NCBI GenBank assembly: GCA_965262615.1
Contig: OZ253545.1
Span: 736,001-800,000 of the forward strand
Direction: 5' to 3'
Source of the DNA: Alphaproteobacteria bacterium
GTDB taxonomy: Bacteria; Pseudomonadota; Alphaproteobacteria; GM7ARS4; G965262615
DNA length: 64,000 nt
The position numbers and the translations under genes are program-made. Numbering within the stretch: position 1 is the first letter of the stretch; each line of letters begins with the position of its first letter. This document shows positions 1 through 64,000 of this stretch, in pieces. The notes under the pieces are model-generated. The model was not told the origin of the DNA. It saw only the letters and a program-made list of their open reading frames with translations, and did not search any database.

Positions 1-2
1 CC

Positions 3-965
3 AATCCGCAACGCCATGCCGCGGGCATTGTGATTGAAGCCAAGATTGAACACGGCAGAGGCTCTATGGCGACATTATTGGTGCAGCACGGCACTTTGCG
101 TAAAGGGGATATTATTGTCGCCGGGCAGGAGTGGGGCAAACTGCGTCTTATGGTGGATAGTCATGGTGCGCCCCAAGATACCGCCTTGCCTGCCATGCCC
201 ATTGCCGTTGTGGGACTCAATGGCGTGCCTCTGGCTGGTGACGAATTTTCTGTCGTTGAGAATGAAAAAAGAGCCAAAGAAATATCTCAATACCGCACCC
301 GCAGCAGGCGCGAGCGTAGCAATGAATCCGTTGTCTCTCGCACCATGCCGAATTTTGACGAAAAAGAGAGCAATACCTTTGCTGTGCTCATCAAAGCCGA
401 TGTGCGAGGCTCGGTGGAAGCCATCAAACACGGGCTGGAGAAAATGTCCAGTGAGCAGGTCACCCTCAAAGTCATTTATGGCGCGGTGGGCGAGGTGAGT
501 GAATCCGATGTCACGCTGGCATCGGCTTCGGATGCCTTCATCATTGCCTTTAACAGCCGCATTGCCCCTCAGGCGCGAGCATTGTTAGAAAGAGAGGGAA
601 TCAGCTGTGAGACTTATTCCATCATTTATCGCGTCTTTGAATCCATTGAGGAGAAGGTTGCCGCGCGCTTTGCTCCCGAATTTGTCACCCGTGACATTGG
701 CGAGGCGGAGATTAAACAGCTCTTTGATATTGGCAAGGTGGGCGTCATTGCTGGCTGCATGGTGACCAGCGGGGTCATTCAAAAAGATGCTTATGCGCGT
801 GTCATGCGCGGTGACGACACCGTTTTTGACGGCGGCATCAGTCAAATCAAGCATTTCAAGGATGATGTTCCCGAAGTCAAAAGTGGCAGCGAATGTGGCA
901 TTGCTTTTCAGTCATTCACCGCCATGCAGGCGGGGGATCGCATTATTTGCTATGTGCGAGAATAG
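3..965 (+). CDS. infB: Translation initiation factor IF-2, C-terminal part (5' truncated by window edge)
   Basis: IKADVRGSVEAI, IIAFN, YSIIY, IAGCMV, KHFKDDVPEVKSGSECGI motifs; frame is open to the window start. Confidence 0.97.
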   Translation, partial: NPQRHAAGIVIEAKIEHGRGSMATLLVQHGTLRKGDIIVAGQEWGKLRLMVDSHGAPQDTALPAMPIAVVGLNGVPLAGDEFSVVENEKRAKEISQYRTRSRRERSNESVVSRTMPNFDEKESNTFAVLIKADVRGSVEAIKHGLEKMSSEQVTLKVIYGAVGEVSESDVTLASASDAFIIAFNSRIAPQARALLEREGISCETYSIIYRVFESIEEKVAARFAPEFVTRDIGEAEIKQLFDIGKVGVIAGCMVTSGVIQKDAYARVMRGDDTVFDGGISQIKHFKDDVPEVKSGSECGIAFQSFTAMQAGDRIICYVRE

Positions 966-1049
966 CACGGTGGGCGGTGAGGGATTCGAATGTCATGCGC
1001 GGTGACGACACTGTTTTTGACGGCGGCATCAGTCAAATCAAGCATTTCA
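966..1049. repeat. Duplicated fragments: 25-bp copy of the tRNA-Val 3' end (966-990 vs 1048-1072) followed by a 59-bp copy of infB 800-858 (991-1049)
   Basis: Direct comparison by eye; one mismatch in each copy. Confidence 0.92.
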
Positions 1050-1052
1050 CGG

Positions 1053-1125
1053 TGGGCGGTGAGGGACTCGAACCCCCGCCTTCCTCGGTGTAAACGAGAC
1101 ACTCTACCAGCTGAGCTAACCGCCC
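1053..1125 (-). tRNA. tRNA-Val(TAC); CCA not encoded (CCG follows)
   Basis: Minus strand GGGCGGTTAGCTCAGCTGGTAGAG...TCTCG-TTTACAC-CGAGG...GGTTCGAGTCCC..ACCGCCCA cloverleaf. Confidence 0.95.
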
Positions 1126-1144
1126 CCGCGTTCATGTTTACATC

Positions 1145-1417
1145 TTAATTCAGAGCGTCCTTGAGACCTTTGCCCGCTTTGAAGCGTGCCACATTGCTCG
1201 CAGGTATTTGGATGGTTTCACCCGTACGAGGATTGCGTCCCGTGGTGGCTTTGCGTTGGCTCACCGAAAAAGTGCCAAAGCCGATGATTTTAACATCATC
1301 ATTCTTTTTTAAGGCTTCGGTGATGTGATCAAAAACAGCACTCACGGCTTTGTCCGCCACAGCGTTTTTCAAGTCGCATTCAGCCGCTAAAGCTTCTGTC
1401 AGATCTTTTTTGTTCAT
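1145..1417 (-). CDS. hupB: DNA-binding protein HU
   Basis: GFGTFSV..RKATTGRNPRTGETIQI..FKAGKGLKD; downstream of lon. Confidence 0.95.
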   Translation of the reverse strand: MNKKDLTEALAAECDLKNAVADKAVSAVFDHITEALKKNDDVKIIGFGTFSVSQRKATTGRNPRTGETIQIPASNVARFKAGKGLKDALN

Positions 1418-1452
1418 GACAATTCTCCTTCATGGGTTGTAAAGGGCTTATC

Positions 1453-3873
1453 CTAATGGGTTAGGGGTGTTTTGTCACCTCTTTGCGTCATATTTTTTTC
1501 TTGCCGAATGGCGATGGATGATGTCTCATCGTGCTGCCACGGCTCTCTTTTTGTGGGCATATGAATCAAAGCCAGAGGCAACACCTCATGGGCATTTTTG
1601 ACAGGAATGATTTCAAGAGCATTCTTCACCTTATCGGGAATCTCTTCCAGATCCTTAATATTGTCGTGGGGGATAATCACCTTTTTGATGCCACCGCGCA
1701 GTGCCGCCAGCATTTTCTCCTTAAGACCGCCAATGGGCAGCACTCGTCCGCTCAGAGTGATCTCTCCCGTCATGGCGGTGTGGCGATCAACGGCAATGGA
1801 AGTCAGAGACGAGACGATGGAGCAATAGATGGCAATGCCCGCCGACGGACCATCTTTTGGTGTCGCTCCTTCGGGAACATGCAGATGAATATCCTGTTTG
1901 TCAAAGAGGGCGGCATCAAGGTTGAGGTCGCTCGCTCGAGCCCGCACGAAACTGATCGCCGCCTGCACCGACTCTTTCATGATGTCACCCAGTGTTCCCG
2001 TGTAATGATATTTGCCCTTGCCCGCCATGATGACGGTTTCCACCGACAGCAAATCGCCGCCGTTTTCCGTCCACGCCAAACCTGTGGTGACACCAATGAG
2101 ATCGTTATCACTCACACTGCCATAGCGAAAACGCAGCACACCGGCATAGTCTTTGAGGTTGTCCTGGCGAATATCAACGCGGGTTGTTTGTTCCTCTTGC
2201 ATCAATTGGCGCACCGCCTTGCGCGCCAGCTGGGCACATTCGCGTTCTAAATTACGCAAGCCGGCTTCGCGCGTGTAGCGTCTGATGAGGGTCAAGATTG
2301 CCTCATCGGAGACATTCCATTCGTCTTCACTCAAGCCATTGTCCTCACGCTGCTTGGGCAACAGATGGCGTTTGGTAATTTCTAATTTTTCGTCTTCGGT
2401 ATAGCCGGAGATTCGCAAGCACTCCATGCGATCCATCAACGGCTGCGGCATATTGAGGGTGTTGGCTGTGGTGACAAACAACACATCGGACAAATCATAA
2501 TCCACCTCCAAATAGTGATCATTGAAGGCTTTGTTTTGTTCAGGATCTAACACCTCCAGCAAAGCCGATGCCGGATCGCCGCGCCAGTCAGCACCAATTT
2601 TATCCACCTCGTCAAGCAAAAACAAAGGATTGGAGTGCTTCGCCTTCTTCATTCCCTGAATGATTTTTCCCGGCAGTGAGCCAATATAAGTGCGGCGATG
2701 CCCTCTGATTTCCGACTCATCTCGCAAGCCGCCCAAAGACATCCGTACAAAAGGACGCCCCGTTGCACGGGCAATGGATGCCCCCAAAGATGTCTTGCCA
2801 ACGCCAGGGGGACCCACAAGGCACAAGATGGGCCCCTTCACCCTTTTGGTTTTAATCTGCACCGCAATGAATTCCAAAATGCGTTCTTTGATTTTTTTCA
2901 ATCCATAATGATCGGCATCAAGGATTTTTTCCGCCTCGTCCAGTGATGTTTGAATGGCTGAGGGATTGCGCCACGGCAACGACACCAGCCAATCAAGATA
3001 ATTGCGAGAGACATTGGCTTCTGCCGACATGGGACTCATGCTTTTGAGTTTCTTCATCTCTTGGTGTGCCCGCTCACGGGCTTCTTTGGTGAAGCGCGTC
3101 TTTTTGATTTTCTTCTCCAGCTCATCCATATCGTTGTGTCCGCCCTCGCCATCGCCCAATTCTTTTTGAATGGCTTTCATTTGTTCGTTGAGATAGTATT
3201 CCTTTTGCGTTTTATCCATCTGATTTTTCACGCGACCGCGAATGCGTTTCTCCACCTTGAGGACAGCGATTTCATTCTCCATCAGTTCATAGATTTTCTC
3301 CAGCCGTTCGGTGACCGACACCGTCTCCAGCAACGCCTGTTTATCCTGAATGGACAGCATCAGATTCGCGGCGATGGTGTCTGCCAGCTTGGATGGATCT
3401 TTCACCTGACTGAGTGCGTTCAAAATATCCACCGAAATCTTTTTATTAAAACGCAGATAGACGCTGAATTGATGCAGCATTGAGCGCGTGAGTGCCTGTA
3501 ATTCATGACCACTGTGTTCAGAGCCCGCCAGAGGTTCGGTGTCGGCTTCAAAAAATTCTTTGCGCCCACTGAATTCCTTGACCCGATAGCGAGTCAAACC
3601 CTCCACCAACACCTTCACCGCCCCATCGGGCAGCTTCAGCAATTGCAGAACCATGCCCAAAGTGCCGACATGATACATGTCCTCGTGGCGAGGTTGATCG
3701 TCGGAGGCATCTTTTTGTGCCAACAGCAAAATGCGCTTGTGACCCTTCATCACCTCATCAAGAGCCTTGACAGACCGCACCCGTCCCACAAACAACGGAA
3801 CAATCATATGAGGAAAGACAACCACATCTCGCAATGGCAACACCGGATAGCGATTGTCAGAGGCATCGGTCAT
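1453..3873 (-). CDS. lon: Lon protease
   Basis: PVLPLRDVVVFP, GPPGVGKTS Walker A, PKDGPSAG catalytic Ser, IGGLKEK. Confidence 0.99.
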   Translation of the reverse strand: MTDASDNRYPVLPLRDVVVFPHMIVPLFVGRVRSVKALDEVMKGHKRILLLAQKDASDDQPRHEDMYHVGTLGMVLQLLKLPDGAVKVLVEGLTRYRVKEFSGRKEFFEADTEPLAGSEHSGHELQALTRSMLHQFSVYLRFNKKISVDILNALSQVKDPSKLADTIAANLMLSIQDKQALLETVSVTERLEKIYELMENEIAVLKVEKRIRGRVKNQMDKTQKEYYLNEQMKAIQKELGDGEGGHNDMDELEKKIKKTRFTKEARERAHQEMKKLKSMSPMSAEANVSRNYLDWLVSLPWRNPSAIQTSLDEAEKILDADHYGLKKIKERILEFIAVQIKTKRVKGPILCLVGPPGVGKTSLGASIARATGRPFVRMSLGGLRDESEIRGHRRTYIGSLPGKIIQGMKKAKHSNPLFLLDEVDKIGADWRGDPASALLEVLDPEQNKAFNDHYLEVDYDLSDVLFVTTANTLNMPQPLMDRMECLRISGYTEDEKLEITKRHLLPKQREDNGLSEDEWNVSDEAILTLIRRYTREAGLRNLERECAQLARKAVRQLMQEEQTTRVDIRQDNLKDYAGVLRFRYGSVSDNDLIGVTTGLAWTENGGDLLSVETVIMAGKGKYHYTGTLGDIMKESVQAAISFVRARASDLNLDAALFDKQDIHLHVPEGATPKDGPSAGIAIYCSIVSSLTSIAVDRHTAMTGEITLSGRVLPIGGLKEKMLAALRGGIKKVIIPHDNIKDLEEIPDKVKNALEIIPVKNAHEVLPLALIHMPTKREPWQHDETSSIAIRQEKNMTQRGDKTPLTH

Positions 3874-3911
3874 GGATGATTACATAAGCTTTTATGCCCG
3901 TGTTCGCAAGG

Positions 3912-5171
3912 TCAGCTGGCTTGTCTTTGTGTGTCGGCATAGATGTGCAAAGGTTCCATCGCTCCTGTGACCACATCCTCATTGACAATCACGCGATTCA
4001 AGGATGGCAAGCTGGGCATTTCAAACATGGTGTTGAGCAGTATTTTCTCACAAATAGAATGCAGGGCACGGGCACCTGTTTTGCGCTCATAGGCCTGATG
4101 GGCGATGGCGCGCAGAGCCTCATCGGTGAAGATCAGCTGCACACCATCCATCTCAAAGATGCGTTTGTATTGGCTGATGAGCGCATTCTTCGGCTCGGTC
4201 AGAACGCGCACCAGCATGTCTTCGGTGAGTTCATTGAGAGAGGCAATGACGGGCAGGCGTCCGACAAATTCAGGAATCAAGCCATAGCGAATGAGATCTT
4301 CGGGCTCTGCCGCATGCATCAAAGGCGTGATGGCATGATGGTCATCAGGCGCATGCACCGATGCACCAAAGCCCATGCCGTTCCCCTTGATGCGATTCTG
4401 CACCAATTGATTCAAACCCGCAAACGCCCCACCACAAATGAACAAGATGTGGCGCGTATCCACTTGCAGAAATTCTTGTTGCGGGTGCTTGCGTCCGCCC
4501 TGAGGGGGAACGCTGGCAATCGTCCCTTCCATCAGCTTGAGCAGTGCCTGCTGCACGCCCTCGCCAGACACATCGCGCGTGATGGAAAGATTATCCGCTT
4601 TGCGGCTGATTTTATCCACCTCGTCAATATAGACAATGCCGCGCTGGGCTCGCTCCACATTGTAATCGGAAGCTTGCAGCAGTTTGAGAATAATATTCTC
4701 AACATCTTCGCCCACATATCCCGCCTCGGTCAGGGTGGTGGCATCCGCCATGGTGAAGGGGACATCTATGATGCGAGCCAGCGTCTCCGCCAGCAATGTT
4801 TTGCCACTGCCCGTCGTGCCGATGAGCAGAATGTTGGATTTGCTCAAATCGTCATCATGATCCTTGACGCCATGCTCAATGCGTTTGTAGTGATTATACA
4901 CCGCCACCGATAACACACGCTTGGCTTGATCTTGTCCGATGACATAATCATTGAACTTATTGTAGATTTCTTTGGGTTTGGGCAGTTGTTTTTTGGGCGT
5001 TTTTCCCGTTTGTTTTTGCTCTTCTTTGAGGATGTCCATGCACAGTTCAATGCATTCGTTGCAAATCATCACGCTTGGACCGGCAATCAGCTTGCGCACA
5101 TCATGCTGATTTTTGCCGCAAAAAGAGCAGTGCAGGTGTTTTTCTTTGGATGTTTGACTGTTTGATGTCAT
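3912..5171 (-). CDS. clpX: ATP-dependent Clp protease ATP-binding subunit ClpX
   Basis: CSFCGK..ICNEC zinc finger, [25 protein letters not shown]. Confidence 0.99.
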
Positions 5172-5232
5172 AACCCTGTAGCCAAGCGATGTTGAACATA
5201 AATGTCAAGTGAATTTTTCATTCTTTTATGAA

Positions 5233-5886
5233 TTACCACAAAGCAGGTTTTTTTATCACAATAGGGTCTGGCAATTGGGAATTAGCAAACAATTGCATCC
5301 TGTCTTCTATAATAATCTCATCGTCTGCATGACTCTTAAGATTTTTCACAGCTTTTCCTCCCCTTGGATTGAAAAGAACGACCTCTTTATATTCTTTGAC
5401 AATCTTCAAAGCTCCCGTAAAATCACTATCATTGGATACAAGAAGAACGCAATCATGGTTTTGACACAAAGCATCTTTGACCATGGCCACGGCTAAATTA
5501 ACATCTGTTTGCTTTTCTTCTATATTGAAAATCTTTACATCATCCCCGTCTGTCGTGATAGCTGGTTTTTCTCTGCAGGAAATTTTTCCCTTTATTATTT
5601 CCAATTGAGGCACATGTATCCTGAGTGCCTTTAAGTAACATCTTTGTCGTTCTTCAACTTTCTTAGCTTCTCTTCTCTCATCATCAGTCTTTAGCTGAGC
5701 AATATAAACATCAGGTTTGACTTGGACAATAGAAGTAAAGTACTTAACTGCGATTATATCATAGTTATCCTGCGTTGCTTTCATTAAGTTGTCAGCGAAA
5801 GCACCCAAATCAAGCCATTTGTGTTGGGTTTTCTTTAAGGCATAATACAAGTTAAGCCCGTCAATATAGACAATTACTTTTTTCAT
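5233..5886 (-). CDS. NYN-domain (LabA/DUF88, PIN-like) ribonuclease, copy 1
   Basis: VYIDGLNLYY, EEKQTDVNLA, LVSNDSDF acidic motifs; C-terminal SQLPDPI..KPxxW; AT-rich; start taken at MKKVIV. Confidence 0.9.
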   Translation of the reverse strand: MKKVIVYIDGLNLYYALKKTQHKWLDLGAFADNLMKATQDNYDIIAVKYFTSIVQVKPDVYIAQLKTDDERREAKKVEERQRCYLKALRIHVPQLEIIKGKISCREKPAITTDGDDVKIFNIEEKQTDVNLAVAMVKDALCQNHDCVLLVSNDSDFTGALKIVKEYKEVVLFNPRGGKAVKNLKSHADDEIIIEDRMQLFANSQLPDPIVIKKPALW

Positions 5887-5897
5887 TAGGTAGCACC

Positions 5898-5969
5898 AAA
5901 AAACCGCGGGGTTGACTGAAAGCCAACCCCGCTTCACCCTACGGTCTAAGCCGCTACGGGCTACAGTTA
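5898..5969 (-). ncRNA. Putative leader RNA ending in an intrinsic terminator, upstream of NYN copy 1
   Basis: Starts TAACT 6 nt after a -10; ends in GCGGGGTTGGCT-TTC-AGTCAACCCCGC hairpin plus T6; same layout as 7822-7875. Confidence 0.6.
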
Positions 5970-5975
5970 ACTATA

Positions 5976-6003
5976 AGAATAGGCTTTCTTATGGTTCTGT
6001 CAA
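5976..6003 (-). promoter_or_regulatory. Sigma70-like promoter TTGACA-16-TATTCT overlapped by an inverted repeat
   Basis: Minus strand TTGACAgaaccataagaaagccTATTCT; AACCATAAGAA/TTCTTATAGTT inverted repeat. Confidence 0.6.
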
Positions 6004-6020
6004 CCCCCGCTTTGAGTTTT

Positions 6021-7556
6021 TTATACATCTTCTTTTTTCTCTCGCAAGGGTCGTTTGCGAAAAACGAGGGCGGTGGTCATGTGATTGAGGTGAATGGTGC
6101 TGCTGCCGTCTAAATCGGCGATGGTGCGGGCGACTTTGATGGCGCGCGTCCATGCGCGCGCCGATAGATTAAACCGTTCTGCCGATTGTTGCAAAAAATC
6201 CCGAGCATCATCGTTCATCGTTGCGATGCGCTCCAGTGCGTCCCCTTCGGCTTCGGCATTGCAGTGAAAGGGCAAGTCCAATTGCCGAAAACGCGCCGCC
6301 GCTCGTTCTCGTGCCGCCATGACTTGAGCTCGCATTTCCCCACTGCCTTTGCCCACCCGCGCGCCCATGAGATCGCGCGCCTCCACTTTGGGAACATCAA
6401 GAATCACATCAATGCGATCATAAAGAGGCCCCGATATTTTGTTTTGATAATCAATCGCGCACTGCGGCTTTTTGCGGCAATCGCAGTCATCGTCAAAATA
6501 CATACCGCAGCGACACGGATTCATCGCCGCAATCAATTGAAAGCGAGCGGGATAGCTCACATGAGCATTGGCGCGAGCAATCATGACCTTGCCGCTCTCC
6601 AACGGTTGACGCAACGCCTCCAGCGAGGCGCGGTTGAATTCGGGCAGTTCATCCAAAAACAAAACGCCCTTGTGACTGAGGCTGATTTCACCGGGTTTGG
6701 CTCGGACGCCGCCTCCCACCAAAGCGGGCAGTGATGCCGAATGATGAGGCGCACGAAAGGGACGAACACGACTCAGCGCGCCATCTTTGATGAGACCCGC
6801 CACCGAATGAATCATGCTCACTTCCAAAATCTCATCGGATGCCAGAGGCGGCAGCAACGAGGGCATGCACGATGCCAACATGGATTTTCCCGCGCCAGGC
6901 GGTCCAATCATGAGCATGTGATGTCCTCCCGCCGCCGCAATGGTGAGGGCTTCTTTGGCGCTTTCTTGTCCCTTCACATGCCGCAAATCCCGCTCATAAA
7001 GGGGATGCTCATCGGTGAGAACGGGCTCAGGCGCAGTGAGCAGCTGGGTGCCGCGCATGTGATTGACCAACGCCATCAAACTGTGAGGCGCAAGAATGGA
7101 GATGCTGCCACTGGCAGCGGCGGCTTCACTGCCGCAATCATGAGGACAAATCAAACCGCGTGTCGTCTGTGCGGCAAATAGTGCTGCGGGCAAAACGCCA
7201 GACACGGGAAGGATGCGTCCGTCCAGTGACAATTCACCCAAAGCGACAAAGTCATCAATATCGCCCACTGATATAATCTCCATCGCCTGCAGCAGAGCCA
7301 GGGCGATGGGCAGATCGTAATGACTGCCCTCTTTTTGCATGTCGGCGGGCGCGAGATTGATGGTGATGCGCTTTGGCGGCAATCCCAAGCCGATGGCGAC
7401 CAGTGCGGCGCGCACCCGCTCTCGTGATTCGGCAACCGCTTTGTCTCCCAATCCCACGATGGAAAAAGCAGGCAAGCCCGATGCCATTTGTGCTTGCACA
7501 TCCACCGCCTCTGCATCAATGCCTCGAAAGGCGACTGTTGATACCCGTGCCACCAT
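6021..7556 (-). CDS. comM: YifB/ComM Mg-chelatase-like AAA+ ATPase
   Basis: VAESRERVRAA, INLAPADMQKEGSHYDLPIA, GPPGAGKSML, RAPHHSAS, LFLDELPEF; start taken at MVARV. Confidence 0.95.
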   Translation of the reverse strand: MVARVSTVAFRGIDAEAVDVQAQMASGLPAFSIVGLGDKAVAESRERVRAALVAIGLGLPPKRITINLAPADMQKEGSHYDLPIALALLQAMEIISVGDIDDFVALGELSLDGRILPVSGVLPAALFAAQTTRGLICPHDCGSEAAAASGSISILAPHSLMALVNHMRGTQLLTAPEPVLTDEHPLYERDLRHVKGQESAKEALTIAAAGGHHMLMIGPPGAGKSMLASCMPSLLPPLASDEILEVSMIHSVAGLIKDGALSRVRPFRAPHHSASLPALVGGGVRAKPGEISLSHKGVLFLDELPEFNRASLEALRQPLESGKVMIARANAHVSYPARFQLIAAMNPCRCGMYFDDDCDCRKKPQCAIDYQNKISGPLYDRIDVILDVPKVEARDLMGARVGKGSGEMRAQVMAARERAAARFRQLDLPFHCNAEAEGDALERIATMNDDARDFLQQSAERFNLSARAWTRAIKVARTIADLDGSSTIHLNHMTTALVFRKRPLREKKEDV

Positions 7557-7637
7557 AACGGCGCACAGTATCATGACCATCAAAGACACGCAACAAAGGC
7601 GAGGGAGCCGTTTGTGAACTTTGAAAAAACAAAGGGG

Positions 7638-7677
7638 TTTGAAAAGTCTTGACAAGATGTTTCAAAAGCTCCACCCT
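7638..7677 (+). promoter_or_regulatory. 29-bp palindromic operator overlapping a TTGACA -35 element
   Basis: TTTGAAA-AG-TCTTG-A-CAAGA-TG-TTTCAAA; weak -10 CACCCT 17 nt downstream of TTGACA. Confidence 0.5.
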
Positions 7678-7682
7678 ATCCA

Positions 7683-7753
7683 CAGCATTGTCTGCGTGAT
7701 TCGCTCCGTGGACAGGGGTGGGGGACTTAATTGCCCCCACCCTCTCGTTTTTT
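7683..7753 (+). ncRNA. Candidate two-hairpin small RNA
   Basis: TGTCTGCG/CGTGGACA stem (G-U pairs form on + strand only), then GGGGTGGGGG/CCCCCACCCT stem and a T tract. Confidence 0.4.
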
Positions 7754-7787
7754 ATCTTTGAGATGGGAAAGAAGTTTAGATAAGTTG

Positions 7788-7816
7788 TTGACAACGGGAG
7801 GAAGAAGTGCTACATA
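7788..7816 (+). promoter_or_regulatory. Sigma70-like promoter TTGACA-17-TACATA
   Basis: Perfect -35, 17-nt spacer, TG upstream of the -10. Confidence 0.6.
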
Positions 7817-7821
7817 CCGTG

Positions 7822-7875
7822 TAACTACACCCTTTGGGGCAGCGGGTTCTCTCTTTGGGAGAACCCGCATTTTTT
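7822..7875 (+). ncRNA. Putative leader RNA ending in an intrinsic terminator, upstream of NYN copy 2
   Basis: TAACT start, CCC-TTTG-GGG mini-stem, GCGGGTTCTCTC-TTT-GGGAGAACCCGC hairpin plus T6. Confidence 0.6.
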
Positions 7876-7888
7876 GTTTTTGAACATC

Positions 7889-8569
7889 ATGAAAACAATC
7901 GTCTATATTGATGGCCTAAATTTGTATTATGGGGCTTTGAAAGACACTCCATACCGTTGGCTTGATTTGAAGCTTTTATCCCAAAACTGGCTACAAAAAA
8001 CAAAGTACAAACAGTGCGACATTGTTGCCGTTAAATACTTTACCTCTCGTGCTATTGAGAAACCCCCTATTGTGCAAAATCAACAGAGCAGACAAAAACA
8101 ACGCTCAGATTTGCACAATAGGCTCGCACAAAAAAGGCATTTGGCTGCGTTAGAGTCTCACATTGAGGGATTGGAAATTATTTATGGAACTCATGTTCAG
8201 CACACCGCTTATGCTTATGCCAAGGAAACGGGAAAAAGAATTGAAATCTATAAAATTGAAGAAAAAGAAACGGATGTGCATTTGGCGTGTTCTCTTTTGA
8301 ACGATGCCTATATGGATTGTTATGACTGTGCTGCCGTCATGACCAATGATACCGATATAGCCCCTGCCCTTGCATTCATCAAAAAGCACCATCCTCATAA
8401 AAAGGTGATTATCTTAAATCCGTATATCTCTGAAAAAAGAGGAACGGCACAAAAGCTTGCAGAGAATTGCACTTCCTATGCCAAAATTCGCAAGTCGGTT
8501 CTTGCTCAATCCCAATTACCCGACCCCATTCCCAACACGAAATTGCACAAGCCAAAAAGATGGGGATGA
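7889..8569 (+). CDS. NYN-domain (LabA/DUF88, PIN-like) ribonuclease, copy 2
   Basis: VYIDGLNLYY, EEKETDVHLA, MTNDTDI, C-terminal SQLPDPIP..KPKRW; start taken at MKTIV. Confidence 0.9.
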   Translation: MKTIVYIDGLNLYYGALKDTPYRWLDLKLLSQNWLQKTKYKQCDIVAVKYFTSRAIEKPPIVQNQQSRQKQRSDLHNRLAQKRHLAALESHIEGLEIIYGTHVQHTAYAYAKETGKRIEIYKIEEKETDVHLACSLLNDAYMDCYDCAAVMTNDTDIAPALAFIKKHHPHKKVIILNPYISEKRGTAQKLAENCTSYAKIRKSVLAQSQLPDPIPNTKLHKPKRWG

Positions 8570-8650
8570 ATTGTATATCGCTTGCGGAAATTATGGTGTT
8601 CTCACGCGAGGCATCATAAAGACGCGAGCCATAGGACAAGCATGAAAATG

Positions 8651-10708
8651 TCAGTTTTTACGGTCGCAATCTGTGCCAATGAAAAGAAGGGCTTTTTTAG
8701 CTTCCTTGCTTTCAAACCTTAAATCCCATCGTTTTTCCATAAAATCCAACAAGAGAAGACCGCGTTCTTCAATAGCCTCAGGTGTCCATTCTTCATACTT
8801 ATGAGCGACCTCAATTTCTGAATGTGACCCGTCTGAGTAGCCATTTCTGGTTTTTGTGCCAGCACCGTTGGTTCTTGGCTTTTTCTTGTCAGCAAAATCA
8901 GCATTCTGCAAAGAGCTGTTAATGGACATTGACAAAAGCAGCAAGTTTCCTATAGAGCCACTGTAAAATGGATATTTTTCCTCATCTACTGATGCAAAAA
9001 AGCTCTTCCAGCCATTTGTAGGCGTTTGAGGAAATATATGCTCTATAGACACCTTATCTTTAGGCGTTTTAAGCAAATCTTCCCACACTGGTTCTTTTTT
9101 CTGCCTATTTTGTGACAGTAAATCAAGCTCATATTCGTACAAGAAATAACGCAACCCATTCCAGCCATAGTAGCCGTTTTTGTCACCACTATTGAAGCGT
9201 TTGTCAATATGGTTGTAGAAATACTTGGAATTAAACGCGCCGTCACCATGAAAGAAGTCTTTCATCGCAGCATCCAGCTTCTGCTTAATTTTTGACAATG
9301 TGAGTTGCCCCCAATTTAATTCGCGTGATGCACTGTAAAATTCGCTGTCTCTGTAATTGCCGCGAACCTGACTCAAGCGAAAAACAATGAAGATAAACCG
9401 TTCTATATGCTTGAGGAGGTCTATCCTTTTTTCGGGGCTACTTTCATTCTTGAATAGAGACATTATCAGAGGTCGGAAATATCCAATTCCGATTCTGATC
9501 AGACAATTAAGGGCATTTTTTTCGTCACCTGATAATCCTGTTGCCAAATCAGGGTAGTGAGAATTGAACCAATGAACAGCTGACTCTTTTAGACTATCCA
9601 CATAATCCCTGATTTCATTTGGTGGCAGATAATCTGCCATGATGCCATCCTCAGCACTGCCATCATCACTATCTGAACGATGCTCTTCCTCATTTTTTTT
9701 ATGAATTCTCTGCGGCGAAAACTGCTCATCAAGCAAGAATCTAGTGTAGGCGTTGCCCCTTCTCCTTGAATATTGAAAATACATAATCCAATGGTCTTTC
9801 AGAAAATCATCATCATTTAATGGTCGTTTATCATTGCGACCAAGCTGGCGATACACTTCTTTCCAAGCACTATTTATTGCATCTCTGAGACTTTTACGCT
9901 CTGATGCATCCAGATCGTCTTCGGTGTAAAGTGTTGTCAGGTAAATCAAGCGGTTCTTGAGCAGCTCCAAATCAGACAAGCGTTTTCCGCGATTATTCAT
10001 CGTTTCAAATGCAACAAAAACATCAAACTCATCCTTAATCACATACTCGTTAAATAAAAACTTCTTTGTGATCTTTTTGTAGATTTTTTGCAGACCATCA
10101 GTGCCATATTTAGCATATAGCCCTTCCAGCTGCCCATCAAAATACAGTTTTGCATTTCGTAAATTTAAAGTGTAAAAGGTTTCCTCCATAGACGGAGAAC
10201 CATTTTCGTTGAAAATTTTATACCGAAGATATCTATAGCTTGGGTTGTCTTCCATATAGCCAAATTTATAGGTGCGATACCTATCACCTCTCGGCTTTGT
10301 CATAAACAAATAATTTTTTATGACTTCTTCTAAGTGGATGTTTTCCGTAATATAAATTTCACTATTTTCTCTTCCATCGTTTTCATCCTGCCTCTTTACA
10401 ACATTAATAAGGGATTGGAGAAAAATCACAAAAGTGGTCAGGCGTTGCTGACCATCCACTATGTGGCACATTTTGTATGAATATTCATCCACCAGCCAAT
10501 GCTCATAGCTAGTTTCTGCTACATCATTTGGATCGACTTCTTTCAAAGTAAGCACGCCAGTATAATGCGAGCGATTACTAGGTAGATTTATGAGGTCTTC
10601 CCAAAAGTCCTTAAAATGGCTTTCTTGCCAAGCATAACCGCGCTGATAATCAGGAATTCTGAATATCCTTTCCTTAAAGAGACTATCCAATGACTTCAGT
10701 TTATCCAT
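8651..10708 (-). CDS. DUF262-DUF1524 fusion (GmrSD-like type IV restriction endonuclease)
   Basis: IPDYQRGYAW, VDGQQRLTT, FETMNNRG, IEHIFPQ, GNLLLLS..NSSLQN motifs; low GC. Confidence 0.88.
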   Translation of the reverse strand: MDKLKSLDSLFKERIFRIPDYQRGYAWQESHFKDFWEDLINLPSNRSHYTGVLTLKEVDPNDVAETSYEHWLVDEYSYKMCHIVDGQQRLTTFVIFLQSLINVVKRQDENDGRENSEIYITENIHLEEVIKNYLFMTKPRGDRYRTYKFGYMEDNPSYRYLRYKIFNENGSPSMEETFYTLNLRNAKLYFDGQLEGLYAKYGTDGLQKIYKKITKKFLFNEYVIKDEFDVFVAFETMNNRGKRLSDLELLKNRLIYLTTLYTEDDLDASERKSLRDAINSAWKEVYRQLGRNDKRPLNDDDFLKDHWIMYFQYSRRRGNAYTRFLLDEQFSPQRIHKKNEEEHRSDSDDGSAEDGIMADYLPPNEIRDYVDSLKESAVHWFNSHYPDLATGLSGDEKNALNCLIRIGIGYFRPLIMSLFKNESSPEKRIDLLKHIERFIFIVFRLSQVRGNYRDSEFYSASRELNWGQLTLSKIKQKLDAAMKDFFHGDGAFNSKYFYNHIDKRFNSGDKNGYYGWNGLRYFLYEYELDLLSQNRQKKEPVWEDLLKTPKDKVSIEHIFPQTPTNGWKSFFASVDEEKYPFYSGSIGNLLLLSMSINSSLQNADFADKKKPRTNGAGTKTRNGYSDGSHSEIEVAHKYEEWTPEAIEERGLLLLDFMEKRWDLRFESKEAKKALLFIGTDCDRKN

Positions 10709-10797
10709 AACACTCTATACTCTAAACATTTATTCCTTCATGTGCAATCTATTTTATGGTAAGTGGATTCGGGGCGAAATTGCCGTTTTTTCATCTT

Positions 10798-11730
10798 TTA
10801 TGTTATTTTTTGCCAAAAAATCTCAGCCCCATTGATTCCACTCAGTTGCAACAGGGTGACCAATCCGGTGGGTGAGGTGACATTGATTTCGGTGAGATAA
10901 TCACCGATCACATCCAACCCCACAAAGAACAATCCGTGCTGCCGCACAAACGAACGCACCGTTTTGACGATGGCATCATCCTCTGGCGTGAGCTCATAAG
11001 GAATCGCCGTGCCGCCGCGCGCGAGATTGGCGCGTCCGTCACCAGCAGACGGCAGACGGCTGAACGCTCCCACCGCCTCGCCATCAATCATGATGATGCG
11101 TTTGTCGCCGCTTGATTCAATGGCGGGCTCATAGCGTTGCACCATCACCGCCGTGCCATAGGATTGCACGAGGGTATCAAAAGCCGCCACGCCGTTGGCA
11201 TCATCGGGCGCAATGATAAAAATGCCTGCGCCGCCCTTATCATGCAAAGGCTTGAGAACCACCTTGCCATGCGCCGCGCGAAACTCCTCATAGAGTGTGA
11301 CATCGTGTGTGACCAGTGTGGGCGGCATCAATGATGGAAAAAAACACGCCGCCAATTTTTCAGGACAATTGCGCACCCCCACAGGGTCATTGATGATGCG
11401 AATGGAAGGATGATTTTTCTGCAACGCCTCCAGTAGCCATGTTGCCGTCAGATACGCCATGTCAAAAGGCGGGTCTTGCCGCAACAAAATGACATCACTG
11501 CGATGAAGGGGCAACACATAGGAAGATGAGGCGCGCCATTGTTGCTGCGTGTCATCAAAAGCGAGGTCACACCCGCGCGCATTGAGCTCGCCATCGCGCA
11601 TGGTGAGGTGCTGTGGCTCATAGGAGAAAAAAGTCGCATCACTTCGCCCAATGTGTTTGAGCAAAAACAGCGTGGAGTCGGTCTCATGATTGAGCCGCGC
11701 CAGACAATCCATTTGCACCGCCACCAACAT
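10798..11730 (-). CDS. gshB: Glutathione synthetase
   Basis: RQDPPFDMAY, RNCPEKL, GDKRII, RANLARGG, EINVTSPTG. Confidence 0.96.
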   Translation of the reverse strand: MLVAVQMDCLARLNHETDSTLFLLKHIGRSDATFFSYEPQHLTMRDGELNARGCDLAFDDTQQQWRASSSYVLPLHRSDVILLRQDPPFDMAYLTATWLLEALQKNHPSIRIINDPVGVRNCPEKLAACFFPSLMPPTLVTHDVTLYEEFRAAHGKVVLKPLHDKGGAGIFIIAPDDANGVAAFDTLVQSYGTAVMVQRYEPAIESSGDKRIIMIDGEAVGAFSRLPSAGDGRANLARGGTAIPYELTPEDDAIVKTVRSFVRQHGLFFVGLDVIGDYLTEINVTSPTGLVTLLQLSGINGAEIFWQKIT

Positions 11731-12482
11731 TAAAAATCAATCCGTTTGAGAACAGCCTCAGGCAGGTGACCAATCACCATCATAATCCACCGCCAGTAAT
11801 GGGGATAGTAGAGCACATTTTTTTTGCGCCGCCACGCTTTTTTGATGGCGCGGGCTAAATCTGCGGGATGTGCCACAGGAGTCGCTGTCGCTAAGTTCCA
11901 TGTCATGGAGCTGTCAATGGGACCCGCTTTGACGGTCAAAACGGGAATGGCATGAGGATGCAAGCGGGCGCGCAGTCCTTCCAAATAAACCGAGACCGAT
12001 GCCTTCGCCGCGCCATAAACATAATTGCTGGGCTTGCCGCGATCCCCCGCCACCGATGAGAGAACCGTCAAAGACCCCCCGCCGCGCTGTTCCAATGTGG
12101 CGGCAAAACAATGCAACAATGCAATGAGAGACGAGCCATTGGTTTGCAGCGTTTGGGTGAGCAGAGCGGCATCATCATTGAGGTCGCGTTGGCTGGGCAT
12201 CGTGCCGATGGCACAAAAAATGTGCATGGGCTGCTTGCCTAGCAGACGGCAACATTGATTAACGAGTGCGGCGTGCTGGTCATGATGCAACACATCGCTG
12301 GTCATGATATGAGTCTTGGCATGGGTGCGCAGTGTGAGGTCTTGACCAATGACGGTGAGGTCGTCCGTGTCTCGTCCCACAAGAATGATTTTTTGTTGCG
12401 GCTTGGCAATGGCAAAGGCAAACGCGCGCGCAAGCGGTGAACTCGCGCCCAGTATAATCCATCCGTGTGCGGCGGTGGTCAT
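11730..12482 (-). CDS. Short-chain dehydrogenase, DprE2-like
   Basis: ILGASS, SSVAGDRGKPSNYVYGAAKA; ATGA-coupled to the DprE1-like gene. Confidence 0.82.
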   Translation of the reverse strand: MTTAAHGWIILGASSPLARAFAFAIAKPQQKIILVGRDTDDLTVIGQDLTLRTHAKTHIMTSDVLHHDQHAALVNQCCRLLGKQPMHIFCAIGTMPSQRDLNDDAALLTQTLQTNGSSLIALLHCFAATLEQRGGGSLTVLSSVAGDRGKPSNYVYGAAKASVSVYLEGLRARLHPHAIPVLTVKAGPIDSSMTWNLATATPVAHPADLARAIKKAWRRKKNVLYYPHYWRWIMMVIGHLPEAVLKRIDF

Positions 12483-13774
12483 GTCAATTGCAGGCGGCGC
12501 GCCATGGTGGAGGAAAAAATACCATGAGGGTCGGCGGCGCGTTTGATTGTGAGCCATTCCTTGTGACGCGAATACATGGCGGCAAAGCCGCGCGGCGAGA
12601 GATAGTCATCTTTGGCGAGATACCACCGTCCCTGATGGTCAAGGGTGATGGCTTCCAGTTCGCGAAACAGCTCAGGGCAATGGCGATGATGCTTGATGTC
12701 CATCGCCAGCGTCATGCCCGCCATGGGAAATGACAACAAGCCGCCACTGCCGCGTTCTCCCAAGCGTTTGATGACCGCCAAAGGAACGACATGAGACGAA
12801 TCGCGCACCAATTGAACAATGCGCGCCAATCCGTGTGCGGCGGTGTCATGAGGCAGCACCAGTTGGCATTGATGAAAGCCGTGTTTGCCGTACCAGCGAT
12901 TCCAATGGGCAATGCCGTCCAAGGGAAAAAAATAAGAGTATAAACTTTGCCGCTTATTATTCCTCTTGAGGCGATGAAGCTCATAATACAATCGGTTAAA
13001 CAGGAGGGCAGTGGTGGCGTTCAACAACGCAGGATGCATTGGAACAAAGCGAGCTTGTGCGGGGGTGATGGTGGCGCGGACGCGATCGCGCTCATGGAAA
13101 GCCGATGAGCAAATGCCTCGTTCGTCATTCATATTAAACCATGCCACCTCGTAAGGGTGTGGTTTAGGATTCTGAAACCATGCCAGCATTTCCTGCAAGG
13201 AGCGCGTGGGGTGATGACTGACGCGCATGAAGGGCGATGAGATCTTTTTCATGACAAAAGACATCCGCACAATGATTCCCGTGAGTCCGCAGCCCCCAAT
13301 GGTGGCATGCCACAAAGAGGGATCGCGTGTTGCACGCAAATGATGAACCGTGCCATCGCTGGTCATGAGGTCACACTGACGCACATGGCAGGCAAAGCTG
13401 CCCTCGTTATGATGATTTTTGCCATGAATGTCATTGGCAAACGCGCCGCCCAGAGTGATAGCACTGGTTCCCGCCAGCACGGGAGGAATGAAGCCGCGCG
13501 GCACAAAGTGACGAAGAATATCGCGCATTGTCACGCCGCTTTCCGCCGTGAGCAGTCCGCTTTTGCCATCAAAAGACACAAAACGGTTGAGCTGAGTCAT
13601 GAGAACAGCCGCGCCGTCATCATTGAGACATTGGTCGCCGTAGCTGCGGCGGCGTCCGATGGGGAGCACGGATGGCGAACTCAGGCAGCTGGCGCATTGC
13701 GATTGCCGTTCAGGACGGAGCAGTGTCATGGCGGCGCGCCGATGCCGTCCCCAGCCGTGCATGACCCGTTTCAT
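12479..13774 (-). CDS. FAD-binding oxidoreductase, DprE1-like
   Basis: GWGR, GRRRSYGD, TLGGAFANDIHGKNHH, WNRWYG..GF.Q.Q, YLAKD, SSTMARRL. Confidence 0.88.
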   Translation of the reverse strand: MKRVMHGWGRHRRAAMTLLRPERQSQCASCLSSPSVLPIGRRRSYGDQCLNDDGAAVLMTQLNRFVSFDGKSGLLTAESGVTMRDILRHFVPRGFIPPVLAGTSAITLGGAFANDIHGKNHHNEGSFACHVRQCDLMTSDGTVHHLRATRDPSLWHATIGGCGLTGIIVRMSFVMKKISSPFMRVSHHPTRSLQEMLAWFQNPKPHPYEVAWFNMNDERGICSSAFHERDRVRATITPAQARFVPMHPALLNATTALLFNRLYYELHRLKRNNKRQSLYSYFFPLDGIAHWNRWYGKHGFHQCQLVLPHDTAAHGLARIVQLVRDSSHVVPLAVIKRLGERGSGGLLSFPMAGMTLAMDIKHHRHCPELFRELEAITLDHQGRWYLAKDDYLSPRGFAAMYSRHKEWLTIKRAADPHGIFSSTMARRLQLT

Positions 13775-14658
13775 GATGTCACGCCGTGCAGAATGGCAAG
13801 AAACAAAGAACCCCAAGTCAGTGTGATGAACAATAACATTCGGTCTTTGAAGAGCAAGGATGTGGGGTCACTGCCCTCATTTTTCATCAGAACACATTGC
13901 AGATAGCGCAAAACGCCCGCCACCACGAGGGGGATGGTCATGAACAATTGCGTTCCCACTTGCTGATTCACAATACGCACATCGGTGCTGTACACAATGT
14001 ATCCCGCCAGCAGAGAGGCAAGAATCACCGTGAGGCTATGATTGAGCATTTCCGCACTGTAGAGCGGGTTGGAGTCATTGTTTTTGATGACATCATCACG
14101 ACGCTTGGCAAGAACGATAAACAATGCCAGCAAAAAAATCACATTGAACAAAAACACGCTCACAGTGACATCAATGGGAAGCGCACCGCCATAGACGCGT
14201 AATAAAAATCCGCTGGTGACGCACAGCAGGTCGGCAATCGCCATCCGCTTGAGAAACAGACTGTAGCTGATATTGATGGCGAGATAGAGCAGCAAAAGCA
14301 GAATGAAGGAGCGTCCGACAAAATGTGCGGCGAGAGAAAAGCCAGCAATGAGCAAACACATCATTGCCAGTAGCACGATGGAAGGTGATATGATTTTTGC
14401 CGCCAGAGGGCGATGTTTTTTTTGTGGATGCCGCCGATCCATATCGGCATCACATAAATCATTCATCATATAGACGGCAGAACTGATGAGCATAAAGCTC
14501 GCCATGACCACCGCCACCAGCATTGATTGGGGATGCTCATAGGCGAGGGGCGTGCAAAAGAGGGGCACGAGGACAAAAATATTTTTTGTCCATTGATGGG
14601 GTCTGGCTAATTGCCACAGGGCGTAAAAGAGCTTACCTTCTGCGTTGTGCGTCATCAT
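13771..14658 (-). CDS. UbiA-family polyprenyl-phosphate phosphoribosyltransferase
   Basis: RPHQWTKN, YMMNDLCD..DRRHPQKKHRPLA, KRR; multiple TM segments; start uncertain. Confidence 0.88.
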   Translation of the reverse strand: MMTHNAEGKLFYALWQLARPHQWTKNIFVLVPLFCTPLAYEHPQSMLVAVVMASFMLISSAVYMMNDLCDADMDRRHPQKKHRPLAAKIISPSIVLLAMMCLLIAGFSLAAHFVGRSFILLLLLYLAINISYSLFLKRMAIADLLCVTSGFLLRVYGGALPIDVTVSVFLFNVIFLLALFIVLAKRRDDVIKNNDSNPLYSAEMLNHSLTVILASLLAGYIVYSTDVRIVNQQVGTQLFMTIPLVVAGVLRYLQCVLMKNEGSDPTSLLFKDRMLLFITLTWGSLFLAILHGVTS

Positions 14659-14714
14659 TGATGACACCATAGCAACAAACATAGAATGATACAAACAAGG
14701 AGACGAGTAACGAT

Positions 14715-16976
14715 ATGAGGATGCGTTTGTTACTGGTGATGAGTTGTGTCGCGTTGTCTGGATGTGCGACATTGTTTCCCGCGCAGTTATCTCTGCAGGA
14801 GCGATTGGCGATGTTTCCGCAGGACAACATTCCTGTGCGCGGCGAGGTGACGCTACGCTGGAATGAGTTTCAAGTTCCCGTCATTGAGGCGCAATATGAT
14901 GAGGATGTTCCGTTGATGCTGGGGTTGGTGCATGCTCATTTGCGTTGGGGTCAGGTGGCGTTTTTTCGGCGTGTGGCGAAGGGAAGGCTCAGCGAGATGG
15001 CGGGCCCGTGGGTCAATGACATTGATCACATCATTCGGATGTTGGGAATCAGTTCCGACAATGAGCGGTTGTGGCGCGCCATGTCTGATGAGGCGCGCGT
15101 GTGGATTTCGCGTTTTGTCAGAGGATTCAATTATTATCAGCAGCATATGATTAAAAATAATTCTCTGCCGCCGAGTTTTTCTCTTTTGGGCATTGAGCCG
15201 GAACCATTGACTCATTTGGATGTGGTCACTTTGATGCGTCTGTCGGGTTCGGACATCAGTTGGTTTGCGTTATTGTCGGTGTTGATGGGCGATGACCCTC
15301 AGCTGTCTGGGCAACGGGCGGAGGCATTTTGGCGACAATTGATTGAGTCCTACAGCGATGGTGCGTCGTTATCGGATTTGCGAGCGGCGCGCGAGGAGGA
15401 AGCATTGTCATTGCTGAGCGGTCTGTTTTCATCCTATGGACGGGTGGGCAGCAACAGTTTTGCCATTGCACCGAAGCGGTCATCATCGGGCGGGGCATTG
15501 CTGGTGAATGATCCTCATTTGGGTTCTTCGTCTCCCAATTTTTGGGTGATGGCATCCATTCATTCGCCGTCATACGATGTGGTGGGCTTCATGATGGCGG
15601 GCGTGCCTGTGATGGCAATGGGACGCAATCGTCATGTGGCATGGGGTGGCACTCATATGCGGGGCATGATGAGCGATTTGTTTGATGTCTCTGACTTGGT
15701 CGCGCGCCGGCAATTTAGCAAGGAGACCACCACCATCAAAACACGCTGGTGGTTTGATGAAGAAGTCACACTGCGGGACACCGATTATGGCATGATTGTC
15801 ACCGATTCGCCTCTGCTTCATAAGCCCGCAGGCAAGGATGTGGCACTGCGCTGGATTGGACAGGGAGAGTCCGATGAACTGACCACATTTTTGCGGATGA
15901 TGCGCGCCACCAATTCTACCGAATTTGAACAAGCCTTTGCCACCTATGCTGTTCCCAGCATTAATTATCTCTATGCCACCAAAGACGGTGTCATCGGCAA
16001 GCTTTATGGCGGACGCTTTCCCGACCGAGACGAGGAACGGATGTATCAATTTCCCAAAAGCATTCAAGAGGATGATTGGCGCGCCTTTCATGATGCGTTG
16101 TCATTGCCCATTGCGCGCAATCCAGAACGGGGCTTTCTTGTGTCCGGTAATGATGCGCCCGACAATTTGGGTGATGAGCGCATCGGTTACTTTTTCTCAT
16201 CTAAGGATCGCGTGGAGCGCATGGCACAAATGATTGTCGCCAAAGAAAAACTGAATCTTGACGATGTGCGTCACATTTTGTTGGATGTGAAATCGGAACG
16301 GTCATTGTATCTGGCATCGGTCATGCAGGCTCAATTGCAACGATGGGGCATCACCGATGAGCTTTTGGCGGCGTGGGACGGGCGTTATGATGTCAATTCG
16401 CAAGGTGCGGTGCGCTTTGAATTGATGCTTTACTACTTGGCACACGCGCTCTATGGCGATGAGGATGGTGACATTCCCCGATGGCAAAGACGCTGGACTG
16501 CCTTATCCAGCTCACTGGAGAAGGACATCAATGCCCTGCCAACGGAAGAACACAGACGCATCGTGACAACGGCATGGCAGCAGGCAAAAGAAAGACAAGA
16601 GGAACTGCCTCGCTGGGGAGATATGCATCGCATGAAAACGGGATATATTCTCAAAGCCGTTCCGGTGCTGGGGGCATTGTTTACTGATGGCGAGTGGGGC
16701 ATTGCGGGGTCACGCTCCACATTGTTCAAAAGCAGTCATAATTTGGTGGATGACAAGCATTATACCAGTTATGGTTCGCAATCGCGTCTGATCAGCGATA
16801 TGAGCGATGATGATGCCAATTACGCCATTCTCATCGGCGGACAGGATGGATGGCTCGGCAGTGCCAGCTTCAGTGACCAGACACCATTGTGGCGTGAAGG
16901 CAAATTTATTCAATTGCCATTGACGGCAGAAAAGCGTCGGCAACTCTTTTCCAATGTGATGCGCTTTGCTCCATGA
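14715..16976 (+). CDS. Penicillin acylase-family (Ntn) amidase, probable lipoprotein
   Basis: LSGC lipobox; GLVHAHLR, GRLSEMAG, GSNSFAI nucleophile Ser, LLVNDPHL. Confidence 0.9.
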   Translation: MRMRLLLVMSCVALSGCATLFPAQLSLQERLAMFPQDNIPVRGEVTLRWNEFQVPVIEAQYDEDVPLMLGLVHAHLRWGQVAFFRRVAKGRLSEMAGPWVNDIDHIIRMLGISSDNERLWRAMSDEARVWISRFVRGFNYYQQHMIKNNSLPPSFSLLGIEPEPLTHLDVVTLMRLSGSDISWFALLSVLMGDDPQLSGQRAEAFWRQLIESYSDGASLSDLRAAREEEALSLLSGLFSSYGRVGSNSFAIAPKRSSSGGALLVNDPHLGSSSPNFWVMASIHSPSYDVVGFMMAGVPVMAMGRNRHVAWGGTHMRGMMSDLFDVSDLVARRQFSKETTTIKTRWWFDEEVTLRDTDYGMIVTDSPLLHKPAGKDVALRWIGQGESDELTTFLRMMRATNSTEFEQAFATYAVPSINYLYATKDGVIGKLYGGRFPDRDEERMYQFPKSIQEDDWRAFHDALSLPIARNPERGFLVSGNDAPDNLGDERIGYFFSSKDRVERMAQMIVAKEKLNLDDVRHILLDVKSERSLYLASVMQAQLQRWGITDELLAAWDGRYDVNSQGAVRFELMLYYLAHALYGDEDGDIPRWQRRWTALSSSLEKDINALPTEEHRRIVTTAWQQAKERQEELPRWGDMHRMKTGYILKAVPVLGALFTDGEWGIAGSRSTLFKSSHNLVDDKHYTSYGSQSRLISDMSDDDANYAILIGGQDGWLGSASFSDQTPLWREGKFIQLPLTAEKRRQLFSNVMRFAP

Positions 16977-18499
16977 TCAATCGGGCGTTTGGTTTGTATT
17001 GTCGCACTCGCGCCGCGTCCATCATGAGACGAGATGATGTGCAGTGCCAGCAGCGATGGTTTCGCACCCTCATTGAGCAAGGAACAAAAACGCAATTGGG
17101 ACGAGACTATGACTTTGCCTCCATTGATTCCATTGAAACCTATCAAGAGCGCGTGCCTCTGCATACCTATGAATCTCTGGCACAGCGATATTATGAGGGG
17201 GAGCTGCCGCCGCGAGCGGGGGTGTTATGGCATCAGCCCTGTCGCTATGTGGCACTGTCTTCTGGCACAACGACGGCTGCCACCAAGCGGCTGCCTTTGA
17301 CATCGGAAATGATGAGGTATCATCAGCGGGCGGCGTGGGATGTGATGGCGTGGCATTGTCATCATGGCGGCACACTCAATATGATGAACGGACTTTGTTT
17401 TATGCTGGGAGGCAGCACGAATTTAAAAAAACGAAGGGATTTTTATGAAGGCGATTTGAGTGCCATTGCCACCATGACATCGCCGTCTTTTTTGCGTCAC
17501 ATTATTTTTCCGCCGCGCGATTTGGCTCTGCTGAGCAATTGGGAGGAGAAGTTAGAGCGCATGGTGACAGCCATCGTGCCGCAACGCCATCGGGTGACAC
17601 TGCTCACGGGAGCGACATCATGGCTGTTGTTGCTGCTCAAGAGGGTGCAGAATCATTGTGGTGATATTCCTTTTCCCAATTTGCAATTATTGATTCATGG
17701 AGGGATGTCCTACGGCATGTATCATGAGCATCTTCAGCCACTGGTGCGGAATTTGAACGGTGTGCGGCGCGAGGTGTATCCCGCCAGCGAGGCATTTATT
17801 GCTGTGCAGGATGGCATGGCGCATGATGATTTTGCTCCGCCATTGCGGTTGTTGTCTCATCATGGCGTGTTTTATGAGTTTGTGCGTTTGCAAGATATGA
17901 AGTTGCGTCATCCTCCTGCTGTTTGGCTCGGAGATGTGACGGTTGGGGATGACTATGCCATTGTGCTCACCACGGCGGCGGGTCTGTGGCGATATGTGAT
18001 TGGCGACACGGTGCGTTTTTACGAGAAAAATCCGCCGCGTCTCAAAATCACGGGACGCATTTCGTGGTTTGTCTCGGCGGTGGGAGAGCATGTGTCTGGT
18101 GAGGAATTGGAACGAGCGGTGCGCGGGGCGATGGCATTGCTGCCGCAGCTGGGGGACATTCATGAGTACAGCGTTGGCGTTTCATTGCGTGATGATGGCA
18201 GAGGGCATCACGACTATGTCATTGAGGTGGATACTTTTGTCTCGCAAAAAAAAATGTGTGAGCGGTGTGCCATTGAGATTGATAAAATTATTCAAAAAGG
18301 CAATAGTGACTACATGGATCATCGCAAAGGAGATACGAGTTTGTTGGTGCCGCGCGTGTGCATTGTGCCAAAGGGATTTTTTCTTGGATGGATGAAACAA
18401 AGAGGCAAAATGGGGGGGCAAAATAAAGTGCCGCGAGTGATTAATGATCAAAAGCTCTGGCGACACTTGTGGCAATCGGCTGAGCAGGCTTCATGCTAA
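16973..18499 (+). CDS. GH3-family acyl-adenylate/amide synthetase-like protein
   Basis: LSSGTT, YPASEAF, GLWRYVIGD, GGQNKVPR. Confidence 0.9.
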   Translation: MINRAFGLYCRTRAASIMRRDDVQCQQRWFRTLIEQGTKTQLGRDYDFASIDSIETYQERVPLHTYESLAQRYYEGELPPRAGVLWHQPCRYVALSSGTTTAATKRLPLTSEMMRYHQRAAWDVMAWHCHHGGTLNMMNGLCFMLGGSTNLKKRRDFYEGDLSAIATMTSPSFLRHIIFPPRDLALLSNWEEKLERMVTAIVPQRHRVTLLTGATSWLLLLLKRVQNHCGDIPFPNLQLLIHGGMSYGMYHEHLQPLVRNLNGVRREVYPASEAFIAVQDGMAHDDFAPPLRLLSHHGVFYEFVRLQDMKLRHPPAVWLGDVTVGDDYAIVLTTAAGLWRYVIGDTVRFYEKNPPRLKITGRISWFVSAVGEHVSGEELERAVRGAMALLPQLGDIHEYSVGVSLRDDGRGHHDYVIEVDTFVSQKKMCERCAIEIDKIIQKGNSDYMDHRKGDTSLLVPRVCIVPKGFFLGWMKQRGKMGGQNKVPRVINDQKLWRHLWQSAEQASC

Positions 18500-19092
18500 A
18501 GGCGGGGGGACTTTTTTTCTACCGCTGGTTACGCCGTCCGTTGCGGGTGGGGTCTGTGTTGCCCAGCTCGCGCATTTTCGGACGCTCAGTGGCGAGCTAT
18601 GTGTGTGATGTCATTGAGTCGCAGGGGTATGTGATTGATGTGGGTGCGGGAACGGGATCATTTTCGCGCGCCTTGCTCAATGGCGGTCTGCCGCCCAATA
18701 GGCTGGTGTTGATTGAAAAAGATGCCACACTGGCATCTTTTTTGCGGAAGAATTTTTCCCATCTGACCTTGTGGCAAGATGATGCGACAAATGTGCGCCG
18801 TTTGATTTCTCATCATCAGATTGCGCCTGTCAATTTCATTTTATCGGGCTTGCCGTTGCCCAGCATTCCGTGGCGCAAGCGGTATCGCATTTTGCTGACC
18901 ATTCGGCGATGCTTGCAGGACGGCGGATTTTACGGACAGCTCAGTTATCTGCCTTTTTTGTGCATTGGTCACAAATTGTTGCAGCGCATTGGTTTGCAGG
19001 TGACGGGGCGCGTCTTTGCCTTTTGGAATGTGCCGCCGGGGTCGGTGTGGATTTTGACGGCGTGTCCGCCTGTCAAACGGCAGGCATTATGA
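18493..19092 (+). CDS. Class I SAM methyltransferase, PmtA/COG3963 phospholipid N-methyltransferase-like
   Basis: VGSVLPSS, DVGAGTG, ILSGLP, NVPP. Confidence 0.85.
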   Translation: MLKAGGLFFYRWLRRPLRVGSVLPSSRIFGRSVASYVCDVIESQGYVIDVGAGTGSFSRALLNGGLPPNRLVLIEKDATLASFLRKNFSHLTLWQDDATNVRRLISHHQIAPVNFILSGLPLPSIPWRKRYRILLTIRRCLQDGGFYGQLSYLPFLCIGHKLLQRIGLQVTGRVFAFWNVPPGSVWILTACPPVKRQAL

Positions 19093-20058
19093 TTGTTTGC
19101 CGTCATACTCCATGCGCGACCAATAGATGAGGGCGGGAATACCAATAATCAGATGACGGCAACGGCGAATGAGAGATGCCGCAAGGGCAATCTCAGGAGC
19201 AAGCCCCAAGCCACTGCCAATCAAAATAAAGCTGCCCTCTTGCACGCCAATGCCGGCAGGAACAAAGAAGGTGACGCTCTTGATGGCTTGTCCCAAGCCC
19301 TCCATGAGAATGGCTTCCGAATAGGAGATGGGCGCGCCCATCACATAGAAAATAATCCATATCTCCAGACTGCCCGCCAGCCAGCCCAGACAATGCCAGC
19401 CCGTGCTGGTGAGACTTTTGCGCATGTCGCCGTAGAGGGTCATCAGAGAATCGTGCAAATCAATGGTGGTGTCAAATTTGGAGAGCAGCAGATTTTCAAT
19501 AAAGCGAAAAATGCCCAACTTTTGCATGATGAGAAACGCACAAGTCAAAATAACCAGCACAATGCCGCCACCAATCGCACTTTGCAGCATGTCGGGATCA
19601 TTGAGTCCGTTGGCAATGTCCACCGCCAATAAAATGGCAACGATGGAAAATGGAATGAGTGCCGCCGCCTCCGTGGTGATGTCACCAATGGTGATGATGG
19701 AGGCATCTTTGGTGCTCACCTTGCCCAGAACCAACACGCGCGCCCCCACCGCATCGCCTCCCAGTTGCATCAGGGGCAGTAGATTTTTTGCCGCCTCTCT
19801 AATCCAACGAGCGCGATAAAACAACACAAAAGATGGAGGATGAGACAACAAAACACGCCACCCTTGGGTGGAAAAAACCATCGGAAAGAACAGATGCGCC
19901 GCCACAACATACAACAGACCGTGCCAACCCACCGTCAGAAAGGCTTGATACAGCTTGGCGGAGTCTTGTTGCAAGGTCAGCCACACAAAAAGGGCAATGC
20001 CCAAAAGCAGTGTGATTGATGTCACAATCGGTTGCCATTTGCTTTTTTTTTGCGTCAT
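19087..20058 (-). CDS. HpnL/UPF0104 (LPG-synthase TM, flippase-like) membrane protein
   Basis: RWIREAAKNLLP..QLGGD, VPAGIGVQEG, SLIRR; about 8 TM segments. Confidence 0.78.
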   Translation of the reverse strand: MTQKKSKWQPIVTSITLLLGIALFVWLTLQQDSAKLYQAFLTVGWHGLLYVVAAHLFFPMVFSTQGWRVLLSHPPSFVLFYRARWIREAAKNLLPLMQLGGDAVGARVLVLGKVSTKDASIITIGDITTEAAALIPFSIVAILLAVDIANGLNDPDMLQSAIGGGIVLVILTCAFLIMQKLGIFRFIENLLLSKFDTTIDLHDSLMTLYGDMRKSLTSTGWHCLGWLAGSLEIWIIFYVMGAPISYSEAILMEGLGQAIKSVTFFVPAGIGVQEGSFILIGSGLGLAPEIALAASLIRRCRHLIIGIPALIYWSRMEYDGKQS

Positions 20059-20144
20059 GTCGTCTTCGTGAGTTTTATTTTATGTGTGCTCTTGTGCTAC
20101 TTTTGTGCTAAACATCCTAACACGGGATGTGAAGGATTTGTATC

Positions 20145-21398
20145 ATGTATGAGCAGAATGTGGAATTGTTATCTGAGTCATCGGCGGGTCATTCGTTCGT
20201 TGACAAGAAACAGTATAGAGACAATTGTGCGTCATTACAATTGCCTCTTGAGGCTCTCGCCGCCACCCTTGAGGGACGCAATCAGCATCCGTTTATCCTC
20301 TTGCCCAATGAGGCGCAATTGAAGGAGATGCGGCGGGTGTCTGAGTATGTGCGTCAGCGATTCAAGCGGCTGGTGTTGGTGGGATTGGGAGCGGCATCAT
20401 CGTGCGGCATGGCGTTGGCGGCGTTTGGCAATAAGAGGGGAATTGATGTGGAAGTCATTGACAATGTGGATCGCGACAGCATCACCGCACGGCTGGCACA
20501 ATGGAATAATGAGGGGAATCATAATGAGACCGCCTATTTGCTGGTGTCTCGGTCGGGAGAGACGCAAGAGACTTTGGAACTTGCCAAATTTTTGCATCAG
20601 CACCATAAAAATTCGGGTGGCAGTGATGATGACACACCGTTTTTTGGTTTGTGTGGTGAGATGAACAGTTCGCTGGCTTCCTTTTGTCGGGATATCGGCG
20701 TGCGCTGCGTGTTTTTTGATTCTGCCGTGAGCGGTCGCTTCAGCATTGTGCATGAGGTGGGTTTGGTGCCGGCGATGGTGGCGGGATGTGATGGCACGGC
20801 TTTGCTGGCGGGGGCATCGTCACTGTTGCAATCAATTGCCAAAGGCGTTGCACCTCATGATTTTGCCCCATCGGCGGCAGCCGCTTTGATGGCTGCACAC
20901 ATAAAGAACGAGCGCACCATTCATGTCTTGCTGAGTTATGGCGATGTGTGTGGTGGACTCACGCGCTGGCTCATGCAGTTATACGGCGAATCTCTGGGCA
21001 AGAATGGCACAGGCATGACACCCATTGCGTGTCGTGGCACCAGCGATGAACACAGTCAGTTGCAGTTGTGGTGCGATGGACCTCAAGACAAGGTGTTCAC
21101 GATTTTGGCGCGCGCCTATGGTGATGTGATGGGTGAGCGGCATGCACTGGATACGATGTTAGATGCTCATTGGCGCGCGGTGCGCGATGAATTGACGGCG
21201 CAAAACAATCCATTGCGTCTTCTCACATGGTCGCACATGGATGATGAAACGCTGGGGGCGTTGGTGATGCATTGCATGTTGGAGGTTTATTTTCTTGCCT
21301 GTTTGTTGCAAGTGAATGCGTTTGATGAGCCTGCGGTGCGGGCGGTCAAGGAGCGGGTGGTGCGGTTTTACGATGATGCAAAAATGGAGGCTTCATAG
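20145..21398 (+). CDS. pgi: Glucose-6-phosphate isomerase (divergent)
   Basis: VSRSGETQET, SGRFS, QLYGESLGK, GTSDEHSQLQL, NAFDEPAV. Confidence 0.85.
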   Translation: MYEQNVELLSESSAGHSFVDKKQYRDNCASLQLPLEALAATLEGRNQHPFILLPNEAQLKEMRRVSEYVRQRFKRLVLVGLGAASSCGMALAAFGNKRGIDVEVIDNVDRDSITARLAQWNNEGNHNETAYLLVSRSGETQETLELAKFLHQHHKNSGGSDDDTPFFGLCGEMNSSLASFCRDIGVRCVFFDSAVSGRFSIVHEVGLVPAMVAGCDGTALLAGASSLLQSIAKGVAPHDFAPSAAAALMAAHIKNERTIHVLLSYGDVCGGLTRWLMQLYGESLGKNGTGMTPIACRGTSDEHSQLQLWCDGPQDKVFTILARAYGDVMGERHALDTMLDAHWRAVRDELTAQNNPLRLLTWSHMDDETLGALVMHCMLEVYFLACLLQVNAFDEPAVRAVKERVVRFYDDAKMEAS

Positions 21399-21399
21399 C

Positions 21400-23202
21400 A
21401 TGGCAATTCGGGCGTTATCGGATCGGGTGATTAGTTTGATTGCGGCGGGGGAGGTGATTGTGCGTCCTGCCTCAGCCATGCGAGAATTGGTGGAGAACAG
21501 TCTGGATGCGTCGGCAACGCGTGTGGCGGTGCGCATTGAGGGTGGCGGAGCGTCTCTCATTGAGGTGGAAGATGATGGCACGGGCATTGTTGCCGATGAA
21601 TTGGCGTTGGCGGTGGCGCGCCATGCCACATCCAAGCTGCGAGATGATGACATTGAATCCATTGCCACAATGGGATTTCGCGGCGAAGCACTGGCGGCAA
21701 TGGGCGCGGTGTCCCATTTGACTGTTGCCTCGCGCGCCAAAGACAGTGAGCACGGAGCATCCATCAGCGTCAATTATGGCAAGAGTGAAGAGATGCGTCC
21801 GTTGGCGATGGCGCAGGGGACAAAGGTGTCATTGCAAGATTTATTTGCCAAAGTGCCTGCGCGTCTCAAATTTTTGAAAAAGCCGCAGACAGAAAACGGA
21901 CACCATCTGGATGCCTTGCAACGCTTGGCGATTGCCTTTCCCGATGTGGTTTTTTCCCTGCATTTTGACGGCAAGCAGAAACTGATGCTGCCCGCCAGTG
22001 ATGTGGCGGCACGGGTGCGTGAGATTCTGGGCGAGGAATTGATGGACAACAGTCTTTTGTGTGAGGGCGGTCGTGATCATAGCCATGTGAAGGGGTATGC
22101 GTCTTTGCCGACATATTCGGCGGCGAGCAGTTCGTTGTTGTATTGTTATGTGAATCGCCGTCCTGTGCGGGATCGGCTGGTGACGGCGGCGGTGCGCGCG
22201 GCCTATGGCGATAGTCTGCCGCGCGGCCGCCATCCGATGGGCGTGCTCTTTCTTTCCATTGCGTCGGAGTGGGTGGATATGAATGTGCATCCCACCAAGG
22301 CGGAGGTGCGTTTTCGCGATCCCTATGGGGTGCGCACACTGATTGTTCACACCATTCGTGATGCCATCGGACGCGGCGGGGCGCGCGTGGCATCGTCTGT
22401 TCATGAGCGCGCCGCCGCCATCGTCCATAAGACCAAAGCAACACCACCACCGATGCCTGCAAGTATGCCTGCAAGGCGTTCCTCACAACCAATGGACGAG
22501 ACACCGTCATTGCCTCTGGTGATGTCATCGCAGCCATCGCCGCCGTCATCTCCGCCTGCCGATTTTGCCGCATCGCCACAGGAGACCACTCCTTTGACGC
22601 AGTCGCCGTTGGGGGACGCGGTGGCACAAATTCATGACATGTACATCGTGGCACAAACGGCGCGCGGCATGGTGCTGGTGGATCAGCATGCCGCCCATGA
22701 GCGTATTGTGTATGAAAAACTCAAACAACAATGGCGGGCGGGAGAGGTGACTTCGTATGCTTTGCTGGTGCCGGTTGTTGTTCATATGGCACGCGCCGAA
22801 CAGATGGCGGTGCTGCAAGCCAAAGAAATGCTGTTCAAGTGGGGATTTGCGGTGGATGAATTTGGCAAGGAAGCCATCACCGTGCGCACCGTGCCTCAGC
22901 TATTGAAAGATGTTGCCATTGAAAAGCTCATCAAAGAACTGGCGCAATGCCTGCTACCAAACGGCAGTGATGACGAAAAACAGCGAGCCGAGGAACAAAT
23001 TGAGCGGACGCAAGAGGCGGTTCTTTCATTGGTGGCGTGTCATGGTTCGGTGCGTGCGGGGAGAGTCATGAACAAAAGCGAGATGAATGCCCTGTTGCGC
23101 TCCATTGAACAGACACCATTGGCGGGGCAATGCAATCACGGCCGCCCTGTGTATGTGGAATTCAGCAGCCAACAGTTGGGACGCTTTTTTGACCGTCACT
23201 GA
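21400..23202 (+). CDS. mutL: DNA mismatch repair protein MutL
   Basis: IAAGEVI.RPAS..ELVENSLDA, GFRGEAL, DQHAAHER, ACH, CNHGRP. Confidence 0.98.
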   Translation: MAIRALSDRVISLIAAGEVIVRPASAMRELVENSLDASATRVAVRIEGGGASLIEVEDDGTGIVADELALAVARHATSKLRDDDIESIATMGFRGEALAAMGAVSHLTVASRAKDSEHGASISVNYGKSEEMRPLAMAQGTKVSLQDLFAKVPARLKFLKKPQTENGHHLDALQRLAIAFPDVVFSLHFDGKQKLMLPASDVAARVREILGEELMDNSLLCEGGRDHSHVKGYASLPTYSAASSSLLYCYVNRRPVRDRLVTAAVRAAYGDSLPRGRHPMGVLFLSIASEWVDMNVHPTKAEVRFRDPYGVRTLIVHTIRDAIGRGGARVASSVHERAAAIVHKTKATPPPMPASMPARRSSQPMDETPSLPLVMSSQPSPPSSPPADFAASPQETTPLTQSPLGDAVAQIHDMYIVAQTARGMVLVDQHAAHERIVYEKLKQQWRAGEVTSYALLVPVVVHMARAEQMAVLQAKEMLFKWGFAVDEFGKEAITVRTVPQLLKDVAIEKLIKELAQCLLPNGSDDEKQRAEEQIERTQEAVLSLVACHGSVRAGRVMNKSEMNALLRSIEQTPLAGQCNHGRPVYVEFSSQQLGRFFDRH

Positions 23203-23473
23203 ATTGGTGCTTTGAATTGGTGCTTTGAATTGATGCTTTGAATTGATGCTTTGAATTGGTGCTTTGAATTGATGCTTTGAATTGGTGCTTTGAATTGGTG
23301 CTTTGAATTGGTGCTTTGAATTGATGCTTTGAATTGATGCTTTGAATTGGTGCTTTGAATTGATGCTTTGAATTGGTGCTTTGAATTGATGCTTTGAATT
23401 GGTGCTTTGAATTGGTGCTTTGAATTGGTGCTTTGAATTGATGCTTTGAATTGGTGCTTTGAATTGATGCTTT
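23201..23473. repeat. Tandem array of 21 x 13-bp units GAATTG(G/A)TGCTTT
   Basis: Counted by eye; variant order GGAAGAG GGAAGAG AGGGAGA (12 G, 9 A); no spacers. Confidence 0.97.
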
Positions 23474-23541
23474 TAATAACCATTCTCAATTTGTTAAATT
23501 GTTAAAAAATCTCTTGACCTCATCTTTAAGAGCCATACAAT
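23474..23541 (+). promoter_or_regulatory. xoxF promoter region: Fur-box-like site, TTGTTAAA x2 direct repeat, TTGACC-16-TACAAT
   Basis: TAATAACCATTCTCAATT 23474-23491; repeat 23491-23506; -35 at 23514, -10 at 23536. Confidence 0.55.
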
Positions 23542-23648
23542 GCATTCATGGGTGATGGTTCCTTTCTGTCACTCTACATCATCGGATTCCGTGAGTGTGG
23601 CTTTGCTGTGTGAATGGTTTCCGATCAACCCAAGAAGGAGGTATTAGC

Positions 23649-25499
23649 ATGAAATATGCTATCCGTAGTCTTCTGAGTCTGGTTGCTTTGTCTTTCGTTG
23701 TGACATCTGCTCATGCGAATGACTGGTTGTTGGACAATCAGAAAGACCCTAAACAGTGGGTTATGCCGACAGGCAATTATGACGCGCATCGCTTTTCTCG
23801 GTTGACACAAATCAACCGCGGGAATGTGCATCGTCTGAAAATGGCCTGGAACTTCTCAACGGGCGTTCTTCGTGGTCACGAAGGCGGACCTTTGGTGGTG
23901 GACAATATGATGTATATTCATACGCCCATCCCCAATAAAGTGTTCGCTTTGGACCTTGATGAAGATGCGCGCATCGTTTGGGAGTACAATCCCGTCAAGG
24001 GCGGCAGATACCCCAGTGGAGACACTGAAGAGCGCGTGATTTCGGTCATGTGCTGTGATAATGTCAACAGAGGTGTTGCGTACACCGAAGGCGAAGGTGC
24101 TGGTGACGGTACTGTCTTCTTGCACGCTGCCGACACCACTTTGATTGCTTTGGATGCTGAAGATGGCGAAGTCAAATGGCAAGTCACCAACATGGATCCA
24201 GGAACAGGCAATCGTGGTGTGTCCGCCTCTACCGGCACAGGTGTCCCGTTCATCATCAAAGATAAAGTTGGCATTGGTTGCTCTGGCGCTGAATTCGGCG
24301 TCCGTTGTAGCTGGACCATGTATCGCATGTCCGATGGATCGCGCGTGTGGCGCGCCTATTCCATGGGTCCCGATGATGATATCCTGGTGGATCCCAATCG
24401 CACCACTCACATGCTGCAACCCGTCGGTCGTGACTCCAGCGTTAACAGCTGGAAAGGCGATCAGTGGGAAATCGGCGGTGGCTCCATCTGGGGCTGGTAT
24501 GCATGGGATCCTCGCGTGGATCTGCTCTACTACGGCACAGGTAACCCCAGCACATGGAATCCTGTTGTCCGTCCAGGAGACAACCGTTGGTCTATGACCA
24601 TCATGGCGCGCAATCCTGACACAGGTGTCGCCAAGTGGTTCTATCAAATGACCCCCCATGATGAGTGGGATTATGACGGTGTCAATGAGATGATTCTCGC
24701 CGACATTCCTGTCAAAGGGCGCAAGCGTCATGCCTTGGTTCACTTCGATCGCAATGGCTTCGCTTACACCATGGACAGAGTCACAGGTGAACTGCTCATC
24801 GCGGAAAAATATGATCCTGCCGTCAACTGGGCGACCCATGTCGATATGAAGACTGGACGTCCTCAAGTGGTGGATGCATATTCCACGCATCACAATGGTG
24901 AAGATGTCAATACAACTGACATCTGTCCCGCCGCGCTCGGTACGAAAGACCAGCAACCCGCCAGCTTCTCGCCGAAGTCTGGGTTGTTCTATGTGCCGAC
25001 CAATCATGTCTGCATGGACTATGAACCGGTGGGTAATCCTGTCTACACGGCAGGGAATGCCTATGTGAATGCAGTCTTGAGCATGTATCCGGCACCAGGT
25101 GGTACTCACTTGGGTCGATTCGTCGCTTGGGATGCGGGAACTGGACAAGAAGTATGGGGCATTGACGAACCCTTCTCAGTGTGGTCTGGCGCTTTGTCAA
25201 CCGCTGGAGATGTGGTCTTCTACGGAACGCTTGAGGGTTACTTCAAAGCGGTCGATGCTCGTAACGGCGATGAACTCTATAGGTTCAAAACCGCGTCCGG
25301 TATCATCGGCAATGTGCATACATGGATGCATGACGACAAGCAATACATCGGCATCTTTTCGGGTGTTGGTGGCTGGGCTGGAATCGGCCTTGCCGCTGGA
25401 CTCACCGATCCGAGTGCTGGTCTCGGTGCTGTCGGGGCTTACCAAAGTCTGCACAACTACACCAAACTTGGTGGTGTCCTGAATGTCTTCTCTCTCTAA
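23649..25499 (+). CDS. xoxF: Lanthanide-dependent PQQ methanol dehydrogenase XoxF (XoxF5-like)
   Basis: Signal peptide; GVLRGHEG, vicinal [13 protein letters not shown] with the extra Ln-ligand Asp, [12 protein letters not shown]; AGGAGG RBS. Confidence 0.96.
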
Positions 25500-25515
25500 G
25501 AGGGGATTATGGGAA

Positions 25516-25552
25516 GAGTGGGGCTCGAAGTTAACGCTTCGAGCCCCCACTC
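25516..25552 (+). terminator. Intergenic GC-rich hairpin (terminator or mRNA stabiliser) between xoxF and xoxG
   Basis: GAGTGGGGCTCGAAG-TTAACG-CTTCGAGCCCCCACTC; no U tract. Confidence 0.65.
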
Positions 25553-25571
25553 ACATCAAAGGAGATCAATT

Positions 25572-26270
25572 ATGATGAAAAATTTTATGAGAACAGCAAC
25601 CCGTTTGAGTGCCCAATTGGGTGTATTGTGTGCCTTCCTCTTTGTGAATCCTTTGCTGGCGCAAGAACAGAAGGTGCTTGAACCGGAATTTGATGCCAAC
25701 GGCAACCCCATTCCTGTGACCATTGACATTGAGTATGATAGCAAAAATCGTCCCGTTGGTCTTCCCGCTGTGGAGCCACAATACAATGATGAGGAGGGAG
25801 ATCCCGCCTATTACTATGTCATCAATGGAAATCCTCCTGGAGAGCCTCCCGATTATGAAGGTATGGAACTCAAGGATGTGCTTTATTTTGTTGATCCCAA
25901 AGCCAAGACTGTGGAAGAGCGAGAACCCATCTCCGGATGGATGGATTTTGCCACCTACGACGGCTGGCGGCGTTATCATGAGTCGTGTCATGTGTGTCAT
26001 GGTCCCGATGGCATGGGGAGCACTTATGCGCCCGCCATCACTGAGAGCATGAAGACGATGAACTGGGAGTATTTTGCCAATGTGGTCATCAATGGTCGTG
26101 GACGCGCTGAGGGGGCGGCGGCGGGAAATGTCATGCCGGCATTTGGCGAGGATGGCAATGTCGCGCCCTATGTGGAGGATCTCTATCGCTATTTGAAAAT
26201 GCGCGCCGATGGCAAGGTGCGGCGTGGTGTACGCATGCCGCGGCTGCCCAAATACAAAGAGCCCAGCTAA
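25572..26270 (+). CDS. xoxG: c-type cytochrome XoxG (electron acceptor for XoxF)
   Basis: Signal peptide; GWRRYHESCHVCHGPDG.GSTYAP, VMPAFG; operon position. Confidence 0.9.
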   Translation: MMKNFMRTATRLSAQLGVLCAFLFVNPLLAQEQKVLEPEFDANGNPIPVTIDIEYDSKNRPVGLPAVEPQYNDEEGDPAYYYVINGNPPGEPPDYEGMELKDVLYFVDPKAKTVEEREPISGWMDFATYDGWRRYHESCHVCHGPDGMGSTYAPAITESMKTMNWEYFANVVINGRGRAEGAAAGNVMPAFGEDGNVAPYVEDLYRYLKMRADGKVRRGVRMPRLPKYKEPS

Positions 26271-26291
26271 GCCAGACTTCATCAAGGTGAG

Positions 26292-27113
26292 ATGATGCGT
26301 TGTCTTGGATTCCTTGTTTGCTTCGTGGGGATGCTGTGGAGCACGCAGATTCATGCGCGTGCCACCTCTATTCAGGCGGTGGATGCCGAGACTTTGCGCG
26401 TCTGTGCTGACCCCGCCAACATGCCCTTTTCCAACAAGGAGCAAGAAGGCTTTGAAAATGACATCGCTCGCTTGCTGGCACAATGGCTGAAGAAAGACCT
26501 CTCCTATGATTGGTTTCCTCAAGCCATTGGCTATGTGCGCAACACTCTGAACAAGAAACGCTGCGATGTTTTTATCGGCATGCCCACGGGCAGTGATTTG
26601 GTTCTCAACACCAATCCTTATTATCGCTGGGGGTATAGCATGGTGTATCGCAGTGATGCGGGCATTGAGGTGGATCGCCCTGACCATCCGCAGCTGGCGG
26701 AATTGCGGATTGGCGCAGTGGCGGGAACGCCGCCCAACTATGTGCTGCACCTGCACAACTTGATGGGACGGGTGCGTCCTTACAAATTGATTTTTGACAC
26801 CCGTCTGCGCTCCATTGCTCATGAGATGGTTTTGGATTTGAAAAATGGCTTTGTGGATATTTTATTCATGGCGGATATTTTGGCTGCCCATTATGCTCGT
26901 GAGGAGGGACTGGACATCACCATGATTCCCATCACCAGCACGGAGCAAAATGATTATGGCAAGGTGGAATTTTTGATGGCGATGGGGGTGCGTCACGGCG
27001 AGAATGATTGGAAGCGGTTGCTCAACAGTTTTTTGCGTGAGGAAAAAGATGCCATTGGTGCCATTTTGCAAAAGCACCAAATTCCCGTGCGTCCCGTTCG
27101 CCCAGCGCGCTAA
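26292..27113 (+). CDS. xoxJ: Periplasmic binding protein XoxJ/MxaJ-like
   Basis: LRVCADPANMPFSN..GFEN, YVRNTL..RCDV, MGVRHGE..WKR.LN. Confidence 0.9.
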   Translation: MMRCLGFLVCFVGMLWSTQIHARATSIQAVDAETLRVCADPANMPFSNKEQEGFENDIARLLAQWLKKDLSYDWFPQAIGYVRNTLNKKRCDVFIGMPTGSDLVLNTNPYYRWGYSMVYRSDAGIEVDRPDHPQLAELRIGAVAGTPPNYVLHLHNLMGRVRPYKLIFDTRLRSIAHEMVLDLKNGFVDILFMADILAAHYAREEGLDITMIPITSTEQNDYGKVEFLMAMGVRHGENDWKRLLNSFLREEKDAIGAILQKHQIPVRPVRPAR

Positions 27114-27114
27114 T

Positions 27115-28047
27115 CTATTTGCGGGTGAGCTGGCGAAAAATATCTTCTAAATCTGATTGGCGGGTTGTGATGTCACGAATGACAATGCCGCTCGCACGGC
27201 AGGCATCCAGCAGAGGCGCAACGGAGGTCTCCCGACTGGCATAGGGAATGCGGATGTGAAAATCATCGGTGCGCTCGCCTCCCAGTTGGTGCAGTTGCTG
27301 GCTGATATCGCTGATTTTTTGCTCGCTGGTGATGATGAGTTCTTTTTGGTCAATGCGCGCCAACAGGTTGGCTTTGGCATCACAGGCGATGACTTTGCCC
27401 TTGTCAATGATGGCGATGGTGTCGCAGAGCTCTTCGGCTTCCTCCAGATAGTGGGTGGTGAGAATGATGGTGGTGCCTTGACTGTTGAGCTCACGCACCC
27501 GCTCCCACAATTTTTGCCGCAATTCAATGTCCACGCCGGCGGTGGGTTCATCCAGCACGAGGATGGGCGGCTGATGCACCATGGCTTTGGCAATCATCAG
27601 CCGCCGCCGCATTCCGCCTGACAGACTGCGCGGGTAGGAATCTGCCTTATCTCTCAATTCCAGCATCGTGAGCAATTCATCGGTGTGGCGATTTTTTTTG
27701 GTGACACCATAGAGTCCCGCGTGCAGTTCCAAAATTTGACGGGGTGTGAAAAAGGGGTCTAGGTTCAATTCTTGTGGCACGATGCCGATGTGCATTTTGG
27801 CATTGCGATGATCCTCATCAATGTCAATATCCCAGATATGAATCTTGCCGCTGGTTTTGCGCACGAGTCCTGCCAGAATATTGATGAAGGTGGATTTGCC
27901 CGCCCCATTGGGACCCAGCAGAGCGAACAGGGAGCCGCGCGGGATGTCCAATTGCAATTGGTCAAGTGCCACAAAGGCGGATTTGCCCTTGCGATAGATT
28001 TTGCTCAACCGATGGGCACGCACCGCGATGTCTGGTGTTGGGGTCAT
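27115..28047 (-). CDS. ABC transporter ATP-binding protein (YadG-like)
   Basis: GPNGAGKST, LSGGMRRR, LDEPTAGVD. Confidence 0.93.
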   Translation of the reverse strand: MTPTPDIAVRAHRLSKIYRKGKSAFVALDQLQLDIPRGSLFALLGPNGAGKSTFINILAGLVRKTSGKIHIWDIDIDEDHRNAKMHIGIVPQELNLDPFFTPRQILELHAGLYGVTKKNRHTDELLTMLELRDKADSYPRSLSGGMRRRLMIAKAMVHQPPILVLDEPTAGVDIELRQKLWERVRELNSQGTTIILTTHYLEEAEELCDTIAIIDKGKVIACDAKANLLARIDQKELIITSEQKISDISQQLHQLGGERTDDFHIRIPYASRETSVAPLLDACRASGIVIRDITTRQSDLEDIFRQLTRK

Positions 28048-28421
28048 AGTTCACGCAATTGGGAGCGAATGGCTTTGAGCTGCCCAAGGATGGTGCTCAG
28101 TTCGTGCGCAATATCGGGCGTGGGATTTGCGGTGGGCGGCTTTGTTTCTTCTTGTGGCGCGGCGGCTTTGGGGGCTGGCTGTGTGTTCTCCTCGGTGAGG
28201 ATTTTTTGCGCGCCTTTGATGGTGTAGCCGTCTGTGTAGAGCAATTGTTTGATGCGCTGCAGCAGTTGCATCATGGCATCATCGTAGTAGCGTCTGTTGT
28301 CTCCTGGCTTGACGGGGACGAGCTGGTCAAATTGCGTCTCCCAGTAGCGCAGGACATGTTGCGGCAGTTCCAGTGTGGTGGCGGCTTCGCCGATGGTTTT
28401 GTAGTGTTTGTCGTCACTCAT
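28044..28421 (-). CDS. MerR-family transcriptional regulator
   Basis: TIGEAA..LELPQHVLRYWE, RRYY, GYTIKGA; follows the ihfA-like gene as in other alphaproteobacteria. Confidence 0.9.
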   Translation of the reverse strand: MSDDKHYKTIGEAATTLELPQHVLRYWETQFDQLVPVKPGDNRRYYDDAMMQLLQRIKQLLYTDGYTIKGAQKILTEENTQPAPKAAAPQEETKPPTANPTPDIAHELSTILGQLKAIRSQLREL

Positions 28422-28713
28422 GATGTGACCGTTTTTTCAATTGGCTGGAGGGGCGAAAACTGATGGTGCGCTTGGCGGGCACATAAATTTGCTCTCCCGT
28501 GGCGATACTGCGCGCCATGCGGGGTGCTTTGTGATAAATGGTGAAGCTGCCGAAATCACGAATTTTGACGCTGCGATGATGCGCCAGCTCGGAAGTGATG
28601 ATATCAAAGCAATCGCGCACCATGAGCTGACACAGATTTTTAGAAAGTCCCATGTGTTGATGCAACCGCTCGGCGATGATGTCACGGGTGAGGGTGTTTT
28701 GCGTTGGCTTCAT
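28414..28713 (-). CDS. ihfA: Integration host factor alpha-like protein (divergent)
   Basis: TLTR, VKIRDFGSF..K..R..R...TGE....ISFRPS..LK. Confidence 0.8.
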   Translation of the reverse strand: MKPTQNTLTRDIIAERLHQHMGLSKNLCQLMVRDCFDIITSELAHHRSVKIRDFGSFTIYHKAPRMARSIATGEQIYVPAKRTISFRPSSQLKKRSHHE

Positions 28714-28731
28714 GATTGCATTGTGTGGCGG

Positions 28732-29529
28732 TTAGGAGGGAGTGTCAAGCGACTGGTGTTGCCAGCCGAGACTTTGTCCGCCATCCACACTGATGGTTTG
28801 TCCCGTGACGGCATCATTGTGCAACAAAAAAGAGACGGCGTGAGCCACAGTGGCAGGAGTGCCGCCGTGCCCAAGAGGCATACGCAGGCATTGTTGGTGA
28901 AAATCAGCGGCGGATTGTTGCTCATCAGGCAAAATGGGACCTGGCGCGACTTCATTGACTCGCACCTGTGGCGCAAATGCCAGTGCCATGCAACGAGTCA
29001 TGCCGTGCAGCACATATTGACTCATGGCGTAGGTGGCAAAATGAGGCGTCATGTTAAACACGCGCTGGTCGCTGATGTGAATGATACAGCCGCGCTGGGT
29101 CTCAGGCAGAGAGCGGACAAAATGCTGCGATAAAAAAAACACCGCCTTGGCATTGATAGCCATGGTCTCATCCCACTGAGCGGGCGTTGCATCGCGGTAG
29201 GTGTCTGGCAAAAAGATTGACGCATTGTTAATCAGCGCACCGAGTTCTTGATGATGACGATGAGCTTCCTTCACGATGGCATCGGTGTCATCGCGCACAT
29301 CACCTATGATGACGCTGGCTTTGCGTCCTTTTTGTTCAATCTCGGCTTGCAAGGTGCGCGCCTCATCGGCGGAACGGTGGGCATGAATGGCAATATCCCA
29401 GCCCTCGTTCGCCAGATGCAGAGCGATGGCGCGTCCAATACGGCGCGCACCACCCGTGATGAGCGCGATTTTCGGCACGGGCGGCAGAGTTGTATGTGTC
29501 ATTCCATCAATATGAAGTGAATCACTCAT
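28732..29529 (-). CDS. SDR oxidoreductase, pteridine reductase/FolM-like
   Basis: ITGGARRIG, LINNASIF, DQRV, RVNEVAPG, VTGQTISVDGG. Confidence 0.85.
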   Translation of the reverse strand: MSDSLHIDGMTHTTLPPVPKIALITGGARRIGRAIALHLANEGWDIAIHAHRSADEARTLQAEIEQKGRKASVIIGDVRDDTDAIVKEAHRHHQELGALINNASIFLPDTYRDATPAQWDETMAINAKAVFFLSQHFVRSLPETQRGCIIHISDQRVFNMTPHFATYAMSQYVLHGMTRCMALAFAPQVRVNEVAPGPILPDEQQSAADFHQQCLRMPLGHGGTPATVAHAVSFLLHNDAVTGQTISVDGGQSLGWQHQSLDTPS

Positions 29530-31583
29530 GAGACTTTAGCTTGTTTTCTTTTGAGTTTTTTCTTGGCAATGGCACGGCTTCCGCCGCCACTCAATAAATG
29601 GTTTTCTTGTAGCTCGCGAATGGTGTCGCGTAGTCTTGCCGCGTTTTCAAATTCTAAATGCTCCGCCGCGGCAATCATGTCTTTGGTGAGCCGCGCCACC
29701 GCTTGTTCCACCGATTCGCCCTCTTGTTGGGCATCATTTCTTGCGACTTGCAAATTCATTTCGCCGTAGTCGCGCTCGCACATGTCATCAATAATATTGC
29801 TGACGCTCTTTTGCACCGATTGCGGCGAGATGTTGTGTTTTTTGTTATATGCCAGTTGTTTTTCTCGTCTGCGCGCGGTTTCATCAAGCGCGTGCTGCAT
29901 GGACGGGGTGACGCTGTCACCATACAGAATCGCTTGTCCATCCTGATGGCGAGCGGCGCGTCCGATGGTTTGCACCAATGATGTGTGGGAGCGCAAAAAA
30001 CCCTCCTTGTCGGCATCCAAAATGGCAACAAGGCTGCATTCGGGAATGTCCAAGCCCTCGCGCAACAGATTGATGCCAATGAGCACATCAAACACGCCCA
30101 AGCGCAAATCACGAATGATGGCAATGCGCTCCAGTGTGTCAATGTCCGAGTGCAGATAGCGGGCATTGATGCCGCACTCGCCCACATACTCACTCAGTTT
30201 CTCCGCCATGCGCTTGGTGAGTGTGGTGACAAGCGCGCGCTGTCCCTTGCCAATCACCTGGCGCAAGCTGGCAATGAGGTCATCCACCTGCGTGGATGCC
30301 GCCCGCACATGGCACACGGGATCCATCAATCCTGTGGGGCGCACGATTTGCTCAACGCATGTATGGGTTGCTTGCTCCCGCTCCCATGTGGCGGGGGTGG
30401 CAGAGACAAAAACAGTCGGCGGACGCATGCCATCCCATTCGGCAAACATCAGCGGACGATTGTCCATGCACGAGGGCAGGCGAAAGCCATGCGCCGATAA
30501 GGTCTCTTTGCGGCTGCGATCCCCCTTGTACATCGCTCCCAGCTGCGGCACGCTCACATGGGATTCATCCACAATGAGCAGGGATTCGTCTGGAAAGTAT
30601 TCAAACAATGTGGGCGGCGGCGCACCGCGTGTTCGTCCCGTGAGATGGCGCGAGTAGTTCTCAATGCCTTGACAACTGCCGGTGGCGGCAATCATCTCCA
30701 AATCATAATGAGTGCGCTGACGCAACCGTTCCGCCTCCAGCAGCTGATTGTTGCCCTCCAATTGGGCAAGGCGTTCTTGCAGTTCTTGGCGAATGGTGGT
30801 CATGGCTCGCTTGAGGGCTGGCTTGGGCGTGACATAGTGGCTGTTGGCATAAATGCGAATAAAATTCAGCGTCGCACTGATGCTGCCGTCCAGCGGGTCG
30901 CATTCGTGAATGGTCTCCACCTCATCGCCAAACAAGGACAATCGCCAGATTTTATCCTCATAGTGAGAGGGAAAGACTTCAATGGAATCGCCGCGCGCTC
31001 TGAATGTGCCGCGCTTGAGTTCTATGTCATTGCGGCGATAGTGCAGTTCGGTCAGGCGTTTGAGAAAGGCACTGCGCGGCAGAGTCATGCCGCGAGCGAT
31101 GTCAATCACCATTGAGCCATAGGTTTCGCGGTCACCAATGCCGTAGATGCACGAGACGCTGGCGATGATAATCACATCAGACCGTTCAAACAGGGCGCGA
31201 GTGGCATCATGACGCATGCGGTCAATCTGTTCGTTGATGGTGGATTCCTTTTCTATGTAGGTGTCCGAAGAGGGAACATAGGCTTCGGGCTGATAGTAGT
31301 CATAATAAGAGACGAAATAATGAACGCCATTGTGAGGGAAAAAATTCTTCATCTCGCCATAGAGTTGCGCCGCCAGAATTTTGTTGGGCGCAAGAATGAG
31401 GGTGGGCTTTTTGTAACGCTCAATGACATTCGCCATCGTGAATGTTTTGCCGGAGCCCGTGACTCCCAGCAGCACTTGGCTTTTTTTGCCTTGCTTGAGT
31501 CCATCCAGCAGAGCGTCACAGGCGGCGGGCTGGTCGCCAGCGAGGACAAAATCGGACTCTATGACAAAATCATTGTGTTGCAT
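29526..31583 (-). CDS. uvrB: Excinuclease ABC subunit B
   Basis: GVTGSGKT, FVSYYDYYQPEAY, DESH, INLLREGLD, C-terminal UVR helix; start uncertain. Confidence 0.98.
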   Translation of the reverse strand: MQHNDFVIESDFVLAGDQPAACDALLDGLKQGKKSQVLLGVTGSGKTFTMANVIERYKKPTLILAPNKILAAQLYGEMKNFFPHNGVHYFVSYYDYYQPEAYVPSSDTYIEKESTINEQIDRMRHDATRALFERSDVIIIASVSCIYGIGDRETYGSMVIDIARGMTLPRSAFLKRLTELHYRRNDIELKRGTFRARGDSIEVFPSHYEDKIWRLSLFGDEVETIHECDPLDGSISATLNFIRIYANSHYVTPKPALKRAMTTIRQELQERLAQLEGNNQLLEAERLRQRTHYDLEMIAATGSCQGIENYSRHLTGRTRGAPPPTLFEYFPDESLLIVDESHVSVPQLGAMYKGDRSRKETLSAHGFRLPSCMDNRPLMFAEWDGMRPPTVFVSATPATWEREQATHTCVEQIVRPTGLMDPVCHVRAASTQVDDLIASLRQVIGKGQRALVTTLTKRMAEKLSEYVGECGINARYLHSDIDTLERIAIIRDLRLGVFDVLIGINLLREGLDIPECSLVAILDADKEGFLRSHTSLVQTIGRAARHQDGQAILYGDSVTPSMQHALDETARRREKQLAYNKKHNISPQSVQKSVSNIIDDMCERDYGEMNLQVARNDAQQEGESVEQAVARLTKDMIAAAEHLEFENAARLRDTIRELQENHLLSGGGSRAIAKKKLKRKQAKVS

Positions 31584-31666
31584 GGAGAAATCCCTTGCAC
31601 GAGGCGACAAACGGCATTATGAAACAAATGAAGCATTTTCCCCAGATGTGTGACTTACTTTCATAG

Positions 31667-32890
31667 ATGACCGCATTCATGCCCACCATAGCGACACGGC
31701 TTCATTCTATCAAGCCGTCACCCACTCTGCAAATGACCAAAGAGGTGAATCGGCTGCGCCGCGAGGGCGTTGATGTCATTGGCTTGGGGGCGGGTGAGCC
31801 AGATTTTGACACGCCAGACTTCATCAAAGCCGCCGCCATCAAAGCCATTGAGGAGGGCAAGACCAAATACACAGCGGTGGACGGCATTAGCGATTTGCGG
31901 GAAGCAATCGCGGCGCGCTTTAAGAGACGATATCGTGTAAATTGTGTTGTTGACAATGTCCTTGTGGGCTGTGGGGCGAAGCATATTTTGTTCAATGCCT
32001 TGCTGGCATCATTGAACGAGGGGGACGAGGTGATTATTCCCGCACCTTACTGGGTGTCTTATCCCGACATGGTGCGGCTGGCGGGGGGCAAGCCCGTGAT
32101 TGTGCCGTGCGGCGCGGCGCAAGGCTTCAAACTCACACCTGATGCCTTGCGCGCCGCTCTCACACCTCGCAGCAAGTGGCTGATTGTGAACTCTCCCAGC
32201 AATCCAACGGGAGCGATTTACAGTCATGAGGAATTGGCATCCTTGCTGGCGGTGGTGCGGCAGCATGACTCTGTGTGCGTGTTGAGCGATGAGATCTATG
32301 AGGGAATTATTTATGATGACGCGCCCTTTGCCTCGTGTACGGCGGTGGCGCGAGATGTCTCAGAAGAGCTCATTGAGCGGGTGTTGGTGGTGAATGGGGT
32401 GTCCAAAGCCTATGCCATGACGGGGTGGCGCATTGGCTACGGCGTTGGCTCGGCGAAGCTCATCAAGGGCATGGCGAAAATTCAATCCCAGAGCACTTCC
32501 AATGCGTGCAGTGTGAGTCAATATGCGTCATTGGCGGCATTGACGGGGGATGATGGCTTTATGGCGGCGCGCACCGCGGCATTCTCGGCTCGGCGCGATA
32601 GGGTGGTGACCGCACTCAATGACATGGCGGGAATTGAGTGTGATGTGCCGCGCGGGGCGTTTTATGTCTTTCCTTCCTGTGCGGGGGTGCTGGGCAAGAA
32701 GGATGGTGGCGATGTCATTGCCTCGTCTTTGGATTTTGCCTCTTACCTGCTGCGAGCAGCGCGAGTGGCGGTGGTGGCGGGGGAGGCGTTTGGCATGGAG
32801 GGACACATTCGCATCTCCTACGCCACCGATGATGATTCCCTTAAAACCGCCATGAAACGAATAGCAGACGCAGTCGCCCAGCTACGATAG
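31667..32890 (+). CDS. PLP-dependent aspartate aminotransferase (class I/II)
   Basis: GEPDFDTP, NSPSNPTG, DEIY, GVSKAYAMTGWRIGY. Confidence 0.93.
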   Translation: MTAFMPTIATRLHSIKPSPTLQMTKEVNRLRREGVDVIGLGAGEPDFDTPDFIKAAAIKAIEEGKTKYTAVDGISDLREAIAARFKRRYRVNCVVDNVLVGCGAKHILFNALLASLNEGDEVIIPAPYWVSYPDMVRLAGGKPVIVPCGAAQGFKLTPDALRAALTPRSKWLIVNSPSNPTGAIYSHEELASLLAVVRQHDSVCVLSDEIYEGIIYDDAPFASCTAVARDVSEELIERVLVVNGVSKAYAMTGWRIGYGVGSAKLIKGMAKIQSQSTSNACSVSQYASLAALTGDDGFMAARTAAFSARRDRVVTALNDMAGIECDVPRGAFYVFPSCAGVLGKKDGGDVIASSLDFASYLLRAARVAVVAGEAFGMEGHIRISYATDDDSLKTAMKRIADAVAQLR

Positions 32891-32915
32891 CCCATGCAAA
32901 ACCGCGTTTTTTGTT

Positions 32916-33560
32916 TTATTTGATATATCCCTGGGCAATTAAAATAGTGACAGTAATGCCCCCAAACCACATCAAGATGTTTACTTTGCCTGTGAGAACT
33001 TGCATCTTTGTGTCCAAAGATTGAATTGATTTGATGACATCTGACATAGTCCAGACCTCTGAAGAAATGAGAGACTCCACATCGGCTCCACCAAGCTCTG
33101 TTTTGCCTTGAAGGGGACCCGAATAGCGTTTTATGCTGGGTTTTGCCAATCTGTGTATTTCCAAAGTGAGAAAGTCTTCTTTGAAGGTAAAGGTGACGCG
33201 GCGGGAAGTTGGGTTGACAATCCTAGCAAACAATCTGCCGTGAAAACCTGGATCAATTTGTGCACCTGTTGTGGCATAAATTCCTTTTCTGGCAAGACCA
33301 GAGGTCAGATCAAAACGAGCGGCGTGGCTCTGATTGATTGCGATTATTTCATGAGTGCCGATAATGGCAGAGTCACCAGCCTCAACAATGATAAAACCTT
33401 TTTCAGAAATATCTTCTATTTTCTTTCCTTGAATGGTTGCTCCCTGTTTGCCCACGCGCAAATCGTAGGATGCGGGCTGCAATTGCCTGTCTTCATAATC
33501 AGAAATCTCAATCCCGCCATTATCAAGAGCTTCTTTAATCCCTTTGTCTGACAAAATCAT
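32916..33560 (-). CDS. dCTP deaminase/dUTPase-fold protein with C-terminal helix and TM, copy 1
   Basis: MILSD, QPASYDLR, TSGLARKG, IDPGFHG, YSGPLQG; hydrophobic tail ILMWFGGITVTILIA. Confidence 0.82.
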   Translation of the reverse strand: MILSDKGIKEALDNGGIEISDYEDRQLQPASYDLRVGKQGATIQGKKIEDISEKGFIIVEAGDSAIIGTHEIIAINQSHAARFDLTSGLARKGIYATTGAQIDPGFHGRLFARIVNPTSRRVTFTFKEDFLTLEIHRLAKPSIKRYSGPLQGKTELGGADVESLISSEVWTMSDVIKSIQSLDTKMQVLTGKVNILMWFGGITVTILIAQGYIK

Positions 33561-33597
33561 TGCGGCACCCTCTTTTGTTGATGCAATGTTCTTTTAA

Positions 33598-33689
33598 TAT
33601 ACTATTTTTTGCTTGGTCTTACAAGAATGAACGGAAATTACTTTGAAGACGGTTTGTCCCGTTGTTCAAAAAGAGGTTCGCTGACCGCA
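33598..33689. repeat. 92-bp direct repeat copy A (minus-strand promoter TTGTAA-17-TATATT begins within it)
   Basis: Matches 34423-34514 with 5 mismatches. Confidence 0.92.
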
Positions 33690-33740
33690 TTTTTTAATCT
33701 TTTTTCAGCTGCGATAACTCATATAAAACTTCGTTTTGTT

Positions 33741-34385
33741 TTATCTGAAAGATGCCATAATTCCCATCAAAGCGAGCATGACAGGAAAAAGCCACATCAA
33801 CATTTTTACTTGAATTGCGAGCTCTCGCACCTCTCTGCTGGAAGATTGAACCGATTTGATGATGTCTGGCACAGTCCATACCTCTGAAGAAAAGAAATGC
33901 TCCACATCACCTCCATCAAACTCCGTTTTGCCTTGATAGGGACCCGAATAAGGCTTTGTGCTGGGTTCTAACAATTGGTGTATTTCCAAAGTGAGAAAGT
34001 CCTGTTTGAAGGTGAAGGTGACGGGATGAGGCATCAAATTGGTAATGCCAACAAACAATCTGCCGTGATACCCCGGGTCCACTTGTGTGCCTGTTGTGGC
34101 ATAAATTCCTCTTCTGGCATGACCAGAGGTCAGACCAAAACGAGCCGCGTGACTCGCATCCATTCTGATGACCTCATGAGTGCTGAGAAGGGCAGAGTCA
34201 CCAGCCTCAACAACGATAAAACCTCGTTCAGAAATATCTTCTATTTTCTTCCCCTTAAGAGTTGCCACCTGCCTGCCAACGCGCAAATCGTAGGACGCCG
34301 GCTGCAACTGCTTGTCCTCATAACCAGAGATCTCAATCCCTTTATCCCTGAGAGCTTGTTTGATTCCGTTGTCCGATAAAACCAT
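33741..34385 (-). CDS. dCTP deaminase/dUTPase-fold protein with C-terminal helix and TM, copy 2
   Basis: Colinear 214-aa paralogue; TSGHARRG, VDPGYHG; tail MLMWLFPVMLALMGIMA. Confidence 0.82.
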   Translation of the reverse strand: MVLSDNGIKQALRDKGIEISGYEDKQLQPASYDLRVGRQVATLKGKKIEDISERGFIVVEAGDSALLSTHEVIRMDASHAARFGLTSGHARRGIYATTGTQVDPGYHGRLFVGITNLMPHPVTFTFKQDFLTLEIHQLLEPSTKPYSGPYQGKTEFDGGDVEHFFSSEVWTVPDIIKSVQSSSREVRELAIQVKMLMWLFPVMLALMGIMASFR

Positions 34386-34422
34386 TGCACGATCCTTTTT
34401 TCTTGAAACGACACCCCGCCAC

Positions 34423-34514
34423 TATACTATTTTTTGCTTGGTCTTACAAGAATGAACGGCAATTACTTTGAAGACGGTTTGTCTTGCCGTTCAAAAAGAG
34501 GTTCGCTGACCGCA
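34423..34514. repeat. 92-bp direct repeat copy B (promoter TTGTAA-17-TATAGT; includes the last 24 nt of the upstream ORF)
   Basis: Matches 33598-33689. Confidence 0.92.
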
Positions 34515-34775
34515 AAATAGTTTTAGTTCATACAAAATTTTGTCAATGAGCAAATCACGCACCGCCAGATAGGGTGTGTAATAATCCACCGCAACAACGC
34601 GCTCCATATCAATATCGTCACAATCCCATTTTTGATCCACAACGATGGCAAACATGGATGACGCACTGATGTCTTCATCCAAAAAATCACTGACGCTGTC
34701 GCCATCAATGGTCTTGACATGCTGGCGCACCAAATTCAGCAAAGCGGTAAAATCTTGAGGGTTCAGCTCGCACAT
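34491..34775 (-). CDS. Hypothetical acidic protein (94 aa)
   Basis: ORF starts 3 nt after the upstream nuclease stop; no recognised motif. Confidence 0.55.
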   Translation of the reverse strand: MCELNPQDFTALLNLVRQHVKTIDGDSVSDFLDEDISASSMFAIVVDQKWDCDDIDMERVVAVDYYTPYLAVRDLLIDKILYELKLFCGQRTSF

Positions 34776-34778
34776 GGC

Positions 34779-35513
34779 TCAATAGGTCTTGCGTTCTTCT
34801 TCCAGTTTTTTGGCATCGTAATGGGCGATGAAATTCTCGTAAGGAATAAAATCGTAGCGCGCGTAATGACTGGCATAAGGCTCGCGTCCCATGACCTTGT
34901 CATATTTCGTCTTAAATTGGGGTGGTGCTAAAATATAGAATTTCGTTCTAAAGGGTTCTAATTGATAGAGGCGAGAAATGGCATTTTCCATCGTTCCAAT
35001 GCTATCCACCACTTCATAGGCTCTTTGCGGGAATGGTTTATCTTTTTTGTCAAAAAAAATGACATCAATGTTTCTGGCTTCGGCAAGAATATCACCATAG
35101 GTAAATGGTGGGAGTTCCGACAAAGTGACAAGGTTTTTGAGAGGCACACCATTGAATTGAGCCGCTTTATCGGCGGTGAATGTGTGGTATTCGTCCAAGT
35201 TACCCAGCTCAATACACACGCCTTCCATGTGAGCGTGCATACGCTCGTCATCTTTTTTGATGGTGGCGAGGGGTGTTTCTTCGTATTGTCTGTCCTTGAG
35301 GGCAAAGATGCCGATGCCCAGCTTTTTGAACGCGGTGTCGGGGTTTTTCATATCTCTGTAAAGCACACCTCTGAGACCCGCCTTCCAGTCATCTGACCGC
35401 TTGGCTTCAGGATAATAGCGTTCAATGGTGTCGTAGATAACTTCCCATGAGGCAACGCCATCATGGTCTTGTAGCAATCGGCGCATGGCTTCTATTTTTG
35501 TTGCGTCACTCAT
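34779..35513 (-). CDS. Putative winged-helix plus PD-(D/E)XK restriction-like nuclease
   Basis: N-terminal IY..I....P.....DWKAGLRG.L helix pattern; H..MEG..IELG, IDVIFF..P..AYEV. Confidence 0.6.
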   Translation of the reverse strand: MSDATKIEAMRRLLQDHDGVASWEVIYDTIERYYPEAKRSDDWKAGLRGVLYRDMKNPDTAFKKLGIGIFALKDRQYEETPLATIKKDDERMHAHMEGVCIELGNLDEYHTFTADKAAQFNGVPLKNLVTLSELPPFTYGDILAEARNIDVIFFDKKDKPFPQRAYEVVDSIGTMENAISRLYQLEPFRTKFYILAPPQFKTKYDKVMGREPYASHYARYDFIPYENFIAHYDAKKLEEERKTY

Positions 35514-35552
35514 GAAATTATGACTTTAATAAAAAATGTTCGGTAAGGCGAA

Positions 35553-36458
35553 TTATTTTTTTATAATCAATTTTTTGTGGTGTTTTTTGGCAATGACTGT
35601 GGCAAGGAGAATCAATCCTGCCGCGGTGGCAATGGAGCCGCCGCCATTGAAGGCTCGTCCTTCCGTCAGCACCACCAGCGGCACATACAACGCGACAACA
35701 TAGCCCAATAAAACCGATGTGACCGCGATGAGCATCGCCATAATTAATTGCGTGATGGCGTCGCCTCCCAGCACCGCCGCGGTGGTGACTGGAATGGCAA
35801 ACAGTGCAATGGTCACCACCGCTCCTGTTGCCTGAAAACACGCCGCCGCCGCGATTGCCGTGAGCCCTGCCAACACATACCGCCAGCGCGCTGTGGACAT
35901 ACCAATGGACTCGGCATAAATGGGGTCAAAAATCACCACCATCAATTCCTTGCGTAGCGGCAGCACAATCGCCGCCACCAGCACCAACACCAACGCCAAC
36001 ATCCAAATCTCATAGGGCACAAACCACACATCAGACCACGCCACGCCATTCAACAAAGACGGCATCATGATGCCCTCCAAATTGCCATACAACGCATGCT
36101 CAACATCAATATGAAAATGAGACAGCTGCAATCGCTCCAGAAAAAAAACGCCCAAGGCGAAAAAACTGGTGAGCGTCATGCCCATCGCCCCTTGGGTGTT
36201 CAAAACGGTGTGTTTCTCCAGCCACTCGCTCAAGAGCAACGAGAGCATGGCAGCCAGCGTGGCACACAGCAAAATCATGGACGGTGACAGCGTGTGACTC
36301 ACCACCGCCGCCGCCACAATGCCCGGCAACACCGCATGGCTCACCGCATTGGCATACAACAATCCCTGACGCAAAAACAAAAAATGCCCCATCAAACAGG
36401 CAATCATCGCGGTGAGCAACGCCGCGAGCAAGGCGGGAATGTCCAACGCCAGACTCAT
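35553..36458 (-). CDS. Mn/Fe/Zn ABC transporter permease (SitD/TroD-like)
   Basis: AVSHAVLPGI, HIDVEHALYG, FDP.YA; ATGA-coupled start at 36458. Confidence 0.9.
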   Translation of the reverse strand: MSLALDIPALLAALLTAMIACLMGHFLFLRQGLLYANAVSHAVLPGIVAAAVVSHTLSPSMILLCATLAAMLSLLLSEWLEKHTVLNTQGAMGMTLTSFFALGVFFLERLQLSHFHIDVEHALYGNLEGIMMPSLLNGVAWSDVWFVPYEIWMLALVLVLVAAIVLPLRKELMVVIFDPIYAESIGMSTARWRYVLAGLTAIAAAACFQATGAVVTIALFAIPVTTAAVLGGDAITQLIMAMLIAVTSVLLGYVVALYVPLVVLTEGRAFNGGGSIATAAGLILLATVIAKKHHKKLIIKK

Positions 36459-37324
36459 CGCACGGATCGCCACCGCCCATACCACGAGACAAGCCGTGCC
36501 ACAACAAGGGCGAGCACAAACAAACTCAAAGCCGTGAGCGTGATCATGCTGCCCGCAGGAACGCCCGCCTGCCACGAGGAAATGGCAACGCCCACCGCCG
36601 AGCTCAATGCTCCCAATATAATTGCCATCACCAACGCGCCTCCCATAGAGCGATGCAGCAACAACGCCGCCGCTGGCGGAATGATGGTGAGAGACAAGAC
36701 CAAAATCAATCCCGCCGCCGTCAAGCCGCTCATCACCACCGCCAGCACCAAACACAGCAAGATGAACTCCAAACGCCGACGATTCCAGCCGATGGAATCG
36801 GTGAACACAGGGTCCATCAGCATCACGGTAAAGGCGGGGCGATAGAACCACAACAGCACCGCACTCACCAACGCCAGCACCGCCATGCGAATGCCATCCT
36901 GCAGGGTGATGGTGGCAGCCGAGCCCAGCAATAAATCCTCCAAGCCCGCCTGAGACGACACAGGAAGCGTCTGAATGGCACTCAAAAGCACAATGCCCAC
37001 GCCAAACGACCAGCCAATGATGGAACTGAGCATACTGTCATCGCGCAGACCACTGTGACGCTTGATAAAGGAAAAAATCCACAATCCCACCATGCCGCCG
37101 CCAATGCCGCCCACCGTCAGCCACGGCAAGGAGCGTTCCGATATGCCAAAGCCATAGAGCAACAAAAAAGCAAACGCCATGCCCGGCAGGGTGCAGTGGG
37201 TAATCAAATCCACCGCCATGGAACGGCGAGCCAGCAGGGTGAACAATCCCACCGCCGCCGCCGTGCCGCCGAAAATCGCACTCACCAGTGCCACGAGCAA
37301 ACTGTTGTAGGGGATGTCCATCAT
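36455..37324 (-). CDS. Mn/Fe/Zn ABC transporter permease (SitC/TroC-like)
   Basis: D.ITHCTLPG, QAGLEDLLLGSAA, IIPPAAA. Confidence 0.9.
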   Translation of the reverse strand: MMDIPYNSLLVALVSAIFGGTAAAVGLFTLLARRSMAVDLITHCTLPGMAFAFLLLYGFGISERSLPWLTVGGIGGGMVGLWIFSFIKRHSGLRDDSMLSSIIGWSFGVGIVLLSAIQTLPVSSQAGLEDLLLGSAATITLQDGIRMAVLALVSAVLLWFYRPAFTVMLMDPVFTDSIGWNRRRLEFILLCLVLAVVMSGLTAAGLILVLSLTIIPPAAALLLHRSMGGALVMAIILGALSSAVGVAISSWQAGVPAGSMITLTALSLFVLALVVARLVSWYGRWRSVR

Positions 37325-38046
37325 GACAGCAACGAGAAGCCATAGGCTTGGCTGATGTGGGACGGTGTCATGACCTCACGACACGCCCCGCACATCATGG
37401 AGTGGGGGCTCATGAGCCAGACATTGTCAAAGAATTCGGCGATTTTCGCCAAATCATGATGCACCGCCAGCATGGCAACGCCATCGCTCTTCATGGATTG
37501 AAACAGCTCATTGATGATGGTGCGGCTGGCATCATCAATGCCGTTGTAGGGTTCGTCCAGAATGTAGAGCTGGGCTTGCATGGCAAGACTGCGGGCAATG
37601 AGCACTCGTTGTCGCTGTCCGCCGGAGAGGTCGCCAATGGGTTGGTGTGCCGCATCCGCCATGCCCACCCGACCAAGCCACTCCAGTGCCTCGTCTTTGT
37701 GATGCCGCCGAATCAAACCGCCGATGCCAATGCGAGGGTAGAGTCCCATGAGGGTCACATCCAGTGCCGAAAGAGGAAAGTGCCAATCAATATCCTGCAG
37801 CTGCGGAATGTAGGCGATGCGGGAGCGATGAGCATCAATGCCTTTGCCAAAAACACGCACAGAGCCCGATGAAGGGGTCATCAATCCCATGATGGCTTTG
37901 AGAAGCGTGGATTTTCCCACGCCGTTGGGTCCCACAATGGCGGTGAGGCTGGGCTGCGTGATGGCGGCATTGACGCGCTGAAAAACAATCTGCTGACCAT
38001 AGGCACAAGTCAGATCACGAACAGAAAGAATGGCAGCTGCGGGCAT
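37321..38046 (-). CDS. Metal ABC transporter ATPase (SitB/TroB-like)
   Basis: GPNGVGKST, IDWHFP, LSGGQRQR, LDEP, VHHDL. Confidence 0.93.
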   Translation of the reverse strand: MPAAAILSVRDLTCAYGQQIVFQRVNAAITQPSLTAIVGPNGVGKSTLLKAIMGLMTPSSGSVRVFGKGIDAHRSRIAYIPQLQDIDWHFPLSALDVTLMGLYPRIGIGGLIRRHHKDEALEWLGRVGMADAAHQPIGDLSGGQRQRVLIARSLAMQAQLYILDEPYNGIDDASRTIINELFQSMKSDGVAMLAVHHDLAKIAEFFDNVWLMSPHSMMCGACREVMTPSHISQAYGFSLLS

Positions 38047-38049
38047 GAC

Positions 38050-39123
38050 TCAGGGTTGAGTCGGCATTTCGGGCGTTGCGGCGATGGTTGTTTGTTGTGG
38101 TTTTTGCGGTGCGGCGTTGTTTTGCTTCTGTGCCAGTTGAGCGTTTTGCGGCTGAATGGCTTTGAGGATGGTTCTCACATTGTGCGCGATCATTCCCAGA
38201 TAAGTTCCTGCGCGCGTTCCTGGCGCACCCATAGAATCGGCATAGAGGATGCCGCCCATCGTGATGTCGTGTCCTCTGGCTTTGCTGCCCTCAATGAGCG
38301 CCTCAACATAGCGCGGATTGACCGAGCTTTCGGCAAACAGTGCGGGGATACTGCGATTGACGGTGAGTTCCACGAGGCGATTGATGTCATGGAGTCCTGC
38401 TTCACTTTCGGTGCTCATTCCTTGAATCCCGCGCACATCAAAGTTGTATCGTCTGCCGAAATAGAAGAACGCGTCATGAGCGGTGAGCAGCACTCGTTCC
38501 TGGTCTGACAGATTTTGCAAGGAGCGGGCGATGGTTTCGTGCAGTCGGGCGGTGGCTTTTTGAAAGACGCGCAACCGCGCCAGATAAAAGGCGGCATTGT
38601 CCAGATCATTGTCGGCGATGCGATTGACCGCCTCACCGATGGCATGACTCCAGATGACGGGGTCCATCCACAGGTGCGGGTCAATGTGTCCCTCGTCACT
38701 GAGATGCAGGCTGCGTTCGGGCACGAGATCCAAGATGGTGACGACTTGTTTGCCGTGCTGTTGCAACCGTCCGATGGGTCTTTTGAGGGGCGCTTCCAGC
38801 GAGGGCCCCGTCCAGATAATCATGTCGGCGGCGGCGAGCAGAGCCATATCCGAACGGGTGGGACGATACAAATGAGGGTCAACGCCCTCCCGCATCAGCG
38901 CAACCACCTCAATGCGTTTGCCGCCGATGCGTCCGATGGGGTCGCTGAGCATGGTGGTGGTGGTGACAACCAGTTGCGTGTACGGGTCGCTCTGCAGCCG
39001 TTGCAGACGCTCATCGCCACCGTAGCCCAGCAGCAACAACGCACACACCCCACACACCACCGCGTAGGCAACCACAAAGGGACGCTGATTCATTGTCATC
39101 AGTTGGCGCATCAATTGGCTCAC
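38050..39123 (-). CDS. Metal ABC transporter substrate-binding protein (SitA/TroA-like)
   Basis: GVDPHLY, DPHLWMD, TAHDAF, LYADS; start uncertain. Confidence 0.92.
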   Translation of the reverse strand: MSQLMRQLMTMNQRPFVVAYAVVCGVCALLLLGYGGDERLQRLQSDPYTQLVVTTTTMLSDPIGRIGGKRIEVVALMREGVDPHLYRPTRSDMALLAAADMIIWTGPSLEAPLKRPIGRLQQHGKQVVTILDLVPERSLHLSDEGHIDPHLWMDPVIWSHAIGEAVNRIADNDLDNAAFYLARLRVFQKATARLHETIARSLQNLSDQERVLLTAHDAFFYFGRRYNFDVRGIQGMSTESEAGLHDINRLVELTVNRSIPALFAESSVNPRYVEALIEGSKARGHDITMGGILYADSMGAPGTRAGTYLGMIAHNVRTILKAIQPQNAQLAQKQNNAAPQKPQQTTIAATPEMPTQP

Positions 39124-39141
39124 AGACTCCTTTATGGGCTA

Positions 39142-39160
39142 GTTGCGAATGATTGTCAAT
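39142..39160 (-). promoter_or_regulatory. Fur/Mur-box-like site overlapping the -35 (TTGACA) of the metal transporter operon
   Basis: GTTGCGAATGATTGTCAAT resembles the Fur/Mur consensus and lies directly upstream of a Mn/Fe uptake operon. Confidence 0.6.
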
Positions 39161-39261
39161 AGCAAGTAGAGGTATTATGACACATAATCCACACAATTAC
39201 AAAGTGTAATCTTAATTTTTTGTTGGAATTGTCAATCGTGAGGCAGGGGCGCAAGGAGGGC

Positions 39262-39743
39262 TTATTCTTTGTCAAATGGTGGTTCTGTGTTTGCAAAATC
39301 AATCCTTTCTATGGATGGTATCCGAAATGTAAATGCTGTGCGTCCTTGAAATGAGCTCACGGCAAAATCTCCTTCGCCAATAATATCCATTCCTATGAGA
39401 ATGTCGATCTCACCAGATAAACTTTCTGATTCACTCACGAGATGATTTTCAAACATCACACCATTGGGAAGAACGATATTCACACGATATGCCGCAACTC
39501 TTTGAGGTTCTACCGTGCTGGGGGTTCTGACAAGAGCGACACCCACTTGCCGCAAGGCACATTTTTTTGCCACATGCTTTGTGACTGATGTGTGTGTTGC
39601 TCCCGTATCCCAGATGGCTTTGAACTGAATTTTTTGTGCATGGGCATGGGCGTGTGCCACACCCACACATCACTTGAGAGCTCACTCAAGCGAGTGTTTG
39701 CATCAATGGTAAAAGCTTTAATGGGCGGGTTTCTTTGCGCCAT
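39262..39743 (-). pseudogene. Retropepsin-like aspartyl protease, apparently frameshifted near 39630-39670
   Basis: Catalytic IWDTGAT and ILIGMD in one frame; plausible N-terminus MAQRNPPIKAFT..LSSDV in another. Confidence 0.65.
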
Positions 39744-39990
39744 CAATAAAGGAAAACCGAGTTTGAAATGTTTGATGGATGCTACGCGGATCCTCCGAAC
39801 ACTCCTGCACCAAGAATGTCCCCAGCTCATGCTTTTTGCTGGTGACCTTGATGGCTTCCTTCACATCATCATAAGCACCAATGACTTGTTGGTCTTTAAT
39901 CACAACAAACTTGCCGTTGTATTTTTTGACCAACGCCTCGTGATTCTCCAAAAAATAATCAAAATCCCGATCCAACTTCCTGTCCAACAT
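39718..39990 (-). CDS. DUF5678-like small protein
   Basis: YFLENHEALVKKYNGKFVVIKDQQVIGAYDD..EA...GTFLVQ pattern; upstream of a retropepsin. Confidence 0.7.
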   Translation of the reverse strand: MLDRKLDRDFDYFLENHEALVKKYNGKFVVIKDQQVIGAYDDVKEAIKVTSKKHELGTFLVQECSEDPRSIHQTFQTRFSFIDGAKKPAH

Positions 39991-40175
39991 GATTAATTCC
40001 CTTCGTCAGTGTGTGTTGTTTGTTGCAGAGAGCGTCACCATTCCTCAAGATAAGATGAAAAATGAACCAGCACAAGAGAAAGGCGGGGGAATTCTTTGAA
40101 GATGCCATGGACTTTTTAATTGATTGCAGTTACAATCAAAATCTTATTTCGTTGGAAACATGAAGGAGGCTGGAT

Positions 40176-41534
40176 ATGAAATGCAAAATTAAGGATTGGG
40201 AAATAGGCGAGTTTGACAGTCGCAAACATAAGATAAATTTTGATCCCCCATATCAAAGAACTGAGAAGGCTTGGGATGAAAAAATGCAACAGTTGTTGAT
40301 TGACTCCATCATCAATGGCTATGACATCCCTAAGATTTATCTCCACAAATTAGCGGATGGTGGGTACGATGTTATTGATGGCAAGCAACGCCTAACGGCT
40401 ATATTTCGCTTTCTTAACAATGAATTTGGACTTGCCATTGCTAAGGGGAAAAATAATGGCTTTGAACTGACTGCGCCGTCTTTAAATGATTTTGAAGCCC
40501 GAGACCCTGAGCAAGGGAATATTTTTGATGATTTATCAACAGCATGGCGCGATAAAATCATGGATTTTTCTGTTACAGTAACCATTGTTAGTGATGCTGA
40601 TGAACTGGAAGTTAAAGGCTTTTTTGCTCGCTTGAACAAAGGGAAACAAGTTAATAATACAGAGCTCAGGCGTTCAATTGGCGGGACTCTTATGAATTCA
40701 ATTAAAAGGCTGGCAAAGGATGATTTCTTCACAAAGAAAACGAAATTGTCCAATGACAGATTGATGATGGAAGATATTGCCACTAAATTTATTCTGATTG
40801 AAGATCTTGCCAATTTTTCTCATCCAGAACACAAACCGTATCAGGATTTGAAAAGGGAAGATCTTGATAAAGTTGTTAGACGCTACAAACAAGAAGAGGA
40901 TAGCCAAAAAGTCAAAACATTGGAAAAAATTAAAACATTGGAAAAAATGGCAAAATCCAATCTTCAAGTAATGAAAGATGTATTTGAAGATAATTCGCCC
41001 CTATTGGCACAAAGCTCTATTCAGCTTTATTATCTCTTTATAAGAAAAATAAAGCTTGAATATGGTCACGAAAATTTGAAAGGCTTGCTCAAGTCCTTTT
41101 TAGAGGATTTTGAGGTTGAGCGTCTGCTTGTAAGAGCCAAAACGAAAAGTGATGATGTTAAACCCGTAAATTTGAATGAGGAAGAATTGTTTCGGGAACA
41201 TAGAATACGGCGATTTATTTTAGACCAATCTAAATCCAACGATAAGAAAAGCTTGGAGCGACGAGTAGATACTCTGACAGGCTTTTTCATTGAAAAACAT
41301 CCTGATGTTTTTGTTGTTGTTCGCAAAGATGAAAAGAGGCTTTTTACAAAGGATGAAAGGTTTATCATTTTTAAGCTGAGTGGTGGAAAATGTGCCAATT
41401 GTGGAAAAATATTTAAGGATTTTTCCGACTTTGATGCTGACCATGTCATTTCATGGGCAAAGGGGGGTCCCACCACCATCGCCAATGCCCAAGCTTTGTG
41501 CAAAAGTTGCAACAGAAGCAAAGGCGCGCGCTAA
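40176..41534 (+). CDS. DUF262 (ParB-like) plus C-terminal HNH endonuclease
   Basis: PPYQR, VIDGKQRL, FARLN; CANC..DHVISWAKGG.T..N.QALC..CN..KG; AGGAGG RBS; low GC. Confidence 0.88.
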   Translation: MKCKIKDWEIGEFDSRKHKINFDPPYQRTEKAWDEKMQQLLIDSIINGYDIPKIYLHKLADGGYDVIDGKQRLTAIFRFLNNEFGLAIAKGKNNGFELTAPSLNDFEARDPEQGNIFDDLSTAWRDKIMDFSVTVTIVSDADELEVKGFFARLNKGKQVNNTELRRSIGGTLMNSIKRLAKDDFFTKKTKLSNDRLMMEDIATKFILIEDLANFSHPEHKPYQDLKREDLDKVVRRYKQEEDSQKVKTLEKIKTLEKMAKSNLQVMKDVFEDNSPLLAQSSIQLYYLFIRKIKLEYGHENLKGLLKSFLEDFEVERLLVRAKTKSDDVKPVNLNEEELFREHRIRRFILDQSKSNDKKSLERRVDTLTGFFIEKHPDVFVVVRKDEKRLFTKDERFIIFKLSGGKCANCGKIFKDFSDFDADHVISWAKGGPTTIANAQALCKSCNRSKGAR

Positions 41535-41584
41535 AAATCATTTTCCCCTTGGCATGATGCCGCGGTTCATTACAATACGGCATT

Positions 41585-41968
41585 ATGGGTGCATTTGGTG
41601 AAGATTTGAGGCGGCTTCATCCCGCTGATTTCAGCATCACTTTTGAGGATGTGGTGAAGCGGTTTCGTGCGGCACTGCTGGCTCAAAAGGTTGAGCTGCC
41701 CAACAAAAATGACCATGACAGGGATGAATTGCGGTGTGAGACTCATCACGCCATTCTTGATTGGGTCAATAGCAACCCAGACATAAGCCCCAGCTTTGTT
41801 GTGGGCAAAACGCCCGAGCTGTATTCAAGGGATTGCTGGCATCACCTAGACGAGATGCGAGAAACCACCATCTTCTTACTGGCTGAACATGTGCTGGTTG
41901 ATGCTCTGCACTATGAATTGATTGAATGGCTTGCCAATGGCGAGATGCCCATCACTCACACATCGTGA
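41585..41968 (+). CDS. Hypothetical protein (127 aa)
   Basis: Fills the gap between the HNH gene and folD; weak similarity to 34491-34775. Confidence 0.55.
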
Positions 41969-42822
41969 ATTAGTTTTGCGGCTTTCAATGTATTATGGAG
42001 TAGACAGGCGATGGTCATGGGACCGACGCCGCCGGGCACGGGGGTGATGAATTTCGCGCGCTTCACCGCCTCATCAAAATTCACATCTCCCACGAGGCGT
42101 TTTTTGCCATTTTCTTCAATGCGATTGATTCCCACATCCAACACACACGCGCCCTCTTTGATCCAATCGCCCCGCACCATGCGTGGTCTGCCCACGGCTG
42201 CCACCAGAATATCGGCGGAGCGACACAACTCGGGCAAATCGCGCGTGCGGGAATGGGCAATGGTGACGGTCGCCGATTCTTTCAGCAACAACGCCGCCAT
42301 CGGTTTGCCCACAATGTTGGAGCGTCCCACGATGACGGCATTCTTGCCGCTGAGATCCCCCAGTGCATCCTTTGCCATCATCCAGCATCCCAGAGGCGTG
42401 CACGGAATCAAGCCCTCCAAGCCGCTCCACAGACGACCGGTATTGACGGGATGAAAGCCATCAACATCCTTATCCGCCACAATGGTATTCAAAACCAACG
42501 CCTCATCAATATGAGAGGGCAACGGCAACTGCACCAAAATACCATGCACACCTGCATCATCATTGAGACTTTGCACAAGGGCGAGCAGTGTTTTCTCATC
42601 GGTGTCATCGGGCAGACGATGCTCAAAGGAGTTCATGCCCGCCTGTTTTGTCTCCCGCACCTTGTTACGCACATAGACTTCGCTGGCGGGATTCTCTCCC
42701 ACCAGCACCACCGCCAAACCGGGCGTGATGCCATGCTTTTTGTGCAACGCGCCCACTTCCGTGCCCACCGTATCACACAGCGAGCGGGCAATCTGTTTGC
42801 CATCAATAATGGTGGCACTCAT
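41956..42822 (-). CDS. folD: Methylene-THF dehydrogenase/cyclohydrolase
   Basis: [45 protein letters not shown]. Confidence 0.98.
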
Positions 42823-43112
42823 GGCATCATTCCTTGCATGAGGGCAGCATAGAGCAGGTCGCGCACAAAAACAATCACAATCACCGCCGCCACAGGGCTG
42901 ATATCAACGCCATTGATGAGCGGAATGGCGCGCCGAAACGGTGATAAAATCCCATCACCCAGACGACACAGCACATCACACAGCTGGTATAAAAAACGGA
43001 CTTCATCAACCACCCGTGATAGCAACAGCCAGTGCGCCAAAACCGATAAAATCACCACCCACAAGGCAAGAGATAAAATCGTATCAACCATATGGAAGAG
43101 AGCCAGCATCAT
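42819..43112 (-). CDS. yggT: YggT-family membrane protein
   Basis: L.PFRRAIP.I.GVDISP; usual neighbour of folD in alphaproteobacteria. Confidence 0.85.
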
Positions 43113-43157
43113 GTGTTATGTTGTAGTTTGAGTTGGCTCATCAAGCAAGAGACCACG

Positions 43158-43577
43158 ATGACGCAAAATCACTATTACGACCTCTTTATCAAAGACCTCA
43201 CCGTCTCCACCTGCATCGGCGTCAATGAGGACGAGCAGGGCGCGCCGCAGCGTCTTGTCATCACCATTCACATGCTGGCACACGATGAATGCACCCACAG
43301 CAACGACCAATTGGCGCGCGTGGTGTGTTATAATTCGGTGGTGGAGGATATGCACCAATTGCTTGCCCGCCGTGCTCAGCGTGGCTTGCTAGAGACATTG
43401 GCGGCGGAGATGATGGATCATATTTTGCAAGATGAGCGCATTGTGGCGGTGCGATTGCGTTTGGAGAAGCCCGATGTGCGCCCCGATGCGCGAGCGGTGG
43501 GAATTGCGTGCCATCGCATCAAGCCTCATGTGGATGAGGCACTGTGCCATCGGTTGTGGGCGAGTCATCGTGGGTGA
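43158..43577 (+). CDS. folB: Dihydroneopterin aldolase
   Basis: IGV..E...PQRL, VCY, LLETLA, LEKP. Confidence 0.85.
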   Translation: MTQNHYYDLFIKDLTVSTCIGVNEDEQGAPQRLVITIHMLAHDECTHSNDQLARVVCYNSVVEDMHQLLARRAQRGLLETLAAEMMDHILQDERIVAVRLRLEKPDVRPDARAVGIACHRIKPHVDEALCHRLWASHRG

Positions 43578-44235
43578 TGCGTGGATTATCAAAATTGGCG
43601 GCTCGCTGGCATCCCATCGCTTGCTGACGGCATGGCTGACGGCATCATGCACGGCGGCACGGGTGCGTCCTGTGGTGATTGTCGCGGGAGGCGGCGTGTT
43701 TGCCCGTGCCTTTCAGCCTCTGCAACAGACCCACGCCATCTCTATGGAGGATAGCCATCACCTTGCCATCGCTGCCACCGAACTCTATGGACAATTTTTG
43801 ACGGTGCTCAATCCCATCATCAAGAAGGCGCGCAACCGAGACGAGATGATGCAAGCCGCGGTGGAAAAGCGTCCTGCATTGTTGTTGCCTTCCGAGTTAT
43901 TGCGTCAGCACTCCATGCCTCCTCATTGGCAGGTGACTTCCGACTCCATTGCCGCATTGTGTGCTCGCTATGTGGAGGCGGCGGCGTTGTTTTTTGTCAA
44001 AGCGCGCGCTGCGCCCGGCAAACGGGTTTCTCTGGCTCAATTGCAGAGTGACCAATTGCTGGATCGCGGTGTGAGTTTGCACGCGCCATCGGTGTGTTCT
44101 TGGATGTGTCTGTGTGTGGATGATGTCAATCACTGTTCCGCTTTGGCAACGGGGGATGGACAAGAAGCCGCAAGCGTTGCATCCGTCATTGATACTGACC
44201 ATTATCTTGAGTGGCAGGAGATGAATGATGGCTAA
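43570..44235 (+). CDS. Amino-acid-kinase-family protein (MfnE-like, methanofuran/methylofuran biosynthesis)
   Basis: IKIGGSL, VAGGGVFA, H.LAI.A, WQVTSDSIAA; GTG start inferred. Confidence 0.8.
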   Translation: MGDAWIIKIGGSLASHRLLTAWLTASCTAARVRPVVIVAGGGVFARAFQPLQQTHAISMEDSHHLAIAATELYGQFLTVLNPIIKKARNRDEMMQAAVEKRPALLLPSELLRQHSMPPHWQVTSDSIAALCARYVEAAALFFVKARAAPGKRVSLAQLQSDQLLDRGVSLHAPSVCSWMCLCVDDVNHCSALATGDGQEAASVASVIDTDHYLEWQEMNDG

Positions 44236-44773
44236 AACACAGCAGCAGCGATGGGCATGGGCACTCACGGGCTCGGGGCATTTTTTTCAAGAGACATTTG
44301 AGATTATTGCCTCATTGCCTGAGGTGGATGTGTTCATGAGTCCTGCCGCCGATGAATTGCTGTCCATGTATCGGGTGCGTGACAGTCTGCCGTCTCATGT
44401 GCGAATTTTTCGCGACTCCACTGCGTCTGCCGTGCCTGTGGGGCGGTTTTATGAAAATCTCTATCACACATTGGTGATGGCGCCCGTCTCTAGTAATACT
44501 GTTGCCAAATGTGTGTATGGCATATCGGATTCATTGGTGAGCAATGTTTTTGCTCAGGCGGGCAAGTGTCGTGTGGAGTGTGTGGTGTTTCCTTGTGACA
44601 CGGCACAAGAATTGATATCGGCGGCGCCCAAAGGAGATGTGACCGTTTATCCGCGCGCCATTGACCTTGATAATGTGACGCGCCTGCAGGCGTTTGAACG
44701 CACGCGAGTGGCATTGTCATTTGCGAATTTTCGTCAATTGATTGCGCACCGGGCAGATGAGATGGCATCATGA
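44225..44773 (+). CDS. Flavoprotein, AfpA/dihydromethanopterin reductase-like
   Basis: WAWALTGSGHF, APVSSNTVAKCVYGISD, AQAGK, YPRAIDL. Confidence 0.82.
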   Translation: MMAKTQQQRWAWALTGSGHFFQETFEIIASLPEVDVFMSPAADELLSMYRVRDSLPSHVRIFRDSTASAVPVGRFYENLYHTLVMAPVSSNTVAKCVYGISDSLVSNVFAQAGKCRVECVVFPCDTAQELISAAPKGDVTVYPRAIDLDNVTRLQAFERTRVALSFANFRQLIAHRADEMAS

Positions 44774-46116
44774 GCAAGAATCGTTTTCTTTTTCTCACGG
44801 GGCATCTGGTGCATGAGCCACTGTGTGCATTGGCTGAGCGGCTGCCTGATGACGAATTCATGTGGGAGGTGCGAGATATGGGGGTGCAGGTGGCATCGCT
44901 CATGACCAATAGTGTCATCAAGAGACGCTTGACCGACCTTGATGATGTGTCTCACATCATGCTGCCGGGCTTGATGCGCGGTGAGACGGAAGAGCTGCGT
45001 CAGCATTTTGGCGTGACGGTGGTGCGCGGTCCCGATGATTTTCGTGACATTCCGCAGTGGCTGGGTGCGCCGCCGCCTGTGGTTGATTTGGGAGAGCATG
45101 ACTGTCTTATTTTTGCGGAAATCACCGATGCGCCATTGCTTGCGCCGCAGGACATTCTTGCCACGGCTCGTGTCTTTGCGGCACAGGGTGCTGATGTCAT
45201 TGATGTGGGGTGCTTGCCTGATGTTGCCTTTGACCATTTGGAAAGCGTCATTGCGCTGTTGTGCGATGATGGACACACGGTGAGCATTGATTCGGCTGAT
45301 TATGATGACCTGAGGCGCGGCGTGGCGGCGGGGGCATCGTATATTTTGAGCCTGCATGAAGGCACGGTGGCAAAAGCTCATGAGGATGGGCTGATTCCCC
45401 AAGCCACGCCCATTCTCATTCCCCAAGCGGGGGAGGATATGGATTCTCTTGAGCGCGCCATTGCGTGGTGTCATGCGCGCACGATTGAGTGTCTTGCCGA
45501 CCCTATTCTGACGCCTCTGCCACAGGGGTTGATGAATTCGTTGGTGCGTTATCATCAATTGCGGCAGCGTCATGAGTCAGTTCCCATCTTTATGGGAGTT
45601 GGCAATGTGACGGAGCTGCACGATGCCGATTCTGCGGGTGTGGTGTCACTGTTGATGGGGGTGGCTGCCGAATTGAATGTGGCGGGCGTGTTGATGGTGG
45701 CGGTGAGTCCTCACTGTCGGCGCGCCATTGCTGAGGCGGACAGAGCCCGCCGTATTCATCATTATGCCCGCCGTCATCAGTGTCTGTCCGTGCGCATTGA
45801 TGACGGACTCATGGCGTTGCACGATAAAAAACCCGCATGGCAAGAGCCTCATGCCATTGAGGCGATGGCGAAAAAAATTACCGACCCCAACTATCGCATC
45901 ATGCTGAGCTCGGAGGGCATTCATGTGTTTAACCGAGACATTTACATTGTGGCACAAAGCGTGGATGATGCCTTTGACCAGCTGCAGATGAGCTTCGACC
46001 TCTCTCATGCTTATTATATGGGCGTGCAATTGGCGCGAGCGGAAATAGCGTGGCGGCTTGGCAAAAATTATCAGCAGGATCAAGACCTTCACTGGGGCGT
46101 GGCGGTGTCATCATGA
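44770..46116 (+). CDS. Dihydropteroate synthase-like protein of H4MPT biosynthesis (Orf20-like)
   Basis: FLTG.L, VASLMT, GADVIDVGC, DPIL.P, GVGNVTEL.DADS.G, HAYYMG.QLARA. Confidence 0.85.
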   Translation: MSKNRFLFLTGHLVHEPLCALAERLPDDEFMWEVRDMGVQVASLMTNSVIKRRLTDLDDVSHIMLPGLMRGETEELRQHFGVTVVRGPDDFRDIPQWLGAPPPVVDLGEHDCLIFAEITDAPLLAPQDILATARVFAAQGADVIDVGCLPDVAFDHLESVIALLCDDGHTVSIDSADYDDLRRGVAAGASYILSLHEGTVAKAHEDGLIPQATPILIPQAGEDMDSLERAIAWCHARTIECLADPILTPLPQGLMNSLVRYHQLRQRHESVPIFMGVGNVTELHDADSAGVVSLLMGVAAELNVAGVLMVAVSPHCRRAIAEADRARRIHHYARRHQCLSVRIDDGLMALHDKKPAWQEPHAIEAMAKKITDPNYRIMLSSEGIHVFNRDIYIVAQSVDDAFDQLQMSFDLSHAYYMGVQLARAEIAWRLGKNYQQDQDLHWGVAVSS

Positions 46117-46703
46117 GTTGTATTTTTGAGGGCATTGTCACCACGCTGGACGATGACGCATCGCCCTATCACGCGCCCTTTGGCATTGTGATGGAACAAT
46201 CCCTTGTGCGGATTGCGCCGTTTCGTCCGTCTCGCAGTTTGGATTTTTTGCTCACCAGACGGTGCGCCGTTTTTAACATGACCGACCATCCGTTGATTTT
46301 TGCGGGATGTTTGACGGGGCGTAAAATATTTGATGTCACCCCCGCCGTCACCATTGAGGGGTTTGGGCTCGCCGCCGCCGTCAGACGTTTGGAATTGCAA
46401 TTGGAAAATGTGGTGGAGGATGAGACGCGTCCCAAGTTATTTTTTCGCATTCGCCATGAGACAAAAGGTGCGGCATGGGAGGGGCATCATCGGGGGCGGG
46501 CGGCGATTATTGAGGCATGCGTCTTACTATCACGCCTGCATATTCTGCCGTCTCAACAGGTTGAGGACACCATGCACCGCCTCGCCGACATCGTGCAGCG
46601 CACCGCAGGCAAGGAAGAAAAGACCGCATGGCAATGGCTGGAAGCGCATCATCAACAATGGAAAGAAAAACATGGCTCGGTTGCTGGTCAGTGTGCAAAA
46701 TAA
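46113..46703 (+). CDS. DUF447-family protein
   Basis: E.IVTT, HAPFG, PFRPS, FAGCLTG, AIIEACVL.SR; C1-cluster context. Confidence 0.82.
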   Translation: MSCIFEGIVTTLDDDASPYHAPFGIVMEQSLVRIAPFRPSRSLDFLLTRRCAVFNMTDHPLIFAGCLTGRKIFDVTPAVTIEGFGLAAAVRRLELQLENVVEDETRPKLFFRIRHETKGAAWEGHHRGRAAIIEACVLLSRLHILPSQQVEDTMHRLADIVQRTAGKEEKTAWQWLEAHHQQWKEKHGSVAGQCAK

Positions 46704-47415
46704 ACACGAAGCCGTCATGGCTCATGAGGCGGGGGTTGTCATGATTGATGCCAAAGATGCGGCGCGTGGCAGCTTTGCCCCTTGTGACCTCACCACCTTG
46801 CAAGACATCGCGCGCGTCTGTCCCCATGCCACCTTGAGCGCGGCGTTGGGACCATGTTTTTCTCAAGATGAAGTCAATTCTTGTCGGCAGCTGGAGCTTG
46901 AGGTGGCACAGAAGGAAACATTTTCCTTTGGCAAAATCGCCTATGATGATTCGTTTAATGAGTGCATGACATCGGCTGTATCGTCATCATCATCCTTGCG
47001 GCGCATTGCGTTGGTGTGTGTGGATTGCGTCTCATCATCTCGTGATGAAGAATTTGTCATCCACGCCCATCGGCACGGCTTTGCGGGGGTGATGATGGAC
47101 ACATGGCACAAAAATCATGGTGACTTGTTGCGGCATCGCTCCCTTGAGCAATTGCGTCATTTTATCGCCGCCGCGCATGGGTTGGGTCTTTTGTGTGGTT
47201 TGGCGGGAGGATTGTCATCGCCGCAGTTGATTTTTTTGGCGCGTCACACCGCAGTGGATTATGTGGGGACACGCGGGGGCGTTTGTGAAGGGACGCGCGA
47301 GGGCATCATTGATGCGCCGCGCGTGGCATCCTTGAACAAACAAATCAATGAAACGGCGGGAGCTGCCCCATTGATGGCGGCACCATCGCCACAGGACGCA
47401 CTCACCTCGTCATGA
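46672..47415 (+). CDS. (5-formylfuran-3-yl)methyl phosphate synthase-like (MfnB/DUF556)
   Basis: LLVSV...EA, IDAKD..RGS, MMDTWHK, GLAGGL, GTRGGVC. Confidence 0.82.
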   Translation: MARLLVSVQNKHEAVMAHEAGVVMIDAKDAARGSFAPCDLTTLQDIARVCPHATLSAALGPCFSQDEVNSCRQLELEVAQKETFSFGKIAYDDSFNECMTSAVSSSSSLRRIALVCVDCVSSSRDEEFVIHAHRHGFAGVMMDTWHKNHGDLLRHRSLEQLRHFIAAAHGLGLLCGLAGGLSSPQLIFLARHTAVDYVGTRGGVCEGTREGIIDAPRVASLNKQINETAGAAPLMAAPSPQDALTSS

Positions 47416-48332
47416 AATGAGCGATAGCGACACTTCAAATCGTCCGCCACCTCGCGAATGAGAAAATCCCCAATGCCACACCCCACAATGACGCTGTTGT
47501 CTTTGAGCAGTGGATGCAGGCATTGCTTGATGTCATTTTTGCACAGTTCCTTGAATGCGTGTGCCAGTGCAAGGGCATCTTCGTGAGTGACGGCGGCGGC
47601 ATCACACCCCACCATGCGAAGCATGCGCCGAATGCTGTCTTGCTGAGTTTTGGGCTTGCCATCGCAGGTGTCCCATTGGTCGTATTCTTCGGGCAGTGTG
47701 CCCAGAATGCGAAAAACATCGGCGGTGGTGGCAAAGTGTTCCGCCATCAACGAAATGGTCTCCCCGCGCCACGCAATGTGGGATGCCAGAGCCATCAGAG
47801 GTGTGCGAATGACACCGCGATAAACAAGCAACTTGCGCCGCAGGCGATCAAAATCACTGAGAGGAGCGTTGTCATGAAGGGGATGGCAATCGGTGGTGGT
47901 GCTGCCGCAATCCACCATCACGGTGGAAGGATTCTGTGCAAAGCGATGGCGAAGCCAGCTCATCGTGGCGTGCCAATTCATTGAGGCAATACAATCGGGC
48001 GAGATCGTGTCATCGCTGCTGACAAATCCCTTGTCACTGGCATAGATTAAAAGCGGCTGCACCATCTGTGTCATTTGTTTGATAATTTGCCTCACGCCCT
48101 CATGGCGTGAGGCAAAGCAATCTGCCATCTCGCCGCTCATGGTGAGCAAGTGGGTGGCGGATTGGTCATCGTCCCATTGTTGCAACAGGGGTTTGACGGT
48201 GCTGGTGAGCAGAGCGGCATCGCGCCACAGGGCACAGGGATATTGCGCCGCATGCAATGTGTCGTCATGTTTGTGCCAGCGCGCCACTTTGATGTGCGCA
48301 CCGCCGATGTCCCATGCGATGAGGCTGGTCAT
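47259..48332 (-). CDS. Hydantoinase/oxoprolinase-family H4MPT-linked C1 protein (MfnF-like)
   Basis: WDIGGAHIK, TMSGEMADCF, ASMNW, DCGSTTTD, GVIRTP, FATTADV. Confidence 0.85.
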   Translation of the reverse strand: MTSLIAWDIGGAHIKVARWHKHDDTLHAAQYPCALWRDAALLTSTVKPLLQQWDDDQSATHLLTMSGEMADCFASRHEGVRQIIKQMTQMVQPLLIYASDKGFVSSDDTISPDCIASMNWHATMSWLRHRFAQNPSTVMVDCGSTTTDCHPLHDNAPLSDFDRLRRKLLVYRGVIRTPLMALASHIAWRGETISLMAEHFATTADVFRILGTLPEEYDQWDTCDGKPKTQQDSIRRMLRMVGCDAAAVTHEDALALAHAFKELCKNDIKQCLHPLLKDNSVIVGCGIGDFLIREVADDLKCRYRSFHDEVSASCGDGAAINGAAPAVSLICLFKDATRGASMMPSRVPSQTPPRVPT

Positions 48333-49249
48333 GTGAGGTAGAGCCTCGCCCAATCGGGCGGCAAATCAACAATTGAAGTGGTGATGCGGGCATTGATATC
48401 CGCCACCCACCATCGCTCGTCTTGTTCAATCACATCCACCCCCACCATGCCACTGAGCGGCATGACCGCTCCCATCGTGCGTGCCAGTTGCTCGCCTTTG
48501 GCGCGTGCCTCATCATCACCGATGGCGACATCAATGGTTTGCAGAGTCATGCGTCCTTGTCCATCGGTCACCATGTGCTGGCGATTGACGGCAAGACAGG
48601 TGACGCGTTCCGCACCATAAAACAATGAAAGACTCAATGTGTCCCCCGCCATGAAGGGTGTGGCAATCCAATGGACATGATCATCGGCATCGTGCGGCGG
48701 GCGAAACGCGCGGCAATCACGGTCGCTCACATGAACATTAAAAAGACACCCCGCGCCGTCATCAGGCTTGATGACCCACCCCGCAGCGTTTGGTCGTGAG
48801 GGCAGTGCGTACACATCATAGACGGGAATCATATCAAGGTGGGCTGAGAGGTGTTTATAGCTGCGCTTTTTGCTACTGGCAATATTGATGGATGTCTTAT
48901 CACTGAGCCACAGACGACAAGAGGCGGGTGCAATATCGCAACATGAGAGCAGCGCGCCATCGGTCTCTGGCGCAATGGGCAACAGGGCATCATACTGATG
49001 GCAATGCTTGCGCCATTGCTCAAAAGGATTGTCATCGTGAATCATGACGGCGGCATCTTCATGAGCAGGATGCGGCGGCAGGCGATCATCACGGCTATAG
49101 CCGAGCGTGATGTCGTGCTGGCGAAATTCACGCAGCAGCGCGCCCAGCATGGCATCGCCCTCGGCAAGCAAGGATGGCGGCACGAGCTCTTGTCTCATGC
49201 CGCCGCCCCCCACATACTCCACGATGAAGAGTTTTGTCGGTTTTGTCAT
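48329..49249 (-). CDS. ATP-grasp protein (MfnD-like ligase)
   Basis: EYVGGGG, LLAEG.AML, IAPETDG, IKPDDGAGC, NRQ, INARITTS. Confidence 0.82.
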   Translation of the reverse strand: MTKPTKLFIVEYVGGGGMRQELVPPSLLAEGDAMLGALLREFRQHDITLGYSRDDRLPPHPAHEDAAVMIHDDNPFEQWRKHCHQYDALLPIAPETDGALLSCCDIAPASCRLWLSDKTSINIASSKKRSYKHLSAHLDMIPVYDVYALPSRPNAAGWVIKPDDGAGCLFNVHVSDRDCRAFRPPHDADDHVHWIATPFMAGDTLSLSLFYGAERVTCLAVNRQHMVTDGQGRMTLQTIDVAIGDDEARAKGEQLARTMGAVMPLSGMVGVDVIEQDERWWVADINARITTSIVDLPPDWARLYLT

Positions 49250-49260
49250 TGGAGAAATCA

Positions 49261-49965
49261 TTGACGCACTTTAACAGAGAGGATTTTTTTGTGGTAGCGG
49301 TGCTGGACGCGCGTCATCGCTGTGTGGTCAAGGCGAATGCGGCGCGTGGGCGGGGCGGATACTATCCATTGCGCCATCATGCTATTGCCTTGCCCACCAC
49401 CGAACGGGTGGTGGATTATTTTCACAAAATGGGAATCAGGAAATTTTATCTTGCCGAATTGACCATGATTCGCGATGGCATCACGCGCCGCCAAGCTTCT
49501 GCGGTCATGCGTCTGGCGCGCCGTCTCCGACATTGCGAATTTTGGCTGGACGGCGGATTTCGTGTCTGGCAGGATGCTCGTTATTTTTTGCCGCAGCGCA
49601 ACATTCATATCATCGCCGCCAGTGAGACTTTGCGCGCCATGCGTCAGTATGATGTGCTACGGCGCATGTTTGGCACGCGGCTCATTGTGTCACTGGACTA
49701 TGAAGCCCATGGACGCTTGCGCGGTCTGGATGCCTTGCGTCTTGCCTCATCCGTGTGGTGGAAACAGCGAGTGATTGTCATGGCATTAAGATTGATTGGC
49801 ACAGCCCGTGGCATGAAATCATCGCCTCTTTGCACATTGCGCGTGCATGGACGCTCTGTGATCCTCATTCAAGGCGGCGGTGTGCGATGCGCGCAAGATG
49901 TGGATTTTCTCAAAACGCACAACGCCAAAGGCGCACTCATCGCCAGTGCATTGTATGAAACATAA
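49261..49965 (+). CDS. HisA/HisF-like TIM-barrel protein of the C1 cofactor cluster (Orf17-like), divergent
   Basis: VLD..VVKA..RG..YYP, YLAEL, WLDGG, ASETL, VSLD, GGGVR, ALIASAL; start uncertain. Confidence 0.72.
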   Translation: MTHFNREDFFVVAVLDARHRCVVKANAARGRGGYYPLRHHAIALPTTERVVDYFHKMGIRKFYLAELTMIRDGITRRQASAVMRLARRLRHCEFWLDGGFRVWQDARYFLPQRNIHIIAASETLRAMRQYDVLRRMFGTRLIVSLDYEAHGRLRGLDALRLASSVWWKQRVIVMALRLIGTARGMKSSPLCTLRVHGRSVILIQGGGVRCAQDVDFLKTHNAKGALIASALYET

Positions 49966-49984
49966 TATTTCTTTTGCTGTTATC

Positions 49985-50092
49985 TTGACACTCTTTTCTT
50001 TTATTACATAATGATTTTGCAGGTGGTTCGCTTCTCAAGGCTGGGATGTCCGACACCTGCCAATTTGTTGTGAACGGTGCATGATTTTTTTT
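49985..50092 (+). ncRNA. Orphan promoter (TTGACA-16-CATAAT) followed by a hairpin: candidate sRNA 50019-50092
   Basis: GCAGGTG/CACCTGC-closed imperfect stem begins at the expected TSS; T8 at the end; no + strand gene downstream. Confidence 0.35.
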
Positions 50093-50119
50093 GAAACGGA
50101 ACGGTTCATCGCCGAAAGG

Positions 50120-51823
50120 TTATGGCGTGGGTTTCAATAGGGCGATGGCTTCTTGGTTGTCTTTGAGTACTGCATTTTGTTGCAAGACTTCATAGGGGGG
50201 GCAACCAAACCTGTCTTCGGCTTTAACATCCGCGCCCGCTTTTATGAGTTCTCCAATGGCATCAATGCTTATATTCATGAGTGCGGCATAATGAAGTGGT
50301 GTGTGACCATTATTGTTTCTGACATTAAGATCTGCTCCTGCTTTAGTGAGCTCTCTGATGAGATGAGCATTGTCACTTAATGCAGCAGCGTGAAGTGGTG
50401 CGAAGCCATCTTCGCTTTTTGCATGAATGTCTGCTCCCGCCCTGATGAGTTCTTTGATGACATGAACATTGCCACTATTTGAAACAACAACATGAAGTGG
50501 TGTGTGACCAATGTTGTTTTTGGCATTGACATCTGCCCCTGTGTTGATGAGTTCTTTGATGACATGGACATTGTCATTGTGTTCAGCAGCAGTATGAAGA
50601 GGTGTAACATCATTGTTGGTTTTGGCATTGATATCTGCCCCTGCGTTGATGAGTTCTTTGAAGATATGAGCATTGTCATTGTTTTTAGCAGCTAGATGAA
50701 GTGGTGTGCCACCATCGTTGTTTTTAGCATGAATGTCTGCTCCTGCGTTGATGAGTTCCTTGATGACATGAGGATTGTCATTTTTCCCAGCAGCATAATG
50801 AAGTGGTGTGAGATCATTGTTTTTGTTCTTGGCATTAACATCTGCTCCTGCTTTAATGAGTTCTTTGATGACATGAACATTGACATTGTTTGCAGCAGCA
50901 TAATGAAGTGGTGTGAGATCATTGTTGTTGCTTTTGTCGTGAATATCTGCTCCTGCATTGATGAGTTCTTTGATGACATGAACATTGACATTGTTTACAG
51001 CAGCAACATGAAGTGGTGTGTGACCATTGTTTTCTCTAGCACTAACATCTGCTCCCGCTTCAATGAGCTCCCTAATAGCCTTAATGCTTGCACCATGTAA
51101 TGTGGCACCATGAAGTGGTGTGCTACCATTGTTGTCTTTTGCATTGACATCTGCTCCTGCGTTGATGAGTTCTTTGATTATATGAGGATTGTCTTTTAAA
51201 GCAGCAACATGAAGTGGTGTAGAACCATTTTCGTTTTTGGCATTGACATCTGCTCCTGCGTTGATGAGTTCTTTTATGAGTTCTTTGGTGACCTGAGGAT
51301 TGTCATCGATGACATCAGGATTGTCATTGTATCCAGTAGTAGCATAATGAAGTGGAGTGAGACCATCGTTGCTTTTGGCATGGGTGTCTGCTCCCGCTTT
51401 TATGAGTTCTTTGAGGGCATAAGAATTGTTATTGAATGCGGCACAATGAAGTGGAGTGAGACCATCGTTGCTTTTGGCATGGATGTCTGCTCCCGCTTTT
51501 ATGAGTTCCCCAATAACTTTAATGCTGATATTTGTGAACGCAGCACAATGAAGTGGTGTGCCGCCCCATTTGTCTTTGGCATGAATGTCTGCCCCTGCAT
51601 TGATGAGTTTTTTGATGACATGAGGATTGCGATTGTTTGTAGCGGCACAATGAAGTGGTGTGCTATCATTGTTACCTTCGGCATTGACATCAACCCCAGC
51701 TGCAATGAATTTTTGCAATTGCTCAAGCGTTAGTTCTTTCCAAAAATGGTCGTCTTGCCACTTACTCCATCCACCATCAGCGATGTTTCGCAATTGAGCG
51801 AGTAGTTTTTCTTTGATGCCCAT
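50120..51823 (-). CDS. Ankyrin repeat protein (14 clear repeats plus 1 degenerate)
   Basis: Repeated TPLH.AA....VIKELINAGADVNAK; low GC; no signal peptide. Confidence 0.97.
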   Translation of the reverse strand: MGIKEKLLAQLRNIADGGWSKWQDDHFWKELTLEQLQKFIAAGVDVNAEGNNDSTPLHCAATNNRNPHVIKKLINAGADIHAKDKWGGTPLHCAAFTNISIKVIGELIKAGADIHAKSNDGLTPLHCAAFNNNSYALKELIKAGADTHAKSNDGLTPLHYATTGYNDNPDVIDDNPQVTKELIKELINAGADVNAKNENGSTPLHVAALKDNPHIIKELINAGADVNAKDNNGSTPLHGATLHGASIKAIRELIEAGADVSARENNGHTPLHVAAVNNVNVHVIKELINAGADIHDKSNNNDLTPLHYAAANNVNVHVIKELIKAGADVNAKNKNNDLTPLHYAAGKNDNPHVIKELINAGADIHAKNNDGGTPLHLAAKNNDNAHIFKELINAGADINAKTNNDVTPLHTAAEHNDNVHVIKELINTGADVNAKNNIGHTPLHVVVSNSGNVHVIKELIRAGADIHAKSEDGFAPLHAAALSDNAHLIRELTKAGADLNVRNNNGHTPLHYAALMNISIDAIGELIKAGADVKAEDRFGCPPYEVLQQNAVLKDNQEAIALLKPTP

Positions 51824-51963
51824 TGGTTAGGTTCTCCTCATTGCTTGTGTTATCCACCATACCACACATCGTGTGCATATTTTTCAACATAAAGCTTCGT
51901 TAATGTGCATACAAGAGGTTGCACTTTATATCCAAGCTGCTAATGTGAATTCAGGATCAGCTT

Positions 51964-53271
51964 ATGAAGCCTTTGCAGCAAGCCCATCCGTCATTGCGTG
52001 AACACATTCCCCTCAAGGAATTCGAGGCGGTGCGCTCCATGACCGACCACCTCATAGAACCCCTGTCGCCCGAAGACATGGTGGTGCAATCCATGACCGA
52101 TGCCAGCCCCGCCAAGTGGCACATCGCCCATGTGAGCTGGTTCTTTGAAGAATTTTTGCTCGTGCCTTTTTGTCCCAACTATCAACGCTATCATCCTCAT
52201 TACGCCTTTTTTTATAACTCCTATTATAATGCGGTGGGGGAGCGGTGGGTGCGCCCTCACAGAGGATTGCAGACCAAGCCATCCATTGATGAGGTCATTG
52301 AGTATCGCCATCACATCACCCACACCATGACCTCTTTCATTCACCAATGTCAAAAGGGTGACATCAAGGCTGATTTTTTGCCTGATATCATTCACCGCAT
52401 TCACATTGGGATTCATCACGAACAGCAGCATCAGGAATTGTTGCTCATGGATATTTTGCATGTGTTTTCGCACAATCCTCTGTCGCCTGCGTATCGTCCG
52501 TCCACGCCGGCGGTGATGCGTGATGCCACGCCTCTCACCTGGCACGATTATGAGGGCGGCATGACCGCCATTGGGCATGACGGCGATGACTTTTGTTATG
52601 ATCACGAAAAACCGTATCATCGCTGTTTTCTCAATCCCTACCAGCTGGCGCATCGTCCTGTGACCAATGGCGAGTGGCTGGACTTCATTGAGGATGGCGG
52701 CTATGAGCGTCATGAATTGTGGCTCTCGGACGGATGGGATTATGTGTCGCATCATGATGTGCGCCATCCTCTGTATTGGCAGCGGCACAGCGAAGGCGAG
52801 TGGAGCGTCATGACGCTGCACGGCATGATGCCCATCAATCTTCATGCCTCTGTGGTGCATATCAGCTATTATGAGGCAATGGCGTTTGCCCGCTGGATGG
52901 ATGCCCGTCTGCCCACCGAAGCCGAATGGGAACACGCCGCACGGCAAAGTCATCACACGGGGGCTTTTTTGGAAGATGAGTGCCTCTATTCTCAAGCCCT
53001 GCCCCATGACGATGGCAGCATGCAGACGATGCTGGGCGGCGTTTGGGAATGGACCATGAGCGCGTTTCTGCCCTATCACGGCTACCGAGCTCCTGAAGGG
53101 GCGATTGGCGAATACAACGCCAAATTTATGTCGGGACAAATGATTATGCGCGGCGGCAGCTTTGGCACGGCACGGCAGCACATGCGTCATTCCTATCGTA
53201 ACTTTTTTTATCCTGCCATGCGCTGGCAGTTTGGAGGCGTGAGACTCGCGCGTGATGAAGCTCGTTCATGA
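51964..53271 (+). CDS. egtB: Ergothioneine sulfoxide synthase
   Basis: QSMTDASPAKWHIAH, HHEQQHQEL, FGE-sulfatase-like RLPTEAEWE, EYNAKFM, YRNFF. Confidence 0.95.
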   Translation: MKPLQQAHPSLREHIPLKEFEAVRSMTDHLIEPLSPEDMVVQSMTDASPAKWHIAHVSWFFEEFLLVPFCPNYQRYHPHYAFFYNSYYNAVGERWVRPHRGLQTKPSIDEVIEYRHHITHTMTSFIHQCQKGDIKADFLPDIIHRIHIGIHHEQQHQELLLMDILHVFSHNPLSPAYRPSTPAVMRDATPLTWHDYEGGMTAIGHDGDDFCYDHEKPYHRCFLNPYQLAHRPVTNGEWLDFIEDGGYERHELWLSDGWDYVSHHDVRHPLYWQRHSEGEWSVMTLHGMMPINLHASVVHISYYEAMAFARWMDARLPTEAEWEHAARQSHHTGAFLEDECLYSQALPHDDGSMQTMLGGVWEWTMSAFLPYHGYRAPEGAIGEYNAKFMSGQMIMRGGSFGTARQHMRHSYRNFFYPAMRWQFGGVRLARDEARS

Positions 53272-54227
53272 CACAAATTCACACCCAACATAATAACCAA
53301 CACGACCAATTTCGGCGTGATGTCATTGATGGACTCTCGCACCAAAAAAAGTCCATCCCCAGTAAGTATCTCTACGATACCCAAGGCGCGCGTCTGTTTG
53401 AAAAAATCTGCGACCTGGATGAGTATTATCTGACTCGTGCCGAACTGCGTCTGCTCAAGCGTCATGCCGATGATTTGCGCGCCATGACCACCGACTCTGT
53501 CTGTATTGTGGAATTCGGCAGTGGGGCGACCAGAAAAATTCGCATTTTGCTGGATGCCTTCGGCGGCGGTGTCACCTACATTCCTGTGGATATTTGTCAG
53601 CACTATTTGGATGAATCGGTGTCTGATTTGCGTGAGGATTTTGCCGACATGGCGATTGTGCCGTTTTTGGGTGATTTTAATGAGCCACTGGCATTGCCTC
53701 TTCCACACGGCAGGCATCATTTGTTGGGATTTTTCTCTGGCTCTACCATTGGCAATTTGACCCAAGACCAACGGGTGCATTTTTTGTGCAATGCGCGTGA
53801 GACCCTTGGTGATGGCAGTCACTTGTTGCTGGCGGCGGATTTGCGAAAAAGTGAGGAGATTTTGCACTGTGCCTACAATGACAAAGAAGGCGTGACGGCG
53901 GCGTTTAATCTCAATTTGCTGGCGCGCGCCAATCGCGATCTCAATGCCGATTTTGACCTGCGCTCCTTCAAACACGAGAGCATCTGGAATGATGCCGATG
54001 GACGCATAGAGATGCATCTGGTGTCACTGCAACAGCAGAATGTGCGCATTGATGGTCATTCGTTTTCTTTTGCCGAAGGTGAGACGATTCACACGGAGAA
54101 TTCTCACAAATTCACCCGTCCTCAATTGGAAGAGCTGGTTGCGCGGTGCGGTTGGCATCTTGAGCATCACTGGCTGGACGATGAGCTGCCCTTTAGTTTG
54201 AATGTCTTGACGGCGGCTGAAAAATAA
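53268..54227 (+). CDS. egtD: Histidine N-alpha-methyltransferase
   Basis: KYLYD..G..LFE.I..L.EYY.TR.E, GSTIGN, AYND..GVTAAFN.N, HTENSHKF. Confidence 0.95.
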   Translation: MTQIHTQHNNQHDQFRRDVIDGLSHQKKSIPSKYLYDTQGARLFEKICDLDEYYLTRAELRLLKRHADDLRAMTTDSVCIVEFGSGATRKIRILLDAFGGGVTYIPVDICQHYLDESVSDLREDFADMAIVPFLGDFNEPLALPLPHGRHHLLGFFSGSTIGNLTQDQRVHFLCNARETLGDGSHLLLAADLRKSEEILHCAYNDKEGVTAAFNLNLLARANRDLNADFDLRSFKHESIWNDADGRIEMHLVSLQQQNVRIDGHSFSFAEGETIHTENSHKFTRPQLEELVARCGWHLEHHWLDDELPFSLNVLTAAEK

Positions 54228-54280
54228 TGGTCTTGTCATGCCCATTCTATCCTATATGATAGGTAGAGGGTGAGTGAGAT

Positions 54281-55423
54281 ATGAGTAGCAGAGCAACGGT
54301 AGAGAATATCAATCCAACAATTCTGCGGCAGTGTCGCGAGCAGATGGGACTGAGCTTGGGTGATGTCCGCAAAAAAATCGCTTCAATTGAAAAAATTGAA
54401 AACGGCGATAAGAAGCCCACCTTTAATCAAATTGATCAACTTGCTGAACTCTATCTTGTGCCAAGATGGGTTTTTATTGCTGATAATTTGCCGCACGAAT
54501 ATCAATTTGATAAATCCATTCCCGCCTTTCGTCAATTTAAGGATTCCAATCATGATGTTTTTTCTGATTATAAGGTGCGCGCTCTGGTGACGCGTCTTGA
54601 GCGTATGCGTGAATTTGCCATTGAATTACGCCGTGATATGGATGAACCCATTGCTAGATTTAAACCACCCGCACAAGGGAGCACAATAGAACAGACGGCG
54701 GCGAATGTGCGTCGGTGGCTTGGTGTGACCGATGATGAACACCTTGAATTTGATGATTGGAGAGGCAAAATTGAACAAAAAAATATTTTTGTTTTCAAAA
54801 CGAATTCAATGAGCAATTGGTCAACAATAAGGCTTGATGAATTTTGTGGTTTTGCTTTGTATCATTCCGTATTCCCTGTTATTGTCATCAATGGTTCAGA
54901 TTGGAAAAAAACACAGTCCTTTACGCTTTTTCATGAATTGGGTCATGTTATGAGGAAGCAGAATGCCATGGATGGATGGAATTCCTATGGCGATGTAGAG
55001 CAATGGTGTAATGAATTGGCGGGTTGTGTTTTGATGCCAAGAAAATCTTTGGAAAAACAAGAATTATTGTCTTTTGATATAGACAATATAGAACAAATTG
55101 AAACGGCAGCTCGGAAATTCAAGGTGAGCATCTACGCTTTTTTGGTGAGGTTGCGTCAATTGGGTCAAATCAACAGGACGCAGTATTCCGATTTTGAAGA
55201 ACAAATGAGGGAAATCCATGAGCAGGAAAAGCTTGAGAAAAAAAAGGGGGAAGTGCGAATTCCGCGCAGGATTCCTCATGAAGTGATTCAACAGTATGGC
55301 AGCATCTACTTGAAGACATTGTTCCAAGCTTATTACGAAAAAGAGATTGGCTTGCATAGATTGTGCCAATTGTTGAGTGTCAAGAGAGCTTCATACATCA
55401 AAGATATAGAGGAAAAATTATGA
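54281..55423 (+). CDS. Xre HTH plus ImmA/IrrE metallopeptidase
   Basis: N-terminal HTH (IEKIENG.KKPT); FTLFHELGH; EQWCNELAG.VLMP; FKVS. Confidence 0.9.
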   Translation: MSSRATVENINPTILRQCREQMGLSLGDVRKKIASIEKIENGDKKPTFNQIDQLAELYLVPRWVFIADNLPHEYQFDKSIPAFRQFKDSNHDVFSDYKVRALVTRLERMREFAIELRRDMDEPIARFKPPAQGSTIEQTAANVRRWLGVTDDEHLEFDDWRGKIEQKNIFVFKTNSMSNWSTIRLDEFCGFALYHSVFPVIVINGSDWKKTQSFTLFHELGHVMRKQNAMDGWNSYGDVEQWCNELAGCVLMPRKSLEKQELLSFDIDNIEQIETAARKFKVSIYAFLVRLRQLGQINRTQYSDFEEQMREIHEQEKLEKKKGEVRIPRRIPHEVIQQYGSIYLKTLFQAYYEKEIGLHRLCQLLSVKRASYIKDIEEKL

Positions 55424-55920
55424 GGATTTTTTCTGTAAGCAATAGAGTGCATTTTTGTTTGGATGCCAATGTTTTTATGACAGCTTGGGATGACACTCAT
55501 CCAATTGGTATTTTTCAACCTTTGTGGCGTGAGATGGCAAACAAGAGAGACCGTATGATTTTGCTTAAACCTATTTATGATGAAATTGATCCCACAAGGA
55601 AAAAGAGTGAATTGAGAATGTGGTTAAAAGATAACAATTTTGTTCCCATACATATTGATGAGAAAAAAGTTCTTCAACAATTTCTAATTTTAGGAAGAAA
55701 ATATGAGATAAGGGAACATCCCAAAGGAGTAGGGACGAATGATTTAGTACTAATCGCTTATGCTAAGACTCACGGCAAAACAGTCGTCACTCTTGAGGCA
55801 GTACAGGAGAAATTGCCCCAAAAAAAGTGGAAGTACAAAATTCCTGCTGTTTGCAAGCAAGAGCAAGTTCCTTGTATCAATTTTATTGAGATGTTGCGGC
55901 GATTGAAAATTAAAGTTTAA
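55420..55920 (+). CDS. PIN-domain protein (DUF4411-like)
   Basis: CLDANVF, DLVLIAYA, VVTLE, KIPAVC; ATGA-coupled to the ImmA gene. Confidence 0.82.
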   Translation: MRIFSVSNRVHFCLDANVFMTAWDDTHPIGIFQPLWREMANKRDRMILLKPIYDEIDPTRKKSELRMWLKDNNFVPIHIDEKKVLQQFLILGRKYEIREHPKGVGTNDLVLIAYAKTHGKTVVTLEAVQEKLPQKKWKYKIPAVCKQEQVPCINFIEMLRRLKIKV

Positions 55921-55943
55921 GAACCGGTTCTGGCACATTTTGT

Positions 55944-56019
55944 TGGCTCCGGCGGCAGGACTTGAACCTGCGACCCAGCGGTTAACAGCCGCTTGCTCTA
56001 CCAACTGAGCTACACCGGA
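55944..56019 (-). tRNA. tRNA-Asn(GTT)
   Basis: TCCGGTGTAGCTCAGTTGGTAGAGC..GCGG-CTGTTAA-CCGC..GGTTCAAGTCC..CCGGAGCCA. Confidence 0.96.
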
Positions 56020-56079
56020 CCACCACGATGACTCTAGCAAAAAGGCGGGTCATCGCCAAGATGCTTGAGGCAAAAAAAG

Positions 56080-56150
56080 AGGCGCGAGTCGGAATCGAAC
56101 CGGCCTAGACGGATTTGCAGTCCGCTGCATAACCACTCTGCCATCGCGCC
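56080..56150 (-). tRNA. tRNA-Cys(GCA); CCA not encoded
   Basis: GGCGCGATGGCAGAGTGG..GCGGA-CTGCAAA-TCCGT..GGTTCGATTCC..CGCGCCT. Confidence 0.95.
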
Positions 56151-56162
56151 ACCATCCTTGTT

Positions 56163-57149
56163 TTAGCGTTCATCGTCTTGTGAGGCAAGAGAGGCATCAC
56201 GCCATGCCATCATTCGTGCCATGAGATGAGCGCGGTCATCGGCAATCACGCCCGCGCCCTCACACACCGCCGCCATGTGATTCACATCGTCACCACAATA
56301 CAAAACCACATCATGCCCCGCACGGCGCGCCGCGAATGCACGCTCCCCCATATCCATGCCATCCAAAGCTCCCATCGCCACATCATCGGTGATGATGATG
56401 CCGCCAAAGCCAATCTCTTGACGAATGACCTCACCCACCATTGTGGATGAATAGGTGACGGGCTGGTGACAATCAAAGGCATCATAGCGAATGTGTGCCG
56501 TCATGAGCCAGCCGTGTTCATGATGCGCCAGACTTTTGAAAGGAATCATATCATGGTTTCGCAATTCATCCTTGCTGGCATCCACAATGGGCAGGTCTTT
56601 GTGAGAATCCAGGCGCGCCCGTCCGTGTCCGATGGCGTGTTTCATGACCCACAACAGACCGTGATTATGCGCCGCCATAATCCATTGCTCCCCCAGTGCA
56701 CAGACGGTGGCAGGGTCGGAACTAAAGGCACGAGAGCCAATGATGTCATTGGCATAAGTTTGCGGCACATCCAAAACCGGCGCCGTGACCATATCAATGC
56801 CCACAGCGTGACAGTCGTGAGCGATTGTCTGCACGGTGCGCGCCAGTTTGGTGACGGCATCTTCGCGACCCTCCTCATAAAGTCGCCCCACATCAGCCGC
56901 CGCGGGCAGCTGCTGCCAATGAGGAGGCTTCATTCGCTGCACCTTGCCGCCTTCTTGGTCTATCATGATGAGGGCATGAGGCACGCAATCACGCAATTGG
57001 GCAATCAACTGACGCAAGCGGTCAGGATCGCGACAGTGGCGTTCAAATAAAATAAAACCACACGGCGGCATTCGGGTGAAAAGAGCGCGTTCCGATGAAG
57101 TGAGATGGTCATCGCGGCAGCTGAGAATCGCCGCTCGCGCACCCTCCAT
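56163..57149 (-). CDS. nagZ: Beta-N-acetylhexosaminidase (glycoside hydrolase family 3)
   Basis: IDQEGGKVQR, KHAIGHG...DSH, MTAH, ITDD. Confidence 0.92.
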   Translation of the reverse strand: MEGARAAILSCRDDHLTSSERALFTRMPPCGFILFERHCRDPDRLRQLIAQLRDCVPHALIMIDQEGGKVQRMKPPHWQQLPAAADVGRLYEEGREDAVTKLARTVQTIAHDCHAVGIDMVTAPVLDVPQTYANDIIGSRAFSSDPATVCALGEQWIMAAHNHGLLWVMKHAIGHGRARLDSHKDLPIVDASKDELRNHDMIPFKSLAHHEHGWLMTAHIRYDAFDCHQPVTYSSTMVGEVIRQEIGFGGIIITDDVAMGALDGMDMGERAFAARRAGHDVVLYCGDDVNHMAAVCEGAGVIADDRAHLMARMMAWRDASLASQDDER

Positions 57150-58123
57150 CACAATGCGCTGGGCTTGATGGGAACACAGCCAAAGCCCGCCGCCTGCAAG
57201 CTCACACACAAAATGCGCGCTTTTTCTTCATCATCAAAAGGACCCAAACGCAAACGATAGAGGATGCCACTGCTGCCATAATTCACAATGTTCACCGCAG
57301 GCGATAGGTTTTGCAACAAGGACGGATAGTGAGTTTTCAGACGCAACCACTCATTTTCCAATTGAAACTGATGACTAAAAGCTCCCAGCTGCACCTGATA
57401 GACATTGTTGGCAAAGGCTGTGCGCTTGAAGTCACGAGGCAGCTCATCATGATGAGGGGTGGTGGGCTGTTTTTCCTCTGAGGCGGCAGGAGTTTCGGCT
57501 TGAGCAACGATGGTGGGTTTTTGCATGGGGGACAGATGGGGAGGCGTAACGGTTGCCACTTTGGCGGGGGTCACAGAGCCACGAGGTTGTGGGGCAATCG
57601 TTGCCGAAGGGACGGCAACACCTTGTGATGATGCAGATGGTGGCGACAGTGAGCCAGAGGGAGTTGGCATTGTTTGACCGTTGGCTTTGTCCGCCAAAGC
57701 GGCGGCTTCATCAAAAGCCGCATCGCGCTGTTCTTTATTGACCATCGCATCTGACGCATCGTCTCGTGGCATCTCCACACGCACCTCTGAATTTTGTGGC
57801 ATCACCGTGGGGACCATGTCGTCATTCATCATGATTTCTTGTGGTGACTCACTTTCGTCCCCTGAGAAAAGGTCACTGATAAATGACAGCATTGACAAAG
57901 TGCCAAAGAGGGCTAACACCAGTAAAACATTGATGACCGCAAAGCCCTTGATGTCGGCTCTGGCAATCCAGTTGCGCATGGCTTGCATGGGCGTGAGATC
58001 TTCATCATCAAATGCAAATTGATTGGTTCTGATGTCTTGAGATTGGGGCCCTTGCGACTGCTGCTGGCGTAACGCCGCCATGCGATCATTCAAACTGCCG
58101 CCACCTGTGGGTGTTTCAGCCAT
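57149..58123 (-). CDS. SPOR-domain membrane protein
   Basis: Single TM, low-complexity linker, YQVQLGAF..YRLRLGPF..C..L..C. Confidence 0.88.
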   Translation of the reverse strand: MAETPTGGGSLNDRMAALRQQQSQGPQSQDIRTNQFAFDDEDLTPMQAMRNWIARADIKGFAVINVLLVLALFGTLSMLSFISDLFSGDESESPQEIMMNDDMVPTVMPQNSEVRVEMPRDDASDAMVNKEQRDAAFDEAAALADKANGQTMPTPSGSLSPPSASSQGVAVPSATIAPQPRGSVTPAKVATVTPPHLSPMQKPTIVAQAETPAASEEKQPTTPHHDELPRDFKRTAFANNVYQVQLGAFSHQFQLENEWLRLKTHYPSLLQNLSPAVNIVNYGSSGILYRLRLGPFDDEEKARILCVSLQAAGFGCVPIKPSAL

Positions 58124-59834
58124 GATCGTCTCCTTCGTCACTGCGCAGTTCATCTCGGGGTTCAATTCCCAACAGCTTGAGGCACTGGGCGAGGATATCT
58201 TTGGTCAGAGTCACCAGCGCAAGGCGAGCTCGCAGGCGGTTGGGATTGGTATCATCAAGCAGGCGCATCGTTTCATCCTCTCTGCCTTTATACCACAGCC
58301 GATGAAAATGTTCAGCCAGAGCAGTCACATAATACACCAAGCGATGAGGTTCTCTGTGGTGCACCACGCCAAGAACCGTGTCATAAAAGCGTGCCAATTG
58401 GCGCATCAAAGCAAGCTCTGCCGATGAGGTCAAGCTGGAAAAATCGGCTGTCTTCATCTGTGTCATATGGGATTTTTCACCAGCCGCCGCAAGACGCAAC
58501 ACAGAGGCACAGCGAGCATGGGCATAATGAACATAAAAAACAGGATTATCCCGAACCGCCTTGCGAGCCAGGGCGATATCAAAGTCCAAAGGGGCATCAC
58601 TGCGGCGCGTCAGCATCAAAAAGCGCACCGCATCCTTGCCCACCGCTTGCGTCAGCTCGCCGATGCTCATGGTTGTTCCCTCTCGCTTGGAGAGAACCAG
58701 CAGCTCATCGCCTTTTTTCAAACGCACCATTGCCACCAAAATGACCGTTAGAATGTCTGTGCGTCCATGCAGTGTTGCCAGCGCGCCTTGCAGACGCTTC
58801 ACATAGCCACTGTGATCACTGCCCCACACATTGATGAGCTGATTGTAGCCGCGAGCTATTTTATCCTCATGATAGGCAATGTCAGAAGCAAAATAGGTGG
58901 GGCTGCCGTCTTCCTTGACGATGGCGCGATCTTGGTCATCGCCGTAGCTGGTGCTGCGAAACAGCAACTGGGGACGGCTGTGCCAGTCGGCAGATTCTCT
59001 GCCCTTGGGGCGAGCCAGAATGCCTTCATAGACCGCTTCCTTGCCGTCCTTGACGGTGCTTTGGTGCAGGCGCGCCAGACTGTCATTGACCGCACCTTTG
59101 GCGATCATTTCGCGTTCGGAGAAAAAGACATCGTGTGTGATGCCCACCAATGTCAATTCATCGCAAATGAGGCTGAGCATGGCGCGCACCGCCTCTTTTT
59201 TCAGCTCTTCGTCATCATCAATGTCATGTTTTTGTGCGAACTGTTTGACTTCATCGCTGTTGTATAAATCTTTCGGCGGTTCTTGCTGTTTTTGCTGTTG
59301 ATGCCAGCGAATGGATTGCAGCAGCACATCAATTTGTCCGCCGGCATCATTGAGGTAGTATTCTTTGGTGACCTCATGCCCTGTGAAGGCGAGCACATTG
59401 GCAAGCACATCTCCCGTGATGGCGCCGCGCAGATGACCAATGTGCAACAAGCCTGTGGGATTGGCAGACACATATTCCACATTCACCTTGCTGCCGCGTC
59501 CGATGGTAATGGCGCGCCATGTGGCGTGATGAATCATGTCATGCAGCTGATGCTGCCAGAACTCATGGGTGCAGGTCATATTGATAAATCCGTTCCCCGC
59601 AGCTGAGGCGTGGGCAATGATGGCGTGAGATTCCAATGCGGCAGCTAGAGTCTCGGCGATGGCGCGAGGATTTTGCTTCACCTGTTTTGCCAGCACAAAG
59701 GCAATGTTGCTGGCAACTTCTCCTTGAGTGTCAGGGGGAGGATCCGACAGCGCAATGGCATCGGTGTCCAGAGAAAATGAGTCAGCAATGGCAGCGCGCA
59801 ATGCCTCTTTGATGGCGTTTTGATAGGAACTCAT
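58116..59834 (-). CDS. argS: Arginine--tRNA ligase
   Basis: EYVSANPTGLLHIGH, YFASDIAYH, LSKR.G, NPVFYVHYAHAR. Confidence 0.97.
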   Translation of the reverse strand: MSSYQNAIKEALRAAIADSFSLDTDAIALSDPPPDTQGEVASNIAFVLAKQVKQNPRAIAETLAAALESHAIIAHASAAGNGFINMTCTHEFWQHQLHDMIHHATWRAITIGRGSKVNVEYVSANPTGLLHIGHLRGAITGDVLANVLAFTGHEVTKEYYLNDAGGQIDVLLQSIRWHQQQKQQEPPKDLYNSDEVKQFAQKHDIDDDEELKKEAVRAMLSLICDELTLVGITHDVFFSEREMIAKGAVNDSLARLHQSTVKDGKEAVYEGILARPKGRESADWHSRPQLLFRSTSYGDDQDRAIVKEDGSPTYFASDIAYHEDKIARGYNQLINVWGSDHSGYVKRLQGALATLHGRTDILTVILVAMVRLKKGDELLVLSKREGTTMSIGELTQAVGKDAVRFLMLTRRSDAPLDFDIALARKAVRDNPVFYVHYAHARCASVLRLAAAGEKSHMTQMKTADFSSLTSSAELALMRQLARFYDTVLGVVHHREPHRLVYYVTALAEHFHRLWYKGREDETMRLLDDTNPNRLRARLALVTLTKDILAQCLKLLGIEPRDELRSDEGDDHG

Positions 59835-60940
59835 GAGATGGATGTCTCCATCAATGACCTTGCTAGACGCTCAGTCATGCCCGCGATGTAGTCACAGATG
59901 ATTTGTGCACGCGCGTTTTCATCAACTGCTTTCATTCGTCCTTGCCAATGTTCAGGCAATTTTTTATCTCCCTTCATATAGAGAGAAAACAAATCGCGAA
60001 TTAAGTCTTTGCCTTGATTCATTTTGTCCAGGACGGGATTTGATAGATAGACCTTTTTTTTGAGAAAACCTTGCAACAGGTCAAGAGACTGCTGTGCCTC
60101 AGTAGAGAATTGCACCAGCTGATGGTGCTCGCAGTTGCGAACGGTGGTGTCACAGACATCGCTAATGAGGCGAGCAATCAGACGGCGAATGGTTTCATGC
60201 TGGCGGCGTTTTTGCGGCAGTGAGCCATAGAGGCGGGTGACCTCTTGGATAATATCATCAAGCAGAGGGATGAAGGTGAGATCATCCAGCTGAAAAAAAC
60301 CAAAGCGCAGGCTGTCATCAATATCGTGTCCGTTGTAGGCGATGTCATCGGCAGTGGCTGCCAGCTGTGCCTCCAATGAGGGTGAAGCTTTGAGGGGCAA
60401 GTCATACAGTGTGACATAGTGCATCATGCGGGTGTCATTCTCATCAACGGGATTGTGCTTGGCAATGCCGTCAATGGTTTCCCATGAGAGATTGAGTCCG
60501 TCAAACGAGGCGTAACGCTGTTCCAAGCTTGCCACGATATGAAGGGATTGGGTGTTGTGATGAAAGCCGCCATAGGGCACCATCACTTCTTGCAGAGCCT
60601 GTTCGCCTGCATGACCAAATGGAGGATGTCCCAAATCATGCGCCAATGCCACCGCTTCGGTCAATGGCACATTGAGTTCCAGACGCTGCGCCATTGCCGT
60701 GCTCACCTGTGCCACCTCCAGCGAATGAGTCAAACGGGTGCGATGGTGATCATTGCCTTCGTGAGGAATGAACACTTGCGTCTTATACTGCAAGCGGCGA
60801 AAGGCGGAACTGTGAATAATCCGATCGCGATCTCGTTGCCAGCACGAGCGATAGGAATCTTCATCTTCTGCATAGTGGCGTCCCTTGCTTTGCGTGACGG
60901 CAAGATGTTTTAAGGATGATTGATTGGGTACTTGCGTCAT
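59831..60940 (-). CDS. dgt: Deoxyguanosinetriphosphate triphosphohydrolase-like HD protein
   Basis: RDRDRIIHS.AFRRLQYKTQV, TRLTHSLEV, AHDLGHPPFGH, DYIAGMT. Confidence 0.95.
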   Translation of the reverse strand: MTQVPNQSSLKHLAVTQSKGRHYAEDEDSYRSCWQRDRDRIIHSSAFRRLQYKTQVFIPHEGNDHHRTRLTHSLEVAQVSTAMAQRLELNVPLTEAVALAHDLGHPPFGHAGEQALQEVMVPYGGFHHNTQSLHIVASLEQRYASFDGLNLSWETIDGIAKHNPVDENDTRMMHYVTLYDLPLKASPSLEAQLAATADDIAYNGHDIDDSLRFGFFQLDDLTFIPLLDDIIQEVTRLYGSLPQKRRQHETIRRLIARLISDVCDTTVRNCEHHQLVQFSTEAQQSLDLLQGFLKKKVYLSNPVLDKMNQGKDLIRDLFSLYMKGDKKLPEHWQGRMKAVDENARAQIICDYIAGMTERLARSLMETSIS

Positions 60941-60978
60941 CGTGTTTACCTTTTTACATTACATGAAGGCGAAAGATA

Positions 60979-61320
60979 ATGAAAGAACCAGCTGTGACAT
61001 TGACTCATAATGCCATCAAACGCATCACCCATGTGGCTCAGCGTGAGGGTCGTGGTGCGGTGGTGTTGCGGATTAGTATTGAGGGGGGGGGCTGTCAGGG
61101 ATTCTCCTACCATTTTGCCTTTGAGGATGCTCCCGCTCAAGACGATTGCGTTTTTGATTACGGCGATGCCCGCCTCGTCATTGATGAAGTCTCGCTGCCA
61201 CTGATGCAAGGCGCGGTGGTGGATTTCATTGAAGATCTCATGGGAGCGCGCTTTCATATTGAAAATCCTCAAGCGTCCTCCTCGTGCGGTTGCGGCACTT
61301 CCTTTAGCATTGAGGAATGA
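60979..61320 (+). CDS. erpA: Fe-S cluster insertion protein (ErpA/IscA, HesB family)
   Basis: GGGCQGFSY, NPQA.SSCGCGTSF. Confidence 0.88.
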   Translation: MKEPAVTLTHNAIKRITHVAQREGRGAVVLRISIEGGGCQGFSYHFAFEDAPAQDDCVFDYGDARLVIDEVSLPLMQGAVVDFIEDLMGARFHIENPQASSSCGCGTSFSIEE

Positions 61321-62117
61321 CACAAACCTTCACCATTGCCAGTTGGAATGTCAATTCGGTGCGGATGCGTGCGCCATTGGTGGAACGCTGGCTGCGAGAC
61401 CATGCGGTGGATGTCTTGTTGTTGCAGGAGCTCAAAGCTTTGGAGGAGCAGTGTCCTGTGTCGTTGTTTGAAGAGGCGGGATACAACAGTGCCATTTTTG
61501 GACAAAAAAGCTGGAACGGTGTGGCAATTTTGGCGCGTCAGCCTCTGGAAGATGTGCGCTTGGGATTGCATGATGACGGACGCACCCAAGAAGCTCGTTA
61601 TATTGAAGCGGTGACCCCCTTTGGTGACTCCATGATTCGCGTGGCATCCGTCTATGTGCCCAATGGCAATCCGATGGATGGCCCTTCCTTTGCCAAAAAG
61701 CGCACCTTCATGGCGGATTTGACTCATCGGTGGCAGCAGCTGGCATCCCTTGAGGAGGTGTGCGTGCTGGCAGGAGATTACAACATTCTCAATGATGAAC
61801 GCGACTGCTGGAATGACTTGGAAAAATGGCGCAATGACGCATTGGGAGCAGTGGAAGCACAGCAATGGTATCGTCAGTTATTGTATGGCGGTTTGACCGA
61901 TGCCTTGCGCCACTGTCATGACGAGGGAGGCTTGTATAGTTTTTGGAACTACAAGGGAGGCTCGGTGCAGAGCGACAGAGGCTTATTGATTGATCGCTTT
62001 TTGCTGTCGCCTCAGGCGACCGAGCATCTCAAGGATGTCACCATTGATAAAGACCCTCGCCATGCGGAAAAAGCCTCTGACCACACGGTGCTGGTGTGTC
62101 ATTTAGATATGCCTTGA
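61317..62117 (+). CDS. xth: Exodeoxyribonuclease III
   Basis: SWNVNS, LQELK, YVPNG, GDYN, SDH. Confidence 0.95.
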   Translation: MTQTFTIASWNVNSVRMRAPLVERWLRDHAVDVLLLQELKALEEQCPVSLFEEAGYNSAIFGQKSWNGVAILARQPLEDVRLGLHDDGRTQEARYIEAVTPFGDSMIRVASVYVPNGNPMDGPSFAKKRTFMADLTHRWQQLASLEEVCVLAGDYNILNDERDCWNDLEKWRNDALGAVEAQQWYRQLLYGGLTDALRHCHDEGGLYSFWNYKGGSVQSDRGLLIDRFLLSPQATEHLKDVTIDKDPRHAEKASDHTVLVCHLDMP

Positions 62118-62124
62118 GGATGCT

Positions 62125-63273
62125 TTATATCAGTTTCAGTTTCAATTTCAAATATTCCATGCCGCGATCGCCTTTGATGCGATTACAATTGCCACAGAGC
62201 AATTGAAGGTTTTCAATGTGATCCGTGCCGCCTTTTTTTCGTGCGATGATATGATCCACTTCGAACTGGCGCAATTCAAAATGCTCATTGCACCCGGCAC
62301 AATTGCCAGCTTGTGCGCCATACAGTGTCTTGGCATGGCTGCGAGGCGGCGGCAGTTTTCCCATATCGGTGCGCTGCGGAATGTCGGTGCGATGAGCTCC
62401 TTTATAAAAGATCCCCACTTCCTTTTTCATGCGTTGTTTCACGAGCTCGGCGGCTTTGGGTGATATATCTATGCCGACCCATTGTCGCTCTTCCAGTTCG
62501 GCGGCAATGCAGGCGGTGGCACAGCCACAGAACGGATCAAGCACAAGATCGCCATTATTGCTACTGGCAGTGATGATGCGTTTCAGCAAGGCAAGAGGCT
62601 TTTGTGTCGGATATCCCGTGCGTTCTTTAGCTTGAGTATTGATAGATGGTATATCCTCCCACCAATCACGAGGCAGACGACCACTCTCATCATCTTTCCA
62701 GCCACTTTTCTCGCCAAAGACCAGAATCTTTTTTTGATTGAAGACAAAATTGGCACTTTTACAATATCTAAAAATGATATCATGTTTTCGTTTGAAGTCT
62801 CCTTTGGTATTGCTCCCACCCCATTTATAGCACCAAACAATCTCATTCCTAAAATTTTTACGACCGAATATGGCATCCATGAGCAATTTGAGGTAGTGGG
62901 ACATGGTGGGGTCACAGTGCAGATAAATGCTTCCTGTTGGTTTCAATACCCGATGCATCTCCAACAAGCGCGCCGCCATGTATACGAGATAGGATTTGTC
63001 ATTGGATGTCATTGTTGCCAGCAATACACGATAGAGGGCTGGATGTTTCGCCTCAATGAGGTTAATCCACTCAACATCAATATCACTGAGAGCCCATGTA
63101 TCTTTAAATTCCGCGCCCGCCGCCTCCGACCCTATGGGAGCGGCATAGTTGGCATTTGAGTTGAATGGTGGGTCTAGGTAAATGAGGTCAACGCATTCAG
63201 AGTTCATGCCTCGCAGGATGAACAGATTATCGGATGTCCATATGGTTTGGCTGGCGAAATTTGGCTCGTTCAT
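62125..63273 (-). CDS. Beta-class N4/N6 DNA methyltransferase fused to a C-terminal HNH endonuclease
   Basis: YLDPPFN, YPTQKP, LDPFCGC, then CAGC..DHII..KGG.D..NLQLLC..CN..KG. Confidence 0.9.
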
Positions 63274-63998
63274 AGCAGTTGGCGCACTGCCCCATTGGAA
63301 GCCGATGTTGTGAGGGCGGCGTAGGCTTTGAGAGCTTGGCTCACTTTGCGAGGACGGGGTTTGGCGGGTTGCCAGCCGCCGTCTTTGGAAGCGTCCATTT
63401 TTTTGCGCCGTTGCTTGAGTTCTTCATCGCTGATGTCCAGCCGAATGGTGCGCTTGGGTATGTCAATGATGATGGTGTCGCCTTGTTCCACCAGAGCGAG
63501 CGCGCCGCCTTCGGCGGCTTCGGGGGAAATGTGTCCGATGGAAAGACCCGATGTGCCGCCCGAAAAGCGTCCATCGGTGATGAGGGCGCAGTCCTTGCCC
63601 AGATCTTTGGCTTTGAGATAAGAGGTGGGATAGAGCATTTCTTGCATGCCGGGTCCGCCTTTGGGTCCCTCATAGCGAATGACAAGAACCTCCCCAGCCC
63701 GCACATCATCATTCAGGATGGCTTCCACCGCATCCTCTTGGCTTTCAAAAATATGTGCGGGCCCACGAAATGTCAGCAGTGATTCATCCACGCCAGCGGT
63801 TTTGACAATGCAGCCATCGGTAGCAATGTTGCCAGTGAGAACCGCCAGACCGCCATCCTTGCTGTAGGCGTGTTCAATGGAGCGAATACAGCCAAGGGCG
63901 CGATTATCATCAAGACTGTTGTAGTAGGTGTTTTGACTAAATGCCGTCTGCGTGGGCACGCCGCCAGGGGCAGCCAGATAAAACTGACGCACATCATC
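63270..63998 (-). CDS. ilvD: Dihydroxy-acid dehydratase, C-terminal part (truncated by window edge)
   Basis: [33 protein letters not shown]. Confidence 0.97.
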
Positions 63999-64000
63999 GC

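Follow-up and report, generated by a model that had tools for sequence, protein, structure and literature searches.

Type III toxin–antitoxin (TA) modules, namely ToxIN, CptIN and TenpIN, consist of a promoter, a structured RNA, an intrinsic terminator and an endoribonuclease gene. Their antitoxin takes the form of tandem 34-36-nt repeats, which the toxin excises, and the modules are patchily and horizontally distributed, residing in prophages and defence islands as well as on plasmids. In E. coli, the ribonuclease genes rne, rnc and pnp carry structured autoregulatory 5' leaders that limit their expression.

Among proteins, the nearest described relative is HEC-09 (Hma-embedded candidate 9, PADLOC-DB PDLC04163), a candidate defence gene whose product has a MARF1-like NYN domain with conserved aspartates (10.1101/2024.01.29.577857). 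In that preprint, a representative cloned with ~150 bp of native upstream DNA did not protect against the phages it was challenged with, and IPTG toxicity is noted in the methods for HEC-03 and HEC-04 alone (10.1101/2024.01.29.577857). Similarly, a second preprint is reported to pair a Clostridioides difficile AbiF-type system with a regulatory RNA (10.1101/2025.04.15.648962), likewise a defence/toxin gene with a dedicated ncRNA, from an unrelated protein family. The 2017 PIN-superfamily classification lists bacterial NYN proteins as "function unknown."

Here, we compare these systems with two loci in a 64,000-nt window from an alphaproteobacterial genome (GCA_965262615.1, contig OZ253545.1, positions 736,001 to 800,000). 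Two NYN genes, NYN-A and NYN-B, each follow a promoter, a two-hairpin RNA (hairpins P1 and P2) and a terminator (Table 1). A sequence-only reading of the window had proposed this layout, and both direct reading and a terminator scan bear it out. The identical P2 geometry claimed for the two copies (12-bp stem, 3-nt loop, T6 and an ATG 11-13 nt on) also stands, and each P2 contains one G-U pair that fits the sense strand.

Table 1. Features of the two NYN cassettes and their surroundings (window positions).
Feature	Positions	Strand	Details
Promoter A	5976..6003	-	-35 TTGACA 6003-5998, 16-nt spacer, -10 TATTCT 5981-5976
RNA A, ~70 nt	5898..5970	-	5' tail UAACUGUAG, P1, junction UGAA, P2, GG, U6
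UAACU of RNA A	5969-5965	-	
P1 of RNA A	5960-5937	-	interrupted 8-bp stem closed by CCC...GGG, loop CUUAGA
P2 of RNA A, terminator hairpin	5932-5906	-	GCGGGGTTGGCT-TTC-AGTCAACCCCGC; 12 pairs, loop 3
T6 of RNA A	5903-5898	-	preceded by GG after P2
NYN-A, 217 aa, HEC-09-type NYN ribonuclease-like protein	5233..5886	-	Pfam NYN, E 3.4e-12; PADLOC HEC-09 (PDLC04163), E 7.9e-35, full length; ATG at 5886, 11 nt past U-run
Promoter B	7788..7816	+	-35 TTGACA 7788-7793, 17-nt spacer, extended -10 TG-c-TACATA 7808-7816; read from sequence
RNA B, ~55 nt	7818..7875	+	5' tail UAACUACA, short P1, junction CA, P2, A, U6
UAACU of RNA B	7822-7826	+	
P1 of RNA B	7830-7839	+	CCC-UUUG-GGG; much shortened
P2 of RNA B, terminator hairpin	7842-7868	+	GCGGGTTCTCTC-TTT-GGGAGAACCCGC; 12 pairs, loop 3
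T6 of RNA B	7870-7875	+	preceded by A after P2
NYN-B, 226 aa, HEC-09-type NYN ribonuclease-like protein	7889..8569	+	Pfam NYN, E 5e-7; PADLOC HEC-09 (PDLC04163), E 5.3e-36, full length; ATG at 7889, 13 nt past U-run
Possible degenerate gene-less third unit, uncertain	7680..7753	+	8-bp hairpin, UUCG in loop; GGUGGGGG-loop-CCCCCACC, U6; TTGACA upstream at 7649-7654
GmrSD-type restriction enzyme gene	8651..10708	-	Pfam GmrSD_N E 4.8e-30, GmrSD_C E 8.7e-18; context only

Cassette A lies between comM and clpX, where NYN-A stands alone at a G+C content of 0.36-0.40 against ~0.53 in the surroundings. Promoter A matches the consensus at 10/12 positions in the promoter/terminator scan and starts 18 nt after the comM stop codon (6021). 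That interval holds no terminator, so P2-A must also end comM transcripts. NYN-B shares a low-G+C island (0.34-0.43 over 7600-10800) with the GmrSD gene and lacks a clear Shine-Dalgarno sequence; its promoter was missed by the consensus scan because the -10 element lacks the final T. The possible third unit folds better than expected (z -3.0), but its match to covariance model R2, described below, is merely 7.2 bits (E 0.58), which is at noise level. Flanking direct repeats, sought around cassettes A and B, were not found.

The two NYN proteins are 39% identical to each other, and a metagenome scan for their relatives returned none closer than 39% identity. The AlphaFold2 model of NYN-B (pLDDT 92) finds its best Foldseek matches in 2qip and the MARF1 NYN domains 5yaa and 6fdl, and the acidic residues D8, E124, E125, D129, D154 and D156 are invariant in 22 NYN sequences. 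Relative to the 150-residue MARF1 NYN domain, the protein adds a long helix (68-91), a beta-hairpin (101-126) and a conserved C-terminal tail, SQLPDPIP..KP..W. For the window proteins, Pfam, PADLOC and NCBIfam yield NYN and HEC-09 only, with no membership of ToxN, CptN or TenpN; NCBIfam gave nothing useful, and PHROGs returned phrog_7929 alone, of unknown function. Full-length profile matches and the NYN fold thus place both in the same family as HEC-09, whereas the window copies sit outside Hma or any other multi-gene system. The sequence-only reading knew of no described NYN/LabA system of this kind. This needs amending for the protein, already a PADLOC candidate, and holds for the RNA as far as the main text of the HEC preprint goes, in which "ncRNA" and "non-coding RNA" occur 0 times each (10.1101/2024.01.29.577857).

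We then examined NYN loci from other genomes, comprising 80 genome loci, 32 of which served as model seeds, and 80 independent metagenome loci. A conserved leader, anticipated from the window copies, is clearly present: the two-hairpin RNA lies directly upstream of NYN on the same strand at 69/80 genome loci, across many phyla, and at 62/80 metagenome loci (E <= 0.0013 in 60 of these; median gap 14 nt). Another 17 of the 80 metagenome loci had no match; some of these are visibly related AT-rich variants, and six carry a different hairpin. In the seed of 32 other-genome leaders, 93.6% of cells are paired versus 76.4% in shuffles and 40-55% in slid controls, with compensatory changes in 17/19 pairs; 0/500 shuffles reached the observed values. 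Covariation was also strong across 84 matches (94.3% paired; covariation score 0.582 versus 0.211, 0/500 shuffles as high). Many G-U pairs are compatible with the sense strand only. A candidate attenuator or riboswitch switch, pairing the 3' strand of P1 with the 3' strand of P2, is unsupported; this one helix showed no covariation, and 380/500 shuffles scored as high.

An intrinsic terminator between RNA and NYN is found family-wide, although some copies from plasmids and actinobacteria have a weak one or none. Conservation also covers elements that termination does not need, namely P1, the UUCG loop and the 5' CCCC. A sigma-70 promoter with at least 9/12 matches precedes 78/121 distinct leaders versus 17/605 controls, and its -10 element ends 0-4 nt before the model start in 65 of those 78. 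Within 10 NYN-bearing genomes, all 16 matches at E <= 1e-3 adjoin NYN genes or remnants. RNA copies also occur beside decayed NYN genes (L063, L100, L204, L207, L218 and L220), a persistence that may merely reflect the small mutational target of the RNA.

Rfam 15 at gathering thresholds detected three tRNAs only in the window and, at 20 loci with strong copies, only tRNAs and one tmRNA; when one strong copy was scanned by E-value, the best match was isrB, whose 18.5 bits fall short of the threshold of 35. In the literature, including that on NYN/LabA, RNA antitoxins and candidate structured RNAs, we found no paper describing an NYN-linked RNA, supplements apart. Weinberg et al. 2017 (PMC5737381), for example, mention NYN, LabA and DUF88 0 times in their main text, although the supplements may list motifs. 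Overall, this is a large, structurally conserved, uncatalogued RNA family coupled to HEC-09-type NYN genes in many phyla, on plasmids and in a prophage.

The window RNAs belong to this family as diverged members, judging from their model scores. Covariance model R2, trained on other genomes only and searched unfiltered over 4000-12000, placed copy B first (7818-7875 +, 26.0 bits, E 5e-7) and copy A second (5899-5970 -, 14.8 bits, E 0.0019), with the next match at 10.5 bits. The earlier model R1, under default filters, detected copy A (12.3 bits, E 0.094) but not copy B; over the window's own genome it gave noise-level matches (best E 0.026), copy A ranking sixth. Both leaders out-fold their shuffles (z -2.7 for A and -3.8 for B; 0/200 shuffles as good). 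We consider it very improbable that there is no dedicated element, that is, that ordinary terminators or a DNA repeat or recombination site lie near NYN by chance. The double duty of P2-A at the end of comM and the resemblance of weak model matches elsewhere to ordinary terminators would suit such an account, but copy B has no upstream same-strand gene to terminate, the cassettes lack flanking direct repeats, and chance would not explain the covariation, the promoter at a fixed distance, the G-U pairs that fit one strand or the conservation across the family.

The order of genes is not always tandem. In 13 loci the RNA is convergent with NYN: 12 are actinobacterial genome loci, in which it occupies the other strand, immediately next to the stop codon of NYN, and one is a mycobacteriophage prophage (Mycobacterium phage prophiGD43A-1, 53.1 bits). 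The actinobacterial convergent RNAs have their own -35/-10 elements (e.g., TTGACA-N17-TATCAT) and compensatory changes. In four further loci the RNA is divergent from NYN. The coupling of RNA and NYN therefore survives rearrangement, and because the RNA is separately promoted in the 13 convergent and four divergent loci, these orders give new support to an RNA that acts in its own right rather than solely as a leader.

These loci bear on a purely cis-acting leader, in which the hairpins would throttle NYN because transcription stops early and a stable hairpin sits at the start codon. NYN might, in a variant of this account, cleave or bind its own leader, so that autoregulation results and the released RNA is functionless. 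The dominance of the tandem order (69/80 and 62/80 loci) is what such a leader predicts, as is the U-run 11-14 nt from the ATG, which makes NYN dependent on read-through; two strong orphan RNAs before unrelated small genes also sit as a portable expression module would. We nevertheless regard it as unlikely, since the 17 RNAs off the NYN mRNA keep structure, conserved bases and promoter, the conservation of P1, of the UUCG loop and of the 5' CCCC exceeds what termination needs, and the one antiterminator pairing examined finds no support. The rne, rnc and pnp leaders, moreover, lie always within the mRNA and have no terminator, whereas the NYN-linked RNA ends at its own terminator and is outside the NYN transcript in 17 loci.

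We favor an RNA that works on the protein, and the candidate module is best read as a type III-like pair of RNA and RNase. A strong sigma-70 promoter would fire a 55-70-nt RNA that is nearly all P1 and P2, the latter being the intrinsic terminator. The NYN start, 11-13 nt past the U-run, leaves no space for a separate NYN promoter; the mRNA of NYN would thus arise by read-through only, and the small RNA would be made in excess. The RNA probably keeps the putative NYN nuclease in check, binding and restraining it as the RNA antitoxin of a type III TA or abortive-infection system would, and in the tandem order its terminator may also throttle transcription into the NYN gene. For the window, we tentatively interpret each NYN gene as a self-contained, horizontally acquired module whose RNA is a working partner that most likely binds and restrains the candidate nuclease, a reading to which we give slightly less than an even chance.

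Measured against type III TA, the sequence-only proposal of a type III-like system holds in part. The promoter-RNA-terminator-RNase order is real and conserved, the RNA is likewise expected in excess over toxin mRNA, and both kinds of module share their settings (plasmids, prophages, defence islands) and a patchy horizontal spread. The repeat array and a ToxN/CptN/TenpN-type toxin are absent; instead, the NYN RNA consists of one self-terminated two-hairpin unit of 55-70 nt, the protein has an NYN/PIN-like rather than a ToxN/AbiQ-type fold, and the RNA gene may be convergent or divergent. Several observations count against an antitoxin. The RNA does not come in repeats, NYN has no kinship with the established type III toxins, and the HEC-09 clone gave no phage protection (10.1101/2024.01.29.577857). 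The 17 metagenome loci lacking a match, the RNA matches away from NYN described below and an E. coli plasmid copy lacking a U-run weigh in the same direction.

A trans-acting RNA might alternatively be a cofactor, activator or substrate of NYN, as in an RNP enzyme in which the RNA would position or license the nuclease, or a sensor RNA that would signal infection when lost or cleaved. Coupling that is independent of gene order would agree with any trans role, and in the structural model the extra helix, beta-hairpin and C-terminal tail could hold an RNA. We judge this account distinctly improbable: the RNA loops are mostly stable tetraloops with nothing resembling a variable guide, the terminator puts the RNA in excess over NYN mRNA, which better suits an inhibitor, and RNA copies outlast dead NYN genes. 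The restraining RNA may, more broadly, define a new RNA-protein TA or abortive-infection class, in which a single non-repeated two-hairpin RNA, made in excess, neutralises an NYN-fold ribonuclease in more than 12 phyla, on hundreds of plasmids, 3.5-kb E. coli plasmids among them, and in prophages, in tandem, convergent and divergent orders; we advance this possibility with a little more reserve than the reading of the window itself.

A dedicated, conserved partner RNA would provide a concrete, testable mechanism for bacterial NYN (PF01936) proteins, which clustering at 50% identity resolves into 1469 groups at E <= 1e-30 and into 5787 at E <= 1e-10. If true, RNA-antitoxin systems would no longer be confined to the three known toxin families or to repeat arrays. 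Such a partner might also account for the HEC-09 clone without a phenotype, since that construct probably carried its own brake.

Finally, searching for the RNA first, in 150 genomes of the phylum and in that of the window (E <= 1e-4), gave 14 matches. Two precede intact NYN genes and one an NYN 5' remnant. Two strong orphans (66 and 59 bits) stand before unrelated small genes, one encoding an XRE-type HTH protein; one match (45 bits) sits behind rplS as a plain terminator would; and eight weak matches (28-34 bits) resemble ordinary terminators. The RNA module is therefore also found apart from NYN, and below ~35 bits the model loses its specificity. Only L078 and L105, among the 160 loci, carry two-unit RNA arrays under one promoter. 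The NYN gene occurs in just 1/40 relatives, and 449 plasmid records carry it, including plasmids of 3.5-5 kb. The copy on a 3.46-kb E. coli plasmid has no U-run, and the presence of the module on such small E. coli plasmids makes it testable in standard laboratory strains.

The small RNAs ahead of the two NYN genes of the window (RNA A with NYN-A, RNA B with NYN-B) belong to a new, widespread and structurally conserved family of two-hairpin RNAs. Promoter, RNA, terminator and NYN gene, as the sequence-only reading had described them, were all recovered at the same positions in both cassettes by sequence inspection, a terminator scan and folding. In each copy, the second, terminator hairpin (P2) has 12 pairs, a 3-nt loop and T6, and lies 11 nt (A) or 13 nt (B) before the ATG; the P2 stems differ in sequence, and each contains one G-U pair that is compatible with the sense strand only. 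Promoter A starts 18 nt past the comM stop, so P2-A must terminate comM transcripts too, and the window annotation has no same-strand gene upstream of copy B.

Features around the two NYN cassettes, in window coordinates
Feature	Position	Strand	Remark
lon	1453-3873	-	
clpX	3912-5171	-	
NYN-A	5233-5886	-	passes Pfam NYN
RNA A and promoter A	5898-6003	-	
comM/yifB-type Mg-chelatase-like ATPase	6021-7556	-	
Intergenic stretch	7557-7787		
Additional two-hairpin unit	7649-7760	+	possible decayed copy
Promoter B and RNA B	7788-7875	+	
NYN-B	7889-8569	+	passes Pfam NYN
GmrSD-type nuclease gene	8651-10708	-	

G+C falls from a background of about 0.53 to 0.36-0.40 at 5200-6000 and to 0.34-0.43 at 7600-10800, and both cassettes therefore look acquired. 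The source genome (1.54 Mb, one contig) has only these two NYN copies, whose proteins share 39% identity, and a homologue was found in 1 of 40 relatives searched. The GmrSD-type (BrxU-like) restriction enzyme gene occupies the same low-G+C island as NYN-B, with which it forms a small defence islet adjoining comM. Just 5' of cassette B, an additional unit combines a promoter-like TTGACA, two hairpins (UUCG in the first loop; second stem GGUGGGGG/CCCCCACC) and U6; it scores only 7.2 bits against R2, one of two covariance models of the RNA, and could be a decayed, gene-less copy of it.

The predicted structure of NYN-B (pLDDT 92) has the LabA-like protein 2qip and the NYN domains of MARF1 as its closest folds, and the acidic residues do not vary across 22 sequences. 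PADLOC assigns both proteins, over their full length, to the candidate defence family HEC-09. In the preprint in which HEC-09 was defined (10.1101/2024.01.29.577857), whose main text mentions no RNA, one representative was placed under an inducible promoter together with roughly 150 bp of its native upstream sequence, and it gave no protection against the phages tested.

A protein search returned 690 relatives of about 207-226 aa. Among 1.84 billion cluster representatives, a profile search picked up 1469 family clusters at E <= 1e-30, rising to 5787 at E <= 1e-10. Our first set comprised 80 loci, drawn from species-representative genomes across many phyla, with record titles naming Alpha-, Beta- and Gammaproteobacteria, Desulfobacterales, Nitrospinota, Acidobacteriota, Planctomycetota, Chloroflexota, Actinomycetota, Bacteroidota, Gemmatimonadota, Armatimonadota, Verrucomicrobiota, Bdellovibrionota and others. 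A conserved leader among homologues, named by the sequence-only reading as a check on its claim, is indeed present: the 140 nt 5' of the starts of these 80 loci share, almost throughout, a sigma-70-like promoter, ACNNCCCC, the first hairpin P1 (usually capped by UUCG), GGG-YGC, GRGGCC-loop-GGCCYYUGC, a U-run, about 10-25 nt and the ATG. At L078 and L105, a single promoter is followed by two RNA units in tandem.

Covariation supports both hairpins. In a seed alignment of 32 leaders, window copies excluded, 93.6% of cells were paired versus 76.4% in column shuffles, and 17 of 19 pairs had changed on both sides; none of 500 shuffles reached the observed values, and slid controls were 40-55% paired. 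An alignment of 84 hits, which favours the structure because it was fitted to the model, had 94.3% of cells paired and a covariation score of 0.582 versus 0.211 (0 of 500 shuffles equally high; 2 of 500 for pairs changed on both sides). The one antiterminator helix considered, between the 3' strands of P1 and P2, showed no covariation (380 of 500 shuffles equally high). Scans of the window and of 20 loci with strong copies against Rfam 15 returned no matching family, and no description of the RNA was found in the literature searched, which for the two papers of greatest relevance covered the main texts.

Counted from the NYN genes, the RNA is near-obligatory beside those of the HEC-09 type. 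Models R1 and R2 were built from other genomes, leaving out the window copies. In the 80 genome loci, 32 of which were seeds of R1, this model found the RNA in tandem upstream of NYN at 69, convergent at 6 and divergent at 1, with a median RNA-to-NYN gap of 11 nt; of the four misses, L079 and L082 are cut by contig ends, and L033 and L055 have related-looking hairpins by eye. A set of 80 metagenome loci (29-39% identity to the window proteins) is independent of the model, since R2 was built from genome-set hits, and here R2 gave 62 tandem upstream, 0 convergent and 1 divergent match. Sixty of the 62 had E <= 0.0013, and the other two E 0.045 and 0.63. Among the 17 misses, six carry by eye an AT-rich version of the design, ACUCAYCC-P1-GGGCGAAAARACCGCC...GGCGGUUUUUU (L137, L153, L165, L166, L171, L173), and because the models miss this variant, the family is wider than their counts suggest. 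Four more show other two-hairpin variants, and six have in place of the two-hairpin RNA, about 60-100 nt 5' of NYN, another conserved hairpin whose loop reads GATRCTATC (L157, L160, L169, L177, L178, L182).

Run unfiltered over window positions 4000-12000, R2 placed copy B at the top (26.0 bits, E 5e-7), followed by copy A (14.8 bits, E 0.0019). Across five complete NYN-bearing genomes, each of the 10 R1 matches at E <= 1e-3 adjoins a NYN gene or NYN fragment, except for one that adjoins a decayed remnant recognised by eye; in five actinobacterial genomes, all six R2 matches adjoin NYN genes. Some cassettes adjoin tRNA or tmRNA genes (L022, L004, L064), the first of these also with a P4-type integrase-like ORF and a second RNA copy without a gene, a setting that points to integrative islands as carriers.

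The RNA has its own promoter and terminator. Within 45 nt upstream, 78 of 121 distinct tandem leaders match the sigma-70 consensus at 9 or more of 12 positions, as against 17 of 605 positions drawn at random from these loci; the exact TTGACA is present in 38 of the 78. The -10 element ends 0-4 nt before the first position of the model in 65 of the 78, which places the start site a few nucleotides 5' of the C-run, at the foot of P1, so that the released RNA would be little beyond P1, P2 and the U-tail. The median distance from U-run to ATG is 11-14 nt, too short for the NYN gene to have a promoter of its own.

This RNA is kept in three gene orders: tandem, convergent and divergent. At six first-set loci (Solirubrobacterales, Acidimicrobiales), it lies on the opposite strand directly past the NYN stop and reads towards NYN. 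When 301 genomes of that actinobacterial class were sampled, 27 had the NYN gene, and 30 loci were fetched from the class. The model matched 19 (7 tandem and 1 weak tandem, 8 convergent, 2 divergent, each next to a truncated NYN gene, and 1 fragment left unclassified); the 11 unmatched loci are weaker NYN matches. The 12 distinct convergent loci, when aligned, keep P1 and P2 with compensatory changes, and upstream of their RNAs are -10-like and often -35-like elements (TTGACA-N17-TATCAT at L054). A convergent pair also lies between the integrase and immunity repressor of the Mycobacterium phage prophiGD43A-1 (53.1 bits).

This arrangement bears on the possibility that the RNA is only a leader acting in cis on NYN expression. 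At 13 convergent loci the RNA forms no part of the NYN mRNA and ends at its own terminator short of the NYN gene, so a purely cis role cannot explain its retention there, and we regard that reading as unlikely overall. These loci share a protein sub-clade (C-terminus SQFP...) and may stem from few rearrangement events, and for this reason they are not independent trials.

We tentatively favour, at a little under an even chance, a type III-like reading in which the RNA works with the NYN nuclease as a separate molecule and most likely restrains it. The RNA would be made in excess from its own promoter and terminator, and it is placed where the RNA antitoxins of type III toxin-antitoxin systems sit, which is why restraint seems the most likely effect. 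In the tandem order, NYN expression would additionally be throttled by the terminator and by the hairpin that adjoins the start codon. The module falls outside the known type III families, as it lacks an RNA repeat array and its nuclease differs in fold from their toxins; these differences lower "is a type III" and not "works like type III". That the RNA is instead a cofactor or substrate of NYN appears improbable.

Counted from the RNA, the coupling is not exclusive. R2 gave 14 matches at E <= 1e-4 in 150 genomes of the window's phylum and the source genome: two 5' of intact NYN genes (L222, L225) and one 5' of a NYN 5' remnant (L220). Two strong orphan copies (L221, 66.3 bits; L223, 58.8 bits) precede unrelated small genes; two ORFs there were compared with Pfam, of which one matched no family and the other is an XRE-type HTH. 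Their surroundings, by eye, are rich in type II toxin-antitoxin-like ORFs (RelB/DinJ-, MazF- and DUF433-like). L224 (44.7 bits) lies directly 3' of rplS, as a normal terminator would, and lacks a promoter; it is a recruited copy or else a terminator that resembles the RNA by chance. The other eight (27.9-33.6 bits) resemble ordinary terminators, and no NYN gene lies within 1.5 kb of them. Thus nearly every NYN gene of the clade has the RNA, orphan RNA modules exist, and R2 lacks specificity below about 35 bits when whole genomes are scanned. That the RNAs are at large ordinary terminators or DNA-level elements is very improbable, and falls within a small remainder that also covers readings we have not thought of.

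RNA copies also stand beside decayed NYN genes (L063, L100, L204, L207, L218, L220). L063 (G045, 3904961-3906207) has three tandem repeats of the RNA with the NYN 5' end, and its full-length NYN gene contains two in-frame TAG codons. Such persistence fits antitoxin-like retention, and may only reflect a small mutational target.

Homologues occur in 449 plasmid records, including 3.5-5 kb plasmids of E. coli, Serratia, Salmonella and Aeromonas and many Klebsiella plasmids. R2 matched upstream of NYN on a Leptospira plasmid (45.5 bits), a 4.6-kb E. coli plasmid (30.4 bits), the 3461-bp E. coli plasmid NZ_CP091696.1 (L234; 27.5 bits, no U-run) and, weakly, a Klebsiella IncR plasmid (16.5 bits). 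By eye, the L234 leader (3061-3200, -) has two tandem motif units behind one promoter, TTGCAA-N17-TATAGA; a VbhA-family antitoxin gene is also present on this plasmid. Some homologues on Pseudomonas and Klebsiella plasmids (H31, H33, H35) are annotated as 6-hydroxy-3-succinoylpyridine hydroxylase (NicB/HspA), a name that is hard to square with the fold of a NYN nuclease and probably reflects propagated misannotation.
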